Positions 1-64,000 of a stretch of 64,000 nt of DNA are shown piece after piece. The DNA is taken from assembly GCA_027923505.1 (NCBI GenBank), contig BROI01000017.1, forward strand, positions 310,001 through 374,000, in the 5' to 3' direction. Below the pieces are notes generated by a model that worked only from the letters and a program-made list of their open reading frames with translations, had not been told where the DNA came from and did no database searches. The stretch is from Mayamaea pseudoterrestris (taxonomy: Eukaryota). Each line of letters starts with the position of its first letter. The stretch's first letter is position 1. Both the position numbers and the translations under genes were made by a program.

Positions 1-1080
1 CCATCCCGGGTAACCATCATGAGCATATTCTCCGCGTCACACGCTAAATTGGCAATTACCCAGAGAGCTGAGAGTCGAGCTTGCCAGGGAACGGCCGAAT
101 ATGGTGACTGGCATAGTCGCATCAAGATTGGTAGACACTTGGGAAAGTTTGCTAGCGTCTTGATGGCATCGCCCACACGTGCATAGTGGCCAAGCAGTTT
201 TGTTGCGTACTGCAGAAACAAGGAAGCGTCATGCGACGCATCGTACTCATTATGCTGATTGTTGTCATTTGCACCATGATGAACATAGCCTACGTATTCC
301 TTACCATCCTGACAATTTGCAAGGCGTCGATCCATTTCTCGCTCGACGGCATCAATCAGGAGACTCAAAGTAATGCTTCCCATGCGCAAAAAGCTGGCGC
401 GGACCATGCTACTTGAGCTTCGATGCACTAGTTCCATGGCTTGGGCAGTTAGTGCCAACTCCGTCGTGATTATTGCTTCATGCTTGTTAGTACCGCTACT
501 GACACGCGTTGTTTCCGTTTGACTGGCAACACGCAGTAAAAAGACAAAGTGTTTCAACAATGCCGCGTCTGCTCCAGCGGCCATTTCCTGATTGTGATGC
601 GATTCATCATCGTTGCTTTCAAAGGTTTCGACTGCTCGTTGAATGGCCTCGAGTCGCTCCGATCGTGTCACGCAAGTGGCGAGTGCTGCAGAATGCAAAT
701 GAACATTGCAAGTAGGAAATGGAGACTGAGCAGGCAATTTATGCAAGCGTCATCACAATGTATCTCACTTGGAATACCTAATCCTACGTACCATCCACGA
801 CTTGCTTTGGCGTCCATTTTGACGGTGATGCTTGGAGTCGCATTCGCTTGTGCTGAGGCAGACTTGATGCATCTTCATCGTGCTGATGCTGCTGATGGAA
901 CAAGGTAAAATCAACGCTCTTTTTGCGTCGAGGTGGCCCGGATTCATTCGTGATTGGAGTCGCTTGGTGGCTATTATGATTCATGGTGCTCCTTTCAAAG
1001 CTGCTCGTCGAAATGCGATAGTCATCGTCATCCGATGCGGACAGCATGGCATTGGCCATGGTTAACAGGCTGGCGGCCAT
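1..1080 (-). CDS. ARM/HEAT-repeat-like helical protein, 3'-partial (runs off the left window edge)
   Basis: Exon 1 is 1080-792, followed by a GTACGT...CAG intron at 791-686. Exon 2 is open to position 1 and translates as ALATCVTRSERLEAIQRAVETF...ARLSALWVIANLACDAENMLMMV. The LWVIANLA motif is armadillo-like. Exon 2 is not in the ORF track. Confidence 0.7.
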
Positions 1081-1643
1081 GCAAAACTACTATGATACTT
1101 GACCGCAGCCTGACTTTTGTCGTTCGAGTTTAATGTCAATGCCCTTTATGAATGAGGCTGCTGACCTTGTCCGCCTTTCCCTCACGCATTGGAGAGTGGC
1201 TTCACCATGATGGATCGCTGTCACGTTGACACCGAATCTTCGCGTTCGCACCGCGGAGCCACGAAACGTCCCTGTGTCACATCAGGACCAATGTAAGTGC
1301 GAGTTTTAGTTAAGCCTGTTTTGCACTATTGCCTACTTATGAGTTTTCATCTGTTGCCCATTCGTGAGTGTTCATCGTGGCCTGTTTTATACTATTGCCT
1401 GCGTTTGGCTTTCATTGTCGGTGCCGACGCGCGGAAGTCGGACGTTGGTGCGCCGCGCGCCATGGCCAATGAGCCAACGAAACAAAGATTGCAGCAGCCA
1501 TCGAACGAAAGGTCCTCATCTCGTTACGCTACAATTGTATCACTGTAAACGTTATTTCCTTTCGCGAGCGCAGTCGGTAACAGGGACTGCGATTGTTGAA
1601 GCAAGTTTCTACCTCCATCCGCTGCAAGTCCTTCGTCATTGCA

Positions 1644-4600
1644 ATGACAAGTTTGATGCAAATGCAAGCAACCGCCACAGGGGAAGCGCAGTCTTTGCAT
1701 CCTGGCGAGGATGACCAAAGCAAGGAGCAGCGAGAGACTATCGAATCGAAATATGCCGCTAATGATGAAGATTCCGGTGAAGATGACGATGATGACGATG
1801 AAGTCATAGTCTTGAATGAAGGAGGAGGCAAGCTGGAGAATGACTCGACTCCACGCCGCTCTAGCCGCAAGCGAACATCGACAGTCATCCACGTCAAAGG
1901 CGGTCATGCCATCAAGAAGGAGAATAACTATGTTCTCAAGGGACATTCGTACGTTTTTGGAGTCCGCGATGAGGAGCAAGTTGCACCGAAACAGCGAGCC
2001 CCCAAGAAGGCGCGTCAAACGAACGGAGCAGCAGCGCCTGCGAAACCAAAGTCAAACCATGAGCAGCGTCGCATGCAATTCAAGGAAGAGATCAAGCAAG
2101 CAATTGCCGCCAAGAAGGATTTGCGACTTGCTTTTTTGAAAAAGCACTTGCCGTCGTTTGTTCCATTTATTGACCCCAAGGTTGCTGCGGGCATTAGAGA
2201 CACCCCGATGCCCGCACAAGCCGCGACCAGGGAGCTGCAAGTTTTAATGCAACCGGATGCTATTAAAGCTGAATTACGCGACTACCAAATGGAGGGATTG
2301 CAGTTCATGGCTCGCATGTATGCTTGCAATATGGGAATGATCCTCGGAGATGAAATGGTAAGTCAAATTTTCCTTGATGACGCTGTGCAGTTGTGCGAGG
2401 CTGTCGTCGCTATAGAGCCGAGCTGGGTCCATTATTCCAAGTCGCTTGCTTGATGCTGCTGCTGATGACGATGATGATGATGACAATTGCGCTCTTCCTC
2501 TGATCGAAATTGTTAATTTTTGCCCATTTGCATAGGGACTAGGAAAGACGATTCAAACTATTAGCTTGATTTGCTATTTAAAGGAACATCACGGTCTCAC
2601 GGGCCCAAATCTTATCATCTGCCCAATGAGCGTCCTTTATTCATGGTGCTCGGAGATTAAAAAATGGAGTCCCTCGTTGAAATACCTTCGCTTCCACAGC
2701 TCGTCCACCACGGATGCCTCGATTCATAATGAAGATTTAATGAAGTACGACATGATTGTCACCACCTACGAAATGGCCAAGGCTCCGAAGCTTGCTCATT
2801 TTTGGCAGCGTCACACATTTCGCCTGCTCGTTCTAGACGAAGGTCATAGAATTAAAAGTACAGAGACGCAAACAACTCAAGCCATTTGTAAAATTCACGC
2901 GGAGAATCGTCTCATTCTCACGGGGACGCCGTTAAGTAATACGTTGACGGAGCTATACAGCCTTCTCCACTTTCTGGCGGGCGATGTGTTTACAACCAGC
3001 GAACCTTTTGATGATGCGTTTGATCTGACTCTGAACAAGGTTGACGACAAGAGACTCAGTCAAGCCCACATCATGCTGTCCACTTTAATGCTCCAACGCA
3101 GAAAGGAAAAGGTGGAGAAGCTTATTCCGACAAATTTGGAAACCAAGGTGATTTGCCCCTTGTCGACGATTCAAATTTGGTGGTACAAGGCAATTTTGCT
3201 CAAGGACATAGCTTTACTATCCAATGGCGGCGCTGGAAAGGGCAAGCTTCTCAGTAACTTGATTATGCAGTTGCGAAAATGCTGCTTGCATCCCTTTTTA
3301 TTCGACGGAGCTGAAGACATTGGAGCAACGACACTCGAATTACTCATTGGCGCATCAGGAAAGCTAGCAGTGTTGGACAAATTACTTTGCAGCCTCTACC
3401 GCAAGAAGCACCGCGTTTGCCTTTTCTCGCAGTTCACGCGAGTGTTGGACATTTTGGAAGACTACTGTATTGGCCGCGGTTGGAAGTTTGTCCGATTCGA
3501 TGGGTCGACTGCACGAGCCAAGCGAAACTTCGTCGTTAACTCTTTTAATGCGCCCAACAGCGACAAATTTCTGTTTTTAATGTCCACGCGAGGTACGCTA
3601 AAAGTGTCACTCGGTTCTTGTTGCTACAAACGTCTTCTCACAAATCAGTTGCTTCTATGTTGCTCAACTTAGCTGGTGGCATGGGCCTGAATTTGCAGAC
3701 GGCAGACACTTGCATTCTCTACGACTCGGACTGGAACCCTAGTGCTGACAAGCAAGCCATGGCAAGAGTTTGCCGGATTGGACAGACGAAGAAGGTCCAT
3801 ACGTATCGCCTCGTGACGGAAGGAACAGTCGAAGAGCGCATGATTGAGCGAGCAGAAAAGAAACTATACCTTGACCGCATGGTGACACGCGATGGATCAG
3901 AGCTCGCCCTTGACGACGCGGAAGGAGAGGATGTGCTGGACGAAGGAGTTCTCATGGCAACACTAAAATTTGGCTGCAGTGCCGTTTTTGGGCAAGGAAG
4001 CATGAAGGGCAACAGACTTCCATTCGACGACGACATTGAACTCATAACTGATCGTAGTCGGACTGACGATTTTTCGCAGGGCAACCTCCGAGGCGGCACT
4101 CTTGCGACTGCCAAGGATTTTGACGCCACTAAGATGTTTAGTTCAACAACAGATTTTGCCGGAATTGATTTTGCAGCGATTCGGAAGCAGTATGAGAAAC
4201 AGAAGCGCCCTGGAACGATCAACGACATTGGCGAAATATGGAAGAAGAAGCGCGAAGTGAAGCAACGAATCCAAATGGTCGAATCAAAAGGTTCTGGATA
4301 CGGCTCTGCATTCGTTCCCGTTTTGAAATCAAATGACTATGATCTTGAATCAGGCGAGCCTTCCGTATTCCAAAACGAGCTCAAAGGTCGTCGCGAACTG
4401 ACACAACAGAAGAAGAAGGTTCACATTGAACATCAAGACTTTTGCCAAGTATGCACAGACGGAGGTAGTCTGATTGAATGTCCTCGCTGCCCCTGCTGTG
4501 TCCACCTAGAATGTTCCGGTGTCGACAGCGCCAAGAACTTTCTATGTTGCTCGCATCACCGTTGCGAGGTCTGCGAAAAACCAGCACATGCAGCGGGTGG

Positions 4601-6026
4601 CTTTATCTTCCCATGCTCGGCGTGTCCAAAGGCCTTTTGTGAAGACCATTTGCCGAAAGAAGCGACGTTTCTGGAACCGTGTGATCGAATGGAAGCCCTT
4701 GATTTTACAATCAAAAATGGCGTATATATTCACTGCTCCAGCGGATGTGAAACGCTTGCCATCAAGGAATTTGGTTTCAAGCCAGCTCAAGAGAAAGAAC
4801 GCAATCCCTGCCCCGAGAAGCTGGATGTAGCGTCGCATTTTGGTGGTGAAGTGGACGACTCTCTAGAAGCTCCCGAAGACCTCGTCGTTCATCATAAGCG
4901 TGATCGCAAACAGGTTCGACCTACGACAAATGAAGGCACCCGTGCGGCCATGAGTATGGTCACCATTGAAAGTCCCGACACGAGCGGTGACAGCGACGAT
5001 GACTTTGTTATGGAATTGGGCCATACTAGCCCACACCGGGGCCAGCGGCAGAAACCAAATTCAAAATGGACAAATGCGGTCGCTGTCCCAAGTGCGTCAG
5101 TCCACGTCCTCGTCGACGGCATAACGGCTCCTCTTCCAGGCCGTGCAAAGCAACCTTCTATTCGAGATGGTAACACGCAATCCAGTCTGTTGTCTGGCGA
5201 ATATGATGTGTTCCTTCCTGTAATTGACAAGAGATTTGGTTTGCGTATTGTCGAACAAGGCCAGAACGTGGTATTTGCCTCTTACGCAAAAACGTCGAAA
5301 GGAACTGCATGCTTTGCTGAGCGCAGTAAGCTCATCCGAAACTCTGGCGACGTATTAGTAAAGGTCGGCGACGAAAGTACAGAGGGCAAATCGTTCCAAG
5401 AGGTCAAGCAAATGATCGCAACCTGCATCAGCGCCAATGTAACGCCTCTTGCTTTGCGTTTCTTTGACATTAAAACTCTGCGTTATCAGTCTCAACCGTT
5501 TCGAGGAGTGGTCAATGAATCACTTGTTGCCGGGCACTCGATAGCTCACAAACCTGAATCGAAGGCGCCCGCCAACAAGTTGCCTTCAACATCGAATAAT
5601 CCTCATCCCCTTCAGTACACAGCAAAAATTCCTCCTGTCAATGGCAAGCTCTTCATAATTATTGTAAAGGGTTCTCATGGTGGATCATGCTTTTCTGGTT
5701 ATGAACGCCATTCGGACGGATCCAGGGGATTTGCTGAACTGCATGGTCTCATTCGCAACGTCGGTGATCGAATTATCGCCATTGATGGCTCGCCTATGAT
5801 GCATATGCAGCACAAGACCATTGCATGCGTTCTTCAAGAGCGGGCCAAGACTGGACGTCCAGTCACGTTGCTGCTTGAACAAACTACTGAATGTCAAAAC
5901 CAGTCTGCCCCTTACACCGCTGACTCGCACGTGTCATCGGCTGTAGGTGGCCTGATGCAGTCAATTCCATCGGACGACAACGCTCAATTAAGTACTAAAG
6001 CTTGCGCCGTCACCGGAACAATCTAA
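1644..6026 (+). CDS. SNF2-family (ISWI/CHD-like) chromatin remodelling ATPase with PHD-type zinc fingers and two C-terminal PDZ-like domains
   Basis: Introns at 2358-2535 and 3593-3672 (GT..AG) restore DEM|GLGKT and STR|AGGMGLNL. Helicase motifs are present: DEGH, TGTP, QLRKCCLHP, FSQF, DSDWNP, QAMARVCRIGQ. Cys/His clusters CQVC..CPRCPCCVHLEC and CEVC..CSACPKAFCEDH follow. Confidence 0.9.
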
Positions 6027-6328
6027 GCAGAAGGTTTCTGATGCTTGTCGTCCCGAAAGTGGTAGTCAACGTTCCTGTAAACCGATGTTTGCTTGTTGCT
6101 TCAAGCGCTATATCTCTTTGTCCGTAGTATACCTGTACGACGATGAATAAACTACCACCATACAAGTAGGATACCTCAGTGTACCACAACTATTAGAGTA
6201 GTGTACCTGTATCGCTACTGCATCGGTAGCTATCGGAAAGGTCTTGCACGGGACCCAGCATTCCCGTCTTTTCATTCACGATGAGCCAAGGAAACGGAGG
6301 GTGAATCACTCGAACAAGCCATTCGACC

Positions 6329-7948
6329 ATGACGACCAAATCAAGGTGCCCTTGCCTAATCTTTCCACTCTTCCTTTGCATCCGCTCTTCATTAAGCATG
6401 ACAGTGACATCACCTGCTTTTTACAAGCTAGTCCAAGCACTAAAATGTCACAAGAAAACCTTGACAGTGGTCGAGCAATGCTGCGGAGGTTTGATCTCGT
6501 CGAGCATCTTGGCACAACCTGGTGCATCGGCAGTCTACTATGGAGGTTCCGTGAGCTACAATACAAAACATAGCAAACCATTGCTGCTAAACGATGAAGA
6601 ATTGTATCAGTCAGTATCAAAAAGGCCTCCAAACGATACTGGTTGCAGTGAAGCCGAGCAGTACATTCAGTCGAAACTCTCATGGACGGCAGCAACTTCA
6701 GTTGCCTTTTGTAAAGCTTTGAATACGGACTTTGCAATTGCTGAAGGAGGAGCATCTGGGCCAACCTTTCGACCTAATGATATGGATAAGGGATTTGCCG
6801 TTGTTTGCGTCGCTGGCAAAGGGGCTGACGGAAAGGTGTCGGTTCTGAAACAGGAGGTGATTCACAGCGAGACGAACGACCGAGAGCCTAACATGCGACT
6901 TTTTGCAGATCAAGCGGCGGAAATTGCAACATCCGTCATCACTACAGTGAAAGAAAGCAGTTTAAATGCTCAAGACCCTACGAAGGCATCAAAACCGCTC
7001 GGTTTGGATCGAGCAGTGCATTTACGTTCCGACGCCAGTGCCTTGACAGAGATGAGACCTAGTGCGAGGTTCGTCCTTTTGCAGGGAGCTAAAGTGCTGC
7101 TGCAAGAAACTATCAAGCCAGCTCTACTCGACTTTCCTACTGTCCAGAAAGTTGTCCTAGATCAGCAGCAACTAACCTTCCTGGGTATCATGACGAACGA
7201 TCGAACGCCGATGTTTGCCGTCGACCTTGACGAGAATTCAGACGTTTCCCAGCTTCCTACCGGCACCCGTTTTGCCGACACTCGAACGACCGCTCCTTTG
7301 TTTACGTCGCTACACAATGAACTTGTGTTACACGCCACTGCTCTCTCACAATGGCAGCGACGTACCAAGTTTTGCACCGCATGCGGAGGATCCACCCGCT
7401 TGATTGACGGCGGCACAGCCTGCCAATGCACCCAATGCAGCACCAAGTCGTGGCCCCGACAGGATCCTAGCATGATTGTCCTCATATCCTCGCGTGATGG
7501 ACAGCGCGTTCTTCTCGCCAAGTCTCCCAGACATCCCGATAAGATGTATACCGTTCTTGCTGGATTTGTCGAAGCCGGTGAAGCGTTTGAAGCGACAGTT
7601 GTTCGAGAAACGTTTGAAGAGACTGGCGTGATTGTGGACGAGGGGAGTATGCAGTATTGTGGGAGTCAGCCGTGGCCCTTTCCGCAAAGCTGCATGATCG
7701 GATTCATTGCCACGGCCGATGACACGACACCGCTCAACATTGATACGGCGGAGCTTGTCGACGCCAAGTGGTTCAGTCGCAGTGACGTGGAAAGGGCGGC
7801 GACTGTTCCCGGCGCCACCATGCAAAAGGAAGTTGCCGAGGCGGCCTTGAAAAATGACCCATCAATTCCACTGCTCATCCCTCCCAAAAATGTGATTGCT
7901 CGTAAGCTTATTGATCGATGGCTTGATCAGGGTATTAATACACGTTGA
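6329..7948 (+). CDS. nudC: Fusion of a CinA/PncC-like (NMN amidohydrolase fold) domain and a NudC-type NAD(H) pyrophosphatase
   Basis: The N-terminal part TLTVVEQCCGGLISSSILAQPGASAVYYGGSVSY is CinA-C-like. The C-terminal part has a Zn ribbon (FCTACG..CQCTQC), a Nudix box (GFVEAGEAFEATVVRETFEETGV) and the NudC signature SQPWPFPQS. Single ORF. Confidence 0.88.
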   Translation: MTTKSRCPCLIFPLFLCIRSSLSMTVTSPAFYKLVQALKCHKKTLTVVEQCCGGLISSSILAQPGASAVYYGGSVSYNTKHSKPLLLNDEELYQSVSKRPPNDTGCSEAEQYIQSKLSWTAATSVAFCKALNTDFAIAEGGASGPTFRPNDMDKGFAVVCVAGKGADGKVSVLKQEVIHSETNDREPNMRLFADQAAEIATSVITTVKESSLNAQDPTKASKPLGLDRAVHLRSDASALTEMRPSARFVLLQGAKVLLQETIKPALLDFPTVQKVVLDQQQLTFLGIMTNDRTPMFAVDLDENSDVSQLPTGTRFADTRTTAPLFTSLHNELVLHATALSQWQRRTKFCTACGGSTRLIDGGTACQCTQCSTKSWPRQDPSMIVLISSRDGQRVLLAKSPRHPDKMYTVLAGFVEAGEAFEATVVRETFEETGVIVDEGSMQYCGSQPWPFPQSCMIGFIATADDTTPLNIDTAELVDAKWFSRSDVERAATVPGATMQKEVAEAALKNDPSIPLLIPPKNVIARKLIDRWLDQGINTR

Positions 7949-8237
7949 TAGAATGGCTTGATGAAGGCACTGAAGCGTACTTGTAGCAACTACATACATG
8001 TGTGTCTCGCGCCATAGCTACGTACTGGTGCCAAAGATGTCGAGTCGCAATGGTATTGCGTGACGGGCCTGCCGATGTGGAGCTCACAATTTCGCGGGCC
8101 GTCACCTCTCATCGCTCATCAGGAACCTCGTCGAAGGCCCGCCATTACGATCGGCATTCTTACAAACGACCACAAACATACTGGCAAATTCATTGAGAAA
8201 GTAGTGGAAGCCAGTGAAGAAACCTACATTGACATAA

Positions 8238-8855
8238 ATGGTTTTAATTCACACCCCACGAACCTTAGTCGCCATTGGCAAGGGCTTGATGCGCAAAGGT
8301 GCATCAGATGCCCAGAGGATCGGCCTCGGCGATTGTCCCCACGTTTACACATCGCGGGTTGGTTTATTAGATCTGGACTACATGGGCCATATGAATAACG
8401 CTGCCTATCTAAGTCACGCAGAGCTGGCGCGATGGCAGATGACGACGGAAAGCGGCATGCTGCACAAGGGCTACAAAAAGAATTGCTTCTTTGTCGTTAC
8501 GGCGAGCACTGTTCGGTATCGAAAAGAAATCCGTTATGGAAAATTCAATATTGAGACTCGCTTCATGGGCTTTGACGACAAGAGCATGTGGGGGATTCAC
8601 AACTTTTACGTTCCGAACAAGAAGGACCAAGCCGCATCTCGTCGCGTGCGTGCACAAGTCTTGGTGAAAGCTGCCGTTTTGCGAGAGAATAAGCTTATTA
8701 GTCCCAAGGAGTTTTACACAGGTATTTTGGAGCTGGAAGATGACATTATTAAGCAACAAGAATCTTTCTACGGCGACGAATCCTTTCAAGAAATGGTACG
8801 CAACTACACTGCACTGGAGGAGTCGATGCGAACGGCAGCAGCCCTTGAGGAGTAG
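8238..8855 (+). CDS. Hotdog-fold thioesterase (4HBT/YbgC/THEM6-like)
   Basis: Motif DLDYMGHMNNAAYL and a downstream VRYRKEI strand. Confidence 0.8.
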   Translation: MVLIHTPRTLVAIGKGLMRKGASDAQRIGLGDCPHVYTSRVGLLDLDYMGHMNNAAYLSHAELARWQMTTESGMLHKGYKKNCFFVVTASTVRYRKEIRYGKFNIETRFMGFDDKSMWGIHNFYVPNKKDQAASRRVRAQVLVKAAVLRENKLISPKEFYTGILELEDDIIKQQESFYGDESFQEMVRNYTALEESMRTAAALEE

Positions 8856-9392
8856 TGATTACACACGCACAACACCATGTCATTTTTATAAAAGCGCGTA
8901 GATTTCATAAATTGCTCAATGTCAGAAAAGTTATCCTGTAGGAATACGTAGTTTCGAAAGACCTTGACATTTTGCTTATAAGACTTCAACTTTTGATCCA
9001 TTTCCCATGTGTGCAGCTGTCGATCATACGACTGCCAAAACTCACTGGCTCTTCGCAATATGTCGCCCATACTAGCGCTAACACATCAATCACCTATTGA
9101 CTAACAGAAATCAATCAGTGACACAAGCGCACTCAGCAGTCGCGTCGCTCTTTTTCACCAACGCGCAAAGCGCGAGCAGTGCAACAAAGCTTCTACATAA
9201 TCTAAAGACAAAATAACAAAAGAAAGATGTTGGCGCAGACTGGTCCTGCGGGAAAGACGTCGCCCTGCGACACCCTCTCACTGCGTCTCAGGATTGCTCG
9301 CGCACCTCCCTCCGATTCACCACCGCCCGTCTATTTATACATAACTAAAAACTCAAAGATACACTGACATTTCATACCAATCGAGCAGAGTC

Positions 9393-11531
9393 ATGTCGCG
9401 TCTCCTCGCCTCTCTCGACCATTCTCCAAGCTCACTCACGATCATGGCGTCTCCTCGCTCCGTCTCGACTATAAAAAGGCCCGAACATGAACAAGATAGT
9501 CTGTATGGCGGGATATCTTCTCATTACGACGTGATTCTATGTGGAACATCACTGACAAACTCCATTCTCGCGTCCGCTCTGGCGCGCGCCGGCTACAGCG
9601 TGCTTCACTGCGATGGCGCTGACTACTACGGAGAGCTTGATGCCGTTTGGACCTTGCCATATATTGTTCAAGAGTATGAAAAGATGCAAGCAGCACGAGA
9701 AAGCGACGAAAAGAGTTTAGATAAAGCAGTCGAAGCTGCAGAGAATTCTGCTTCCGCTGCCGATTCATCTACAAGTAGGAGTATCAAGCTCTCGCCTCTA
9801 GGCGCCACGAAGAGTGTGACTATCAAGTCTTTGACGAGACGAACAGAGCCAGAGCAATACCCGTTCCATGCAGGAATTCCAATTGTGACGCCTTATGGAG
9901 GAGGAGTCATTGAATCAATCACGCCGCAATTTACAGGGGCGACAAGCATTATAATCAAGCTTGACAAATGGAGTGCGAGGTTGCATCTCTCGGTGCCTAT
10001 ACAATATGACAGCACTGACGAAGAGTTGATTAAAAAGCTCGCCAAGTATGTGTATGACCAACACGGTGTCTTGCATGCAACGTGTAAGGTAGCACGTCTG
10101 CTTCTACACGACCATTCGCGTGCATTTGCATTGGACGTTACACCAGGCCTTGTCTTTTGCAGCGGACCAGCCGTCCAAGGCCTCCTGGCCAGTGGCGTTT
10201 CCGAATATCTAGAGTTTAAAACCATTCAAGGCATGTTGTTTGGCAAAGAGCTGGCGGCAGTTCCCTGCAACAAGAGCGAAGTCTTTGCCAGCAAGCTGCT
10301 CAAGGCTATGGACAAGCGACGCTTAATGTGGTTTCTACAGCTCGCCATGGACTATGCAATTGCACAAGAAGTACTTCAAGAAGCTGATGCGATGGTAGAC
10401 GAGTCAAATGCATCGGACGCGACAGCTGTTGAGTCTTTGAATGAGCGCCATTTGAATCAGGGTCGGGCGCTCCGACGTCCACAGAATAAGCCAGTCGCCA
10501 GTGACGATTTACAAGCTTTGGAACGATCCATGAAAAGCGGCATGTCATTTCGAGACTATCTGAAGGGTCAAAAACTGTCTGAGTCGCTTATTGAACTGAT
10601 TCGCTACGCCATGGCGTTAGAAAATTGCACCGACGGCGAGAATGAGACTAGTCTGTCTGATGCGATGCGTAGCTTGGGTCGGCATCTTATTGCTTTAGGA
10701 CGATTCGGTACTACTGCTTTCCTCGCCACGTTGTATGGAAGTGGAGAGCTGCCGCAAGCATTTTGCAGATCCGCTGCTGTGTTTGGTGCGACGTATATGC
10801 TACGGACAGCAATTCATTCTATTGGCTGGAACGATTACGTCGACAATGCACGGAACATTTCTGTCACTGCTGAGACGCGCGATGATCTTACTACACGAAA
10901 CTTCACCTGCGCCCACGTTGTCGCGCCTCGGCAAGCACTGAATGGTGTCAACTCCACCCATCGCGTATGGCGGCGAATAAGTGTCCTCTCAGGCAAACCA
11001 ATTCCGGACGGCCAGCAACGACACGTTATCATACTACCGCCCAACACGGTTGCTGGTTACTCGCAAGTCATTCAAGGTCTTATATTGGACAATGGTGTGA
11101 ATGTTGCACCGCATGCACCGTCGAACTCCCTCCTTCATTTAACAACTATCGCACCTATCGATGATTTCGACGTTGAATTGGTCCTCGAATCAGCAGTGTC
11201 GTGCATTTGTAATGCTTCCTTGACCGATGACTCACTGGAAGAAGTCTTTCAAGTGTCTTTCACCTATGATTTGGGTGGTCCGGCGTCGTCTCAACCTCAT
11301 CCTGGTGTCCATTTGCTGCCCGCTGATGCTCCTAACATTGCGGTCGACCAATCCTTTGACCAAGCTCAATCTATTTTTGAGTCCATTTGCCCCACCATAC
11401 CATTTTTGACAGTGTCGGAGAAGGTGACGCATATTATTGAGGAGCGACTTGGTTCAGCAGCACTTAACGTACCAGACGATAATGAGCAGACCGTTCTGGA
11501 GAGTGCCATGATGATGGCTAGTAGCAAGTGA
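9393..11531 (+). CDS. Rab escort protein (REP / Rab-GDI family; Rab geranylgeranyltransferase component A)
   Basis: Motifs YDVILCGTSLTNSILASALARAGYSVLHCDGADYYG, EYLEFK, VPCNKSEVF and LYGSGELPQAFCRSAAVFGATYML. The start may instead be the second Met (~9444). Confidence 0.88.
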   Translation: MSRLLASLDHSPSSLTIMASPRSVSTIKRPEHEQDSLYGGISSHYDVILCGTSLTNSILASALARAGYSVLHCDGADYYGELDAVWTLPYIVQEYEKMQAARESDEKSLDKAVEAAENSASAADSSTSRSIKLSPLGATKSVTIKSLTRRTEPEQYPFHAGIPIVTPYGGGVIESITPQFTGATSIIIKLDKWSARLHLSVPIQYDSTDEELIKKLAKYVYDQHGVLHATCKVARLLLHDHSRAFALDVTPGLVFCSGPAVQGLLASGVSEYLEFKTIQGMLFGKELAAVPCNKSEVFASKLLKAMDKRRLMWFLQLAMDYAIAQEVLQEADAMVDESNASDATAVESLNERHLNQGRALRRPQNKPVASDDLQALERSMKSGMSFRDYLKGQKLSESLIELIRYAMALENCTDGENETSLSDAMRSLGRHLIALGRFGTTAFLATLYGSGELPQAFCRSAAVFGATYMLRTAIHSIGWNDYVDNARNISVTAETRDDLTTRNFTCAHVVAPRQALNGVNSTHRVWRRISVLSGKPIPDGQQRHVIILPPNTVAGYSQVIQGLILDNGVNVAPHAPSNSLLHLTTIAPIDDFDVELVLESAVSCICNASLTDDSLEEVFQVSFTYDLGGPASSQPHPGVHLLPADAPNIAVDQSFDQAQSIFESICPTIPFLTVSEKVTHIIEERLGSAALNVPDDNEQTVLESAMMMASSK

Positions 11532-12181
11532 CGAGGTGGCCGGTTCATGATGACGTGTTTAGCAGGTTTAATTTTTTTGAGCATCCCTTTGATATCCATT
11601 TTTGCGTGGCCAGCGAACAAGGCCATGATTCGCTTAACTTATAGGGAGTTCAGCAATTAGCAACAATTGGACGCCATAGTTGTATCAATGCTAAATCGCG
11701 AAGCTAAAGTGCATTGCCAACTTGGTCAATCAACCAGTGATGGTGATGATGAAATGACCTACAAGCTTAAGATACGATTATTCCTCTTTTGCCATTCTGA
11801 GTGTTTGCTCATTCTCATAGTTTGATATAATGATGTTAGGCAAACATGGGAGCGTACTCGAGTTTAAGGGAGTACTCCATAGTTTACAGTCTATAATTCG
11901 GTCGTGTTTGTTTATTTGTACATTGAATACTTATCATGAAATGACTCAGATACGCTCATTGATGCCTTACGTCAGCGTTTTAATTTCGATGGCGAGGCCG
12001 TTTGCCAGCGGATACCATCAACCATCAGCCCCACACGATGACGGCCGTTGCCTTCCATCGCTCGTAGCCCCCTGCCTCCTCCCTCCAACCTGCATCCAAC
12101 CCTTTTGTTCTGTGGCAGCGAAGTAAGATTTTGTCTCATCAGTTGCCGCTAGCCTCATCCATTTCGCCATCATTCGCCATC

Positions 12182-13054
12182 ATGCAGAAGAACGTGTGTG
12201 CCATCGCAGCCATGACGGCCCTTGTCCAGGGCACCCTGGCCTTTATGCCACTCCATCTTCGCGCCACTGTGCGTTCTAGTACATCGTCGAGCTTCATGTC
12301 CAATGGCGACGAGTCCACATCATGGTGGGGGCAGGCAGGTTCATTCAACGATGAACAAGTACAAACCTATGTAACGCCGCGCCGATCCAAACATGGCGCT
12401 CTTTACGACGGAGCTGATTCCATTATTGATTTAAGTAGATGGGACGATGGCACCTACGTCTATGACGAACCCTCCTATCGCAGCAGCACTGGCAGCGACA
12501 GCTCTTCCCGCGAGCGAAGCCATGACACATACGCTTCCTTTAGTCAACCATCTGATCGCAGCTACAACAATCAATACGCATACGCCGACGACCCACGCAC
12601 CTATCAATCATATTCTGGCTATGGCAACCGTCAAAGCGAGTTTTACGACGAGTCATCCGACTATGGCAAGAATTATTACGAAGAGCCCTACTTTGCTAGT
12701 GGTTACTCTGGTGAAAACTCTCGCAATCGCTTTGAATATGACGACGGCCATTACAATAGTCGACAATACTCAAATCAGAACCGCCAACGCTCGGGAAACA
12801 ACGATGAGTCCAGCTCATGGTGGGGCCAAAGTGCCGTGGTGAATGAGAATCAAGTGCAGACTTACGTCGGCAGCAGCGACTACTACCAGACTGACGCGCG
12901 CCCAGTGACGGAGTCCAACTCGTGGTGGTCGCAGGGAAACGTTTACAATGAGCAGCAGGTACAAACCTACACGCGGCCGTCGGCTGGTCAGTACTATGAG
13001 CCAATGCGAGATTACTATCGCGATGAGCAGCGAGAACCACAATACTACTACTGA
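12182..13054 (+). CDS. Plastid-targeted, low-complexity (Tyr/Ser/Asp/Gln/Asn/Gly-rich) disordered protein with 3 copies of SWW-x5-[FVY]N-x2-QVQTY
   Basis: Signal peptide MQKNVCAIAAMTALVQGTLA-FMP (ASAFAP-like) is followed by an Arg/Ser-rich transit peptide. Repeats lie at about 12320, 12815 and 12920. No globular domain is recognisable. Confidence 0.8.
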   Translation: MQKNVCAIAAMTALVQGTLAFMPLHLRATVRSSTSSSFMSNGDESTSWWGQAGSFNDEQVQTYVTPRRSKHGALYDGADSIIDLSRWDDGTYVYDEPSYRSSTGSDSSSRERSHDTYASFSQPSDRSYNNQYAYADDPRTYQSYSGYGNRQSEFYDESSDYGKNYYEEPYFASGYSGENSRNRFEYDDGHYNSRQYSNQNRQRSGNNDESSSWWGQSAVVNENQVQTYVGSSDYYQTDARPVTESNSWWSQGNVYNEQQVQTYTRPSAGQYYEPMRDYYRDEQREPQYYY

Positions 13055-13186
13055 GTAAATACAGTCGACCCCATATCCATCATAATCCACATTACTATTC
13101 GTCTCTTTGTTTACTTCTTTCGTCACTATCGAAGTACATGTAGTCGCTGCAAGGTGAGTTGTACAAGATAGCTTGGCCAAACCCTT

Positions 13187-13266
13187 TGACGTCGGTCCGG
13201 CACTCGCGGCTGACGTCACTAAGAGGTGCGGTTGGCGATTTTGAAAAACGATCACCATCATGACGC
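13187..13266 (+). promoter_or_regulatory. Cluster of CCRE/CRE-like bZIP elements upstream of the beta-carbonic anhydrase
   Basis: TGACGT at 13187-13192, palindromic TGACGTCA at 13211-13218 and TGACGC at 13261-13266, 210-290 nt before the ATG. These match the CO2/cAMP-responsive element hexamers known from the Phaeodactylum ptca1 promoter. Confidence 0.5.
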
Positions 13267-13474
13267 TAGCGGCGCTGCCGTCAAACAAGGAGTAGTGCAG
13301 CAAGACGACAGAGCGCGCCGACACTTTCTCCCTTGACAACGTTTTTGGGCTCTTCAAAGACCAGGCACTCGTACCAAAACCTCTTACCGTTTAGCAATTA
13401 ATCACCTCAAGCTGTTTACAAGAGAAGTTGATTTTTTAGAGCCAGGGACGCAATTAACCACTCTGGCATTAACG

Positions 13475-15667
13475 ATGAACACGAGGCAACTGTTGCTATG
13501 CTTTGCCGCAGTCTTGCAGGCACGCTATGTATCTTCGTTTCAGCCCCAGCCTTTATTATCGCATCGATTAAGAATGACAGAAGTAACAATGGCGTTGAAT
13601 GCTGAGAGCGACGAGAACTTTTCCGATATTCTAAAGGCCAATCAACAATGGAAGAATCGAATGCTAGCCAACAATCCCATGTATTTCAACATGATGAATA
13701 AGGAACAAGACCCAAAGTACTTGTGGATAGGTAAGTTGCATGCAGGCACTTCGCGACGCTCGCTGTTTGCTAAATTTCGAGAGTCACTCACCAGCCTATT
13801 ACCACTCCGTCCCAGGATGCACCGAAATGCGAATACCAGCGCATGATATTATTGGGCAAGATGCGAAAGATGTATTAGTATATCAGAACATGGCAAACAT
13901 GGTCTTGACGAATGACGCCAGCCTTCTGGCGGTACTGGATTATGCTGTAAAATCAAACATACAAGACGTTTTCGTTTGCGGCCACTATGACTGCAACAGC
14001 CTTCGATCCATGGCGATGCAACACCACCGGGGAATGCCTCTTGGAAACTGGCTGGGGAGTGTCCAGGACGTGTAAGTACACAATGATCATTTTTTGAGAG
14101 TGAATGAACTAGATCAACTCACACTTTTCTTCCATTTTCTCTCAGCTACCGACTCCATCAACAAGAATTGGACGCCATTGTCAATTCGGAGCAGCGACAT
14201 AGGCGGCTGGTTGAGCTCAATTCTCTTGAACAGTGCCGCAATCTGCAAAAGACTGGACTTTTGCGAGACAGCGTTCGTTTCCATGCATGCGTGTTTGATG
14301 CAGGCACTGGGGATCTGAAGCAAGTTAGTCAAGAGCCCGCTCGCGCAACGCACGACGCGCCGAGTGTTTCGACGAAAGAGCCTTTGAAGAAGGATGTGCC
14401 GTTGACACAGATGCTGCTGGGTAAGGCGAAACAATCGGCTGCCGCAGCAGACAATACGACGAGTTCAGACCCATTGCGAGCAACCCAGCAAGAATCTGCA
14501 ACGAAAAAGTTAGCTTCCGCAGAAAAGATTCCCTTGTCCAAAGTATCCCAAACTCCGACATTAGCGAAAGACTCAGCCGCTGTCCAATCTAATGAAAGGT
14601 CTGGCGCACCTCAGGAAATTCGACCCTTTTACGCAGAGAGGGGAAAGCGACCGTTCGCTGGCAATGGCAACGGTAACAAGCCAACGGAAGTCACCCAAAC
14701 AAATGGAAGTGTTGACGAGTTAAAAATGGAAGAAGAAGATGAACAGCGGGGATCGCGGTCGCAAGATAGGCAGCAACCGATACAAATGGAAGTAGCGGAT
14801 GAACAGCGGGGATCGGAATTACAAGCTAGGCAGCAACCGATGGAATATGTCGATCCTCGATGGGACCCTGAACTTGATCGGCAGCCAGAGCAGTATGACG
14901 ATTTTCAATACGACCAACCTCCATTTGACGACCGGGAAGATTTCCCGCCAATGCAAGGCTACCCAAGGGTAACGCCTGAGCCACAACGAAGCAGAGCCAA
15001 GCCAGACGCAGGGAGTAACGGAGCTTTCGACGAGGCCAATTCTTGGTGGGGTGAAACCTACGTCGTCAACAAAAACCAAGTACAAACCTATGTTAAGGTT
15101 CGTGAACAAAGTGACGCATATGATGATCCATACGACTTGGACGAGGCTGGGAACCGGCCTTTGAGCCCAGAAGGAATGAGGCTGCTAGTCGATGAAAAGA
15201 ACTCTCGTCGAGAAAGCGTTCCCTTAAATGATCCCGCGCAAGAACCAATGGGATCTTGGTGGAACAAAGGCAACGTATTTAACAAGGATCAAGTTCAAAC
15301 TTACGTAAAGCAGTCTCTTCGTGACATTGAGGAAGACGATAGACGCTTCGATGATTATGACGAATACAATAGTGGCTTGGACTATGCTGATGCTCTGGAC
15401 GATTACCGACCACCGCCGGAAGAATATGACCAGCGCATGTATGATACCAGAGAACAAGATCTCGGACCGCTTGGCTTTAATGAGGATTACCAAGACCAAA
15501 GGCAACAACTTCCTCGTCCGCCTCGCGACGAGCGAACAAAACCAACTGGTATAAACTTAACTGGAAGTGACGGTCCGGATTCATGGTGGGAAAAGGGAAG
15601 AGTCTATAACGAGGACCAAGTGCAAACTTATATAAAGAAAAGGCGAGATCCAGATGAGTCGAGATGA
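13475..15667 (+). CDS. Plastid-targeted beta-class carbonic anhydrase (divergent active site) with a long disordered C-terminal extension carrying 3 SWW...QVQTY repeats
   Basis: Introns at 13731-13815 and 14072-14145 restore QDPKYLWIG-CTEMRIP, VCGHYDC, WLGSVQDVYRLHQQELDAI and RRLVELNSLEQCRNL, all beta-CA signatures. Presequence ends VSS-FQP. Confidence 0.88.
14724..14841 (+). repeat. In-frame 60-bp tandem duplication within the CA tail
   Basis: aaatggaagaagaagatgaacagcggggatcgcggtcgcaagataggcagcaaccgat recurs 60 nt later as aaatggaagtagcggatgaacagcggggatcggaattacaagctaggcagcaaccgat. Confidence 0.9.
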
Positions 15668-15806
15668 GAGTTTCTAACCTTCTGTTACATTTAGTTACAT
15701 ATTTTTTTATCTCGCATTGAAGGTATGGTCAAAAAACATGCAGACAAATCGTCTAAAAATAAACATATTGAACGTTACTAATCATATACACTTTACTAAA
15801 TTGATA

Positions 15807-17238
15807 TTACAATGCCAGCGCTCCGTCAGCCAGCTCATTGACAATCGACTGAGTTGCCTGCAGGCCAATCTCGACCGCTCGCATGCCATCCTCGAGCGAA
15901 ACAAGCGGCGTCCATGTTCCATTTTCTTGGCACGTTGTCATAGCCTGTAGCAAGCGATACCATTCTACAGCAGTCGAGCTGTAGTGGTAGCCACCATGAG
16001 TGGGAATCGTCTGGTCAATGCCATGCACACTGCGAACGTCCGAGCAATCATAAACAATCTCCCGCTTGACGTGCTTTGGCGGCGGAACACTTCGATCGGC
16101 CCACTCGTCATGTGACGGACGTTGATACTGATATACCTTATTCTCCGGCAGGTACGCTTCGAGTCTTCCCCGTGTACCAGTGACAATGATTTCCTCCTGG
16201 TGTCGACTTCCTTCGGCGTACATGCAGAGCTCCAAACATCCAATGGTGTTGACCTTCGACTTACTGCGGTCGCTGCCATTCTGGGGCGGCACAAAGGGAA
16301 GTGTCACGTACGCTGAATCGAGAATGGGTACATCGTGCTGATCGTCTACCTCCGCTTCATAGTTTAAACCTCGCTGAGCCAAAGCCCGCACGTGTGAAAG
16401 GTTTGCCTCTTTGCGCGTAATGAGACGAAAGAGGTCAAAGAAATGGCAGCACTTTTCGACCAACGTGTCGCCTGCATTGAAAATGAATGTGGCGAGTCAA
16501 GCAATGAGAATGAATTTGGCCGACGACGCTATGACCCGTCCTTTTGTATGTTACACGACCATACCCCGGTTATAACTTACCCGTCTTGCTTCTATCTCGA
16601 TTCCAGTTGCCAATCTTATTGAGAAACGGATATCGATTCTCGCGAATAGTGACCATTTGAACTTCTCCCACCGTCGGCAAAAGCATCAACAACTGCTGTA
16701 CGGCTGGAATGAAGCGGTACTCCATGGCAATCCAAATCTTTGCCTTTGGCTGCATGTCTTGTAGCCGTAGCAGTTGCTCGTAAGATACAGCGACGGGCTT
16801 TTCGCACAAAATCGTCAGGTGCTCGTAGCGCGACCATTTCAATAGCTGAGGCGTGTGCAAGTAGTTGGGCGACGCAATAATGAGCAAGTCAATCTCATGG
16901 GCGTGCTGCAAAAGCTCATTCTCGTCATTGAACAGCTTTGGAAGCTTGACCATTGAATCACTAAAGTAATGTCCATTGTTGATACTTGATGTCACAATGG
17001 TCTTTGGCTGCTGGAACTCCTTCATGACTTGGAGGCATTTAGTCAATGATGGTTCATGAGGATCGCAGAGAAAGTCAAGTCGAGTCTGATTCGGATATCC
17101 CATAAGATAACTGACATGCTCCTGTCCCATCATGCCGCAGCCGAGAATTGCGCAGCGAAATACCTTGACGTTTGTCGTGTCATGCTCGACAATCAACGGG
17201 CTGTCACGAGGAGACGGAGTCTGGAGATTCGGAGGCAT
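15807..17238 (-). CDS. Gfo/Idh/MocA-family NAD(P)-dependent oxidoreductase (myo-inositol dehydrogenase-like)
   Basis: Motifs AILGCGMMGQEH, IASPNYLH, LCEKPV and MEYRF. An intron at 16580-16472 joins KTG-DTLVEKCCHFFDL. Confidence 0.88.
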
Positions 17239-17731
17239 CTTGAGCTTGCGAGAGAAACAAACAGGAGATAGGCTCTTGTAGTAAATGCAGTGTGGTAGGA
17301 GGTGATTCTCTCGTCGCTCAAATTGAAACCCGACTCGAGAGACCAAGATTTACTTGACGAAAGTGTCGTTGACGGCTTGTGTTGCCGAACAAGTGAGTGC
17401 GATGCCTCTCGCTCGCGTTTTGGCTTCGTCATCACGATTTGGAGCTCGCCAATCACGCTTGCTGCGCGGTCGTGAATACTCGATCGCCGAATCTTGCAAG
17501 AAGCTCAACATCAAAAGGTCCCGTGAGCTAATTGGGAAGGTCCGGGCGCACTATTGTTTGTAGATACCCAAATAACCTGCTAAGAGGTGGTGCAGCCAGC
17601 TGGGTCAACTCATATTTAACCTACTTTAACTGTAAGCAAGCAGTCGGAGTTAACCTTTAAACGATTGATTGCACGTCAACATGAGTGACTTTTGCAACAG
17701 CATGCTCGAGAAATTTGTCTCGTTGCAATCT

Positions 17732-18952
17732 TTAAATGCTTTTACCTTCGCCAGTCATTATCGATTTCACCAAAACTTCGTCGGCACCATTACTTTGCAG
17801 TCGCTCCAAAAACTCGTACAGCATGTCATGCACCAAATCGGCCCTCTCATCCATGGGGCAATGTCCCACTCCAGCCCATCCCGTGACTCGCTCCACGGGT
17901 GAATATTGCGTCAAGGCTTCGACGCGAGCGGCTGGCGTCCACGGATCCTCATGACCGTAGCAAACCCAGACTGGCTTGTTTGCCGGAAACGTTTGGAGCT
18001 GCTGCTCCGGCAACGGACCAGCAGAATAACTGAGCGTGTCAAACACGACGCGTGACGCTCCTTCCGTCAGCAGCGGATCGAGCAAGACTTGCACCAGTGT
18101 ATCGTCCACTTGCTCCTTGACAGCGTAGGGTACTTTGAGAATGTTCTTGACCGTGGCCGGCTTGGCCAGTGCATCAAACAAGCCTTGTCCCTGGTCACGA
18201 AGCCACGCTTGCTGAAATCTTATAATTGGCATGGCGAATTTGGAGTACGGTACTTCTGCCGAGTGCAGCTCGCGAAAGTTGGGTGCAATCACCATGACTC
18301 CACGATACAAGTCTGGTTGGTCAATGACGGCTTGAAGAGCTGAAATCGTTCCAATCGAGTTACAAACCAGCACTGCGTGCTGCTGCTGCTTGTTCATTGA
18401 CGAATCCTTCAATACAACGTCGCGACAAAAGTCGTTGATGAGGTTTGCCCACGTGAAAAAGTTGTACGGACTGTCAAGCGGATGCTTGAGATCCACGTCG
18501 CGTATGCGATTCCCTTTTCCATCCGCTGTTCCAAGCTTTACATTTTTGAGTATGGAATCGCTCGCAGTTGGAAACCTTTCTTGTTCGCCGTTGGTTTGTT
18601 GCGCCACGTCCGTCTCGCGAAAGGGCTTGGCGCTGTAGCCGCAGCCGTACAAGTCGAGCGCGTAAGCCTTGTATTTTGGAGTGTCAGCTGATGGAGCAGC
18701 TGCATTAACAAGCGTCTTTCGCCAATGATCCGAATTGCAGAATAGTCCATGAATAAGAATGACGGGTATTCCGTCATCCGGACCATTGACTTGATATCGA
18801 ATTTGTTGGTCAAACTTCCATTTGTATATTCGGTTCTCCAATCCAGTTGCAGGCGAGATTTTGGGTGGATCGTTTGAATGGAAACCACTGGTACAATTTA
18901 GTGTAATCAGAATGATGGTTATCTTCCAGTAAAAGACGAAGAAAGCCGCCAT
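17732..18952 (-). CDS. Alpha/beta-hydrolase (pheophytinase-like family), probably plastid-targeted
   Basis: Motifs LIHGLFCNSDHWRK, ALDLYGCGYS, nucleophile elbow CNSIG, YGHEDPW and GVGHCPMDE. Hydrophobic N-terminus ends TSG-F. Confidence 0.82.
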   Translation of the reverse strand: MAAFFVFYWKITIILITLNCTSGFHSNDPPKISPATGLENRIYKWKFDQQIRYQVNGPDDGIPVILIHGLFCNSDHWRKTLVNAAAPSADTPKYKAYALDLYGCGYSAKPFRETDVAQQTNGEQERFPTASDSILKNVKLGTADGKGNRIRDVDLKHPLDSPYNFFTWANLINDFCRDVVLKDSSMNKQQQHAVLVCNSIGTISALQAVIDQPDLYRGVMVIAPNFRELHSAEVPYSKFAMPIIRFQQAWLRDQGQGLFDALAKPATVKNILKVPYAVKEQVDDTLVQVLLDPLLTEGASRVVFDTLSYSAGPLPEQQLQTFPANKPVWVCYGHEDPWTPAARVEALTQYSPVERVTGWAGVGHCPMDERADLVHDMLYEFLERLQSNGADEVLVKSIMTGEGKSI

Positions 18953-19148
18953 GGTGGAGTTAGTTTGGAAGACGAATGAGGCATCGTTCATCGGTTTCGT
19001 CATGTCGCAGCAAGTAACGGTACGACGAGTTAGGGCATCGTACCGGTATTGTCCCTCCGCGCGGAAACGGCGGTCGCCATGGCGCATCGCCCAGTTTACA
19101 AGTTTACAACATAAATATACTCCTTCACGCCGAGCATACTATCCTAGC

Positions 19149-20042
19149 ATGGCATCGGATGCGGCAGCGATATTTGATTCCCTCTCGGCAACCTTTCCAG
19201 CTGACGATGACGACGACGATGAAGATGATTCCGATAATGAGGACCAAGACGAGGAAACAGATGCTGCTCCTGCAGCAGCACCCGTGGAGGACGAACCACC
19301 AGCCTCGCCCACTGACAATGAAGAGGCAGATCCGTCATCTTCCGACTATCACAAACCAATCACCTCTGTACCGACTCTAGATTTACTCTACGGATTGCGT
19401 GAATTAGGGCGGGAAGCTCTTTGCTGGCAGCTGAGTAGCGCCAAGCCAGGCAATGGCGTTGAGCAGTTGCTTGACGCTTCGCTCGATACGTACTGGCAGA
19501 GCGATGGCAATGCGCAGCCGCACTGGATTCAGCTCCACTTTGGACGCCGCGTCGCCATTAGTCATGTATGTCTCTATCTCGACTTCCAACTCGATGAGAG
19601 CTACACGCCGCGCAAGGTGATCGTTGAGATTGGACTGACGCAGCAAGACTTCATTCCAGCCTGTGCGCCCGTCGAGCTCATGGACCCGACTGGTTGGTGC
19701 ATCATTCCTCTTCAATCGCCACCTGATCCACTGGATGATCCGGTGCATGCCGACTCGCATCGAAACCTTGTCAAGACGCATCTCATCCGCGTTTCCGTCT
19801 TGTCCATGCATCAGAATGGACGCGACACGCACGTGCGACACATGCATTTGTATGGGCCACGCATCAACACCAATGTATTAATGGGAACGAACAACCAGGG
19901 TTTGGCGTGGGAGACGAGTTCGCCTGCGGCGGCGGCGGCGGATCAAAGCATGACGCCTGGCAGTGCTGAAAACAGACGCTTGAATCGTCGAGAGGTTGGC
20001 GAAAGCTTGGGTATGTTGCAAGCATTCTCTTCAATTCGATAG
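19149..20042 (+). CDS. APC10: Anaphase-promoting complex subunit 10 (DOC1)
   Basis: Motifs WQLSSAKPGNGVEQL, TYWQSDG, DESYTP and HQNGRDTHVR, with a C-terminal IR tail (SSIR). Confidence 0.95.
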   Translation: MASDAAAIFDSLSATFPADDDDDDEDDSDNEDQDEETDAAPAAAPVEDEPPASPTDNEEADPSSSDYHKPITSVPTLDLLYGLRELGREALCWQLSSAKPGNGVEQLLDASLDTYWQSDGNAQPHWIQLHFGRRVAISHVCLYLDFQLDESYTPRKVIVEIGLTQQDFIPACAPVELMDPTGWCIIPLQSPPDPLDDPVHADSHRNLVKTHLIRVSVLSMHQNGRDTHVRHMHLYGPRINTNVLMGTNNQGLAWETSSPAAAAADQSMTPGSAENRRLNRREVGESLGMLQAFSSIR

Positions 20043-20290
20043 CCTGGTGTAAATATACTGTCAAAGCTTTGCCTTGTAGAGGTTTTCTTTATTTTCTACG
20101 CAACCAAACTGCAATCACCTAAACTATTGCTTTTTAAGAGTAGGTTAAAAAATACGAAATATACTAAAGATTAATGTAAATTCGAGTGTGGCGACATTAT
20201 TTTAGCTGCAGATCTTCTCCTCTATCGTTTCGGAAACTTGCTCTTGGCCGCGGAGCAACAATGGTCCACAAAACGCAGTGAACCAGGCTT

Positions 20291-20362
20291 CTCCGTTTGT
20301 TCAGCATCCTCCCAAAGAGGATGCGTCATTCAGGCTTCGTGCAAGCTTGTTCAACAAACGAG
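20291..20362 (-). promoter_or_regulatory. Candidate non-canonical SECIS-like stem-loop in the 3' UTR of the Sec-peroxiredoxin
   Basis: Minus strand reads AUGAC-GCAUCCUC-uuugg-GAGGAUGC-UGAA, an AUGA..GA core around a perfect 8-bp helix. It is enclosed by CUCGUUUG/CAAACGGAG pairing and lies about 90 nt after the stop. The upper helix is short and has no apical AA. Confidence 0.45.
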
Positions 20363-20419
20363 TTAATTCACCAACAGCTGCCATTGCGAAATTACTACTC
20401 TACATGCATCGCTCGGCAG

Positions 20420-21144
20420 CTACGTGGCTGCTTTAATGGCTTTCATCATGGCTTCCGACAAAACGCTACTTGGATCCTTGTCTCCAGCGGGGTCATCCTC
20501 CGACTCGGCAACATGAATGACTTTGATGACTCCATCATCCGCATAAATGGCGTGACGCTTGCATCTATTATACAATCCCAATTCTTGCGGACCAGGATGA
20601 GTCATTTCCATGTCGAGTGCTCGCGTCAGATTGCCTGCTGGGTCCGCCATGAAAATGAGCATGGAAAGTCCAATCCTTTGATCCTTGGCCCAAGCCTGCA
20701 TGACGGCTGCATCATTTACCGCGTAAACAATAACATCACTGATTCCCAACTTGCGCAAGGCGTCTTGGTGCGCGAGATAGTCAGGGACTTGCTTTGTGGA
20801 TCAGGTGGGAGTGCTGTGTTAAAATGTGGAATTAAAAAAGCGTGCATGTTGTGAGCTTGAAATCCTATGATACCCAGCGTGCCAATTACGAGCAATACAA
20901 CTGCAATCACTTCAAGTGTAATGTATACTTACAAAGCTCCCGGCAATCCAAGCAAAAGAACCTTCTTTCCTTTCGCGTACTCGGCAAGGTTGTAATTCTT
21001 TGGTGGCCATCCAAGATGCAAATCCACCGACGGAAGCTTCTCGCCAACCGAGGCAAAGGACCGCAACCCGACGTGACGCGTCAAGCGTGACATTGACGCT
21101 TGATTCAAGAGAAACGTGGAGCTCCGGCAAAGAGCGCTCATCAT
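20420..21144 (-). CDS. Type II (Prx5-like) peroxiredoxin with in-frame TGA at the peroxidatic Cys; predicted selenoprotein, probably mitochondrial
   Basis: An intron at 20932-20814 (GTAAGT..CACAG) gives GLPGAF-TPT-[TGA 20803-20801]-STKQVPDY..VYAVND..AW..ADP..RCKR, in frame with ORF 20420..20758. The N-terminus is Arg/Ser-rich. Confidence 0.88.
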
Positions 21145-21312
21145 GGTGGAGTGGTGTGGTTGTGACGCATCGATCGAATGGTTCGCTTCGATCCTTCGAT
21201 GGAATGCTGTAGTCGTACCGGTACTGAATCTCAATGTCTTTCCGGTTTTTCTACGACATTACCATGACCGACGTCGAGACGCAGACCACTTCTTCTTCTT
21301 CTTCCTCTCACC

Positions 21313-22020
21313 ATGGCAGCCCTTGCGCAATCCAACAGGACACTCAGAATCTCAGCAGTGACTTTGCGGAGATCATCTAGCGTGATAGAGAGAATAAATG
21401 GATTTCATATTCGGTTCAGTTCGTCCGCGGGGTCACGCGTTGAACGACTCGGCGACCACCCCTACGGATCGCGACAATATCGGCTAGTCAATCGACAAGC
21501 GGAAACCGTCCTTGCGTCTATACATGCTCATCGCAACATCATATTCGGCGCCAGAGTTCATCAAGAAGGCTATTCGATGTCGAAAGCGTGTCAGACTCTT
21601 TTGATAGAAGCCGTTTTGGATGCTGGTTCCAATGGAGAGCAACCACAGTCAATGGCTGCCTTACACGGCCTTTGTGAATGGGTTGTTCAGCAGGGACTGG
21701 AACCTTCCAATTCAGCATCCAGCACGATTCAATCAATAACTGACAATATTCAGTTGGAAGCAGTGAAAGCCATTGCCACGAACACTCCTAGACCGGGACA
21801 TTCCGTCGTCGGACAAGGTACGCATCGCGATGCAGGCGATGCATGGGAGCATCTTGCTCGCGAGTTTGTCCAAAGCAAGGCTGCTACTGACAGTGACGAT
21901 GAATGTGTCTTGCACCAAAGAAATGGTGGACAACTTGTGGAGATTGAGCTCTTGGCCGACACGAAACCAGAGTATTTGCAGTCAGCGGGTGGAGCCATGG
22001 CAAGGTTCTTTCTCTTATAA
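21313..22020 (+). CDS. Hypothetical protein, possible mitochondrial presequence
   Basis: 235-aa ORF with an Arg/Ser-rich N-terminus, head-to-head with the peroxiredoxin. No family recognised. Confidence 0.65.
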   Translation: MAALAQSNRTLRISAVTLRRSSSVIERINGFHIRFSSSAGSRVERLGDHPYGSRQYRLVNRQAETVLASIHAHRNIIFGARVHQEGYSMSKACQTLLIEAVLDAGSNGEQPQSMAALHGLCEWVVQQGLEPSNSASSTIQSITDNIQLEAVKAIATNTPRPGHSVVGQGTHRDAGDAWEHLAREFVQSKAATDSDDECVLHQRNGGQLVEIELLADTKPEYLQSAGGAMARFFLL

Positions 22021-22093
22021 GCAATGACATGCTACTATATACAAACATTTTTTCTTCTATTACATCACTAAAAGGTTCTTTGACTTGCAAGTT

Positions 22094-23084
22094 TTATTCA
22101 AACTCGGCCTTTCTCGAATCTGGCTCCTCCGACGTGTTGTTTGTTCGTCTCTCCATGGCCGTCACAATGCTAATGAGACTCGTAGCTGCCAAAACTATTG
22201 ATCCCACTTCCAGAGGACCAAATGTACGTGCCGTGAATGCTCGCTGCATGAGCTTCACAACGTAGCTGTAAAACAAGCCCCCAACGTGTCGGCCGTAGCG
22301 CAAGCCTTGTCCCGACCCAGAACTCACGCCGCGATTGACAATGGATATCATCAGCAACAGACCCGAAAAAGCCAACCCCGCAATGCCAGTTCCCATGCGG
22401 CCTCCATCGTAGTGAAAGTATGTCCGACATGCAAGCATGTAAGCGAACCCAAGCATGCCAAAGACAAAGTGAGCGTTTGTTCCAAGCCATGGCACGTTAA
22501 AGTCGCGAATCAGCAGGTGCCTGCGACAAGCATGATGAGAGGCATTAGGCTTACATGTAACTTTTATAAGCTCCTTTAGCATGTACGTATTAGAACTTAC
22601 CATACACTTTCGGCTGGAGCAATTTGCATTTCCGTCAATTGGTTGACAGCCACCGTGGCCCACATGACACTAATGAGCTCCGACAAGAGACTCAGCATGG
22701 CTACAACCTGATATGACAGTCGAAGGCCTCGTTTAAAGCTGCCTTCTGGTTTTTCTTCATTCTTCATGGGCAGTGGATTGAGAAAACCAAGTGGCATGAG
22801 AGCTCCAGCTGTAAAGATGGGAAAGAATTATGAGTCGGACTCCATTGCGTCCAATGTCCACTTCACGCATGACTGAATCACTCACCTATAATTGAAGCAG
22901 GCGTCTTCATGTTGTTGAAAAGTGAAATGGCGTCGGGTCCGTACTGAGCCAATTGAAGCGTCGTCGAAGGTGAAGCTTTTGGCATGTTTCTCGTCGCACC
23001 CGTAAGAATGGCGCGTGGGGAAAACCCCGTCGACATGGACGCAAAGCAGCAGGAGATGACAACAGCGAGTAGACGACTCTTCAT
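22094..23084 (-). CDS. Multi-pass membrane protein, probably plastid-targeted, unknown function
   Basis: Presequence MKSRLLAVVISCCFASMSTG-FSP. Introns at 22885-22809 and 22600-22521 join three ORF pieces in frame (SII-AGALMP; ESV-WHLLIRD). Several hydrophobic helices. Confidence 0.75.
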
Positions 23085-23343
23085 GGCAAGCTACAGACAA
23101 CAATATAAGTTGTGCGCTCCATCTTAATCACGTTGATGCGTTTCTTTCGAATCCTTCGAAACTCGGCAAAATTTGAAAACCGGTACGACTTTTTGTCACT
23201 CTCGACAACCGATCGGGAACCCTCGAAGATGTTCTCGCGAAACGCGCTGGTGCAGCGTATTGCGCATGCAATCAATCCAGGCTTGCATCGTGGAGAGTCT
23301 AAATGATAGATACAATGGCTAGTAGTGTTGTGATTGAGTCAAT

Positions 23344-24348
23344 ATGACTGCTGAAAGTAAGACTGCGAGCGACAACGATGAGAATTCTGCTGCCGACAAA
23401 GAACACCGGGCTGATCGAAAGAATGACGACGATGAAAGCGACGAAGAGGACGATGAACATCGCAAAGACTTTGGAGCAGAAGCAGCCGGCGTCGTCCGGG
23501 GCGTCTCTCGATCCATTGGTCGTTCACTCGCTCGATCGCCCATTGGAAGGCTTCCGCAGTCGATTCCAACGGCAATCAAGCCATCCACGGCGCGACAAAT
23601 TGCAAGGATGACGGACCGCGTGTCAAGCGGCCTGACATGGTATGGTGCCTACGAGGAGTCGTCTCAGGCTGCGGTTGCACCTAAACCACGCCCATGGCTT
23701 CGACAAGCAAAGGCATTTGCCATGTCCTTGGCGAGACACTCTGTACTTGGAACGCTTGTGTTTGAGACCTACGGGAAAGTCGTGACTTCATATACATCGG
23801 GCAAGGATCCTGATGAAGTCGATTTACTGGATGAGTATGCGCGAGCTCCCGTTCCACTCCACTATGTGGCAGGTTTTGCCGCGGGAGGCGTGCAGGGAGC
23901 TCTAGTATCAAGTCCAGCGATGTGGGAAGCTGCCAAGGCTTATCGAAACGCTGGATTGCTAGCGTCGCCGCTACATACTCCCTCATATGCTACTAGATTT
24001 GTGTCATTGAACACGTTGAACCATTCGTTGGCGCAGTCGCTACTATTTGGAAGCTATCAGGGAACAAAGCGACTTTTTGAGAATGCCTTGTTGGATGACT
24101 CATCGCCATCGTTTGGTATTGGCTACCTTTTTTGCTTTTCCATGGCTGGTGGTTTCGCTGGCCAGATACAGCATGTGTTTTCGCACTATAGCGAGCAAGT
24201 TTTTGGCTTGTCGGAGAATGAAATGCGAGTTGCTCCCTCCATGATGTTTCGAGGTTTCATCCACCCTAGTTTACGGTCCACCATGATGGCATTTCCCTCC
24301 AGTGCGATTGGATTTCTAGCTTTTGAGTACGGAAAGAAGTTTTTGTAA
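23344..24348 (+). CDS. Divergent mitochondrial-carrier-like membrane protein
   Basis: Gly/Ala-rich helices (VAGFAAGGVQG, MAGGFAG) alternate with LVFETY, LLFGSYQGTKRLF and AFPSSAIGFLAFEYGKKFL, which resemble carrier even-numbered helices. Canonical Px[DE]xx[KR] motifs are not evident. Confidence 0.55.
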   Translation: MTAESKTASDNDENSAADKEHRADRKNDDDESDEEDDEHRKDFGAEAAGVVRGVSRSIGRSLARSPIGRLPQSIPTAIKPSTARQIARMTDRVSSGLTWYGAYEESSQAAVAPKPRPWLRQAKAFAMSLARHSVLGTLVFETYGKVVTSYTSGKDPDEVDLLDEYARAPVPLHYVAGFAAGGVQGALVSSPAMWEAAKAYRNAGLLASPLHTPSYATRFVSLNTLNHSLAQSLLFGSYQGTKRLFENALLDDSSPSFGIGYLFCFSMAGGFAGQIQHVFSHYSEQVFGLSENEMRVAPSMMFRGFIHPSLRSTMMAFPSSAIGFLAFEYGKKFL

Positions 24349-25034
24349 CACATTTACTCTGGCGAAGAAGGCACATGGGGGACGAAGCAGACGGGCAATG
24401 GACATTGATAAAGTATGCGCCCAATGCGCTTTCAGCTATGACTAGCTACTGTAAGTAAGAAATATTTGCAGAGAAAGCTTGTAGTAGCTTGTTACTCCTC
24501 GCAATGCCGGATAATTCATTAATCGTACGGTAGGAGTAGCTGACCTTCCACATACATGGTTGATCGAAAGACGAGCTGCATTGCACGGCCAAGGAACAAT
24601 GACCGCGACATTCCGACCAGCTGTTTGGGCGAGCTCGACCAGCCGAATTTAGCCTTCCGCGATTTACTATAAGCGATAAAGTATGCTGAACTTTCGAATC
24701 GACGTGGCGCGCCACAGGATACAGTGACGTACGCGTTAGTATTCCTTGGCGTCGCTAATGGATGGATATTGATCATAAATCTATGCAAAATTCCGATTTC
24801 GAGCGCCTGAGAGCAGCGACTGGCCACCATCAGCCACGCGCCGCGATGATCCACAAAACGCTTGCGTTGCCATCACTTAGTGTTGCAAGCCGACACTGCA
24901 ACTGCAAACCAACGACTCGTATTGTCTTCTGCTCCAGGGACACAGCCCAGCCACACGTCCATAGATCAGGAAAGCTAGCTACGCTATCAATCATTGATAC
25001 AAGAGTGAATCGCCTTTGCTACAAGAGATTGATC

Positions 25035-25541
25035 ATGTCCGCCGCCGTCCGAAAAATACTACTGCTCGCCGCCTTGATCGCCGCTACCGTTTCAGCCTTT
25101 GGTCCAATGGGTATGAGTCAGCGAGCAAGCAGCAGCTGCACTTCATCATCAAGTTCGCTATGGGGCATGCCGACAAGAGCATCCACTGAGATGTCAGGCC
25201 CTGCCATTCTCGACCGGCCGTCCACGTTGGAACGTCCGGCCGTCGAGACGGACCGCACCCTGGAACGCAATCCAACCAAGGAGCGTAAAGGCATGGGCGG
25301 CGAAGCTTGGGAGGTTCGCATCTACAACGACGGCCTCAACACGCGCGAGCATGTTGCGCGGTCTCTGGTGCAAATCACGGGCAAGACTGAGATGGAAGCC
25401 TACCAAACCATGATGCAGGCGCATCAAAATGGAATTGCTGTCGTCGGACGATGGGTCTATGAAGTTGCTGAGATGTATGCTGAAGGCCTTAAAAAGAATG
25501 GTATTGTTGCCGACATGGTTCCTGTCGACGAAGAGAAGTAA
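25035..25541 (+). CDS. clpS: Plastid ATP-dependent Clp protease adaptor ClpS
   Basis: Presequence ends ATVSA-FGP. ClpS core: VRIYNDGLNTREHVARSL..AYQTMMQAHQNGIAVV..EVAEMY. Confidence 0.88.
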   Translation: MSAAVRKILLLAALIAATVSAFGPMGMSQRASSSCTSSSSSLWGMPTRASTEMSGPAILDRPSTLERPAVETDRTLERNPTKERKGMGGEAWEVRIYNDGLNTREHVARSLVQITGKTEMEAYQTMMQAHQNGIAVVGRWVYEVAEMYAEGLKKNGIVADMVPVDEEK

Positions 25542-26062
25542 AAGACGCCGGCGGTGCGATCTGCGCAGTCACAATTCAGTTTGGGACGCTATGACCGCCA
25601 GCTAATGGTTTTTGCTCTTTCTCTTGCCCGCCCGCCCACAATGTTGTCCACTGATAATGTGGAAGAAACCGTTTGGTGCGGCTTGTACAATACAAATCAC
25701 TACTTTTGTGCACGTGGGACACCACTTGTACACTGCTACATAATAATGCCAGACCTGGCTAAGTAACCCTAATTACAGATAATTTAACAACATGGGCGTC
25801 TGTTTATGATCTTGCAAATGGAAGGCATGTAGTGGGGATGTCGAAAGTTTAATTCCATTTAGCTGGCAGATTTGTTTCATACAGTTCATTGGTTGCATTG
25901 GTGTGGACTATCGCATCGCGGTACTTGTACCGGTAGGCATGCAAGAGGCTTATGTCCGGTCATAACTGGTGCGACACGGTCGAATTGACGACTGCAGTCA
26001 ATCTCGCGTTACATTACTGTACCTACCAACCTACCTATCCAACTACTCCTTTCTCTTTTACC

Positions 26063-26839
26063 ATGTCGAAGCGACTCAATAGTTCGGGCGAAAGTTCCGC
26101 GTGGACGCCACCAGCTTGGCTGTTTCCTGAAAATTCGTCGGTTCCTTCCACCGAAACAGTCGGTGCTGGGGGAAGACGCAACATGAACCATCCTTACTTG
26201 TCGGTGTCTATTCCGCCAGTACCACTAAAAGTCCGCAAGGCAATAGAAGCGAAACTTTCCGGTCAAGGTCAATATTTTCATGAGAAGAAGCATATTAACC
26301 AGCTCATGGCAAAACTTGCCGACCATCGCCACAAGCTTGCTGCTATGCAAGACAAGGTTTCAGAACTAGAAGCTCAGAAGGAACGCGGCCTCCGTGATAT
26401 TCGCGTCATGCAAGAGGAAAAGACGCAAAAGGCTCTCGAACAGATCGAGGCGGACATGCGAAAGCAGTTCTACGACGACCGCGAGCGCAAGGAGCAAACG
26501 TGGAAACGAGCGTTGCAGGACGAATTCGATGGACGGAAGCGACAACGATTGCAACAATACAAGACGGAAGATGCAGAAGCTGCACAGAAACGAATAGAGA
26601 GTGAGGCACGTATATTAGATGCTGTGGAAGCGTCGGACGCAGTCAAGGCCATTCGGAGTCAAGCTGCTACAAAGCGCGCTCAATGGCAAGCCCTTCAGCA
26701 AGAGCTCGAAACCTTGCAAGAGACAAAGTCTGAGATTGTGTGGTTGCTCAAGCAAGTCATCAAGGCAGAAGAGAAGAATAAAGCCAAGAAGGATGCGACT
26801 GTTTTGCCCGCAAAGCTAACTGTTCCAAAGCAAGCGTAG
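26063..26839 (+). CDS. Coiled-coil hypothetical protein
   Basis: E/K/Q/R-rich helical ORF. No family recognised. Confidence 0.7.
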   Translation: MSKRLNSSGESSAWTPPAWLFPENSSVPSTETVGAGGRRNMNHPYLSVSIPPVPLKVRKAIEAKLSGQGQYFHEKKHINQLMAKLADHRHKLAAMQDKVSELEAQKERGLRDIRVMQEEKTQKALEQIEADMRKQFYDDRERKEQTWKRALQDEFDGRKRQRLQQYKTEDAEAAQKRIESEARILDAVEASDAVKAIRSQAATKRAQWQALQQELETLQETKSEIVWLLKQVIKAEEKNKAKKDATVLPAKLTVPKQA

Positions 26840-26974
26840 TTGGTAAGCACTGCAAATATACAGATGGGGCTATCGTTTTTGAGCCGAACTAATTCATTAA
26901 GAAACTGATGTATGTCACTTCTTTCATTCATTACTAGTAAGATCGTAGCCACAAGTTTGGTATGCCTGGCCCTT

Positions 26975-29170
26975 CTAATAGCGACCACGTCCGCCACGAA
27001 AGCCTCCCCGCCCACCGCGATACCCTCCACGGTCGTCCCAGCGTCCCCTGCCTTCGAAACGACCACCACCTCTGCCTCCACCGCGATCAAAGTATTGTCC
27101 TCCACCACGATACGGCGGCGGAGGAGCGGGTCCACGGCTGCCGTAATCATCACGATGGTGAGGCGGGTCATCGATCGACTCTGAGCGGGTGCGTTTCGAT
27201 CCACGGTCGTCGCGGGGGTCGTAGTGCTGTGCAGGTGGAGAAATTAACCAATGTGTGAGCTGAAAACTAGTAACGATTTTTAACTAATTATAGCAGGTTT
27301 ATTGGCTACAGTACAGTCGCTACAAGATAGTCCAGTAGGCTGACAAGCAAGTTTACGGAGGCGGTCAACACAACATTGCTCAACACACGACAAACGGAAG
27401 ACGTACCTGGTGCTGCGGAGGAAAATCTCCATATCGCCCTCTTCCGCCAAAACGACCTCCTCGGTCGCCTCTTCCTCCATGATAAGATCGATCGTTGAAA
27501 CGACCGTCGAATCCACGAGCACCCATACCCGTAGGCGACTGATGGTGATTAATGATGTTATTTCCATAGTTAGCAACACTACGATCCATACCTGCTCCAC
27601 CTGCAGGACCCATTTGGTAGCCAACGGGAGGGCCACGACGCCGATGCGGCTCACGTCGTGGATTTGTATCCGTCGTAGACTCGGACGGACTACGCTGACG
27701 ACTAGCGGCGGGCGACGGTTCGGCTTCAGGCTGAGCCACATTCTTTGGGCTGCTGTCCGTCTTCTCCACTAGCACAGCCGTTTTCATTAGAGCTTCTTTC
27801 GCTGACGCATCCTCTACCTCGTCGCTTTTTGGCTCGGTAATATTCGCCACAGGCTCAACAGACTTTGATTTCGGAACAAGAACTTCTTCCTCTTGTTCAT
27901 TCGGTGCAGCAGCAAACACATCGCCACCGAAGCCAAGATCGTCGCCACCAGACAAACCTTCGTCGTTAGCTCTAACAGGAGCAGTTCTACGAGAAACCAA
28001 GACGCCCTTCTCCGCTGTTTCGCCGTCAAGAATCTTGCCCTCAATGCCATGTTCGTCTCCAACAAGATCATCGTCGTCCGGAAGCTCTTCAATCTCTTCA
28101 ATTTTAGCCATGACTTCGTTAATAAACGACTGTGCCGCCTTGCGCAGCGCATGGTTGGGAAGCAAGTCATCTGGGCTTACTCCTTCCTGTCCCGTCAAGG
28201 GACAACGAAACCCGCTCTTGGTCAATGCGTCACGAATACAAAAATCACACGTCGTTCGTCCCTCCGTATCCCAAGGCAGCATCATAGCGTCACGGACGAC
28301 ACTGTGACAGATAGCACACAAAAGATACTCAGGTATAGTTGTAGAGGTTAGCTTTAAAGCATAATCCAAGTCCTTTCGCCCACCAGTCGCTAGCTCGGAG
28401 AGGCCGCCACCTCGATTGAGAAGTTCCTTAAAGCCACTAACATTTGGCTGCAGTAGCGGGACATTTGGGTCTCCATCTCCGGTTCCGTCTGGTGCCGCCG
28501 ATAGGTTCAAAAATGTGCGCGGAATCCCAGTGGCGCGCTTCTTTGGCATCAACTGCTTTTCTTGTTCGCGCAGCTCAGGATCAGCGTTAGGACGTTGCTG
28601 CTGCTGTCGCACACCAGCACCATGATTGTTAAATCGCGGAGGCGGAGGACCACTGCCAGCAATGGCTGTTTGACGCATTCCAGCGCGCGCCATCGTCATG
28701 GGGATGACCGCAGTACCGGCCGCTTCCGTCGCTGCACGAAGCGCGGCCAATTCCTTATCTTCGACACTTGTTGAAGAAACGAATTCCTCATCTTCATCTT
28801 GTCCGCGACCATCAATCGTATAAAAGTTGTCTGGAGCAGCTCCGGATGCAGCTGCGCCACTAGCGGCGGATCCAGCAAACCCAGTCATTTGCGCTCGGGC
28901 TACTCGGGCCAAGAATCCCTGCCCCTTGGCTGCTGGTAATCGCTGCACAACGACGCGCGTCCCTCGCGGCAGCAGCATACTCTCATCCGTGTAGTCTTCA
29001 TTCGTCGTGGCATCCTTGACGGCAAGATCAAACTCAATCGACCCTTGGTCCAACTTCTTGGCGGCGACAATGGCCTTTTTCACATCAAGCAAGCGCGCGG
29101 ATGTACCAGGCAAACTGAGAGCTTCAAAATTGGTTCCCGAGCGAAATTTATAAAGAATCGTCGATGACAT
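26975..29170 (-). CDS. RBBP6: RBBP6/Mpe1-like protein (DWNN ubiquitin-like domain, RING-like domain, RGG tail)
   Basis: N-terminus MSSTILYKFRS..LLPRGTRVVVQRLP is a DWNN domain. Further motifs KRATGIPRTFL and LLCAIC..CDFCIR..CP. An intron at 27406-27227 adds an RGG-rich last exon ending GGRGRY-stop at 26975. Confidence 0.88.
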
Positions 29171-29831
29171 GGTCGTTTATTAATTGTATTGATTAAAGTA
29201 AAATTGCGACAGTATTTCAAGGCGTGTGCAGTCAGTCGGCGTCACGCAATGAGCCTTAATAATATGTGATCGCGCGAAAATATTTGCTTCCAACTATACG
29301 ACTCAACAAGCGATGTGCCTGGCTTCTTGCTCTTGATAAAACAGAACACGGTAGCAGCGCAAGCGAAGAAGCGGTGACTGGTTGTAAAACGACTAACTAA
29401 ACTTTCCGGTTTAAATTCACCACGTCAAAGCTTATCCACTTCCGATCTACACAAAGTTTTTGAGGTATAAACAATACTCTGGCACGTATAAAGGTCTGCA
29501 GGAGTATGAGAAGAAACAACAGCGAAACGTGAGTGCTCATGCGCTCCATGCTCATTGTGAAACCTGTGGCTCACGGACGAAGCAAAAAGATCCTGAAAAC
29601 TAGTCATGAAGGCAATAATAGACTTAAAATACCAGTGAATACTAGTCATTTTTGGCAATACTAACTTGTCTGGGAATGAAAAGACTACATGGTTTCCTAT
29701 AGTAAGTCAATCATTCCAGCGACCGTCGCGCACGGGAACGTCTTCCTGTTGTCACCATGGCGCACCACAATCGAACCTTGTCAAGCAGAAACTTGTCGAA
29801 TCTCTTTAAACCATACTACAGTAATACATAT

Positions 29832-30356
29832 ATGCGCTGGCTATCTCCCATTGTACGTTCCTCATCATTTCTGAGTGCACTTAGAATGTCATCAGCAGCA
29901 GCGCGTGAGTTTGAGGATTCCGAAACGATGAAAAGGATTCTTTCGTCGACTCGTACCATAGCCTTGGTGGGTGCCTCGCCCAAGCCGGAAAGACCCTCTC
30001 ATCAAGTTATGAACTACTTGATGCAAAAGGGGTATACTGTCTATCCAGTCAATCCTGGTTTGGCTGGCAAGGAAATTTTGGGCCGAACCGTCTATGCCAA
30101 CTTGGTTGACGTTCCAAAACCAGTCGACATGGTTGACGTATTCCGCAACAGCGCCGATGCGGCAGGAGTCGTGGATGATGCCATATCTGTCGAGGCCAAG
30201 AGTGTTTGGATGCAGATTAGTGTCATCAATGAGGAAGCGGCAAAAAAGGCGCATCAAGCAGGTTTGATGGTCGTCATGAACCGGTGCCCCAAGATTGAGA
30301 TTCCGAGACTGGATATTAAAGTGCTTGGATCGGACAATGCATCGTCGTCTTTGTAA
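29832..30356 (+). CDS. CoA-binding domain protein (YccU-like)
   Basis: Motifs [32 protein letters not shown] and [10 protein letters not shown]. Confidence 0.9.
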
Positions 30357-30487
30357 AGCTACTTAAAGGTCTGTCATATCATTTTGTAATAAACGAACTT
30401 GCATGCTTCATACTTGACAGGCCTATTACTTTCTAATTAATGTGATTAGTGAATGCACGATGTATACAACAGGTATCTTAGCTGACC

Positions 30488-32053
30488 CTACATGGTACCC
30501 GCAAAATTGGCAGCATCCTTACCATGACTATCCATTTGGTCTGCCTTGCGCTTCGCCATGGGCCATTTGCTCGTAATCTTTACTCGATGCGAAAAGAATT
30601 CAATTCCACCATCGCCTGTAATATCACTATCCCCATACTTGCTCATTGTGTCATATCTGCCCCCGAACGAAAAGGGCTCTCGAGGCACTGGAATGCCAAT
30701 GTTTATGCCAAGCATGCCAGCGCGGAAGCGATCCGTGAACCAGTCGGCATGCGCTCCACAGCTCGTGTAGATGGATGCTGCATTGCCAAACGGATTGGCG
30801 TTTTCAATCTCCACAGCCTCTTCCCATGACTTGCAGTTGTAAATGCTAAGAACGGGTCCAAACACTTCTTCCTTCATTGTCTTGTCTTTAGAAGACGAAT
30901 GCAAAATTATAGTTGGTCCAATCCAGTGACCATTGCCGGGTTGTTCCCAACTGCGTCCATCCAAAAGCAGTTCCGCTCCATCGTTCTCCACCGCATCCTT
31001 AATGTACCTATGAATCTTCATGTACGAAGCTTCGTCAATGACTGGTCCCATTTCTCCCGGTCCAGAGCCTGGTTTAATCTTCGTCGCGCAGTCCACAATG
31101 GCTTGAATCAATGATGGCTCAGTCTCGTTGCCATTGCTACCATCATTGACGTGCAGCAGTACACTGGCTGCCATACATCGCTGGCCTGCGCATCCGGCGA
31201 ATGATACAGTGATATCAGACGCTGCCGTGGAAACATCACAGTCGCTCAACGCGACCAAATGGTTCTTGGCGCCTCCCAAAGCAATGCAGCGCTTGTGCAG
31301 CCTGTTGCATTCCTCCTTGATGATTCGCGCCACTGGACTTGATCCGACAAACGTGACCGCCTTGACGTTTGGGTGGCGCATCAAGGCCTGCACCGGCGCT
31401 GCCGCACCTTGCACGAGTTGCACGACGCCCGACGGAACGCCGGCTTGCGTCAAGAGTTGCATTGCGCGGTGCATGGTCAAGGGCACCTTTTCGCTCGGCT
31501 TGAGCACGACGCAGTTTCCCATGACCAAGGCGATTGGCAGCGTCCACATTGGCACCATGAACGGAAAGTTAAAGGGCACAATGCTTGCAACCACACCAAG
31601 TGGACGTCGATCGTCCCGACAGTACACCCCGCCCGAGCTCACTTGCATCAATCTGCCAGCCGCCAGTTGCGGCAAACTGCAGGCATACTCGACAGTTTCG
31701 TTTCCCTTGGCGACATCCGCCAATGCTTCAGTGATATTCTTGCCATTTTCTTTGACAATCAATTGCGCTAGCTCGTTGGCGTGCTCCTGGACGAGAGCGT
31801 GGAATTTGAGCATGATTGCAGCCCGCGTTTTGATGGTAAGCTTGCTCCATGACGCAAATGCTGTTTGAGCGGCAGCGACGGCCTTGTCGACATCTGTTTC
31901 GTTGGATAGAGCAACCTTGGCAATCACCGCGCCATCGGCCGGATTGTGAACGTTCATGTACTCCTTGGTGGACGGAGGTACGAACGTGCCAGAAATGTAG
32001 TTGTCAATCGTGACAACATTCGACTCCGTTTTGGCATGGCATCTTTCGCTCAT
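30488..32053 (-). CDS. mmsA: Methylmalonate/malonate-semialdehyde dehydrogenase (acylating), ALDH6 family
   Basis: Motifs PFNFP, LKPSE, FVGSS, LGGAKNH, AGQRCMA, EEVFGPV and GINIGIPVP. Confidence 0.92.
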   Translation of the reverse strand: MSERCHAKTESNVVTIDNYISGTFVPPSTKEYMNVHNPADGAVIAKVALSNETDVDKAVAAAQTAFASWSKLTIKTRAAIMLKFHALVQEHANELAQLIVKENGKNITEALADVAKGNETVEYACSLPQLAAGRLMQVSSGGVYCRDDRRPLGVVASIVPFNFPFMVPMWTLPIALVMGNCVVLKPSEKVPLTMHRAMQLLTQAGVPSGVVQLVQGAAAPVQALMRHPNVKAVTFVGSSPVARIIKEECNRLHKRCIALGGAKNHLVALSDCDVSTAASDITVSFAGCAGQRCMAASVLLHVNDGSNGNETEPSLIQAIVDCATKIKPGSGPGEMGPVIDEASYMKIHRYIKDAVENDGAELLLDGRSWEQPGNGHWIGPTIILHSSSKDKTMKEEVFGPVLSIYNCKSWEEAVEIENANPFGNAASIYTSCGAHADWFTDRFRAGMLGINIGIPVPREPFSFGGRYDTMSKYGDSDITGDGGIEFFSHRVKITSKWPMAKRKADQMDSHGKDAANFAGTM

Positions 32054-32191
32054 ATTGAATATTTCGACTTTATGAGAAATATGCTTTGCATTTATAGCTA
32101 TGGTGTATCCTGCTTGTACTGTAATGCGAGCAAGAACGGATCCGTATTTTGTGTGTCGTTCCATCATGGCGAGGTTCTTCCGCGCGTCAAA

Positions 32192-32203
32192 AATGACGTC
32201 ATT
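32192..32203. promoter_or_regulatory. Palindromic CRE-like bZIP site in a divergent intergenic region
   Basis: AATGACGTCATT, a perfect 12-bp palindrome between the head-to-head genes starting at 32053 and 32486. Confidence 0.35.
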
Positions 32204-32485
32204 CTATGTCGCATCGGTTCGCAAATAAACTTGCGTCTGACCGTCTCCCGTCAACGAACTTCGGTGAGCGTCGACACGCCCACTCGCTGCGGCATCATCA
32301 TCACAATGGGATTGGACCGGCTGCTGCTGCGTTAATATATATTAACAATCCACGACGGACGAGCCGTAGCGAAGAGGAGACTTACGATTACTTTATAAAC
32401 TCATTGGTACTCGCCCAACGGTAGAAGAGATTAACGATATTTACAGAGCTCAAATACAGCAAAACACTTTTATTTTCTTCAAGAC

Positions 32486-33454
32486 ATGCCGCCAATAAAT
32501 ACAATTACGGTAGCGCCATCGCCAAAGCGCTTTCAGGAGACGGTTCGTCGCACCATGGACGACCTAATGAAATCTCATGGTTTTGACCGGGCGACTGCCA
32601 CAGACGCTTTGGTGACGGCCATGTCGGCCGCGTGGGTGGTGCCAGTGCCGACGGAAGCGGAGGTATGATTATATAACTTGATGGCCTTTGACCGACTGCT
32701 TGTCTTGCATTTCACATGGAATAATACACGCTCACGCCATTTTTTGTTCCTTCAGGTTTACGCTTTGGTAAATTCGGTTGGAATTGGATCGTTGGAAGCC
32801 AAGGCGGCGCTCATGGTTGCTGCCACGCTCGACGAAATTATGCGGCAAGAATCACTTTCGTTGCCAAAGGCGCTGGTTTTGATTACCAAACGAATGACGA
32901 CCAAGCATGTATTGGAGCATTTAACGGAGCGACAAGGGGGCAAGGAAGCTGTAGATATTAAAATGGCTGCGCCTGTTGCAACTGCGAGTGGCAAAGCTGC
33001 ATTGTCTAGTACAATGTCGTCTGCAGGTATTGATACAGACAACATGATGGAATCGTTCGACAGTAATACGAGTTTGTCTGAGCAGAATTCAATGATGGCA
33101 TCAAAATTATCAAAGCAACCTCTTTTGGTGCATAGGACTGCAGCAAGTGCGAGAAAGACTCGCACGCGGCAAGCGAACGTTGACAAGGCCGCATCGGCCG
33201 CCCAGACTACGGATAATATAACGACTCGCTCACGGGCGGATTCCATCGATCTTCAAGTGCATGACAAGCTCGAGACGGCAGGAGCGAGTACGGCGAGTGA
33301 GGACTCTAGTTCGTCCGTGGTTGCCGCCGCACCGACCACGACGCGAAGCAGCAAGCGTTTGCGCGCGGAGGAAGCGTCCGGCAGCGGGACGGCGGCAAAT
33401 ACTGCAACGCTTGCTACATTGGCAACGAACAAGCGCCCGCGTCGGGGTCGGTGA
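32486..33454 (+). CDS. Hypothetical protein with a helical N-terminus and a basic, NLS-like C-terminus
   Basis: An intron at 32663-32755 (GTATGA..TTCAG) joins ORFs 32486 and 32678 in frame. Ends NKRPRRGR. Confidence 0.65.
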
Positions 33455-33628
33455 GGTTAGTTGGTGAGGTTACAGTTCTTGATCATGGCTGATTTAAAAA
33501 AAGTTTTGGCGGATGTTTGGCGAGGACGTTTGTCGGATTTTGATGAAGAACTTTACGTAACAATATCCTTCGTGGCTCTTAAGCGCTTACAAAAAAAAAA
33601 GATAAACATATATACACATCTTCCGTCG

Positions 33629-35463
33629 CTACACATCCATAGACTCTAAAACCTCATGATAATCCCGCTCAGTCAGTTGCGATTCATCAATTTGGTTGTT
33701 CTGATGGTGGTGTGGCAACTGACCATGATCATCCATTCCCAGGCGATCCAACGGCTCGTGATGATCTTGTCCGCCAGTGCCATCATCCGCGTTTTCGTCT
33801 TCATCATCGTCGTCATCTTCTTCGTCCTCTTCTTCGTCATCTTCGTCATCAGGCAGTACTGGTGTGGGGAACCCCTCCACTGCCAGCGCAAGATCTACAT
33901 CCTTGGTAAAGCCTAAATTCGCCAAAAGCGCGACACGTTCCTGACTCATCTTGGTCTTCATGGTCCGCGTAGCATCCGTTCCATGTCGATGCAAATTCAT
34001 CAGTCGCAGCTTTTGCTCGACGCACCAAGCCCAGAGTTCGGGCATTTCGGCGGGAGGTATGAGAAAATGCCCGTGGACTTTGAAGAAATCCTCACATTGC
34101 GAAAATCGCTGCCGCCACGTATGGCGGGGACCCGCGAGCGTCTGACGAACCTCCCACGAAAAGCCAAGCTGATCCAGCAACTGAGTGCGTGCCGGCGTCA
34201 TGCTTGACTTTTTGCCCTTGAGCATTTGCCGACGCTGATGTCGTTGCGTATGTACCCATCGGCCAAGCTTGGGGTTTTGCGCATAATGCGTCGGGACCAT
34301 TGTGTTTCCATTCTGCTGCGAATACATTTGCAACTCTCGGTAGTGGTCTTCCCATTTGTCAACGTGGACGCTGTGCAAAAGAGGGCATGAATAGTGAGAA
34401 ACGAAGAAAGCAGGACAAGCACTAAAAGAAGAAAGGCAACTCAAAACAACACTGCCAAATACACTTGCACATACCGAAAGTGGAACCCAAGCTCCTCTAG
34501 TTGACGCATTCGTTCCTCCACCATGCGATTCTTCCGCCCCTCCTTCAAGTGCGTCGCATACGTTGTGCGCTGTCGATGAATCCACTCGGCGAAGCTTGGG
34601 TCCGCGGGAAATCCATGAGGCACCAACGTGTTACCATGCACCTGCTTGTAGCGTTGCAGCTGCTGAAATCGTGCGTTCCAATCCTCCTTTTGTCTGCGAC
34701 TGCGCTCCGTGCTCCATACAAAGCCAAGATCGTCCAGCTGCGCAATCTTATCCGCCGTGAGAGAACACTTCTTTTTATATCCCTCCGGCGTCAACTTGTG
34801 ATAGAGCTTGTATTGCTCGCGCGTATTGTGCACAAACTTGCCGAGCGAGGGATTCTCCTTGTATCGAATTGGTATCAACAAATTACCATGCTCAAGCCTG
34901 TAGGCTTCCAACATGGCGAGGCGATCCTCCCAGTTGACGCGAGTAGGCGTTGCGCGGGGACGCTTCGTTGTTACCACATCTGTGGTTCCAGTTGGAGCAT
35001 CCTTGCGCTTTTTATCACTACCGTCATCAGTTAAAAGCTGTTTCGCTGCATCTTGATCATGATGAGGAGTTACTTGTGACTGTAAGTTTGCTAATGGAAT
35101 CGGCTCGTGATCATCATGCTGCAATGCAGCGGCCGCAGCCGCAGCTGCAGTGCTCGTCGGAGTCGAAGGCTGCCCATAGGCGAGAATGAGGTTTCCAGTA
35201 GTGTTTGCTGCATCCTTTTCGACGGCTGCAGGTTCTTCAATAGTCGCTTCGTGCAATTCAGCCGCCGCAGCCTCGACGCTCAGAATCGGTTGCTGAATAA
35301 TGTTCTCGGTGCTGCTGCATGTGTTGACGACGACCACTTCTTGCTGCGGCTGTTGCTGTTCAATCGGTTCGCTCGCTTCGTTCAAGTACTCGCCGTTACC
35401 GCCATGAAATGGCTCCGCGGCTGGCTCACGATCGTTGGATCCATCATTCACGGAGTCATTCAT
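33629..35463 (-). CDS. Helicase-associated (HA) repeat protein (about 4 HA domains), a family expanded in diatoms
   Basis: Repeated units of the form W..R...L..Y...HG...VP..Y..NP.LG.WV..QR..Y....R...LD.LGF.W. An intron at 34474-34371 joins LGFHFR-VHVDKWE. Confidence 0.88.
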
Positions 35464-35624
35464 CGTCGCCGAGGTTCAAGACGGAAGTTTAGTTGGTCGT
35501 TGTGCTCTGCTGTAGGAGATGGAGCGCCATTGTCGACTGCGCAAAACCGATTAGCCACCAAACACATAACGGTGTGACATGAGTACCGTTAAGAGTTTGC
35601 TTACGTTGGTCATGAAACCGATTT

Positions 35625-36206
35625 GCGCAAGCCAGCCTTGCCTCATTATTTACACAAGACGCCGACGACGCCATACAATAACATACAATAACAATCGTCA
35701 TAAACCATGGCAATGAACATAGACAATACGACCAAGCTCCTTCAAGGAACCATTCTTGATATCTGCAAAGAGCAGCGCAAATGGGCTGCTGAGGCCAAAT
35801 TCAATGTAATTTTGCCGCGATCGGCAGAAGCACAGAGTCATAACATCATGTCATTCATCGGCCGTCATGATCCTGCATGTCAGCCATATTTCAATGAAAG
35901 GATTTACTTTGACACAGCAAAGTACAAAAGTTCTTCTGATTGGAATGACTTGTTACACGACTTGCAAAGAGCGGCACTGGAATCCGGTTCCATCCTTATT
36001 TCAAATGGGTCAACCAAACGCAAAAACTATCGGTCGCACCAAATAGTCTGCAATCATTATCGTCCATACAAGCCACAAAACAACAATCAAGAAAATAATA
36101 CCAACAAGCAGTATAGGAAGACGTCATTACACAATGACCGATTGAATAGTCGCGGGAAGGATGGTCAGAAGTTGAACCGAAGGACAACAAATGGCGTGGC
36201 TTGCGC
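35625..36206 (+). mobile_element. Probable truncated Mutator/MULE-like transposase N-terminal fragment (relic)
   Basis: A-rich ORF from 35707 (IYFD..LLHDLQRAALESG..IVCNHYR..YRKTSLHNDRLNSRGKDGQKLNRRT) recalls diatom MULE N-termini, from memory and not searched. The plausible protein ends abruptly at a (GC)n tract. It is flanked by a 10-bp inverted repeat, GCGCAAGCCA / TGGCTTGCGC. Confidence 0.45.
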
Positions 36207-36389
36207 GCGCGCGCGTTGCGCGCGCCATGCTGTTGAAAACCTCGTCGCACTGGTTCACACCGCCATGTCAATGGCGAGCCGTTCGTTCGCTCGCCACCTT
36301 CTCCGAAAAGTAGGATGGATGCCATCATTGACTCTATCCAGTCTAGTTTTTGAGCATTCTTGTTATCCCTTTCTACGTTAAAGTGCAAG

Positions 36390-38108
36390 ATGATGTTATC
36401 GCACGGACGACTTTACTCGACATTATTCACGGCCATGTTCCTTGCTCTGGGACCATTGCCGTCCAATGCCTTTTCCGTGTCGAAGGTCCGCAAACATGGC
36501 CACGCACCCGCCATTCCTGCTTCCTTTCCGACGACTCCAAAGCCCTTGAACAATATCTCTTTGAACTTGTTTTCGTCGCGACGAGCGGTTCATAGTTTTG
36601 CAACCAGTAACAGCAATCGACTCAAAGTGCGAAAGACGCGCAAGATGATGTTTGCCGCTCTGACGGTACTATTGCGACGCACGCGACGAGCCGTTGCATT
36701 CATGGCGTTTGCCGTTTGCGTTTGGATGAGTCACCAGCATGTCGCGCATGCCAATGTTGTTTCGCAGCAGCAACCAGAGATTGTAGTTTCAACAACCAAG
36801 AATCCGGGCAAGGTGATTGCTGTCTGCGGCGGCGTTGTTTTGACGAATGAACTTTACAAGCGGTCCATGAAGCAGCAAGGAAGTGACGATTCGTTGAGCT
36901 CGCCTGGTGGAAATGATAATGTTGATAATGTATTGACGCGACCGGCGCGGGCCTTGGAGCAAGTGGAACCTTTGCCGACGAAGGAACCATTGATGAATGG
37001 AGACAAGTCGCTCACAAACTCTACCAACGTTTCCACCGACTCGGTCTCGTTTTCCGTCGACAGCAGTACCGACTCGATCACTCAGACTAGTACCAAACTA
37101 CCATCATTACCAAACGAAGACGTCAACATGACCACGGTCCAAAAGCTCCAGCAGAGGGTCGAAAATGCTGCCACCAAGATGGAAGGCAAGCTCCAGGAAT
37201 GGTCGACTCGAAGCTCACCGGCAATCGACTCGCTGCCAAAGCCAACCACCATTTCGTTGCAGCGCACCAGTGCGGGGACTTCAACTAGTAGTCCATCTGT
37301 CGCAAGTGCGACCAAGACGTTGACGAAACCAGTCAAGATTACCATTCCGCCGCTACCGGCAACCGCTGCCAAGCCACGTACGACCATGACAGCTCCAGCG
37401 ACTGCCACGTCTCCGACGGCTCCGTTTTCGACGGCTCTCACGGCAGTCGCTCCGGCGACTGCCGCGGCAACGTCAGTGGCAGCATCACCCGTCAAGTCCA
37501 CGTCTGCGCCAACGTTAACGGAGTTGCCTCTAGCCGTTGCATCTACAATGGCGTCCGTACCTTTAACAACGACACCACCTTCTTACAAGGAAACACCAAC
37601 AAAGCAACCTTTACAAGTGATTGATCAAGACAAGCCAACAGTGAAAGTTGCCGGGAGTGGTGACCAATTACCGCCGCTGAGTGTCATGGGATTCGACGCG
37701 AACGGCCGCGCATTGACGCCCGAGCCAAAGAAAAATAGTAAGGATCGAAAGGAAACCTCAACGAGCATAAGTCCTCGGAAAGGCAGCACCAACAGCCCCA
37801 AGCATGACGCTCTACGAGCAATTGGATTTGGGAATGCTACGCCAGCGACCGAAGCGAAAACCTCTCATCAACAACCATTGGTAGTTAAAGATACGTATCA
37901 AGCTTCGCGCAGCAGTACTTCCTCTTCCGTGTCTTCTGCACCATTTGTCAAATCTGGAGCGGCGACGAATGGTGAATGGAAGGAACGGCCAATCATTGTG
38001 CAGCCAAGGCCACTTGATGAGGAGGTTGCGCTTCAGCAAAAGTATGCTGCGATTGACGATGTTGGGGAGAGGGCATACCAGATTTTGATTGATTTGTCAA
38101 TGATCTGA
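36390..38108 (+). CDS. Plastid (possibly thylakoid) protein with a long Ser/Thr/Pro-rich disordered region and a short helical C-terminus
   Basis: Presequence ends PSNA-FSV. It is followed by RRTRR, a hydrophobic stretch and VAHA (lumenal-signal-like). C-terminus LQQKYAAIDDVGERAYQILIDLSMI. Confidence 0.72.
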   Translation: MMLSHGRLYSTLFTAMFLALGPLPSNAFSVSKVRKHGHAPAIPASFPTTPKPLNNISLNLFSSRRAVHSFATSNSNRLKVRKTRKMMFAALTVLLRRTRRAVAFMAFAVCVWMSHQHVAHANVVSQQQPEIVVSTTKNPGKVIAVCGGVVLTNELYKRSMKQQGSDDSLSSPGGNDNVDNVLTRPARALEQVEPLPTKEPLMNGDKSLTNSTNVSTDSVSFSVDSSTDSITQTSTKLPSLPNEDVNMTTVQKLQQRVENAATKMEGKLQEWSTRSSPAIDSLPKPTTISLQRTSAGTSTSSPSVASATKTLTKPVKITIPPLPATAAKPRTTMTAPATATSPTAPFSTALTAVAPATAAATSVAASPVKSTSAPTLTELPLAVASTMASVPLTTTPPSYKETPTKQPLQVIDQDKPTVKVAGSGDQLPPLSVMGFDANGRALTPEPKKNSKDRKETSTSISPRKGSTNSPKHDALRAIGFGNATPATEAKTSHQQPLVVKDTYQASRSSTSSSVSSAPFVKSGAATNGEWKERPIIVQPRPLDEEVALQQKYAAIDDVGERAYQILIDLSMI

Positions 38109-38498
38109 TGAAAGATGCAAACGGATTCTAGATCTTTTGGTGGGCAAAATCTATGGCACTATGGAGCTGGAGCTTGGACGCCTATCCTCTCAACTAGTTT
38201 ATTTAGGCTAGGTGAACATGCATCAAATACGCTTTTTTAATCGCAAGTATGTTCCTGAGTATAGCTAGCAAAGGTACCGTTGCATTGTTGTACGACTACC
38301 GGTGGTTGTTATATCTCAAAGTCCTACTACTACGACGTAGTACGACTTATGTCAATGTCACAGTGAATACCGGTCCGACATTTCTTGATCCTTGACAACC
38401 ACCACTCGAAACGATGAAGGGCACAATGGATATGATCATCTTTTCCTTCACAGCCTTCGACATATAGACAACTTTGATATCACTCGTCGGTACCTACA

Positions 38499-40148
38499 AT
38501 GTCGTCACAGGCGCTCTCTCAGACTCACTCCAGCAAGTCGCAGTACGCATTGTGCATCGCTCACGTTGTCAATGAACTCATTCAATCCTACGAATCTGGC
38601 GCGACGCTCAACTTGACGACTCTAAAAACGCAAGCCGCCCGCAAGTTCAAACTCAAGGGAATTCCCAAAATGAGTGACATTCTCCAGGGACTTCCGATTG
38701 AGTATCGCGCCAAACTATGGCCGTACCTCCAAACGAAACCAGTCCGCACGGCGAGTGGCGTGGCCGTGGTGGCCGTCATGACCAAACCGCACCGCTGTCC
38801 GCACATTGCCTACACTGGAAACGTTTGCGTCTACTGCCCCGGTGGACCGGACAGTGACTTTGAGTATTCCACGCAGGCGTACACTGGTTACGAGCCAACC
38901 TCCATGCGAGCCATTCGAGCGAGATACGATCCGTACAGTCAAGTGCGGGGTCGGGTGGCGCAGCTGCGTGCGATTGGACACAATGTCGACAAGGTTGAGT
39001 TCATTGTCATGGGAGGAACATTCTTGAGTCTTGATAAGGAATACAAGGACTTTTTCATTCGCAACTTGCACGATGCCTTGTCGGGTTATCATAGTCAGAG
39101 TGTGGAGGAATCGATTCGATACTCGGAGCAGGCTGTCACCAAGTGCATTGGAATTACGATTGAAACAAGACCAGACTATTGCTTGAAGCCGCACTTGGAG
39201 GAAATGCTGCAGTATGGATGCACGCGCATTGAGATTGGCGTGCAAAGCATTTACGAGTCGGTGGCGCGAGAGACGAATCGGGGACATACTGTGGCGGCGG
39301 TGTCGCATTCGTTCCACTTGGCCAAGGATTGCGGATTCAAGGTGGTGACGCACATGATGCCTGACTTGCCCAACATGGGTTACGAGCGAGACTTGGAAGG
39401 CTTCAAGGAGTACTTTGAGAACCCCGCCTTTCGAAGTGATGGTATGAAGCTGTATCCAACACTTGTTATTCGAGGTACTGGCTTGTATGAGCTATGGAAG
39501 ACGAATCGATACCAAAATTATACACCGGACCAGTTGGTGGAGCTGACGGCGCAAGTTTTGAGCCTAGTTCCACCCTGGACGCGACTGTACCGCATTCAAC
39601 GTGACATTCCCATGCCGCTCGTCTCATCTGGTGTGGAACACGGTAACCTACGTGAGCTGGCATTAGCCAGAATGCGTGAGTTGGATCTGCCGTGCCTTGA
39701 CATTCGTACGCGAGAGGTTGGTATGAAACAAATCCATGCCTCCGTGACTCCCAATCAAGTGGAGCTTGTACGACGAGACTACGTGGCTAACGGTGGCTGG
39801 GAGACGTTTCTGAGTTACGAAGACCCGACGCAAGACATTTTAATTGGCCTTCTTCGGCTGCGCAAGGTTTCGGACGCTGCGTGGCTCAAGGAAATTACGG
39901 AGCGTCCGTCAAGCATCATTCGCGAGCTGCACGTTTACGGATCCGCTGTTGCCGTTTCCACAAGAGATCCAACTCGATTTCAGCACCAAGGTTTTGGTAT
40001 ATTGTTAATGGAAGAGGCGGAGCGCATTGCTCGAGAAGAACATTTATCTGAAAAGTTACTTGTCATTAGCGGTGTAGGAACTCGCCACTACTATCGAAAG
40101 TTGGGATTTCAGCTTGATGGAACTTACATGAGCAAACTGTTGGTGTGA
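38499..40148 (+). CDS. ELP3: Elongator complex protein 3 (radical SAM plus acetyltransferase)
   Basis: Motifs [56 protein letters not shown] and [14 protein letters not shown]. Confidence 0.98.
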
Positions 40149-40292
40149 CGAAGTGCTTTTATAGTCGTTTTTGGCTAAAGAGCAATGAAGTTCTTCTTCT
40201 TAAATTTTGCGTTAAAATTTACATACAAATTACAACGGCTCGATAGCGTCGGTAGCCGGACTGGACTATAAGGGAGACCAAGCCACGCGGAC

Positions 40293-42827
40293 TTAATCGT
40301 CAAATATTGACTTCATCAACTCTAAAATCTCCTTCGTTTCAGCGTCCAGCGGATTCGCCATTTCTTCCATGGTTGCGCCAAATGTCTGGTCGAATTCTTT
40401 TTTAATGTTTGCCAGATCGTCCTTACTAAAAGCCCCCGAGTCTTTCAGTTGCTTCGCACCCAAGAGCATTTGCTTGACCTTGTCAAGATCATAATTTCCA
40501 TCCTCTAGGTTTAAACCGTCCACTCCAGCCATGCTGCCCATGCTCGCCATCATTTCTTCCATGCCTTCCATCTTCTCGCCATTCTTCATCATCTCCATCA
40601 TATTTTTTTGGACGGCAGACATCATAAGGCCTTCTGCCTTCTTATCGCTAATTTTGAAAATGTCCTGCAGGGACTGCAGTCGAGAATCGAAATCGTCTTT
40701 TGGGTTTGACATCATGGAACCAGCATACGCGCTGTACAAGCTTTCAAGCTTGCCTCTGCCAAGATCGCCCTCATACGTGACCGGAGCAATAACCACGCCA
40801 TCAGCCACAGCGTCATACATGGAAGCCGCATGCATAATGAACTGAATGGCCACATCCAAAGCTTCCACCTGGACCTTTGTGTCCTTTTCCTTTAACGTTA
40901 CAGCGGCAAGGTCAATTATGTTGATTAGCATGCAATTAACGACATTGGCAAAAATTTCGGCCGATGATACCAGGTCGAGATCTGCTTTTTCGCGAGCATT
41001 AATAAGCTTTTGCTTCGCACTTTCTAGATCGAATTCAGGCATGGGCATGTCGCCTGGAAGCGCTTGCACGCGCGGAAATCGGCCTGGAGCTCCAAACGTT
41101 AGCAATTTTGCCAGTAGCGTTGCAAACTCTGGGGCCTCCGCATCCGGTGCAACAAGAACCGCAATATCCGTCTCTCGTCCAGTCTTGTTTCTGTTAAAGA
41201 CATTTTTCAAACCAAGACGTTTCTTTTTCGGCGCTGGTTCCAGCGGTAACTTTACTGGCGCCGGGCTCGGTGCTGGTGCCGATGCTGCTTTTGGAGACGG
41301 CTTCGAGCCATTAAAAATATCCAAGTCCCATTCCTCGTCGTCAACATCCATCATGGATGTTGAGGTTTTTGGACGCTTCGTCTCCGTTCCAGATGCATCT
41401 CCCATAATGAGTCGAAACTGGCGTTGTCGTTCCTCCTCCTCGCGAGCGGCTTTGTCTCGGTACACTTTGAACGCCAATCCTCCACCACCAATGGCGACAA
41501 AGGCTGCAGCGGCTGGCAGTGCCTTTTTGACCAAATGGTCTTTGCTTATATTGGGTCTAAAAGTCAAAGCTGCTCTCTTAGCTTTAGGAGCCACCGTTTT
41601 AGACACTGACTTGGCGGCATTAACAGCTTGTTGCTTCGTTTCTTCCAGCTTGCTGGCAGCTTGATGCATCTTCTGGTCAGCTTTTGTGGCAACTTTTCGT
41701 TTCTTCTGGTTAAGTTTGGCAACCTTTGGCTTTGCTTGCTGAACTTTAGCGACAAGCTTGCGTTGAGACTTGGACTTTGGGTTTTGTTCCTTGACACTCG
41801 TCTCTCCATTCTTGGGTGGAATTACCTGCCCGTACTCTTCCAAATTTGCCTCAAACTGCGCCGCCATTTGGGCAGCACGTTCCGTCGGAATTTCTAGTAT
41901 GCAAATTGTGTTATCCTGGTGCGTGGAAAAGTACTCGAGTGGATCTATTCCACGATTGCGCATGTCCTTGGCAATGAGCGCAATAATCTTTCGATTGTTT
42001 CGAAGCCGATACGCTTGAGACTGCTTCGAGTTCCTCGACTGCAAAACGTTTTCTACGTTGAAAGGAGTTCCTGCAACCTCGCCAAGATCAACACCTTCCT
42101 TGTAAAAGGTAGTTTGTCGCTGTCCCTCCATGTCGACGTACGGATCAATGCCTTGCTCCAGTAGATTGCGTTTCAGCTGCTCCAAACCTTGTGCCATTTG
42201 TTCCGCCTTTTTGATTTGCTGCTGCTTATATTCCTGTTCAAACTTGACGCGAGCGCCTTCTCCCTCGGTGGCTTCAATCTCGCGACACTTTTTCGCAAAC
42301 GCCCGAAGTTCATCTTGCTGCACCTTGACTTGACTACGCTTGTATTCCGACATGGCCTCAACAATGGGGTCTCTACTTTCGCCCTTGGGCATGACCATGA
42401 CGGGAGCGGATGCGTGGGCAGGCTGCGGTCGCATGGTGCTCATGGTTACCGCCAAGAACAGTGAGAGTGCAAACGAGAGTTTCATGCAAGCTCGAACGAC
42501 GGACTGGAGTAAGACGGAGGTCCGTTGGAACTTGCGGCTGAGATACCGGCGAATCGCCGATCGCTTTGATCTATCATTATGTTCCGGTAAATTGAAGAGT
42601 CGAGAAGCTTGGAAGACAGTCGAATGGTGATGGAATGATCGTGATGGACTCACTGTCAAACTTGCACCAAAACGTGAATTTGTCGACGAAACGCGCGTTG
42701 ATGGAGCTAGCGAGACCGGTCGCTGTAGACCGGAAAGCTGCTGGAAGGCTTGTACGCCTTTGCCAAGCAGCAATAAAGCGACTACTAGTAGACGACGCAT
42801 CATTCTGTGAACCATCATTTTCGCCAT
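40293..42827 (-). CDS. Large plastid membrane protein, unknown function
   Basis: 844-aa ORF with presequence GVQA-FQ, a second hydrophobic signal ending PQPAHA, a central TM helix (AAAAFVAIGGGGLAF) and a helical C-terminal domain. Confidence 0.75.
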   Translation of the reverse strand: MAKMMVHRMMRRLLVVALLLLGKGVQAFQQLSGLQRPVSLAPSTRVSSTNSRFGASLTVSPSRSFHHHSTVFQASRLFNLPEHNDRSKRSAIRRYLSRKFQRTSVLLQSVVRACMKLSFALSLFLAVTMSTMRPQPAHASAPVMVMPKGESRDPIVEAMSEYKRSQVKVQQDELRAFAKKCREIEATEGEGARVKFEQEYKQQQIKKAEQMAQGLEQLKRNLLEQGIDPYVDMEGQRQTTFYKEGVDLGEVAGTPFNVENVLQSRNSKQSQAYRLRNNRKIIALIAKDMRNRGIDPLEYFSTHQDNTICILEIPTERAAQMAAQFEANLEEYGQVIPPKNGETSVKEQNPKSKSQRKLVAKVQQAKPKVAKLNQKKRKVATKADQKMHQAASKLEETKQQAVNAAKSVSKTVAPKAKRAALTFRPNISKDHLVKKALPAAAAFVAIGGGGLAFKVYRDKAAREEEERQRQFRLIMGDASGTETKRPKTSTSMMDVDDEEWDLDIFNGSKPSPKAASAPAPSPAPVKLPLEPAPKKKRLGLKNVFNRNKTGRETDIAVLVAPDAEAPEFATLLAKLLTFGAPGRFPRVQALPGDMPMPEFDLESAKQKLINAREKADLDLVSSAEIFANVVNCMLINIIDLAAVTLKEKDTKVQVEALDVAIQFIMHAASMYDAVADGVVIAPVTYEGDLGRGKLESLYSAYAGSMMSNPKDDFDSRLQSLQDIFKISDKKAEGLMMSAVQKNMMEMMKNGEKMEGMEEMMASMGSMAGVDGLNLEDGNYDLDKVKQMLLGAKQLKDSGAFSKDDLANIKKEFDQTFGATMEEMANPLDAETKEILELMKSIFDD

Positions 42828-43145
42828 GGTCGCATCGCAGCGTGCGGTCGTCCCTCATCGAAATCCGATCTATTGGTCTGGCCGTCAACCGCAATGTACG
42901 TCATCATGGCAGGCTGGCGCGCAGACATTTTCGGACGCCGAAAAATTCGACGGAAATGACTGCGGTCATCATCACGAGCACCTCTCCGCGCTCCTCGAAG
43001 GATGGATCGGACGACCACCTTTTTCTCAGTCAATATCATATAGTATCTAGATCATTAGCAGTGTGTGTGAGCCGGGCTTGTCAAAAAGATAGTGATTCAT
43101 CAGCTCGACTTCAAGAGGTGCAGCTGTGAATCGGGAGCATTCATC

Positions 43146-45662
43146 ATGTTCAAGAAACTCTTCAACAAGAACAAGAACAAGCTGGGCGGGTCGGCGTCAA
43201 ACTTGGCCGAAGGCGACGGCTCGGAAGCGGGCTTGCTGGACGAACGCTCGGATCGAAACTTTGAACCTGAAAAGACAGCTCCGGCGCTAAAGAAAAAGGC
43301 GGCAGCTCCCGCCAAACCAGCAAAGGCTGCAGCAGCACCGTCGAAATCAAGCAGCAGCAAGCAAGCTCCACCGGCTCCAGCGCCACAAGGTTTGCCTGAC
43401 GCGGGAACTCCGATTAATAGAGCAAAGGATCGGACGGATGCCATTGACAAAGCACGGACTGTGCAGGTATGTTGGGATTCTCTCCGATTCTGTTGTGATT
43501 GCTCGACGAAGTCATTTGTCAGTCTCACATTCGCTAAATGTTTATTCTCGCACCGCAGGTTGGTGGCATTAAATTGACCTACGCATACATTTCATTGCGG
43601 GGATTTTATCCTGATGATCCATTCAAAAATAATCAAGACGCTTACGCCGTCAAACAAGGCGTTGGCAAGGACAAGAACAACATGCTCTTTTCGGTATTCG
43701 ACGGACACGGCAAGGATGGTGATGGATGTGCCATTTACGCCAAGAAACAGTTGCCCGTCAATCTAGCTCATCACTTGGATCGAGCCAAGCCTAAAAAGGG
43801 AACCAAGGACATTAGCAAGGATCAAGTGCAGCAGGCACTGCACCGCGCTCATCTCGATACCAACAAGGGTCTGCACAAGAATCCCAACGTTGATGACACA
43901 CTTTCGGGAACGACTGCCATTTCCATGTATTTCCACGGCAACCGCAATCGCATCACCGTGTCGAACGTTGGTGACTCGCGCGCCATTCTGGGACAGGAGG
44001 TGGCCGGTTCCAATCGACGCGAAGGACCTCGCGCGCTCAAGGCGTTGGCGCTGTCGAGGGATCAAACACCCTACCGCAAGGACGAAAAGGCTCGCGTGAA
44101 GCGGGCGGGTGCCCGCGTCTTGTCGTTGGATCAGCTGGAAGGGTTGGAGCCGATCATTGAAGGAGCTTCGGAGAATGACGAGTCATTGGAACTTGGCGAG
44201 GAATTGGATGAAGGCGGTGACCCTCCGCGCATTTGGGCGCAGAATGGCGATTATCCCGGAACGGCCTTTACGCGATCCATTGGAGACTCGGTCGCCGAGG
44301 ATCTTGGAGTGTTTGCCGAGCCAGAAATGTTGACGCGTGAGGTCTTGCCCGAGGACAAGATACTGATTATTGCATCGGACGGTGTGTACGAGTTTCTTAC
44401 CAACCAGAGCGTGATTGATATTTGCGCCAAGTTTGCTGATCCGCTAGAGGCTTGTCGGGCCGTTGTGGCGGAAGCGTATGAGTTGTGGCTGCAGTATGAG
44501 CTTCGTACCGATGACATTACCATTATTTGCATGTTTGTGGATGAAGTCAAGGGAGGAAGCCGGCGAAGTCTTGGTGACGAGTCGGAGGGATTTTCGACCA
44601 TTCCTGCTCCCATACTTGGAGGCCTGCAATCGGATGACGACATTGATGCTCAAATTCTTACAGAGGGCGCGCGACCTGTCCGAAAGCATGTCTCGAAGAA
44701 GACATCAAAGGCTCTCGAGAAGATGCGTGAGCAAGGCAAGAAGATGGACATGTACGAAGGCGACGAGGACTTTGACTGGAAAAAGCACGCGACAAAGAAA
44801 ACCGCAGAAGAAAAGGCTTCCATTGCGGAAGCCATCAAAGCGTCTGTCATGTTCCGCAATACGAGCGATGAGCAGCGCGAGATGATCTTTGCATGCATGG
44901 AATCTGTCCACGTCAAGGCTGGCACCTGGGTCATTCGACAGGGCAGTGTTGGAGATCGCTTCTACATTTGCGACGAGGGGCAGTTCGAGGTTCGAATTCT
45001 ACCGGACGGTCAGGAGGATCCGACTGGACATGGCGGTCACATTGTGCACGTTTACGATGGCTCGCGGGCGAGGAATTCGCACCCTAGTTTTGGAGAATTG
45101 GCGCTGGTACGTTGTGTGCGGCTTATGGTTGCATGTATCTGTTGCCAGACCGAATTCTGAACATCTTATTCTTTCAACACAGGTCCATAGCATGCCACGT
45201 TCCGCCTCGGTAGTTGCCAAGACGGATGGTCACCTTTGGGCTTTGCACCGAGCCGCTTTTCGCCAAGTGCTCGTCGAGGCCCAGGACCACCGCAAGGAAC
45301 TAAAGAAGGTGCTTGGCAATATCCCATATTTCCAGTATCTGGACTCGGACGCCATTAACAAGCTGGCCACAATCATGGACGAAGTCACCTTTGGTCGTGG
45401 TGAAACCATTACCGAGCAAGGTCGCAAGGGCGAATGCATGCATGTGATTGCCTCTGGTTCATGCTACGGCGTCCAAACGCACGGAAGCGACACGAAGCGA
45501 GTCAACTACAAGACTGGTAGCTACTTTGGCGACGAAATCTTTTCGTCGGATCATGGCAAATACTCAAGAACGGTGGTGACGCTGCAGACTACTGTTTGTT
45601 GGCAGCTGGATCATGAAGTAATGAAGCAAACAATGGGTCCATTGCTCAAGCCTCCATCGTAA
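43146..45662 (+). CDS. Protein phosphatase 2C with two cyclic-nucleotide-binding domains
   Basis: Introns at 43467-43558 and 45107-45182. PP2C motifs NQD, VFDGHG, SGTT, NVGDSR, FTRSIGD, IASDGV and DDIT. cNMP motifs VIRQG..GDRFYI..FGELALVHSMPRSAS and ITEQG..YFGDE. Confidence 0.92.
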
Positions 45663-45947
45663 TTGTAACAGTTGGTGCATGTAGTTGCAGAATAGCTTTG
45701 CAATGATTCGGATTGTATGCTAGTGTATGCAGCCGGATAAAATGTTGTTAACGGTTTTAGTTAGGTTATATGACTGTATAAAGAGGAATATAGAGATTGT
45801 GCGTATCGAGTCATAAAAGATTGCACCTGTATAATGAATGAATGGATGTTGAAAGGTGGACAGCAACGTGCGTTTACATCTTGCTGGCAAAGGTGAGCCA
45901 GCCATAGAAGAACGTCAAGCCTTTTAGAAACGAGCGTCACCCGACTT

Positions 45948-46367
45948 TTACGCCGACACCCGAGCTCCATTCGTTTCTCCATTTGCTTTGATGCGCTTCT
46001 TGTCGGACCACTGCGTCAAGAAGCGCAGAAACAAGAGCGAAAGAAGGAGACGAAGAAGTTCCGACAAGGCATTCGTCTGCGGCTTGACGGTATCGAAATC
46101 TACCGATCCTTCCAAAGAAGACTCATCCGATGCCATGGAATCTTCCTCGGCACTTGGTTTGAGGTCTGTATGGTCAATAGTCTTGGTAATGTCAGTCTTC
46201 AAGGTGGTGGTTGGAGATGGATTGGCGACTGGAACAGCTGCTGGCTTCGTTGTGGCTGCAAATGACTTGGGCTGAGCGGAAGGAACGCAGCACGAGAGCA
46301 GCTTGCTCCACGGTGTTCCGCCAGGTGGCAAAAGGTCAAAGCAGGGAGCCTGGCTAGGAGTCGACAT
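45948..46367 (-). CDS. Small hypothetical protein with a C-terminal hydrophobic helix
   Basis: 139-aa ORF filling the gap between flanking genes. No family recognised. Confidence 0.45.
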   Translation of the reverse strand: MSTPSQAPCFDLLPPGGTPWSKLLSCCVPSAQPKSFAATTKPAAVPVANPSPTTTLKTDITKTIDHTDLKPSAEEDSMASDESSLEGSVDFDTVKPQTNALSELLRLLLSLLFLRFLTQWSDKKRIKANGETNGARVSA

Positions 46368-46619
46368 CGTGCTTGTATGATGGAAGAATGGGAAAGAAAG
46401 AAGAATGGTTCGAGTGGCTGTTCATTTGAAGGATTTCGTGTCGCAGACGCGGACGGCGCGGCAAAAAAGGGTTCGGTGGCATAAAGTCGGACCGGCACCG
46501 TTCATCCACGATCTTCTGGTTCAACGTCACCCCCTTTTGGCGATCTTTCATTTCGCGCCTCCGGCAATCCGATTCCGTCTGTAGACTTGATCACATATCA
46601 CATCGTTTCGACCAAAACC

Positions 46620-47612
46620 ATGGCAAAACAACCATCGAGGACGCTACAAATAGTAACGATACTTGTGTGCACATTAATAGATGTAACACATTCATTTGCT
46701 CCTTCTAATGCGCAGCAATGCCATGCATCATTACGGAGCTGCCAATGTCCGGTCAGCCCTGCTGCACCATGCTTCCCAGCCGCCACAACAATAATTTCAT
46801 CCACGCAACTGTACCTTTTCGACTTTTTCAAGCAGCAATCAGAAACTGAATCGTCAGAGATAAAAATTGAAACCATCGAAGACTCGACACAATCGCAACG
46901 AGCAGACGAACCAGATTTGGTGGAAAAGATCTTTGGTGTATTCTTTGGCAAGCCAGAGGCGAGTCCAATGGGTTTGAAGCGCTTTGGTCGATCGGACTTT
47001 CCGGAACAGTATCCGGCTACCGTTGATACATGGGCCGATCCTGTCGACGGAGACGACAAGGAAGTGGCCTTGCTGCGACCGTTGTTGAAGAATACCAATT
47101 TGGAACGACGACGCCTGAAACTCGCCTATAGTGCCAATGCGAATGGCTGGAACGCGGCGGCCTTTCATAAGGCGGTCGATAAAAAGGGACCGTCGCTTGT
47201 TGTTCTTACTACAACTTCAAATCAGTTAGTAGGCGGCTACAATCCAAAAGGCTGGGTCAGCTACGGAGAAGCGCGAGGTTCGATTGCAGCATTTTTGTTC
47301 GTCAAAAACGCCGACGGATCATTCACCAAACTCCGCAAAGTCGGCGGCCCAAGCTTGGCGCAGCTCGACTATCCAGAGAGTGGCCCAATGTTCGGAGCCG
47401 ACTCTCTCATTGTACCACTTGCCGGTGACAATCCGAAATTGGCGCGAAGCAAGCTCGGGAGCTACTACGAGCGCTTTGCGGACGGATGCAACTCGGTGTT
47501 TGGAGCCAAGCAGGCGTCGGCGCCGCTGCGTGAATTCAAAGTATACCAAGGTGTCTATGGCGAAGGGGAGTTTGTTCCGTTCACTGATGCAGAACCATTT
47601 GCCTTGTACTAG
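46620..47612 (+). CDS. Plastid TLDc-domain protein
   Basis: Presequence ends VTHS-FAP. TLDc motifs AYSANANGWNAAAFHKAVDKKGPSLVV, VGGYNPKGW and GPMFGAD. Confidence 0.85.
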   Translation: MAKQPSRTLQIVTILVCTLIDVTHSFAPSNAQQCHASLRSCQCPVSPAAPCFPAATTIISSTQLYLFDFFKQQSETESSEIKIETIEDSTQSQRADEPDLVEKIFGVFFGKPEASPMGLKRFGRSDFPEQYPATVDTWADPVDGDDKEVALLRPLLKNTNLERRRLKLAYSANANGWNAAAFHKAVDKKGPSLVVLTTTSNQLVGGYNPKGWVSYGEARGSIAAFLFVKNADGSFTKLRKVGGPSLAQLDYPESGPMFGADSLIVPLAGDNPKLARSKLGSYYERFADGCNSVFGAKQASAPLREFKVYQGVYGEGEFVPFTDAEPFALY

Positions 47613-47698
47613 TGCCAATGGCGACGAACATCTAGAGCAAACCAATAAACCAAACAAGAATTATTTAATGCATATTAATACCCTGTCATAGCAGCGCT

Positions 47699-50443
47699 TT
47701 ATGTCGTGAGAAAATCGGGAAGAAAAGAATTGACGCCCAGAATACGAGCCTTGGTGTCTGGAAAGTGGCCGTCCTCCGTCTTGGCTCGAACCTTGCCCTC
47801 GCGCGTCACCTTGATTGGATAGGGCATCAAGTACGAAGTCATTTCACAAGGCTCATCTTGTGTGTATAGCTTCCAGTTTGCTTCAGCAATTTCGTTCACT
47901 CGGTTTACGCAAGCAAGACTTGAAGGTTCCGCAAAAACCTTGTCCAGTACACCCGTTGTGTGTGCCCAGCACGCCAGTCGAAAACCATGGATCTCTCCGT
48001 CTCCGATGCGAGTCCTGTCAGCCAGATGATCCTCCTGCCAGTAACCCATAATGAGCTCGCTATCACGATTTCCGTCAAGCGACCGTTGATTCATGTTCGC
48101 TGAGCCAATTAAGGCGACAGCGTCATCGACGATCGTCATCTTAGAATGTACATAGACTGGATGACGGCGAGTCTTGGCCAGTAGCTCCTCCTTAGTTCCC
48201 GGCTTTGGTGTATTCACGGCTTCGCTTCCCTTCTCCGTCTCGCGATTCCCCAAACAGTAAAAGTTCAAATAGTCGGTTGGTGAGGCATCAAATGACTTGT
48301 CGTAAGCTCGCTTCCGGGAAATGGCAGCGGCAACGGCTGTGTACATTCCTTCCATCGTCAAATACTGCCAGTAAAGAATTTCTTGCACCGCTGACGACTC
48401 GGGAATGCCTTCTGACCACATCGGGAGAAGAATATAAACGGCAAAACGTTCGTCGGCTTCGATCTTCTGGCAAATCTTGAAGACCAGCTCAGCTGCAACC
48501 AAGTTGCCGCACTTGACAGAGCTGTGAGCCTTCCATAGGTGTGAGCTGCTCAAAAAATACTGATTCTCAATGTAGATTGAATGTTCAGCCCGACGGATTT
48601 GGTGAACTAATGCTCGATGCGCACTTGTGTCCGTCTCAATGCCGCGATTGTGAAAGATCTTGCCCTGAAAATTAAATCCGTGAATGCTTTCACTCTCGAA
48701 TCGCTTCTCGTAGACAGGCCGAGGGTCTTTGAGCAGAACCTTTTCTCTTTTCTTGACCTGCGGCTTCTTGTCGGTCTCGCTAAAGGTAACGCCTTCCGTC
48801 TCGTCGAAGTCCTTCGTCCATGAGTTGACTTCACAAAGCTTTGCCGTTCGATCATCAATCGAGCGAAATAACTGACAGCTCCATGGTCGCTTGCTTTCCT
48901 CTGAACGCAAAGCGCCTCGGATTCCAAGCTTGGTTGTATCGACAAGCGTACCCTTTTGCTCCTCCGATGCTTGGCTCATCCATCGTTCCTCAAAGTTTTG
49001 AATCATATCAGTGAGCGCAGGCCCGTGCTCAAGTCGCGAGTGAATGTCATGCCACGGCTGTCTTGGTCCAGTCTTATTCTCGTCTACGATTGGCGCGCAG
49101 CCATTATAAAAATCGTCAGCGTGGGCAGTGGCAAGCGAACGGAACAATGGGTATTTGTGTGTTTCGTAGCGACCATTTGTCAAGTCAATTCCTCCGACAT
49201 ATCCAACTAAAGTTCCCTTGTGATCGCAAACAACCATTTTCTGATGGTGAGTGCACGTGATGGCGTTACGCATACCAAGAAAGGGGTTGTAATGTCCGCT
49301 GACAATCGGCGCTAGACAAAGATTAATCTTGGTGCCGGCGCAAAAGTTTCGCAGATCCTCGTCATACGTGCCCATTACACCCTGCATAAGCATATTCGAA
49401 GTGCGATCGTCCCACACGAGAACATTGACCGTGACTCCTTCGTCAGCCTTTTTCTTGAGTAGCTCGCCAATGTACGGCGAATACTTTCCAATTTTGATTG
49501 CTTCATCCTTCTCTTCGTCTCGCAGAAGACTTTGCTTGTGATCGACAGACCATCCAGCTACATAGACAAAATGCTTAGCGGAACAAATGCTCTCGTAAAT
49601 GTCGCGCCAGCAGCGACCAGCCTCGTAAACTTCCTCCGCAATAGCACCATCCATAATCTTAAACGATCCATCACGAGTTTCTGGATGGTCGGCGTTTATG
49701 TAGAACCTGACGTCGCTAGTGTTTAAATGAGGTTCAAAATAGGCACCTTGAATGCCAACGTCGCCAGTCATCAAGTGCGATGGAACAAACTCGACAACAT
49801 ACTCGAGCGTTCCATGTCGGGGCTTGTCGTCCAGATTGACAATACGATGAATTCCCGTTCGAAGCGGCAAATCGTTTCTGTCCAGCTTGATAATGTCTTC
49901 CACTGGCAAAAAGGCCTTGCCAAGCAAGTCAATCGTCATGTTCAAATCCAAATCCTTGACGCGGAACTCGAGTGCGTTCACATAATTGGCAATAGGAATG
50001 AAAAATTCTTGCTTGAATTCCGGGTCCAATTGATTGGCAATCGCAACCGTCTTGAGCAAGCGATGGCTCCCCGCCTGCACCGTCACGTATGGATCCGACA
50101 CATCGCCAACAACAACCGAGCAGCACTTGGCATCCGTGCAGGCCCACGCTCCCATGCAGTCAAAATTGCGCAGATTCTGCGCGCGGACAATTTGAATGCG
50201 CAAGTAGCCGTGCAAAAGAATGCGCTTGCGATTGTCAACCATGTGAGTTCCAGACAAGCGATCCAGCAAGGCTGCCTTGCGATCGCCCGATGAGGATGAT
50301 CCAATGCTGGACTTGCTCATGCGACGTGATGACATTTGCGGCGATGGCTCTGATGGCTGTGAAATTTGCGATGGTTGCGAGTCATCCCTGACGGCAGGCT
50401 TGGGAGTCTTGCTAACAGTGCGTTTAAAAATACGCATTGGCAT
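47699..50443 (-). CDS. PLD: C2-domain phospholipase D (plant PLD alpha/delta-like)
   Basis: C2 domain (SDPYVTV), two HKD motifs (HHQKMVVCD and HSKMTIVD), GGIDLT, PWHDIH, IYIENQYF and IGSANMNQRS. Confidence 0.93.
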   Translation of the reverse strand: MPMRIFKRTVSKTPKPAVRDDSQPSQISQPSEPSPQMSSRRMSKSSIGSSSSGDRKAALLDRLSGTHMVDNRKRILLHGYLRIQIVRAQNLRNFDCMGAWACTDAKCCSVVVGDVSDPYVTVQAGSHRLLKTVAIANQLDPEFKQEFFIPIANYVNALEFRVKDLDLNMTIDLLGKAFLPVEDIIKLDRNDLPLRTGIHRIVNLDDKPRHGTLEYVVEFVPSHLMTGDVGIQGAYFEPHLNTSDVRFYINADHPETRDGSFKIMDGAIAEEVYEAGRCWRDIYESICSAKHFVYVAGWSVDHKQSLLRDEEKDEAIKIGKYSPYIGELLKKKADEGVTVNVLVWDDRTSNMLMQGVMGTYDEDLRNFCAGTKINLCLAPIVSGHYNPFLGMRNAITCTHHQKMVVCDHKGTLVGYVGGIDLTNGRYETHKYPLFRSLATAHADDFYNGCAPIVDENKTGPRQPWHDIHSRLEHGPALTDMIQNFEERWMSQASEEQKGTLVDTTKLGIRGALRSEESKRPWSCQLFRSIDDRTAKLCEVNSWTKDFDETEGVTFSETDKKPQVKKREKVLLKDPRPVYEKRFESESIHGFNFQGKIFHNRGIETDTSAHRALVHQIRRAEHSIYIENQYFLSSSHLWKAHSSVKCGNLVAAELVFKICQKIEADERFAVYILLPMWSEGIPESSAVQEILYWQYLTMEGMYTAVAAAISRKRAYDKSFDASPTDYLNFYCLGNRETEKGSEAVNTPKPGTKEELLAKTRRHPVYVHSKMTIVDDAVALIGSANMNQRSLDGNRDSELIMGYWQEDHLADRTRIGDGEIHGFRLACWAHTTGVLDKVFAEPSSLACVNRVNEIAEANWKLYTQDEPCEMTSYLMPYPIKVTREGKVRAKTEDGHFPDTKARILGVNSFLPDFLTT

Positions 50444-50943
50444 GCTTTTGCAGTGTCAACCTTTCAAATTCGTATTGTGGGTTTGCTGTTTGCTACTTTA
50501 TCGTTTGCTGGGTCCACGCAACGCTTGTTTTGAAGCGTTGGATATGCATTGCTTCGCTGGCCGCGCTGATGGAAGCATGCAGACCTCCGAGTCGAATCGG
50601 AATGCATTCGAATGTTCTCGAAAGATTCGGTTCACGGGGCTATTCGGAAGTGAAACACGTGAATCACGGCACGACTCACAGGCTAGCTACATGTCCACAG
50701 GCTGCGTCTCTACAATAGTTAACTACCGGTAAGTAGCGGAGACGACACTGCGTTACCATAGCTCCGGTTAATATATTGCATATTAGCAAGTACTATATGG
50801 CAGGCCGCCAGGCTTGGACTAACAGCGGTTGTATTGACTGCAGCCCTCGCTGTACAAACATACATATATGCAGGTCCTGCACCAATACGAGTAGATGCAA
50901 TCGATTACTCATTCGCCGCAAGGCCGTGGCAAGGCAACTTGAC

Positions 50944-51982
50944 TTATAGTTCCTCCTGTATATGTTCTTCCTGCAGATGCTCCTCCGCGTGTTGCTCGTC
51001 GTCAAAGACTTCCTGCTGCTGCTCGTCGTGCTGTTCCTCGTCTCCGCCTTCATGCGTACCCGTATGTTGCTCTTCATCCTCCGTAAATTGCTGTGCTTCT
51101 TCGTCCATAGCAGGAATGTCATTTTCATTTGCATGCTCGTCCAAGTGTTCGTCGAAAGCAGCAGCTTCGTCGCTTTCAGTCTCCGCTGGCTGTTCCAACT
51201 CCTCCGGCGCTGCATCATCCAAATCACTGTCAGGAACATCTTCCTCGACGTCTTCGTTTGAAACAACCTCTTCAGTTTGCATATCTTCGTCATTAGGAAC
51301 TAGCTCTTGCGTTGCTCGCTCCTGGTCGACAGAATCCCCTTCATTTCTGACCTGACTCTCATCCGAAGCTTGCTCATCCGTCTCCACCTGTTGCGGAATG
51401 GCTGCTGCCGCTTCTGTTGTTTCTCTATCTTCTACTTTCGTCTGCTCCTGCGTTTTCTCCTGCCGCTGCTGCTTGAACGATTCTTGTTGCTGCATGCGTC
51501 GGTCAAACTGCGCCTTTAATTTTTCTGGATTGACGCCAACGTTTTCGCCGGGAAGTCGGACAGGCCGAGGCGGCACTGTTCGAACCCAAATGGCGAAGAC
51601 AATCATGAGAAGAAACAAAAGACCGCCAGCGTATGGGAGTAGTTTAAAGCATTGCTGCATTTTGCAAATATGAATAAGCGAGAGTGAGTGATGCGTCATT
51701 GAATGGCGGTGGAAAACCTGTTACACTTTTATGGCTCTGCGCTACCAGCCTTAATAACATGCCATCGCATCAGCTTGATTCTAGTCACTTTGTGATAACA
51801 TAGCCTTTGCAATGACAAGGTGTCAAGCATGCGTCAATGCTATACAGGGTGCAGCAACGTCTCTGCTGCAAGCTCACCTCGCGTGCTTCCTCCTGCTTCT
51901 CCAAGCGTAACTTTCGCTCCTCTCGTGTCTCGGGTCGCTGTCCACCAGCTGACTTGCTTTTGCTACTCTTGCCGCGGGCCAT
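50944..51982 (-). CDS. Single-pass membrane protein with an SMCO4-like N-terminus and an acidic tail
   Basis: An intron at 51877-51655 joins MARGKSSK..ETREERKLRLEKQEEARE to QCFKLLPYAGGLLFLLMIVFAIWVRTVP. The E/D/Q-rich tail ends IQEEL. Confidence 0.65.
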
Positions 51983-52152
51983 GGTAGTTGTTATTGTTGC
52001 TGCTGTGATTGTTTTCTTCGCATGCAGGCAAGGTGTCGTCTCGTCTTGTCCTTGGATCCAAGAAGTGGAGGCGTCAGCGAAGTCAGTGTCAGAGCGGCAC
52101 TGTCTGCGACATTCAATGACGTTCATCGCGCACCACAATTTCCGAAACGACC

Positions 52153-53547
52153 ATGGCGACATCAACCAAGTCCTGGCTGCATTCGTTAATGCTTTATGGT
52201 CTAATTTACGCTTCTACTAGCTTCACATCTCCAGTAGGTGTCGTTAAATACCAAAGAAACCACGAATGTCCAGATAATTTTAATTGCATAAGAGTACTCG
52301 ACATCCAACGCCGATTTCATTCTACATCATCATGCCATGACGCATCATTGACGCGACTATCTGCACTCAAAAACATTGAGCTCATTCTCCTCGATCTTCC
52401 ACTGACAGAAAGTGATGATGAGACGGACTCTTTTCTTATTCCACTTCCATCTGACCACTTGCCCCGCGAGCTATCCACCATGAGCGTCTACGGCATGCAG
52501 CTGTCACTTCCCATTCACCAACTCGTCGTTCAGCGAGCCAAAGATGAGCATCGCGGCATCTTTGGACAAGTTGCGTACAAGCCAAACGACAATGATTCGT
52601 GGGTTGGAGCGATTGGTTGCGCCGCTCATGTTTTGTTGTTGGATAAGGGACCTGATGAAAATAATGATGAGAATGATAAAGTCAGATCCATGGCAAACGA
52701 TGAGGCGCAGCCACACATGGTTTTGGCTCAAGGCAAGTGGAGATTTGTCATCAAGGAAGTCAAATCCACCATTCCGTATCCTGTTGTTATAGTCGATGAA
52801 TTAGAGGACGGAGATGTTGTGCAGGGTCTTGTCGAACCAGCAGCAGCAGCAATTAGCATTGATTCACTCTACGCCGGCTTGTCGCCAAGCAAACTCGTGG
52901 ACCAACTTTTAGATGCCATGAAGACGTATGCGAAACAGCAAGTAGCTGCTCTCGAAATTAATCAGCAAGTGTCACCGCTCGAACAATCCATTGCCGCTGA
53001 CATGACGGTCGACCTCTTTATGCAGCGGGCGGCCGAGAAGCGAGCAGCGGAAGAAACAGCCGCCATTGTTGACGTTGTTTCAGTGTCGCTGCAAGATTTT
53101 TGTGCAACGCCTGCCGAACAGTACTACTGCCTGAGTTTCTTGGCAGCCGAAGTGGCTGGCTTTCCAAATGACGCGCGATGCAAGTGTCTCGTCATGACGG
53201 ACGCTGTAAACCGGATGCGATTCGTGTTGCAGACGCTCAACGAAAAAGTTAGTCGCCAGCAAGCAATGTCGCTGGCGGAGCTTATCACTGCGCGACAAGA
53301 TGAAGATGAAAAGGATTTAAAAGTGGGTGCGCCGACTCTGCCTCCATGGGCACGACAGATTCGAAAGGGTATGCGACTCGAGTATTACTGGAACGAGGAA
53401 TGGGAGTGGTGCGTTGGAGAAGTGGTGGAGGAACCCTTGTTTATTGTGGATGAAGTCATTTTGATGGTGCACTTTCCAAAGGATGGAAGCACCCACAGAT
53501 TGCCCGTGACTGCCGACGAGAAGGCTCGCTGGCGGCCACTGCAATGA
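52153..53547 (+). CDS. Plastid-targeted protein with a LON N-terminal (substrate-binding)-like domain and a C-terminal Tudor-like module
   Basis: Presequence ends ASTS-FTS. LON_N-like segments AIGCAAHV, LAQGKWRFVIKEVKSTIPYPVVIVDEL and RCKCLVMTDAVNRM. Trp-rich beta tail. Confidence 0.6.
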   Translation: MATSTKSWLHSLMLYGLIYASTSFTSPVGVVKYQRNHECPDNFNCIRVLDIQRRFHSTSSCHDASLTRLSALKNIELILLDLPLTESDDETDSFLIPLPSDHLPRELSTMSVYGMQLSLPIHQLVVQRAKDEHRGIFGQVAYKPNDNDSWVGAIGCAAHVLLLDKGPDENNDENDKVRSMANDEAQPHMVLAQGKWRFVIKEVKSTIPYPVVIVDELEDGDVVQGLVEPAAAAISIDSLYAGLSPSKLVDQLLDAMKTYAKQQVAALEINQQVSPLEQSIAADMTVDLFMQRAAEKRAAEETAAIVDVVSVSLQDFCATPAEQYYCLSFLAAEVAGFPNDARCKCLVMTDAVNRMRFVLQTLNEKVSRQQAMSLAELITARQDEDEKDLKVGAPTLPPWARQIRKGMRLEYYWNEEWEWCVGEVVEEPLFIVDEVILMVHFPKDGSTHRLPVTADEKARWRPLQ

Positions 53548-53968
53548 CGCCATCTGTCACTCCATTCTCGCAACACTTATCATAGCAACACGAAATAACA
53601 GTAGCTCGTCAATGAGCTGCGCATTGACCCTATTTAAATTTTCGGTTCACTACATAGTGTGGCGTAACCTTTTATGTTGATGACGTTACATTGATTGGAA
53701 AACTCGCCTATTTTTCCGACTGCCAATTGTGCGGCGGGGAACGCTTGGATGAAGGATTTAGTGATTTGTCTTTCTTGTGAGAGTCTGAAAGCCAGCCACA
53801 TACTGTGCTAATACTCAGCTCCATCTTTGTCGCGCAGTCGCGGAAGATCTCGTCGCGGCCAAAACGAGTCGTAACGGTTATCGATTTTCGTTCGATGCGA
53901 ATCATGCGCGAGATCCTTTGCGGCCTCCTTCTCCTTCCACATCATTATCTCATAAAGTAACACTCATC

Positions 53969-54904
53969 ATGACTGACAACGATAAAAACATAACTACCCT
54001 CACGCATGGCGGCGCCTCGTGCAAAATCCACGCATTCGGCGCGACAGTCCTTTCCTTCATGAGCGAAAATGGTCGAGAGAATCTTTTTCTCAGCCGTGAC
54101 GCTCTCTTGGACGGATCCAAACCCATTCGCGGAGGCATTCCCATTGTCTTTCCCATCTTTGGGCCTCCACATGATGGAAGCATGCCGCAGCATGGCTATG
54201 CCCGATGCAACCTTTGGAAGCTTAATGGCGTTGTCAATGAGGACGTTGCTTCCATTGCTCGCTACTCGTTGGAGTTGAAGGACGTGACGCAAGGACTTGG
54301 CGAAAACAACGCGTGGAGCAAGGCGCAGGCTGCTCTCGATGGGACTGACTGCCGACTGGAGTATGAGGTGCGGCTTGAGAATAAGCAGTTGACGACAACG
54401 TTGATCATCAAGAACACTGGAGCGGATGCATTCAACTTTAATTGCCTGTTGCATTCCTACTTTTGCGTCGACAATCATGCGGCGCTGGACGCCACCAAGA
54501 CTCATATTGATGGACTTGGTGGATACGCCATTGCGGACAAGATTTCCGGCGAACGCGATCAGCGTGTGCAGTCGTACGATGAACCTGTGTTCGTTGGGTC
54601 GGCGCAGGAGATTGACTGCGTGTTTGAACATCCAGAGGCGCATCCAGTGGTCCATGCCAAGATTGCCGCTGGATCGACCACACCCAACCTTCGCCTTGAA
54701 GCGGCGGGTCAGGTGAATGATGAGGTGACAAGCGTTTCCTGCGTTGTTTGGAATCCTGGCAAATCCAAGGCTGATGCGATGAGTGACTTTGGATCAGATC
54801 AATATTCCGACATGATTTGCGTCGAGCCTGGCTTGCTGGGTCATCAGCCATTGTTGAATCCTGGAATGGAAGCGCGTTTGACGCAAAGCATTATTGCTCT
54901 TTAA
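53969..54904 (+). CDS. D-hexose-6-phosphate mutarotase (glucose-6-phosphate 1-epimerase)
   Basis: Motifs GATVLS, KPIRGGIPIVFPIFG, QHGYAR, LHSYF, VVWNPG and MICVEP. Confidence 0.92.
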   Translation: MTDNDKNITTLTHGGASCKIHAFGATVLSFMSENGRENLFLSRDALLDGSKPIRGGIPIVFPIFGPPHDGSMPQHGYARCNLWKLNGVVNEDVASIARYSLELKDVTQGLGENNAWSKAQAALDGTDCRLEYEVRLENKQLTTTLIIKNTGADAFNFNCLLHSYFCVDNHAALDATKTHIDGLGGYAIADKISGERDQRVQSYDEPVFVGSAQEIDCVFEHPEAHPVVHAKIAAGSTTPNLRLEAAGQVNDEVTSVSCVVWNPGKSKADAMSDFGSDQYSDMICVEPGLLGHQPLLNPGMEARLTQSIIAL

Positions 54905-54994
54905 AGATTAGCGCAGTAGGAGGAAAGAATGCGACAATTAGAGGCTGTGCAAAATTGCACCAACAATAGTAATGTTGTAACACCAATTTTCATG

Positions 54995-56386
54995 TTACTT
55001 TATTGTATTTTTGGTGCTAGGCGTAGGCTGCTTTCGAACAAGGTCAGTGGGAACCTTGCTTGGACCATTCTTGACGGGCATTCGCAAGAGCGAAGTTCGA
55101 GTGGCAACGTACAAGAAATTATCGCCGCCTAGAGTCATGGAATGAATCCGCGCAATAGTTGACAATCTCGCAAGAATGGTCAAGTCCGAGTCTATCAAGA
55201 GAATCGTATCATGCAATGCCCAAAAGATATGTCCCTTTTGGTCCACGACGATGAAACCTGGCTCGTCAAACTCATTGTCCAATTGCAGCAACACGCGAGG
55301 TTGGGTCTCCAACGACGAAGACGAATGTTCCTCGTCAACGTCGTCCAAAGCGTCGTCATTTTCGAGCGATACTTGTAAAAGTAGTGCAGTGCGACCATTC
55401 TGCACCGCCGTCACCAAAAGCGACTTGTGGTCATGTGAAAGTGCCAATCCTCCCAACGCGTCCCGAGTAAGCACAAGCTCTGGCAAAGGGCCAAGGTGGG
55501 TCCATTCGTAGTGGGCCGCTCTCGATTCCGCCAGTGACCCTATCGATGGTGCATGCACAGCATGCTTGATCACAAACAACGCCGATTGTTGGCATTCCTT
55601 GTAGTGATCTATGAAAAACAAATCTCCCGACGGCGTGTACTGGAGCATCGTGGGTTTCTCCACTCGTCGCGTCGTCGCCGATGAATTGCTCTTAACGCAA
55701 ACATTTGGAACCGTAGCAACCAGTGGTGTTCGAGCTCCGTTCTCCTCCAGTCGGACAATGCGTCCCTCACCCCATTCACTAACGACAAGTCGTCCTTCCG
55801 CAAAGTCCTCCTTGCCGTAAAAGTCAATGGCCATTCCGCCAGGACCAAGCTCATGCATTGTTGACGCATCACTGCAGTTTCGGTAAACGTTCGACCGACA
55901 CCCCGCTTGATTTAAATGCAGCGTTTTCCCAATCGCAATGGGCCCTCCTCCCGTCTCCCATCGCCAGACGCGACCCTGCGACGCTGGTGCCGCATCCGCC
56001 AAAAGCAAGTAGCCGCGATTCAAATCGCTATCGTGTTTCCATGTCATGCTTGTCACGTTGGTAAAGCCGTGCGTTTGGACAATTGCCAATGGATGTGCAA
56101 GCTCTTGAAGCAAGTCATTCTCAGTTGTGTCACTTGAAAATATGCATCGGTGATTCACGAGGGAGACAATCGACGAAACTTGACTGCAGATTGTGGATAG
56201 ATCAGAGGTGGAAGATGTTGCCGACAAGAGTATTTGGTGTGCGACTAAATCTCCCGTCACGGAGAGGCCTGATGTTCGAGTTGCAATCAAATAGGCTAGT
56301 GCTGGACCGAACACAAAGATCCATGTTAGTGACGGCGGTATGGAGCGAGGTAACGACGACATAGCGACATGATGTTTTCTCGTCAT
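54995..56386 (-). CDS. SMP-30/gluconolactonase-like beta-propeller protein with an N-terminal membrane anchor
   Basis: Hydrophobic N-terminal helix followed by propeller-blade motifs (GGMAID, LVVSEWGEGRIVRLEENG, GGLALSHD, GFIVVDQKG, FLYVAT). Confidence 0.7.
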   Translation of the reverse strand: MTRKHHVAMSSLPRSIPPSLTWIFVFGPALAYLIATRTSGLSVTGDLVAHQILLSATSSTSDLSTICSQVSSIVSLVNHRCIFSSDTTENDLLQELAHPLAIVQTHGFTNVTSMTWKHDSDLNRGYLLLADAAPASQGRVWRWETGGGPIAIGKTLHLNQAGCRSNVYRNCSDASTMHELGPGGMAIDFYGKEDFAEGRLVVSEWGEGRIVRLEENGARTPLVATVPNVCVKSNSSATTRRVEKPTMLQYTPSGDLFFIDHYKECQQSALFVIKHAVHAPSIGSLAESRAAHYEWTHLGPLPELVLTRDALGGLALSHDHKSLLVTAVQNGRTALLLQVSLENDDALDDVDEEHSSSSLETQPRVLLQLDNEFDEPGFIVVDQKGHIFWALHDTILLIDSDLTILARLSTIARIHSMTLGGDNFLYVATRTSLLRMPVKNGPSKVPTDLVRKQPTPSTKNTIK

Positions 56387-56712
56387 GGTCGAAACGCGCG
56401 ATATCAATGGACGCCGTGGTGTCGCACCGAATAACATTACGACAGCGTTAGGATCGCAGTGGAGTGCTTTCCGCGTTGTCAAGCGCCGAAATAGACACTC
56501 CTGCGCGATCGCTACGAGAAACCCCGAAGATGGCCGCGCGATTCGCTGCCAAGCAAATGCGTCTCGATTCGCAGCTTTCACGATTGTCGTGTATCCAAGA
56601 CGGAGCGGATACTATTAGCAATAGACGTTGTATAGAAATTGCAGCATTATCTTAGTAAATAAGCGCATATATTCATAAGCAGCGTATATAGCGCCAGATC
56701 GCGCGAGTTGTC

Positions 56713-59700
56713 ATGGCGCCAATCTTGACGACGGCGACGGGCATGACGCTTCCTCCGCTGAGCGAGCGCCTGCAGAAACTGTTGGTGGATCTTCATTCCG
56801 TCACGGCGGACTCGGTTCAGAATGTTTTCGCGGAGGCAGGCGATTCATGTTTCAGTGTGGAGCAGGTAGGGACTTGTGTGGATTGATTAGAGTGACTGTA
56901 GAAATGATTGAAAGTGTGCGGCGACCAGCGATCGATTGATCTTTGTCAGTTCGTTTCTTGTGCAGCTTTAAATCGACGTTTAGCGATAAGACAATCGACG
57001 TACTGATCACTTGGAGTTTGAAATGCGATGATGAACCAGAAATTTTATTGTCGGTTCGTTCCACTCGGAAAATACTCAAGCAACCCTCTTCGTTTCTTAC
57101 TCCAGATTGACCTTCATCAATGGATCGAGCCCATTAACAATCTGGACAAAATTCTTCGTTCATGCATGGAAGAGTATCCTCAGCTTTTGCTGCTTCCTCC
57201 AGTTCCGCGCATGAGCAAATTGAACAAGCCGCCATCCGTCAAGCCTGCCTCGACACTTGACGAGGCAAATTCGGTGCCGACAGAAACCATTCAACTTATT
57301 ATTGCAATTTTAACATTTTGGGAAGCAATGCTCCGCAATTCCACTGGAAAGTCTGTATTCAATTCTGTCGAGGAATGTTGTGACTTGCTCGCGTGCGGCA
57401 ATGACGACGTGGTGGACGCTGCGCTTCTTGTTCTGCAGGCGCTGGCTATTCCGCCCGCTCTTCATCGCCAGCAAGCACCTGAGATGCATGGACACGGAAC
57501 CGCCTTGACGAATGCGCACCAAATCTGCTTTGCGCGGTTGACTGTCTTGGCGCGGGGGTATACGAGTCGGGCAACCGGTTTGGGATTGTACCAACTTTTG
57601 ACAAGTCGCCAACCTGTACGAGCGGTGCAGTTTTCTTACTATCGGCGCGACAATGAGAATGAAACATGTAAAGACTGCGACGACAAGATGGAAGATGAGA
57701 ATGAAGGGGAATCATTTCTGCGTGAGATTGTTCTGGATGAAAACGAGATTATGCTTCCTACAGTGAAGGAAGGGAGCGCGACAAAGAAGCGTCGGCGAGT
57801 TACAACACAGATTTTGTCAAAGAGCAGTGACGATGATTTAGAACCGCCGACGCGGTCCACGATGGAGCTTTTCTTTTTAGCTCTTTCGAAAGCAAAGGAC
57901 GATATTCACCCGGAGCGCTTGTTTTCTTTGCTGGCTGATATCCGATGGTCTCGAAGCGCAACTTTGGCGGCAGTGAATCGTAGGCTTGCGGCGTTGACTT
58001 GTATATTGCACTCACATCCGTCGCCAGAAGTGTTGAATGGATACTTGACAGCACAACCAGAACTTGCTGCAGAAATAGTCGACTTGTTGCGTCCGACCGT
58101 GTCGGCGAATGCTGTCTCGTCGGCATCGGCAGCGCTGAATGCGTCGCGATTAAATCGGCTTCAGCAAGATGGTATCACGTGGCTCGCCGACACTCAAGAG
58201 ATTCCCTTTCGAACTCGCATATTAGCACTAGAATCTCTTACGGCGCTTGCTGCTCGGAGAGATGGTCCCACTAGTGGTCTGTTGGGATCAAGATTGTCGT
58301 CGGTTTTGACCGAGCTCGGTGTTGCAAAAGGACAGTACTTGGGTCTGCTACCATCGTTAATTCGATTTTCACTTGCGTCTCTGGGAAACGTGTTAGCGGA
58401 AAAGGGAACGATTGCGAGCGAGTCGCCAAGTGGTCCTACATCTCCTGTGATTCGTCCTAGTTTGCAATTAGGTCTCGCTTTTGTGGAGGCTATTGTACCT
58501 AATCAGCCATCGCGAGTAGTGCAAGTACGGCAAGCTTTAGAGATGATCGACAGCGTGTTAACGCTTACATCAGCCATCATCGCGGTACCATCTGGAGCTT
58601 CGTCGCTTATTGATTGTGGAATGATTCCTGCCTTGCTGTCGACGATATCTATCGACACGGACAAGACGATGCAAGTAATTCTTCGCGGACAGGAATTGTG
58701 CGACGTCGACCAGCACCATATCAAGGCCTTGTTGCATTACATTGTTGCCCAAGCGGTTCAGATACTGGAAGGAGCAGTGGTGACAAGTAGCAGTGCTTTG
58801 ACGGCTTTTCTTGACTTGAAGGGAGTCGATTCTCTGACAAGCCGTTTAGCTCATGAGATTTCCCTGATTCCGGCACTGGAGTCTAGTATATCAAGCGAGG
58901 CTGTTTCGATCATGATGGATGTCGAAGAATCGATAGTCAGATCGACGACGGAGGTTGATGTAGCAGGCGAGCGAGACACGACGCCAATATCATCCTCTCT
59001 GCGTGTGCTCCTTTTTAGTATAATCACTTGTCTGACTGTTGTTTTCCACCAGGAAAATTCCGCGTCAGCCGCTGCGGCACATTCGGGAGGACTTCAATTA
59101 CGGAAGAGGGAAGTTGCGGATGCTTTGATTCGCATCATGGACGATGTGACTTTGTTTGGTGGTCATTTGGCATCACTGGTGGCTACTCTTCTTGCCGATA
59201 TTATGAACAACGATCCTCTGATAGTTCATTACGTCCATGAGTCAGGTATTGCAAAGTCTTTTTTAAGAATGGTGACTGGGAAGCAATCGGGCGAAAATCA
59301 CGAGCCTGTCATGCCGCCTGTCGCTGAGCTTGTCATGGCGATTCCGAACGTTCTGGGTGCTCTTTCTCTTACCGAAGACGGTGCTAAGGCTGTCAAGAGT
59401 GCCGCACCGTTTCCTGCGTTGCTGCGAATCTTCTATCACCCTGCTTTCGCCATGCCTATGAGCCGATGCTTATTAAACGAAGTGACGTCGGCTTTCGGCA
59501 CAGGTCTGGATGAAATTATGAGACACGTTGAGCGGCTGAAAACAGATATTTTAGCGTCAGTTGCTGCAGCTTTGTTTGACGTTTTAAAAATGGCAGAAGA
59601 TCTTGCTGTGCGGGAAGCTCTTACGGAGAACAATTGTGACCAATTATCTCACAAAATAATACTCGAAGTGGAACGGACGTGTTTAATCCAATACATTGTA

Positions 59701-62700
59701 AATTTTGCGCAGCTTTTGGAACAAATATTGCATAATGAAGGACATTGCGAGCCTTTCGTCGATGCCGGAGGTCTGGATGTGTTACTGAAGCTGTTTTCTG
59801 CGTCATTGCCTGGCGGAACTCTTTTGCTGGCACATCTTAGCACTTTGAGTTCGCTTTCCATAAGCACGGTTCATCATTCAACGATTGAAGACTCCTTGTC
59901 GTTAGCCATTAAATGCATCCAATATCGTTTCGACCATGTGAAGATGATTCGGAAAATTGTTGACGTTGTGCAGGACTGTCTGACGGGTTTCGAGATCAGC
60001 CGCAAAGCACTGTTTGGGTCGGATGATCTCTACTTTGGACTCGACCAAGTTCAAAAAATGCCTTTTTACATAGGCGACTTAACAACACCGGGAATGTCAA
60101 AGACGGCGCTCGCTGCGTTTTTTAGAGATGCTGCTGTGCTTCAGTGGATCACCAGTGTTCTTGCTAGCACAGTTAAGCTTTTGTGTCAACGCGGTCAAGA
60201 GTCGGGCGCAGATGCTTGGGGCTCCTCGGAATCTGCCTGGAAAAAAGAACTTTCAAACGAAAACTTCTGTCAAATATTTCATCGCCTTTCGGAGTTCTAC
60301 CGTTCTTCACTTTTTGAAGTTTGTCGAGTGCGGACAGAAGGTGACTTTGATTCAGCTGAAGTGAGTCGCCTCACGACGCGGACGCAAAATCTTTTGTACA
60401 AGTTAAGAATCGTTTGCCCGGAAGGCGCGGTGGTCAGAGACGGCATTGAAATTGATTCGTGTGCTAGTGTCGGCAGCATGGAAATGGGCGAGATAGTGTT
60501 AGCGTATGATCGGTGTATCAATTCGTCGGGAATATTGCGATGGCGCACTAACAGGGGTTGGATATCGGAAATGACGCGGGGACACGGAAGGGAGCCCATT
60601 GCAGAAGTTATCGATGTCGTCGAGCAGCCTGAAGCGATGCCCATTCTCGAGGACGCAGACAACTCGAAGCGAATTGAAGCTGCCATTCCGGATCTGCGTG
60701 TCGTTGCGGTAGGCTTGTTAGCGAGAGGGCAACCACTATATTCCCTTCTCTTTGCGGAGCTTTCCAAATTGACTGTATATATTATTCGATCGATTCCAGT
60801 ACGCACAATCACATTTGCCAAGGAGAGTGCTTCAAGTCATGTCGCCCTCATCGTGCGCATGTTGTCGACCAGTTTCATGCAATGCCTAAATATCGATCAC
60901 TTAAAAAGTGTCATATCGGTCAACTCTGCCTCACCTGCTGAACCCTCAATCAGTCAATCGGGGTCGGCGATCTACTTTGGTTCATGTTTAAGTCAGCTGC
61001 AATCATCCTTATTTGACGAGCGTCGGGAGCGGCGTTTTGTCAATCTTCCGCTTCTCGTGGATCTCATCAGCTCTGATCCTTATGCAAAACAATTGATCAC
61101 TGGGGTCATTACTGACGAGGATGCCGCTATTTCAGAAGTTGGTATACTGAGGGCTTGTTTGTGTGTACTTCAGCAAGGTATGAGATTGATGTCATTGTCG
61201 ACGCAATATAATTCTAATTCTGGACATGAGCAAGCGCAATCGTCTGCCAGTCGACTCGATCGCAGTGTTGCTGCCAGCTTTCCTCTGATCATTTCACTGA
61301 TTCGTCGCCTCCTGACCACGCCAATATCTTCGTCTCCGGTTGCGTCGGTGATGAGTCGAATGAAATGGAAGGATATATCAAATTTGGTAGGGAAGGCAAA
61401 CCTCGACGATTGTTTTGTGTCTTCCTCGTCAAATGACGGCTTTTTTGAGCCGGAACGGTTTGTCAAAGTTCTAAATCTTAGTGTCTCTAGACTTGTTCAC
61501 AAGGCATGGCAAGATCCGAATTTGATGTTTGTGCCGTCGCATGTAATGCACCCATTGGTCAATTTAGTTGGAGACGTTGTCGCTGAGCTGATATTTGCGA
61601 CGAAGGAGAAAGGTCCCAATTCTTCGAGACAGGCTCAAAGCCAAAGTGGTTTCAGTTTGTCAGACTACTTACGACGTCGACGAGAAGCTGACGAGACCGA
61701 ACCACTGGACGAGGAAGAAGAAGTAAACGAAGAAGAGTTTGAACCGGATGAGAGCATTGTTGCGCAGTTAGTTGACATGGGATTCAATCGGGATAGGGCG
61801 CTCGATGCGCTTGAAACCACACGGTCAAATCGAGTGGAAGTAGGCATGGAGTATGCCTTGACCCACCCACCACCCAGTCCTGCGACGGTTGAACGTCGAC
61901 GAGTTGCAAGAGAAGAGCGTGAAGCACGTCGAACCTTAGAAGCGCAAGACGCGGCGGCGGAAACAAGTGAGAGCCACGACAATAATCCGGTGGCCGACGG
62001 AGCCAGTCTGAGCAATCGTGATGCAGACGACGCAGAGAAAATGGAATTGGAAGAAGTAAACCCCGTAAAGGATGGAGCTGCTACGGAGAATGAAGACGAG
62101 GTCGGCGAACTCTACAAGGCAGAAATTATATGCTGGTCAGAAACGATTCCTAGTGTCATATGTGAGGTCTTGGTGTGTATCGAACGAATGGATAAGAATA
62201 AAAACAACGAAACGGTGGCCATTACAACCGTGGTGTCAGCATTCCTGCTGCAGTTGAGCTCACAGTATCCAGAAAAAAGTCCAGTTCTTTTGGCTGGAGT
62301 CTTTCAGCGATTGAAGACTGAAATTGACGATTTTTGCGTGGATCCGAATACGCGAGACCAGGCTTTTGCCGCGCTTTGTCACGCTGCAGTGCTTGTCACC
62401 CGTGCAATACCAAAGTCACGAGTTTTGGTACTTCAAAATAATTTAATATCTTCGATTGTTGCCGCGGTTAATAGTTCATCTAAGGCACTGACAACGGATA
62501 CGAAGACGCCTAGGTGGTTCTCGTCAGCGCTACTGCTACTTGACGTTATGGCCGAACCTTTTGCGGGCTTTGCCGACGAAGAATTTTCAAAGAGCATGTT
62601 GAATGGCAACACGTCTAGCGAGAATGATGAATTAAAACGTGTGCAAGCGGAGCACAAAACGCTTGCGACCGCTCTTGGAGAAGCTACCACAAGCTTGTTC

Positions 62701-64000
62701 TTAGCCATTAATGAAAGTGCTGGAGTTCCGAATTCTGCGGTAAAAGAAATGAATGATGGCTTCGCATCTATCCCCGGTTACTATCCGTTAATACCAATTT
62801 CTTTGTCAAACCAATGCCTTGAAATTTGCTTGGATTTGCTAGAAACTGGATCGACGACAGCGCGGCGATGTTTGCTGACGCCAGAGGTTGCACAGGCGTG
62901 CCTTTCATTACTCGTCCACCTTCTGCGAAGTCCGAATGCATCTGAGGCATGTCGAAAATTAGGAATTGCCGAAGCTGTGGTGTCGCTCCCAGCCACAAGC
63001 AAATTTACTGGAAACGCGGCTCTTGTGGCAATTCTGTTGCGCCGCTTACTTGAAGACTGCTCAACGCTCCAAGCTGCTATGGAACTTGAAATGAGAGGTA
63101 TTGTCGCAAAACTTCAAGCGAAGAAGCTTCATGGATCTACGGACAAATCAATTAGCGTAATTCTTCGAGTTTTTATGGACGCAACGACTCCGTTAATACG
63201 GCGTGATCCCTTGACTTTTGTGAAGTCCTTGGCACTTGCCGTGAAGATAGAGGCAGCGACAGAAGGTGACCCGCGTGTAGTGCTACTCCCTACTGCTGAA
63301 CGTACTCGGAATCAGGCTCTCGTCGCAAACTTGTCGATGTCGATAGTTGCTAGGTCCTTGGAGACGCCGATTATCCATGCAGGAACTGACGCGAGTAGAA
63401 GTTCACTCCACCAGAAGAAAGAAAAGAGTCGCAGGAGCCTGTCGGCCGGTAGGAAGGTTCAGAAAGATGCAGCATTGGGAATGAAAACCGGGAACAGGAC
63501 TAGTTTCGGTGGCCCAGAATCACCTGCGGCTCATGTGATGGCTGTTCTCGTACAGGCAGTCATCTCGTCACCGCTCAGCAATACAGATGGCAACGGGATC
63601 GATGACAAATTTCTTTGGCTTGGCAGTCTTCTGGAAATAATTGCCGAATTAATATTGGTATTACCAGCTTGTGCGAGCGCAATTCATAATTACCGCCCCA
63701 AAGACAAACTCGCGCGAACGACTTTGACGTCACAACTGCAGCATGCCTTATCAGGGGCACCAAGTCCACCGAAAACATTTGTTAACTTTCTCCTGCATTC
63801 TGTCTTGCCGCAAGACCGCATGTCAGTTCGAAGTGAGACAGAAATCTGGGACAAACAAAAAGGAGCAACTGAGTATGAAAGGCGTGCGATAACAGAAAAA
63901 CGAAAGAAAGCCTTTTGGATTGCAAAATCTTCTCAAGGTGCCGCTCGCGTCATACTTGCTTTGATGATGCGCCCTGGTGAAGGGCGTAAGCGAGTCGTTG
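56713..64000 (+). CDS. HUWE1: HUWE1/UPL1/Tom1-type E3 ubiquitin ligase, N-terminal part (continues beyond the window)
   Basis: Exon 1 is 56713-56865, intron 56866-57105. One frame then appears open to 64000 (spot-checked): IDLHQWIEPINNLD, FNSVEECCDLL, DIMNNDP, AIPNVLGALSL, FGTGLDEIMRH, a UBA domain at ~61741-61870 (IVAQLVDMGFNRDRALDAL), LLRRLLED..LQAAMELE and EGRKRV. It is absent from the ORF track because there is no stop in the window. The HECT domain itself is not seen. Confidence 0.88.

What the first reader, a model, noticed from the sequence alone, without database searches (positions are those of the whole stretch)
12182..15667. Two-gene plastid module sharing an unrecognised SWW-x5-[FVY]N-x2-QVQTY repeat: candidate pyrenoid/condensate system
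Seen: two adjacent, co-oriented genes with otherwise unrelated sequence each carry three copies of an 18-aa motif with invariant spacing. The first gene has SWWGQAGSFNDEQVQTYV, SWWGQSAVVNENQVQTYV and SWWSQGNVYNEQQVQTYT. The beta-CA tail has SWWGETYVVNKNQVQTYV, SWWNKGNVFNKDQVQTYV and SWWEKGRVYNEDQVQTYI. Spacers are disordered and unconserved, and codons differ between copies, so conservation is at the protein level. Both genes have ASAFAP-type presequences. Known: pyrenoids assemble through disordered linkers with repeated Trp-containing sticker motifs (Chlamydomonas EPYC1, whose Rubisco-binding motif is shared by other pyrenoid proteins; Phaeodactylum PYCO1), and Phaeodactylum beta-CAs PtCA1/2 are pyrenoidal. 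Inference: the motif is a multivalent docking or 'zip-code' element that co-recruits a scaffold and a CA to Rubisco or another plastid structure. I do not recognise it as a described motif.
Basis: partly seen in the sequence, partly recalled or inferred. Interest (0 to 1): 0.92.

Follow-up and report, generated by a model that had tools for sequence, protein, structure and literature searches.

The report
Shared hairpin motif: diatom scaffold plus anhydrase
Two neighbouring genes of a freshwater diatom, one for a disordered tyrosine-rich protein and one for an unusual carbonic anhydrase with a long disordered tail, carry the same rare 25-residue motif three times each, which probably brings the two proteins together inside the chloroplast's CO2-fixing machinery, though no binding partner has been shown.

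Summary
The window is nuclear DNA of Mayamaea pseudoterrestris. Gene 1 (12182-13054) encodes an acidic, Tyr/Ser-rich protein predicted disordered. Gene 2 (three exons, 13475-15667) encodes a beta-carbonic anhydrase with a 443-residue disordered tail. Spliced contigs show two separate transcripts. The motif extends to about 25 residues, [DT]E[SA]xSWWGx3V[VYF]NxxQVQTY[VTI]KxR, and is modelled as a beta-hairpin at low confidence. It is very rare: six other proteins among 1.84 billion representatives, one a CA fragment with five copies. It matches no Pfam family, solved structure or paper. F-type plastid presequences are conserved. The CA promoter carries the same three elements, in the same order, as the CO2-responsive PtCA1/2 promoters. 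Best reading (0.4): a multivalent docking motif recruits both proteins to one stromal hub, probably the pyrenoid. Cautions: the proteins are acidic, unlike known linkers. The CA domain is strongly diverged, with the catalytic Asp replaced by Glu. No partner, localisation or wider zip-code use is shown.

The parts
12146..13090 (+). Gene 1 transcript, as covered by spliced-run contigs
   Evidence: Contigs of X2-X4 cover 12146/12155/12216 to 12861 and on to 13068-13090, with nothing at 13143-13269.
12182..13054 (+). Gene 1 CDS, single exon, 290 aa (P0001). Acidic Tyr/Ser-rich protein predicted disordered, with 3 motif copies
   Evidence: ORF. pI 4.64, Y 11.4%, S 15.5%. AF2 mean pLDDT 38.7. No Pfam family at E<=1. 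Orthologues P0002-P0004.
12182..12301 (+). Gene 1 bipartite presequence: hydrophobic signal peptide, TLA|F site after residue 20, then a Ser/Thr/Arg-rich stretch free of acidic residues
   Evidence: A [small]-x-A|F site is present in 4 of 4 gene-1-like proteins that have a hydrophobic N-terminus.
12320..12373 (+). Motif copy 1 of gene 1 (SWWGQAGSFNDEQVQTYV)
   Evidence: AF2 strands at residues 52-55 and 59-62, low confidence.
12371..12481 (+). Conserved block of gene 1 (residues 64-100). Ends in SRWDDGTYVYDEPSYR, which looks like a degenerate extra motif copy
   Evidence: Near-invariant in P0001-P0004. RWD pattern.
12815..12868 (+). Motif copy 2 of gene 1 (type A: SWWGQSAVVNENQVQTYV)
   Evidence: AF2 strands at 217-221 and 224-227.
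12920..12973 (+). Motif copy 3 of gene 1 (type B: SWWSQGNVYNEQQVQTYT)
13187..13266 (+). Promoter cluster upstream of gene 2: TGACGT (13187), TGACGTCA (13211-13218), TGACGC (13261)
   Evidence: It is the only ordered TGACGT..ACGTCA..TGACGC triple in the window. It has the same elements and order as CCRE1-3 of PtCA1/2 (passage in PMC7378808). It lies 51-130 nt upstream of the 5'-most spliced-run contig end at 13317.
13317..15745 (+). Gene 2 transcript, as covered by spliced-run contigs
13475..13730 (+). Gene 2 exon 1: presequence (VSS|FQP) and start of the CA domain
13731..13815 (+). Intron 1 (85 nt, GT..AG)
   Evidence: Skipped by contigs in X2, X3 and X4.
13816..14071 (+). Gene 2 exon 2: CA core with zinc ligands C87, H142 and C145. 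The active site reads C-T-E-M-R (E89 at 13824-13826)
   Evidence: Pfam PF00484, 55.9 bits against a cut-off of 25.7. Alignment to 1DDZ. 8 of 8 homologues with this region read C[SA]DAR.
14072..14145 (+). Intron 2 (74 nt, GT..AG)
   Evidence: Skipped by contigs in X2, X3 and X4.
14146..15667 (+). Gene 2 exon 3: end of the CA domain and the 443-residue acidic disordered tail (from about 14336)
   Evidence: Tail pI 4.60. Tail pLDDT about 30-45.
15041..15094 (+). Motif copy 1 of the CA tail (type A: SWWGETYVVNKNQVQTYV)
15254..15307 (+). Motif copy 2 of the CA tail (type B: SWWNKGNVFNKDQVQTYV)
15581..15634 (+). Motif copy 3 of the CA tail (type B: SWWEKGRVYNEDQVQTYI), 10 residues before the stop

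Best explanation
Both genes encode proteins imported into the plastid stroma of the diatom Mayamaea pseudoterrestris. Gene 1 gives an acidic, Tyr/Ser/Arg-rich intrinsically disordered protein. Gene 2 gives a CO2-regulated, sequence-diverged beta-carbonic anhydrase whose catalytic domain is followed by a 443-residue acidic disordered tail. Each carries three copies of one ~25-residue element, [DT]E[SA]xSWWGx3V[VYF]NxxQVQTY[VTI]KxR, which is prone to form a beta-hairpin. I propose that this element folds on binding and docks onto one multivalent stromal hub, most likely the Rubisco matrix of the pyrenoid. With three or more copies per chain, the disordered protein would act as a cross-linking scaffold, and the CA would be held in the same assembly by the same sites. 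Shown here: gene structures, transcription, motif conservation and rarity, predicted disorder, presequence pattern and promoter elements. Inferred: stromal location, hairpin fold, multivalent docking, the identity of the hub, and CO2 regulation.
For: (1) Six copies sit in two otherwise unrelated proteins, conserved at the protein level and not the codon level. (2) Across 8 proteins I count 25 copies; 24 have full flanks. In those, W1, W2, T15 and Y16 are 24/24, S0, V13 and Q14 are 23/24, Q12 and E-3 are 21/24, and N9 is 20/24. Flanking spacers are only 26% identical in the CA tail. (3) The CA-plus-motif-tail architecture recurs in a second organism: P0006 has the C-terminal CA part plus 5 copies. 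(4) Both proteins are predicted disordered outside the CA domain, and the only secondary structure AF2 places in gene 1 is hairpins on motifs 1 and 2. (5) Plastid-type presequences with Phe at +1 occur in gene 1, gene 2 and 3 of 3 further relatives with intact N-termini. That Phe at +1 marks stromal import in diatoms is recalled knowledge (the ASAFAP rule). (6) The link to the CO2-concentrating mechanism rests on two points. The CA domain belongs to the beta-CA family. In Phaeodactylum, the sequenced sister of Mayamaea, the beta-CAs PtCA1/2 are pyrenoidal (passages). Also, the gene 2 promoter holds TGACGT, ACGTCA and TGACGC in the order of the CO2-cAMP-responsive elements of PtCA1/2. This is the only such ordered triple in 64 kb, and P is about 0.009 for 3 or more sites in a given 250 nt. 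(7) Both genes are transcribed. (8) Lineage-restricted linkers and stickers are the rule for pyrenoids: PYCO1 is reported as not conserved, and no linker is known in Thalassiosira (passages).
Against: No binding, localisation or CO2-response data exist. Diatom Rubisco sequences could not be obtained, so nothing was tested against Rubisco or PyShell. All motif proteins are acidic (pI 4.2-5.9). The known Rubisco linkers are basic, and pI>8 is a search criterion of the FLIPPer pipeline (passage). The motif has no likeness to the PYCO1 stickers or the Chlamydomonas motif. In the searchable proteomes no other Mayamaea protein carries the motif, so it is not a general pyrenoid address. Both faces of the putative hairpin are conserved, which fits self-assembly at least as well as surface docking. 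The CA domain is unusually diverged: 42 of 103 family-invariant positions are changed, against 1-11 for each of 8 relatives, and the catalytic Asp is Glu. It may therefore not be a normal enzyme. Adjacency is seen in one genome only. The gene 1 promoter has just one such element.
Confidence: 0.4

Rival explanations
1. Self-associating sticker. The hairpins pair with one another, homotypically or between the two proteins, into small beta-sheet oligomers. The Tyr/Arg-rich gene 1 protein and the CA tail would then co-condense on their own into CA-rich bodies. Rubisco would not be the direct ligand.
For: Both faces of the putative hairpin are conserved (W1/T5/V7/V13/T15/V17 and W2/V8/Q12/Q14/Y16). 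The motif is private to this protein pair in the searchable Mayamaea proteome. Gene 1 is 13% Tyr and 7.5% Arg after the presequence. Oligomerising stickers have a precedent in the PYCO1 KWSP tetrad (section 10 of PMC10288592). The strand QVQTYVK resembles short amyloid-forming segments (recalled).
Against: AF2 did not bring the three hairpins of gene 1 together (pTM 0.16). Strict conservation of polar residues (N9, Q12, Q14, T15) is more typical of specific recognition than of generic beta pairing. There are no data.
Confidence: 0.25
2. Docking to another plastid structure, such as the PyShell lattice or the surface of pyrenoid-penetrating thylakoids. This would tether the CA and an adaptor protein at the pyrenoid boundary or membrane.
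For: The motif has the aromatic-plus-basic character of interfacial binders (WW, Y, K-x-R). PyShell proteins are beta-sheet rich and act as interaction hubs (passages). The presequence and promoter evidence is the same as for the best explanation.
Against: The acidic DES stretch directly precedes every copy, and the proteins are strongly acidic. Both argue against binding anionic thylakoid lipids. Nothing was tested against PyShell.
Confidence: 0.15
3. Pieces of one discontinuous folded domain. The three hairpins of a chain fold together into a small beta domain with long disordered loops, so the motif is structural and not a multivalent sticker.
For: Six of the eight proteins have exactly three copies.
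Against: P0006 has five copies and P0004 has two. AF2 gives no compact assembly, with pTM 0.16 and 0.34 and motif pLDDT below 50. Spacers run up to 165 residues.
Confidence: 0.07
4. Not a plastid system. The signal peptides lead to secretion, and the aromatic hairpins bind cell-wall carbohydrate or biosilica matrix. This would anchor an external CA and a Tyr-rich wall protein.
For: Short beta-hairpin repeats with conserved aromatics are typical of cell-wall and carbohydrate-binding repeats, and acidic Ser/Tyr-rich IDPs occur in diatom walls (both recalled). External CAs are part of many CO2-concentrating mechanisms.
Against: Phe at +1 of the predicted cleavage site occurs in 5 of 5 proteins with intact N-termini, followed by transit-peptide-like stretches free of acidic residues. 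There is no Pfam cell-wall repeat match at E<=1. The proteins lack Lys-rich silaffin-like segments.
Confidence: 0.05

Closest known systems
PYCO1, the Rubisco linker of Phaeodactylum tricornutum (PMC10288592)
   Same: Both come from naviculoid diatoms that are sisters among sequenced genomes. Both are lineage-restricted repeat proteins with Trp- and Tyr-containing stickers in low-complexity, prion-like sequence. In PYCO1 the stickers can oligomerise. Both have plastid presequences.
   Different: There is no sequence likeness: KWSP, GTGYNP and EW[GA]SMN are absent from all 8 motif proteins. PYCO1 stickers are helical; this motif is modelled as a beta-hairpin. As I recall, PYCO1 is positively charged; these proteins are acidic. 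The PYCO1 sticker is reported not to occur on other Phaeodactylum proteins except its own short isoform, whereas this motif is shared with an enzyme.
PtCA1/PtCA2, the pyrenoidal beta-CAs of Phaeodactylum
   Same: They belong to the same enzyme family (PF00484). A C-terminal extension decides the sub-plastid location; for PtCA1/2 it is an amphipathic helix (passage). Their promoters carry TGACGT, ACGTCA and TGACGC close to the transcription start (passage).
   Different: Here the extension is a 443-residue IDR with three hairpin motifs, not a helix. The CA core is strongly diverged, with Asp replaced by Glu in the CxDxR signature. Orthology to PtCA1/2 was not tested because no PtCA sequence was in hand.
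Shared Rubisco-binding motif of Chlamydomonas (EPYC1 and other pyrenoid proteins) and of Ulva (SUPA1 plus 4 proteins)
   Same: The logic is the same: one short motif occurs on a multivalent disordered scaffold and on client proteins, giving co-localisation (passages).
   Different: The motif, fold and charge all differ. Here only two proteins per genome carry it, so it is a private pair and not an organelle-wide address.
CsoSCA and CsoS2 of the alpha-carboxysome (PMC10614612, abstract)
   Same: A carbonic anhydrase is tethered through an intrinsically disordered segment to the same hub site on Rubisco as the disordered scaffold protein.
   Different: That system is bacterial. The abstract states that the two proteins use substantially different motifs, whereas here the motif is the same on both. 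Rubisco binding is not shown here.

Membership tests
Beta-carbonic anhydrase (Pfam PF00484 Pro_CA) | Profile match above the curated cut-off | tested here: met
   Exon 2 alone scores 55.9 bits against a cut-off of 25.7. PF00484 is precomputed for P0005. The best PDB match is 1DDZ at E 1e-68.
Beta-carbonic anhydrase (Pfam PF00484 Pro_CA) | Cys-His-Cys zinc ligands (C in CxDxR, H and C in HxxC) | tested here: met
   C87, H142 and C145 are present.
Beta-carbonic anhydrase (Pfam PF00484 Pro_CA) | Asp-Arg dyad of the CxDxR signature | tested here: not met
   The site reads C-T-E-M-R (Glu89). 8 of 8 homologues that cover this region read C[SA]DAR, and the 1DDZ alignment shows CADSR. Arg91 is kept. 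The effect on activity is unknown.
Beta-carbonic anhydrase (Pfam PF00484 Pro_CA) | Alpha/beta fold of the catalytic domain | tested here: inconclusive
   AF2 models residues about 50-232 with block-mean pLDDT 50-92 and alternating helices and strands. No fold search was run.
Sticker-and-spacer Rubisco linker (EPYC1, CsLinker, SUPA1, PYCO1 kind) | Three or more repeated short structured motifs separated by disordered spacers | tested here: met
   3 copies per protein. Spacers have pLDDT below 50.
Sticker-and-spacer Rubisco linker (EPYC1, CsLinker, SUPA1, PYCO1 kind) | Basic protein (pI>8, a FLIPPer criterion quoted) | tested here: not met
   pI is 4.44 for mature gene 1, 4.60 for the CA tail, and 4.2-5.9 for all relatives.
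Sticker-and-spacer Rubisco linker (EPYC1, CsLinker, SUPA1, PYCO1 kind) | Binds Rubisco and condenses it; localises to the pyrenoid matrix | not testable with these tools
   No diatom Rubisco sequence could be obtained, and no localisation data exist.
PYCO1 family | KWSPRGGS, GTGYNP or EW[GA]SMN motifs | tested here: not met
   0 matches in 8 of 8 motif proteins.
Diatom bipartite plastid presequence (ASAFAP type; rule recalled) | Hydrophobic signal peptide, small residues at -3/-1, Phe at +1, then a hydroxylated, basic, acid-free stretch | tested here: met
   Gene 1 reads TLA|F, with no acidic residue in the 22 residues from Phe+1. Gene 2 reads VSS|F, with its first acidic residue at E36. P0002, P0004 and P0019 also have x-A|F. 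This was checked by regex and by eye only; no predictor was run.
CO2-cAMP-responsive promoter of PtCA1/2 (CCRE1-3) | TGACGT, ACGTCA and TGACGC in order, close upstream of the transcription start | tested here: met
   The elements sit at 13187, 13213 and 13261, which is 51-130 nt upstream of the 5'-most spliced-run contig end. This is the only ordered triple in the window. The reference arrangement of -86 to -42 comes from a passage of PMC7378808.
CO2-cAMP-responsive promoter of PtCA1/2 (CCRE1-3) | Transcription rises at low CO2 | not testable with these tools
   No CO2-series expression data were available.
Cell-wall or choline-binding hairpin repeats (e.g. Pfam CW_binding_1) | Profile match | tested here: not met
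   No Pfam family at E<=1 for gene 1 or for the tail exon.

The most novel reading that the evidence does not exclude
A self-contained, lineage-specific 'CA condensate' system. An acidic Tyr-rich scaffold and a catalytically remodelled beta-CA would co-assemble through an oligomerising beta-hairpin sticker. That sticker class is unlike any helical, basic pyrenoid or carboxysome motif. The CA tail would have arisen by fusion with a scaffold-like gene; the shared order of motif subtypes (A first, B last) in both arrays points that way. It would be the first eukaryotic case in which scaffold and carbonic anhydrase use the identical sticker, and the first acidic linker.
Probability: 0.2. Interest if true: 0.8.

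Novelty: new variant of a known kind. Interest (0 to 1): 0.62.

Why it matters
How diatoms build their pyrenoid and place carbonic anhydrase in it is largely unknown. One linker, PYCO1, is known in one species, and none is known in Thalassiosira (passages). This locus offers a compact, directly testable candidate in a small-genome freshwater diatom that its genome paper suggests may serve as a freshwater model. It consists of a 25-residue motif, one scaffold-like protein and one enzyme client, with a promoter resembling the known CO2-responsive one. If the motif binds Rubisco or self-assembles, it adds a new sticker chemistry (acidic context, beta-hairpin) to the toolbox for engineering CO2-concentrating condensates. 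It would also show how an enzyme can be captured by fusing it to a piece of scaffold. If the motif does neither, the Asp-to-Glu CA with its rapidly evolving core is still an unusual beta-CA worth assaying.

Tried and rejected
1. The whole genome of the window is not held. The motif could therefore not be searched in the full Mayamaea genome or proteome.

2. Synteny in relatives. Two metagenome scans with motif alignments matched 66 stretches each. The only confirmed locus, L001, is a bacterial transposase-like ORF with a chance VNKKQVQTY. So whether a gene-1-like gene lies beside the CA in P0006's organism remains unknown.

3. Complex prediction. I sent a dimer of the CA domain, one tail motif segment and one gene 1 motif segment. 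The verdict was 'no answer' (score 0.00, controls not run, my alignments not used). It counts neither for nor against binding.

4. AF2 of full-length P0005 and P0001 showed no confident docking of motifs onto the CA domain or onto each other. With shallow alignments (13 and 6 rows) this is uninformative.

5. Protein Atlas: best feature score 0.79, below any useful level.

6. Earlier scan findings: nothing relevant.

7. The look-up of sequencing runs listed no holder on record as RNA. The spliced joints in X2-X4 nevertheless show processed transcripts. Depths were not used to rank expression.

8. PDB profile search with the motif gave only two chance hits, at E 2.1 and 3.4.

9. Likeness to the PYCO1 large-subunit helix AAEWGSMNQ was considered because of the W-G...hydrophobic-N pattern. 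I rejected it: the spacing differs by three residues, that motif is helical, and the regex gives 0 matches.

10. Supplements of PMC9724779: the two files held as text contain neither gene id nor 'carbonic anhydrase'. Its lists of differentially expressed genes and its HECTAR localisation predictions, if they exist in other files, were not seen.

11. The CsoS2/CsoSCA system was first recalled as a 'shared motif'. The abstract says the motifs differ, so the analogy is limited to a shared hub.

Full report
**What is there**

The window is eukaryotic nuclear DNA with about 49% GC. The deposited protein identical to gene 2 is named by its source as a hypothetical protein of Mayamaea pseudoterrestris (P0005). 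This is a freshwater raphid diatom. Its genome paper places it as sister to Phaeodactylum tricornutum among sequenced diatoms (passages of PMC9724779).

- **Gene 1** is a single exon, 12182-13054, encoding 290 aa.
- **Gene 2** has three exons: 13475-13730, 13816-14071 and 14146-15667. I read the two GTAAGT..CAG introns from the DNA. The resulting 677-aa product equals P0005.
- **Transcription.** Contigs of three coded runs (X2-X4) skip exactly these introns. They cover 12146-13090 and 13317-15745 but not the stretch between. Both genes are therefore transcribed, as separate messages. A fourth run (X1) covers the introns and the intergenic DNA.
- **Surroundings.** The neighbouring genes are ordinary housekeeping genes: a GDI/REP-like gene upstream, a GFO/IDH/MocA oxidoreductase downstream, then APC10, ClpS, ELP3, PLD and others. 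No other gene recognisable by Pfam as part of the CO2-concentrating mechanism is nearby.

- Pairs of copies share 9-14 of 18 residues, and 2-11 of those identical residues use different codons.
- I collected every copy from all relatives: 25 copies in 8 proteins, 24 of them with full flanks. This extends the element to about 25 residues: [DT]-E-[SA]-x-S-W-W-G-x-x-x-V-[VYF]-N-x-[DN]-Q-V-Q-T-Y-[VTI]-K-x-R.
- W1, W2, T15 and Y16 are invariant (24/24). S0, V13 and Q14 are 23/24.
- Two subtypes exist. Type A reads SWWG.T.VVN. Type B reads SWW.[QK]G.V[YF]N. In gene 1, in the CA tail and in P0006, the last copy is always type B. This suggests that whole arrays share ancestry, for example by fusion of a scaffold-like gene to the CA. 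That scenario is inference.

**Rarity and relatives**

- A profile of the six copies, searched against 1,835,955,588 representative proteins, finds six proteins at E<=0.001.
  - Three are gene 1 orthologues (P0002-P0004).
  - Two are shorter three-copy proteins (P0018, P0019).
  - One is P0006, a gene model cut short at the N-terminus. It holds the C-terminal part of a beta-CA followed by a long acidic tail with five copies.
- All six come from unnamed metagenome or run assemblies.
- The window's own two proteins were not listed, so that library may not show Mayamaea proteins.
- The word-indexed search, which does hold them, returned only P0001 and P0005 from this species (6 hits among 318 candidates). 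That search missed P0006, so it is leaky.
- By the scores, about 43 bits per copy, a single good copy would still have been significant. Within what could be searched, the motif is therefore private to this protein pair and a very narrow clade.
- There is no Pfam family and no PDB sequence. The only paper holding 'qvqty' is an unrelated coatomer paper, and no paper combines two of 'swwg', 'vqty' and 'pyrenoid'.

**The proteins**

Gene 1, after its presequence, has pI 4.44, with 13% Tyr, 16% Ser and 7.5% Arg.
- AF2 with 6 aligned relatives gives mean pLDDT 38.7. The only secondary structure is two hairpins, exactly on motifs 1 and 2. I treat the hairpin as a low-confidence model.
- Residues 64-100 form a block nearly invariant among orthologues. 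Its end, SRWDDGTYVYDEPSYR, looks like a degenerate further copy.

Gene 2's catalytic domain is a beta-CA: PF00484, best solved relative Porphyridium 1DDZ, AF2 block-mean pLDDT 50-92. It is atypical in two ways.
- The CxDxR signature reads C-T-E-M-R, whereas 8 of 8 homologues covering that region read C[SA]DAR.
- 42 of the 103 positions invariant in eight related beta-CAs are changed. The same leave-one-out count gives 1-11 for each of those eight.
- The zinc ligands and the Arg are kept. The partial CA of P0006 keeps the canonical residues at the positions I compared by eye (185, 197, 214, 216). The acceleration therefore seems specific to the Mayamaea branch.

The tail (residues 235-677) has pI 4.60 and pLDDT about 30-45 throughout. 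Aligned to P0006, it is 26% identical outside the motifs and 72% identical inside them.

**Location**

- Gene 1 and three relatives with intact N-termini have a hydrophobic N-terminus, then [small]-x-A|F, then a stretch free or nearly free of acidic residues.
- Gene 2 has V-S-S|F-Q-P with the same features.
- Phe at +1 is the hallmark of diatom stromal import. This ASAFAP rule is recalled; no predictor was run.
- Five of five is hard to reconcile with plain secretion, so I rate the cell-wall rival low.

**Link to the CO2-concentrating mechanism**

- In Phaeodactylum the beta-CAs PtCA1/2 are pyrenoidal. They depend on a C-terminal amphipathic helix for that location (passage of PMC11142338).
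- Upstream of gene 2 I find TGACGT (13187), TGACGTCA (13211-13218) and TGACGC (13261). They lie 51-130 nt before the 5'-most spliced-run contig end.
- This is the only such ordered triple in the window. It is one of three clusters of 3 or more sites per 100 nt, against 0.56 expected per 64 kb. For a given 250-nt promoter, P(3 or more sites) is about 0.009.
- Gene 1's upstream region has a single site.
- This is suggestive evidence, not proof, that gene 2 is regulated like PtCA1/2.

**Mechanism**

The layout matches the sticker-and-spacer logic of pyrenoid and carboxysome assembly: short conserved elements that probably fold on binding, in three or more copies, in long disordered chains, on both a scaffold-like protein and an enzyme.
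- PYCO1: passages and section 10 of PMC10288592.
- Review passages in PMC13655443.
- The Ulva preprint's shared motif.
- CsoSCA tethered to Rubisco by a disordered segment (abstract of PMC10614612).

I therefore favour (0.4) a shared docking motif that brings both proteins to one multivalent stromal hub, with the Rubisco matrix as the leading candidate.

The main rival (0.25) is that the hairpins bind each other. Both faces of the hairpin are conserved, the motif is private to the pair, gene 1 has a Tyr/Arg-rich composition, and PYCO1 sets a precedent for oligomerising stickers.

Lesser rivals are docking to PyShell or thylakoids (0.15), a discontinuous three-hairpin domain (0.07) and a secreted cell-wall anchor (0.05).

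Three facts argue against a simple 'diatom EPYC1' reading. All these proteins are acidic, whereas known linkers are basic. The motif is unrelated to the PYCO1 and Chlamydomonas motifs. The motif is not spread over other proteins.

**What could not be done**

- No diatom Rubisco or PyShell sequence could be obtained.
- The genome is not held.
- The contigs of the relatives could not be fetched.
- The one complex job gave no answer.
- Localisation, binding and CO2 response are all untested.

**Verdict**

The sequence observation is real, accurate and undescribed. I class it as a new variant of a known kind of system, of good but not exceptional interest.

Noticed in passing
window 13187-13266: TGACGT, TGACGTCA and TGACGC lie within 80 nt just upstream of the CA transcript. 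They have the same elements and order as the CO2-cAMP-responsive CCRE1-3 of the Phaeodactylum PtCA1/2 promoters.
   Followed up: partly
window 13818-13832 (residues 87-91 of gene 2) and the whole CA domain: The beta-CA signature reads C-T-E-M-R instead of C-x-D-x-R. 42 of 103 positions invariant in eight related beta-CAs are changed. This may be an altered or weakened enzyme.
   Followed up: partly
window 12434-12481 (gene 1 residues 85-100): SRWDDGTYVYDEPSYR, inside the most conserved block of gene 1, looks like a degenerate extra motif copy. In 5 of 6 distinct non-motif Trp sites in the disordered parts of these proteins, the Trp is followed by Asp (SRWDD, YRWDD, PRWDP, GPWDP, ISWDM; the sixth, SRWARS in P0006, was read by eye). 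This could be a second small Trp motif.
   Followed up: partly
window 14738-14839 (gene 2 residues 369-402): There is a short tandem duplication in the CA tail: DEQRGSRSQDRQQP and DEQRGSELQARQQP, 6 residues apart.
   Followed up: no
window 21074-21168: A second cluster of four TGACGC sites lies upstream of an ORF without a Pfam family (21313-22020). It was not examined further.
   Followed up: no
window 12000-15800: The contigs show two haplotype-like variants, for example 11 differences in 14312-14569. None of the 40 listed differences falls inside the six motif copies, but 32 further differences were not shown.
   Followed up: no
P0004 residues 248-270: This orthologue has two copies. The start of copy 2 is joined directly to the end of copy 3. 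It is either a deletion by recombination between copies or a gene-model artefact.
   Followed up: no
L001 1703-1933: The only locus from the metagenome scan is a bacterial transposase-like ORF with a chance VNKKQVQTY. It is not a relative.
   Followed up: yes
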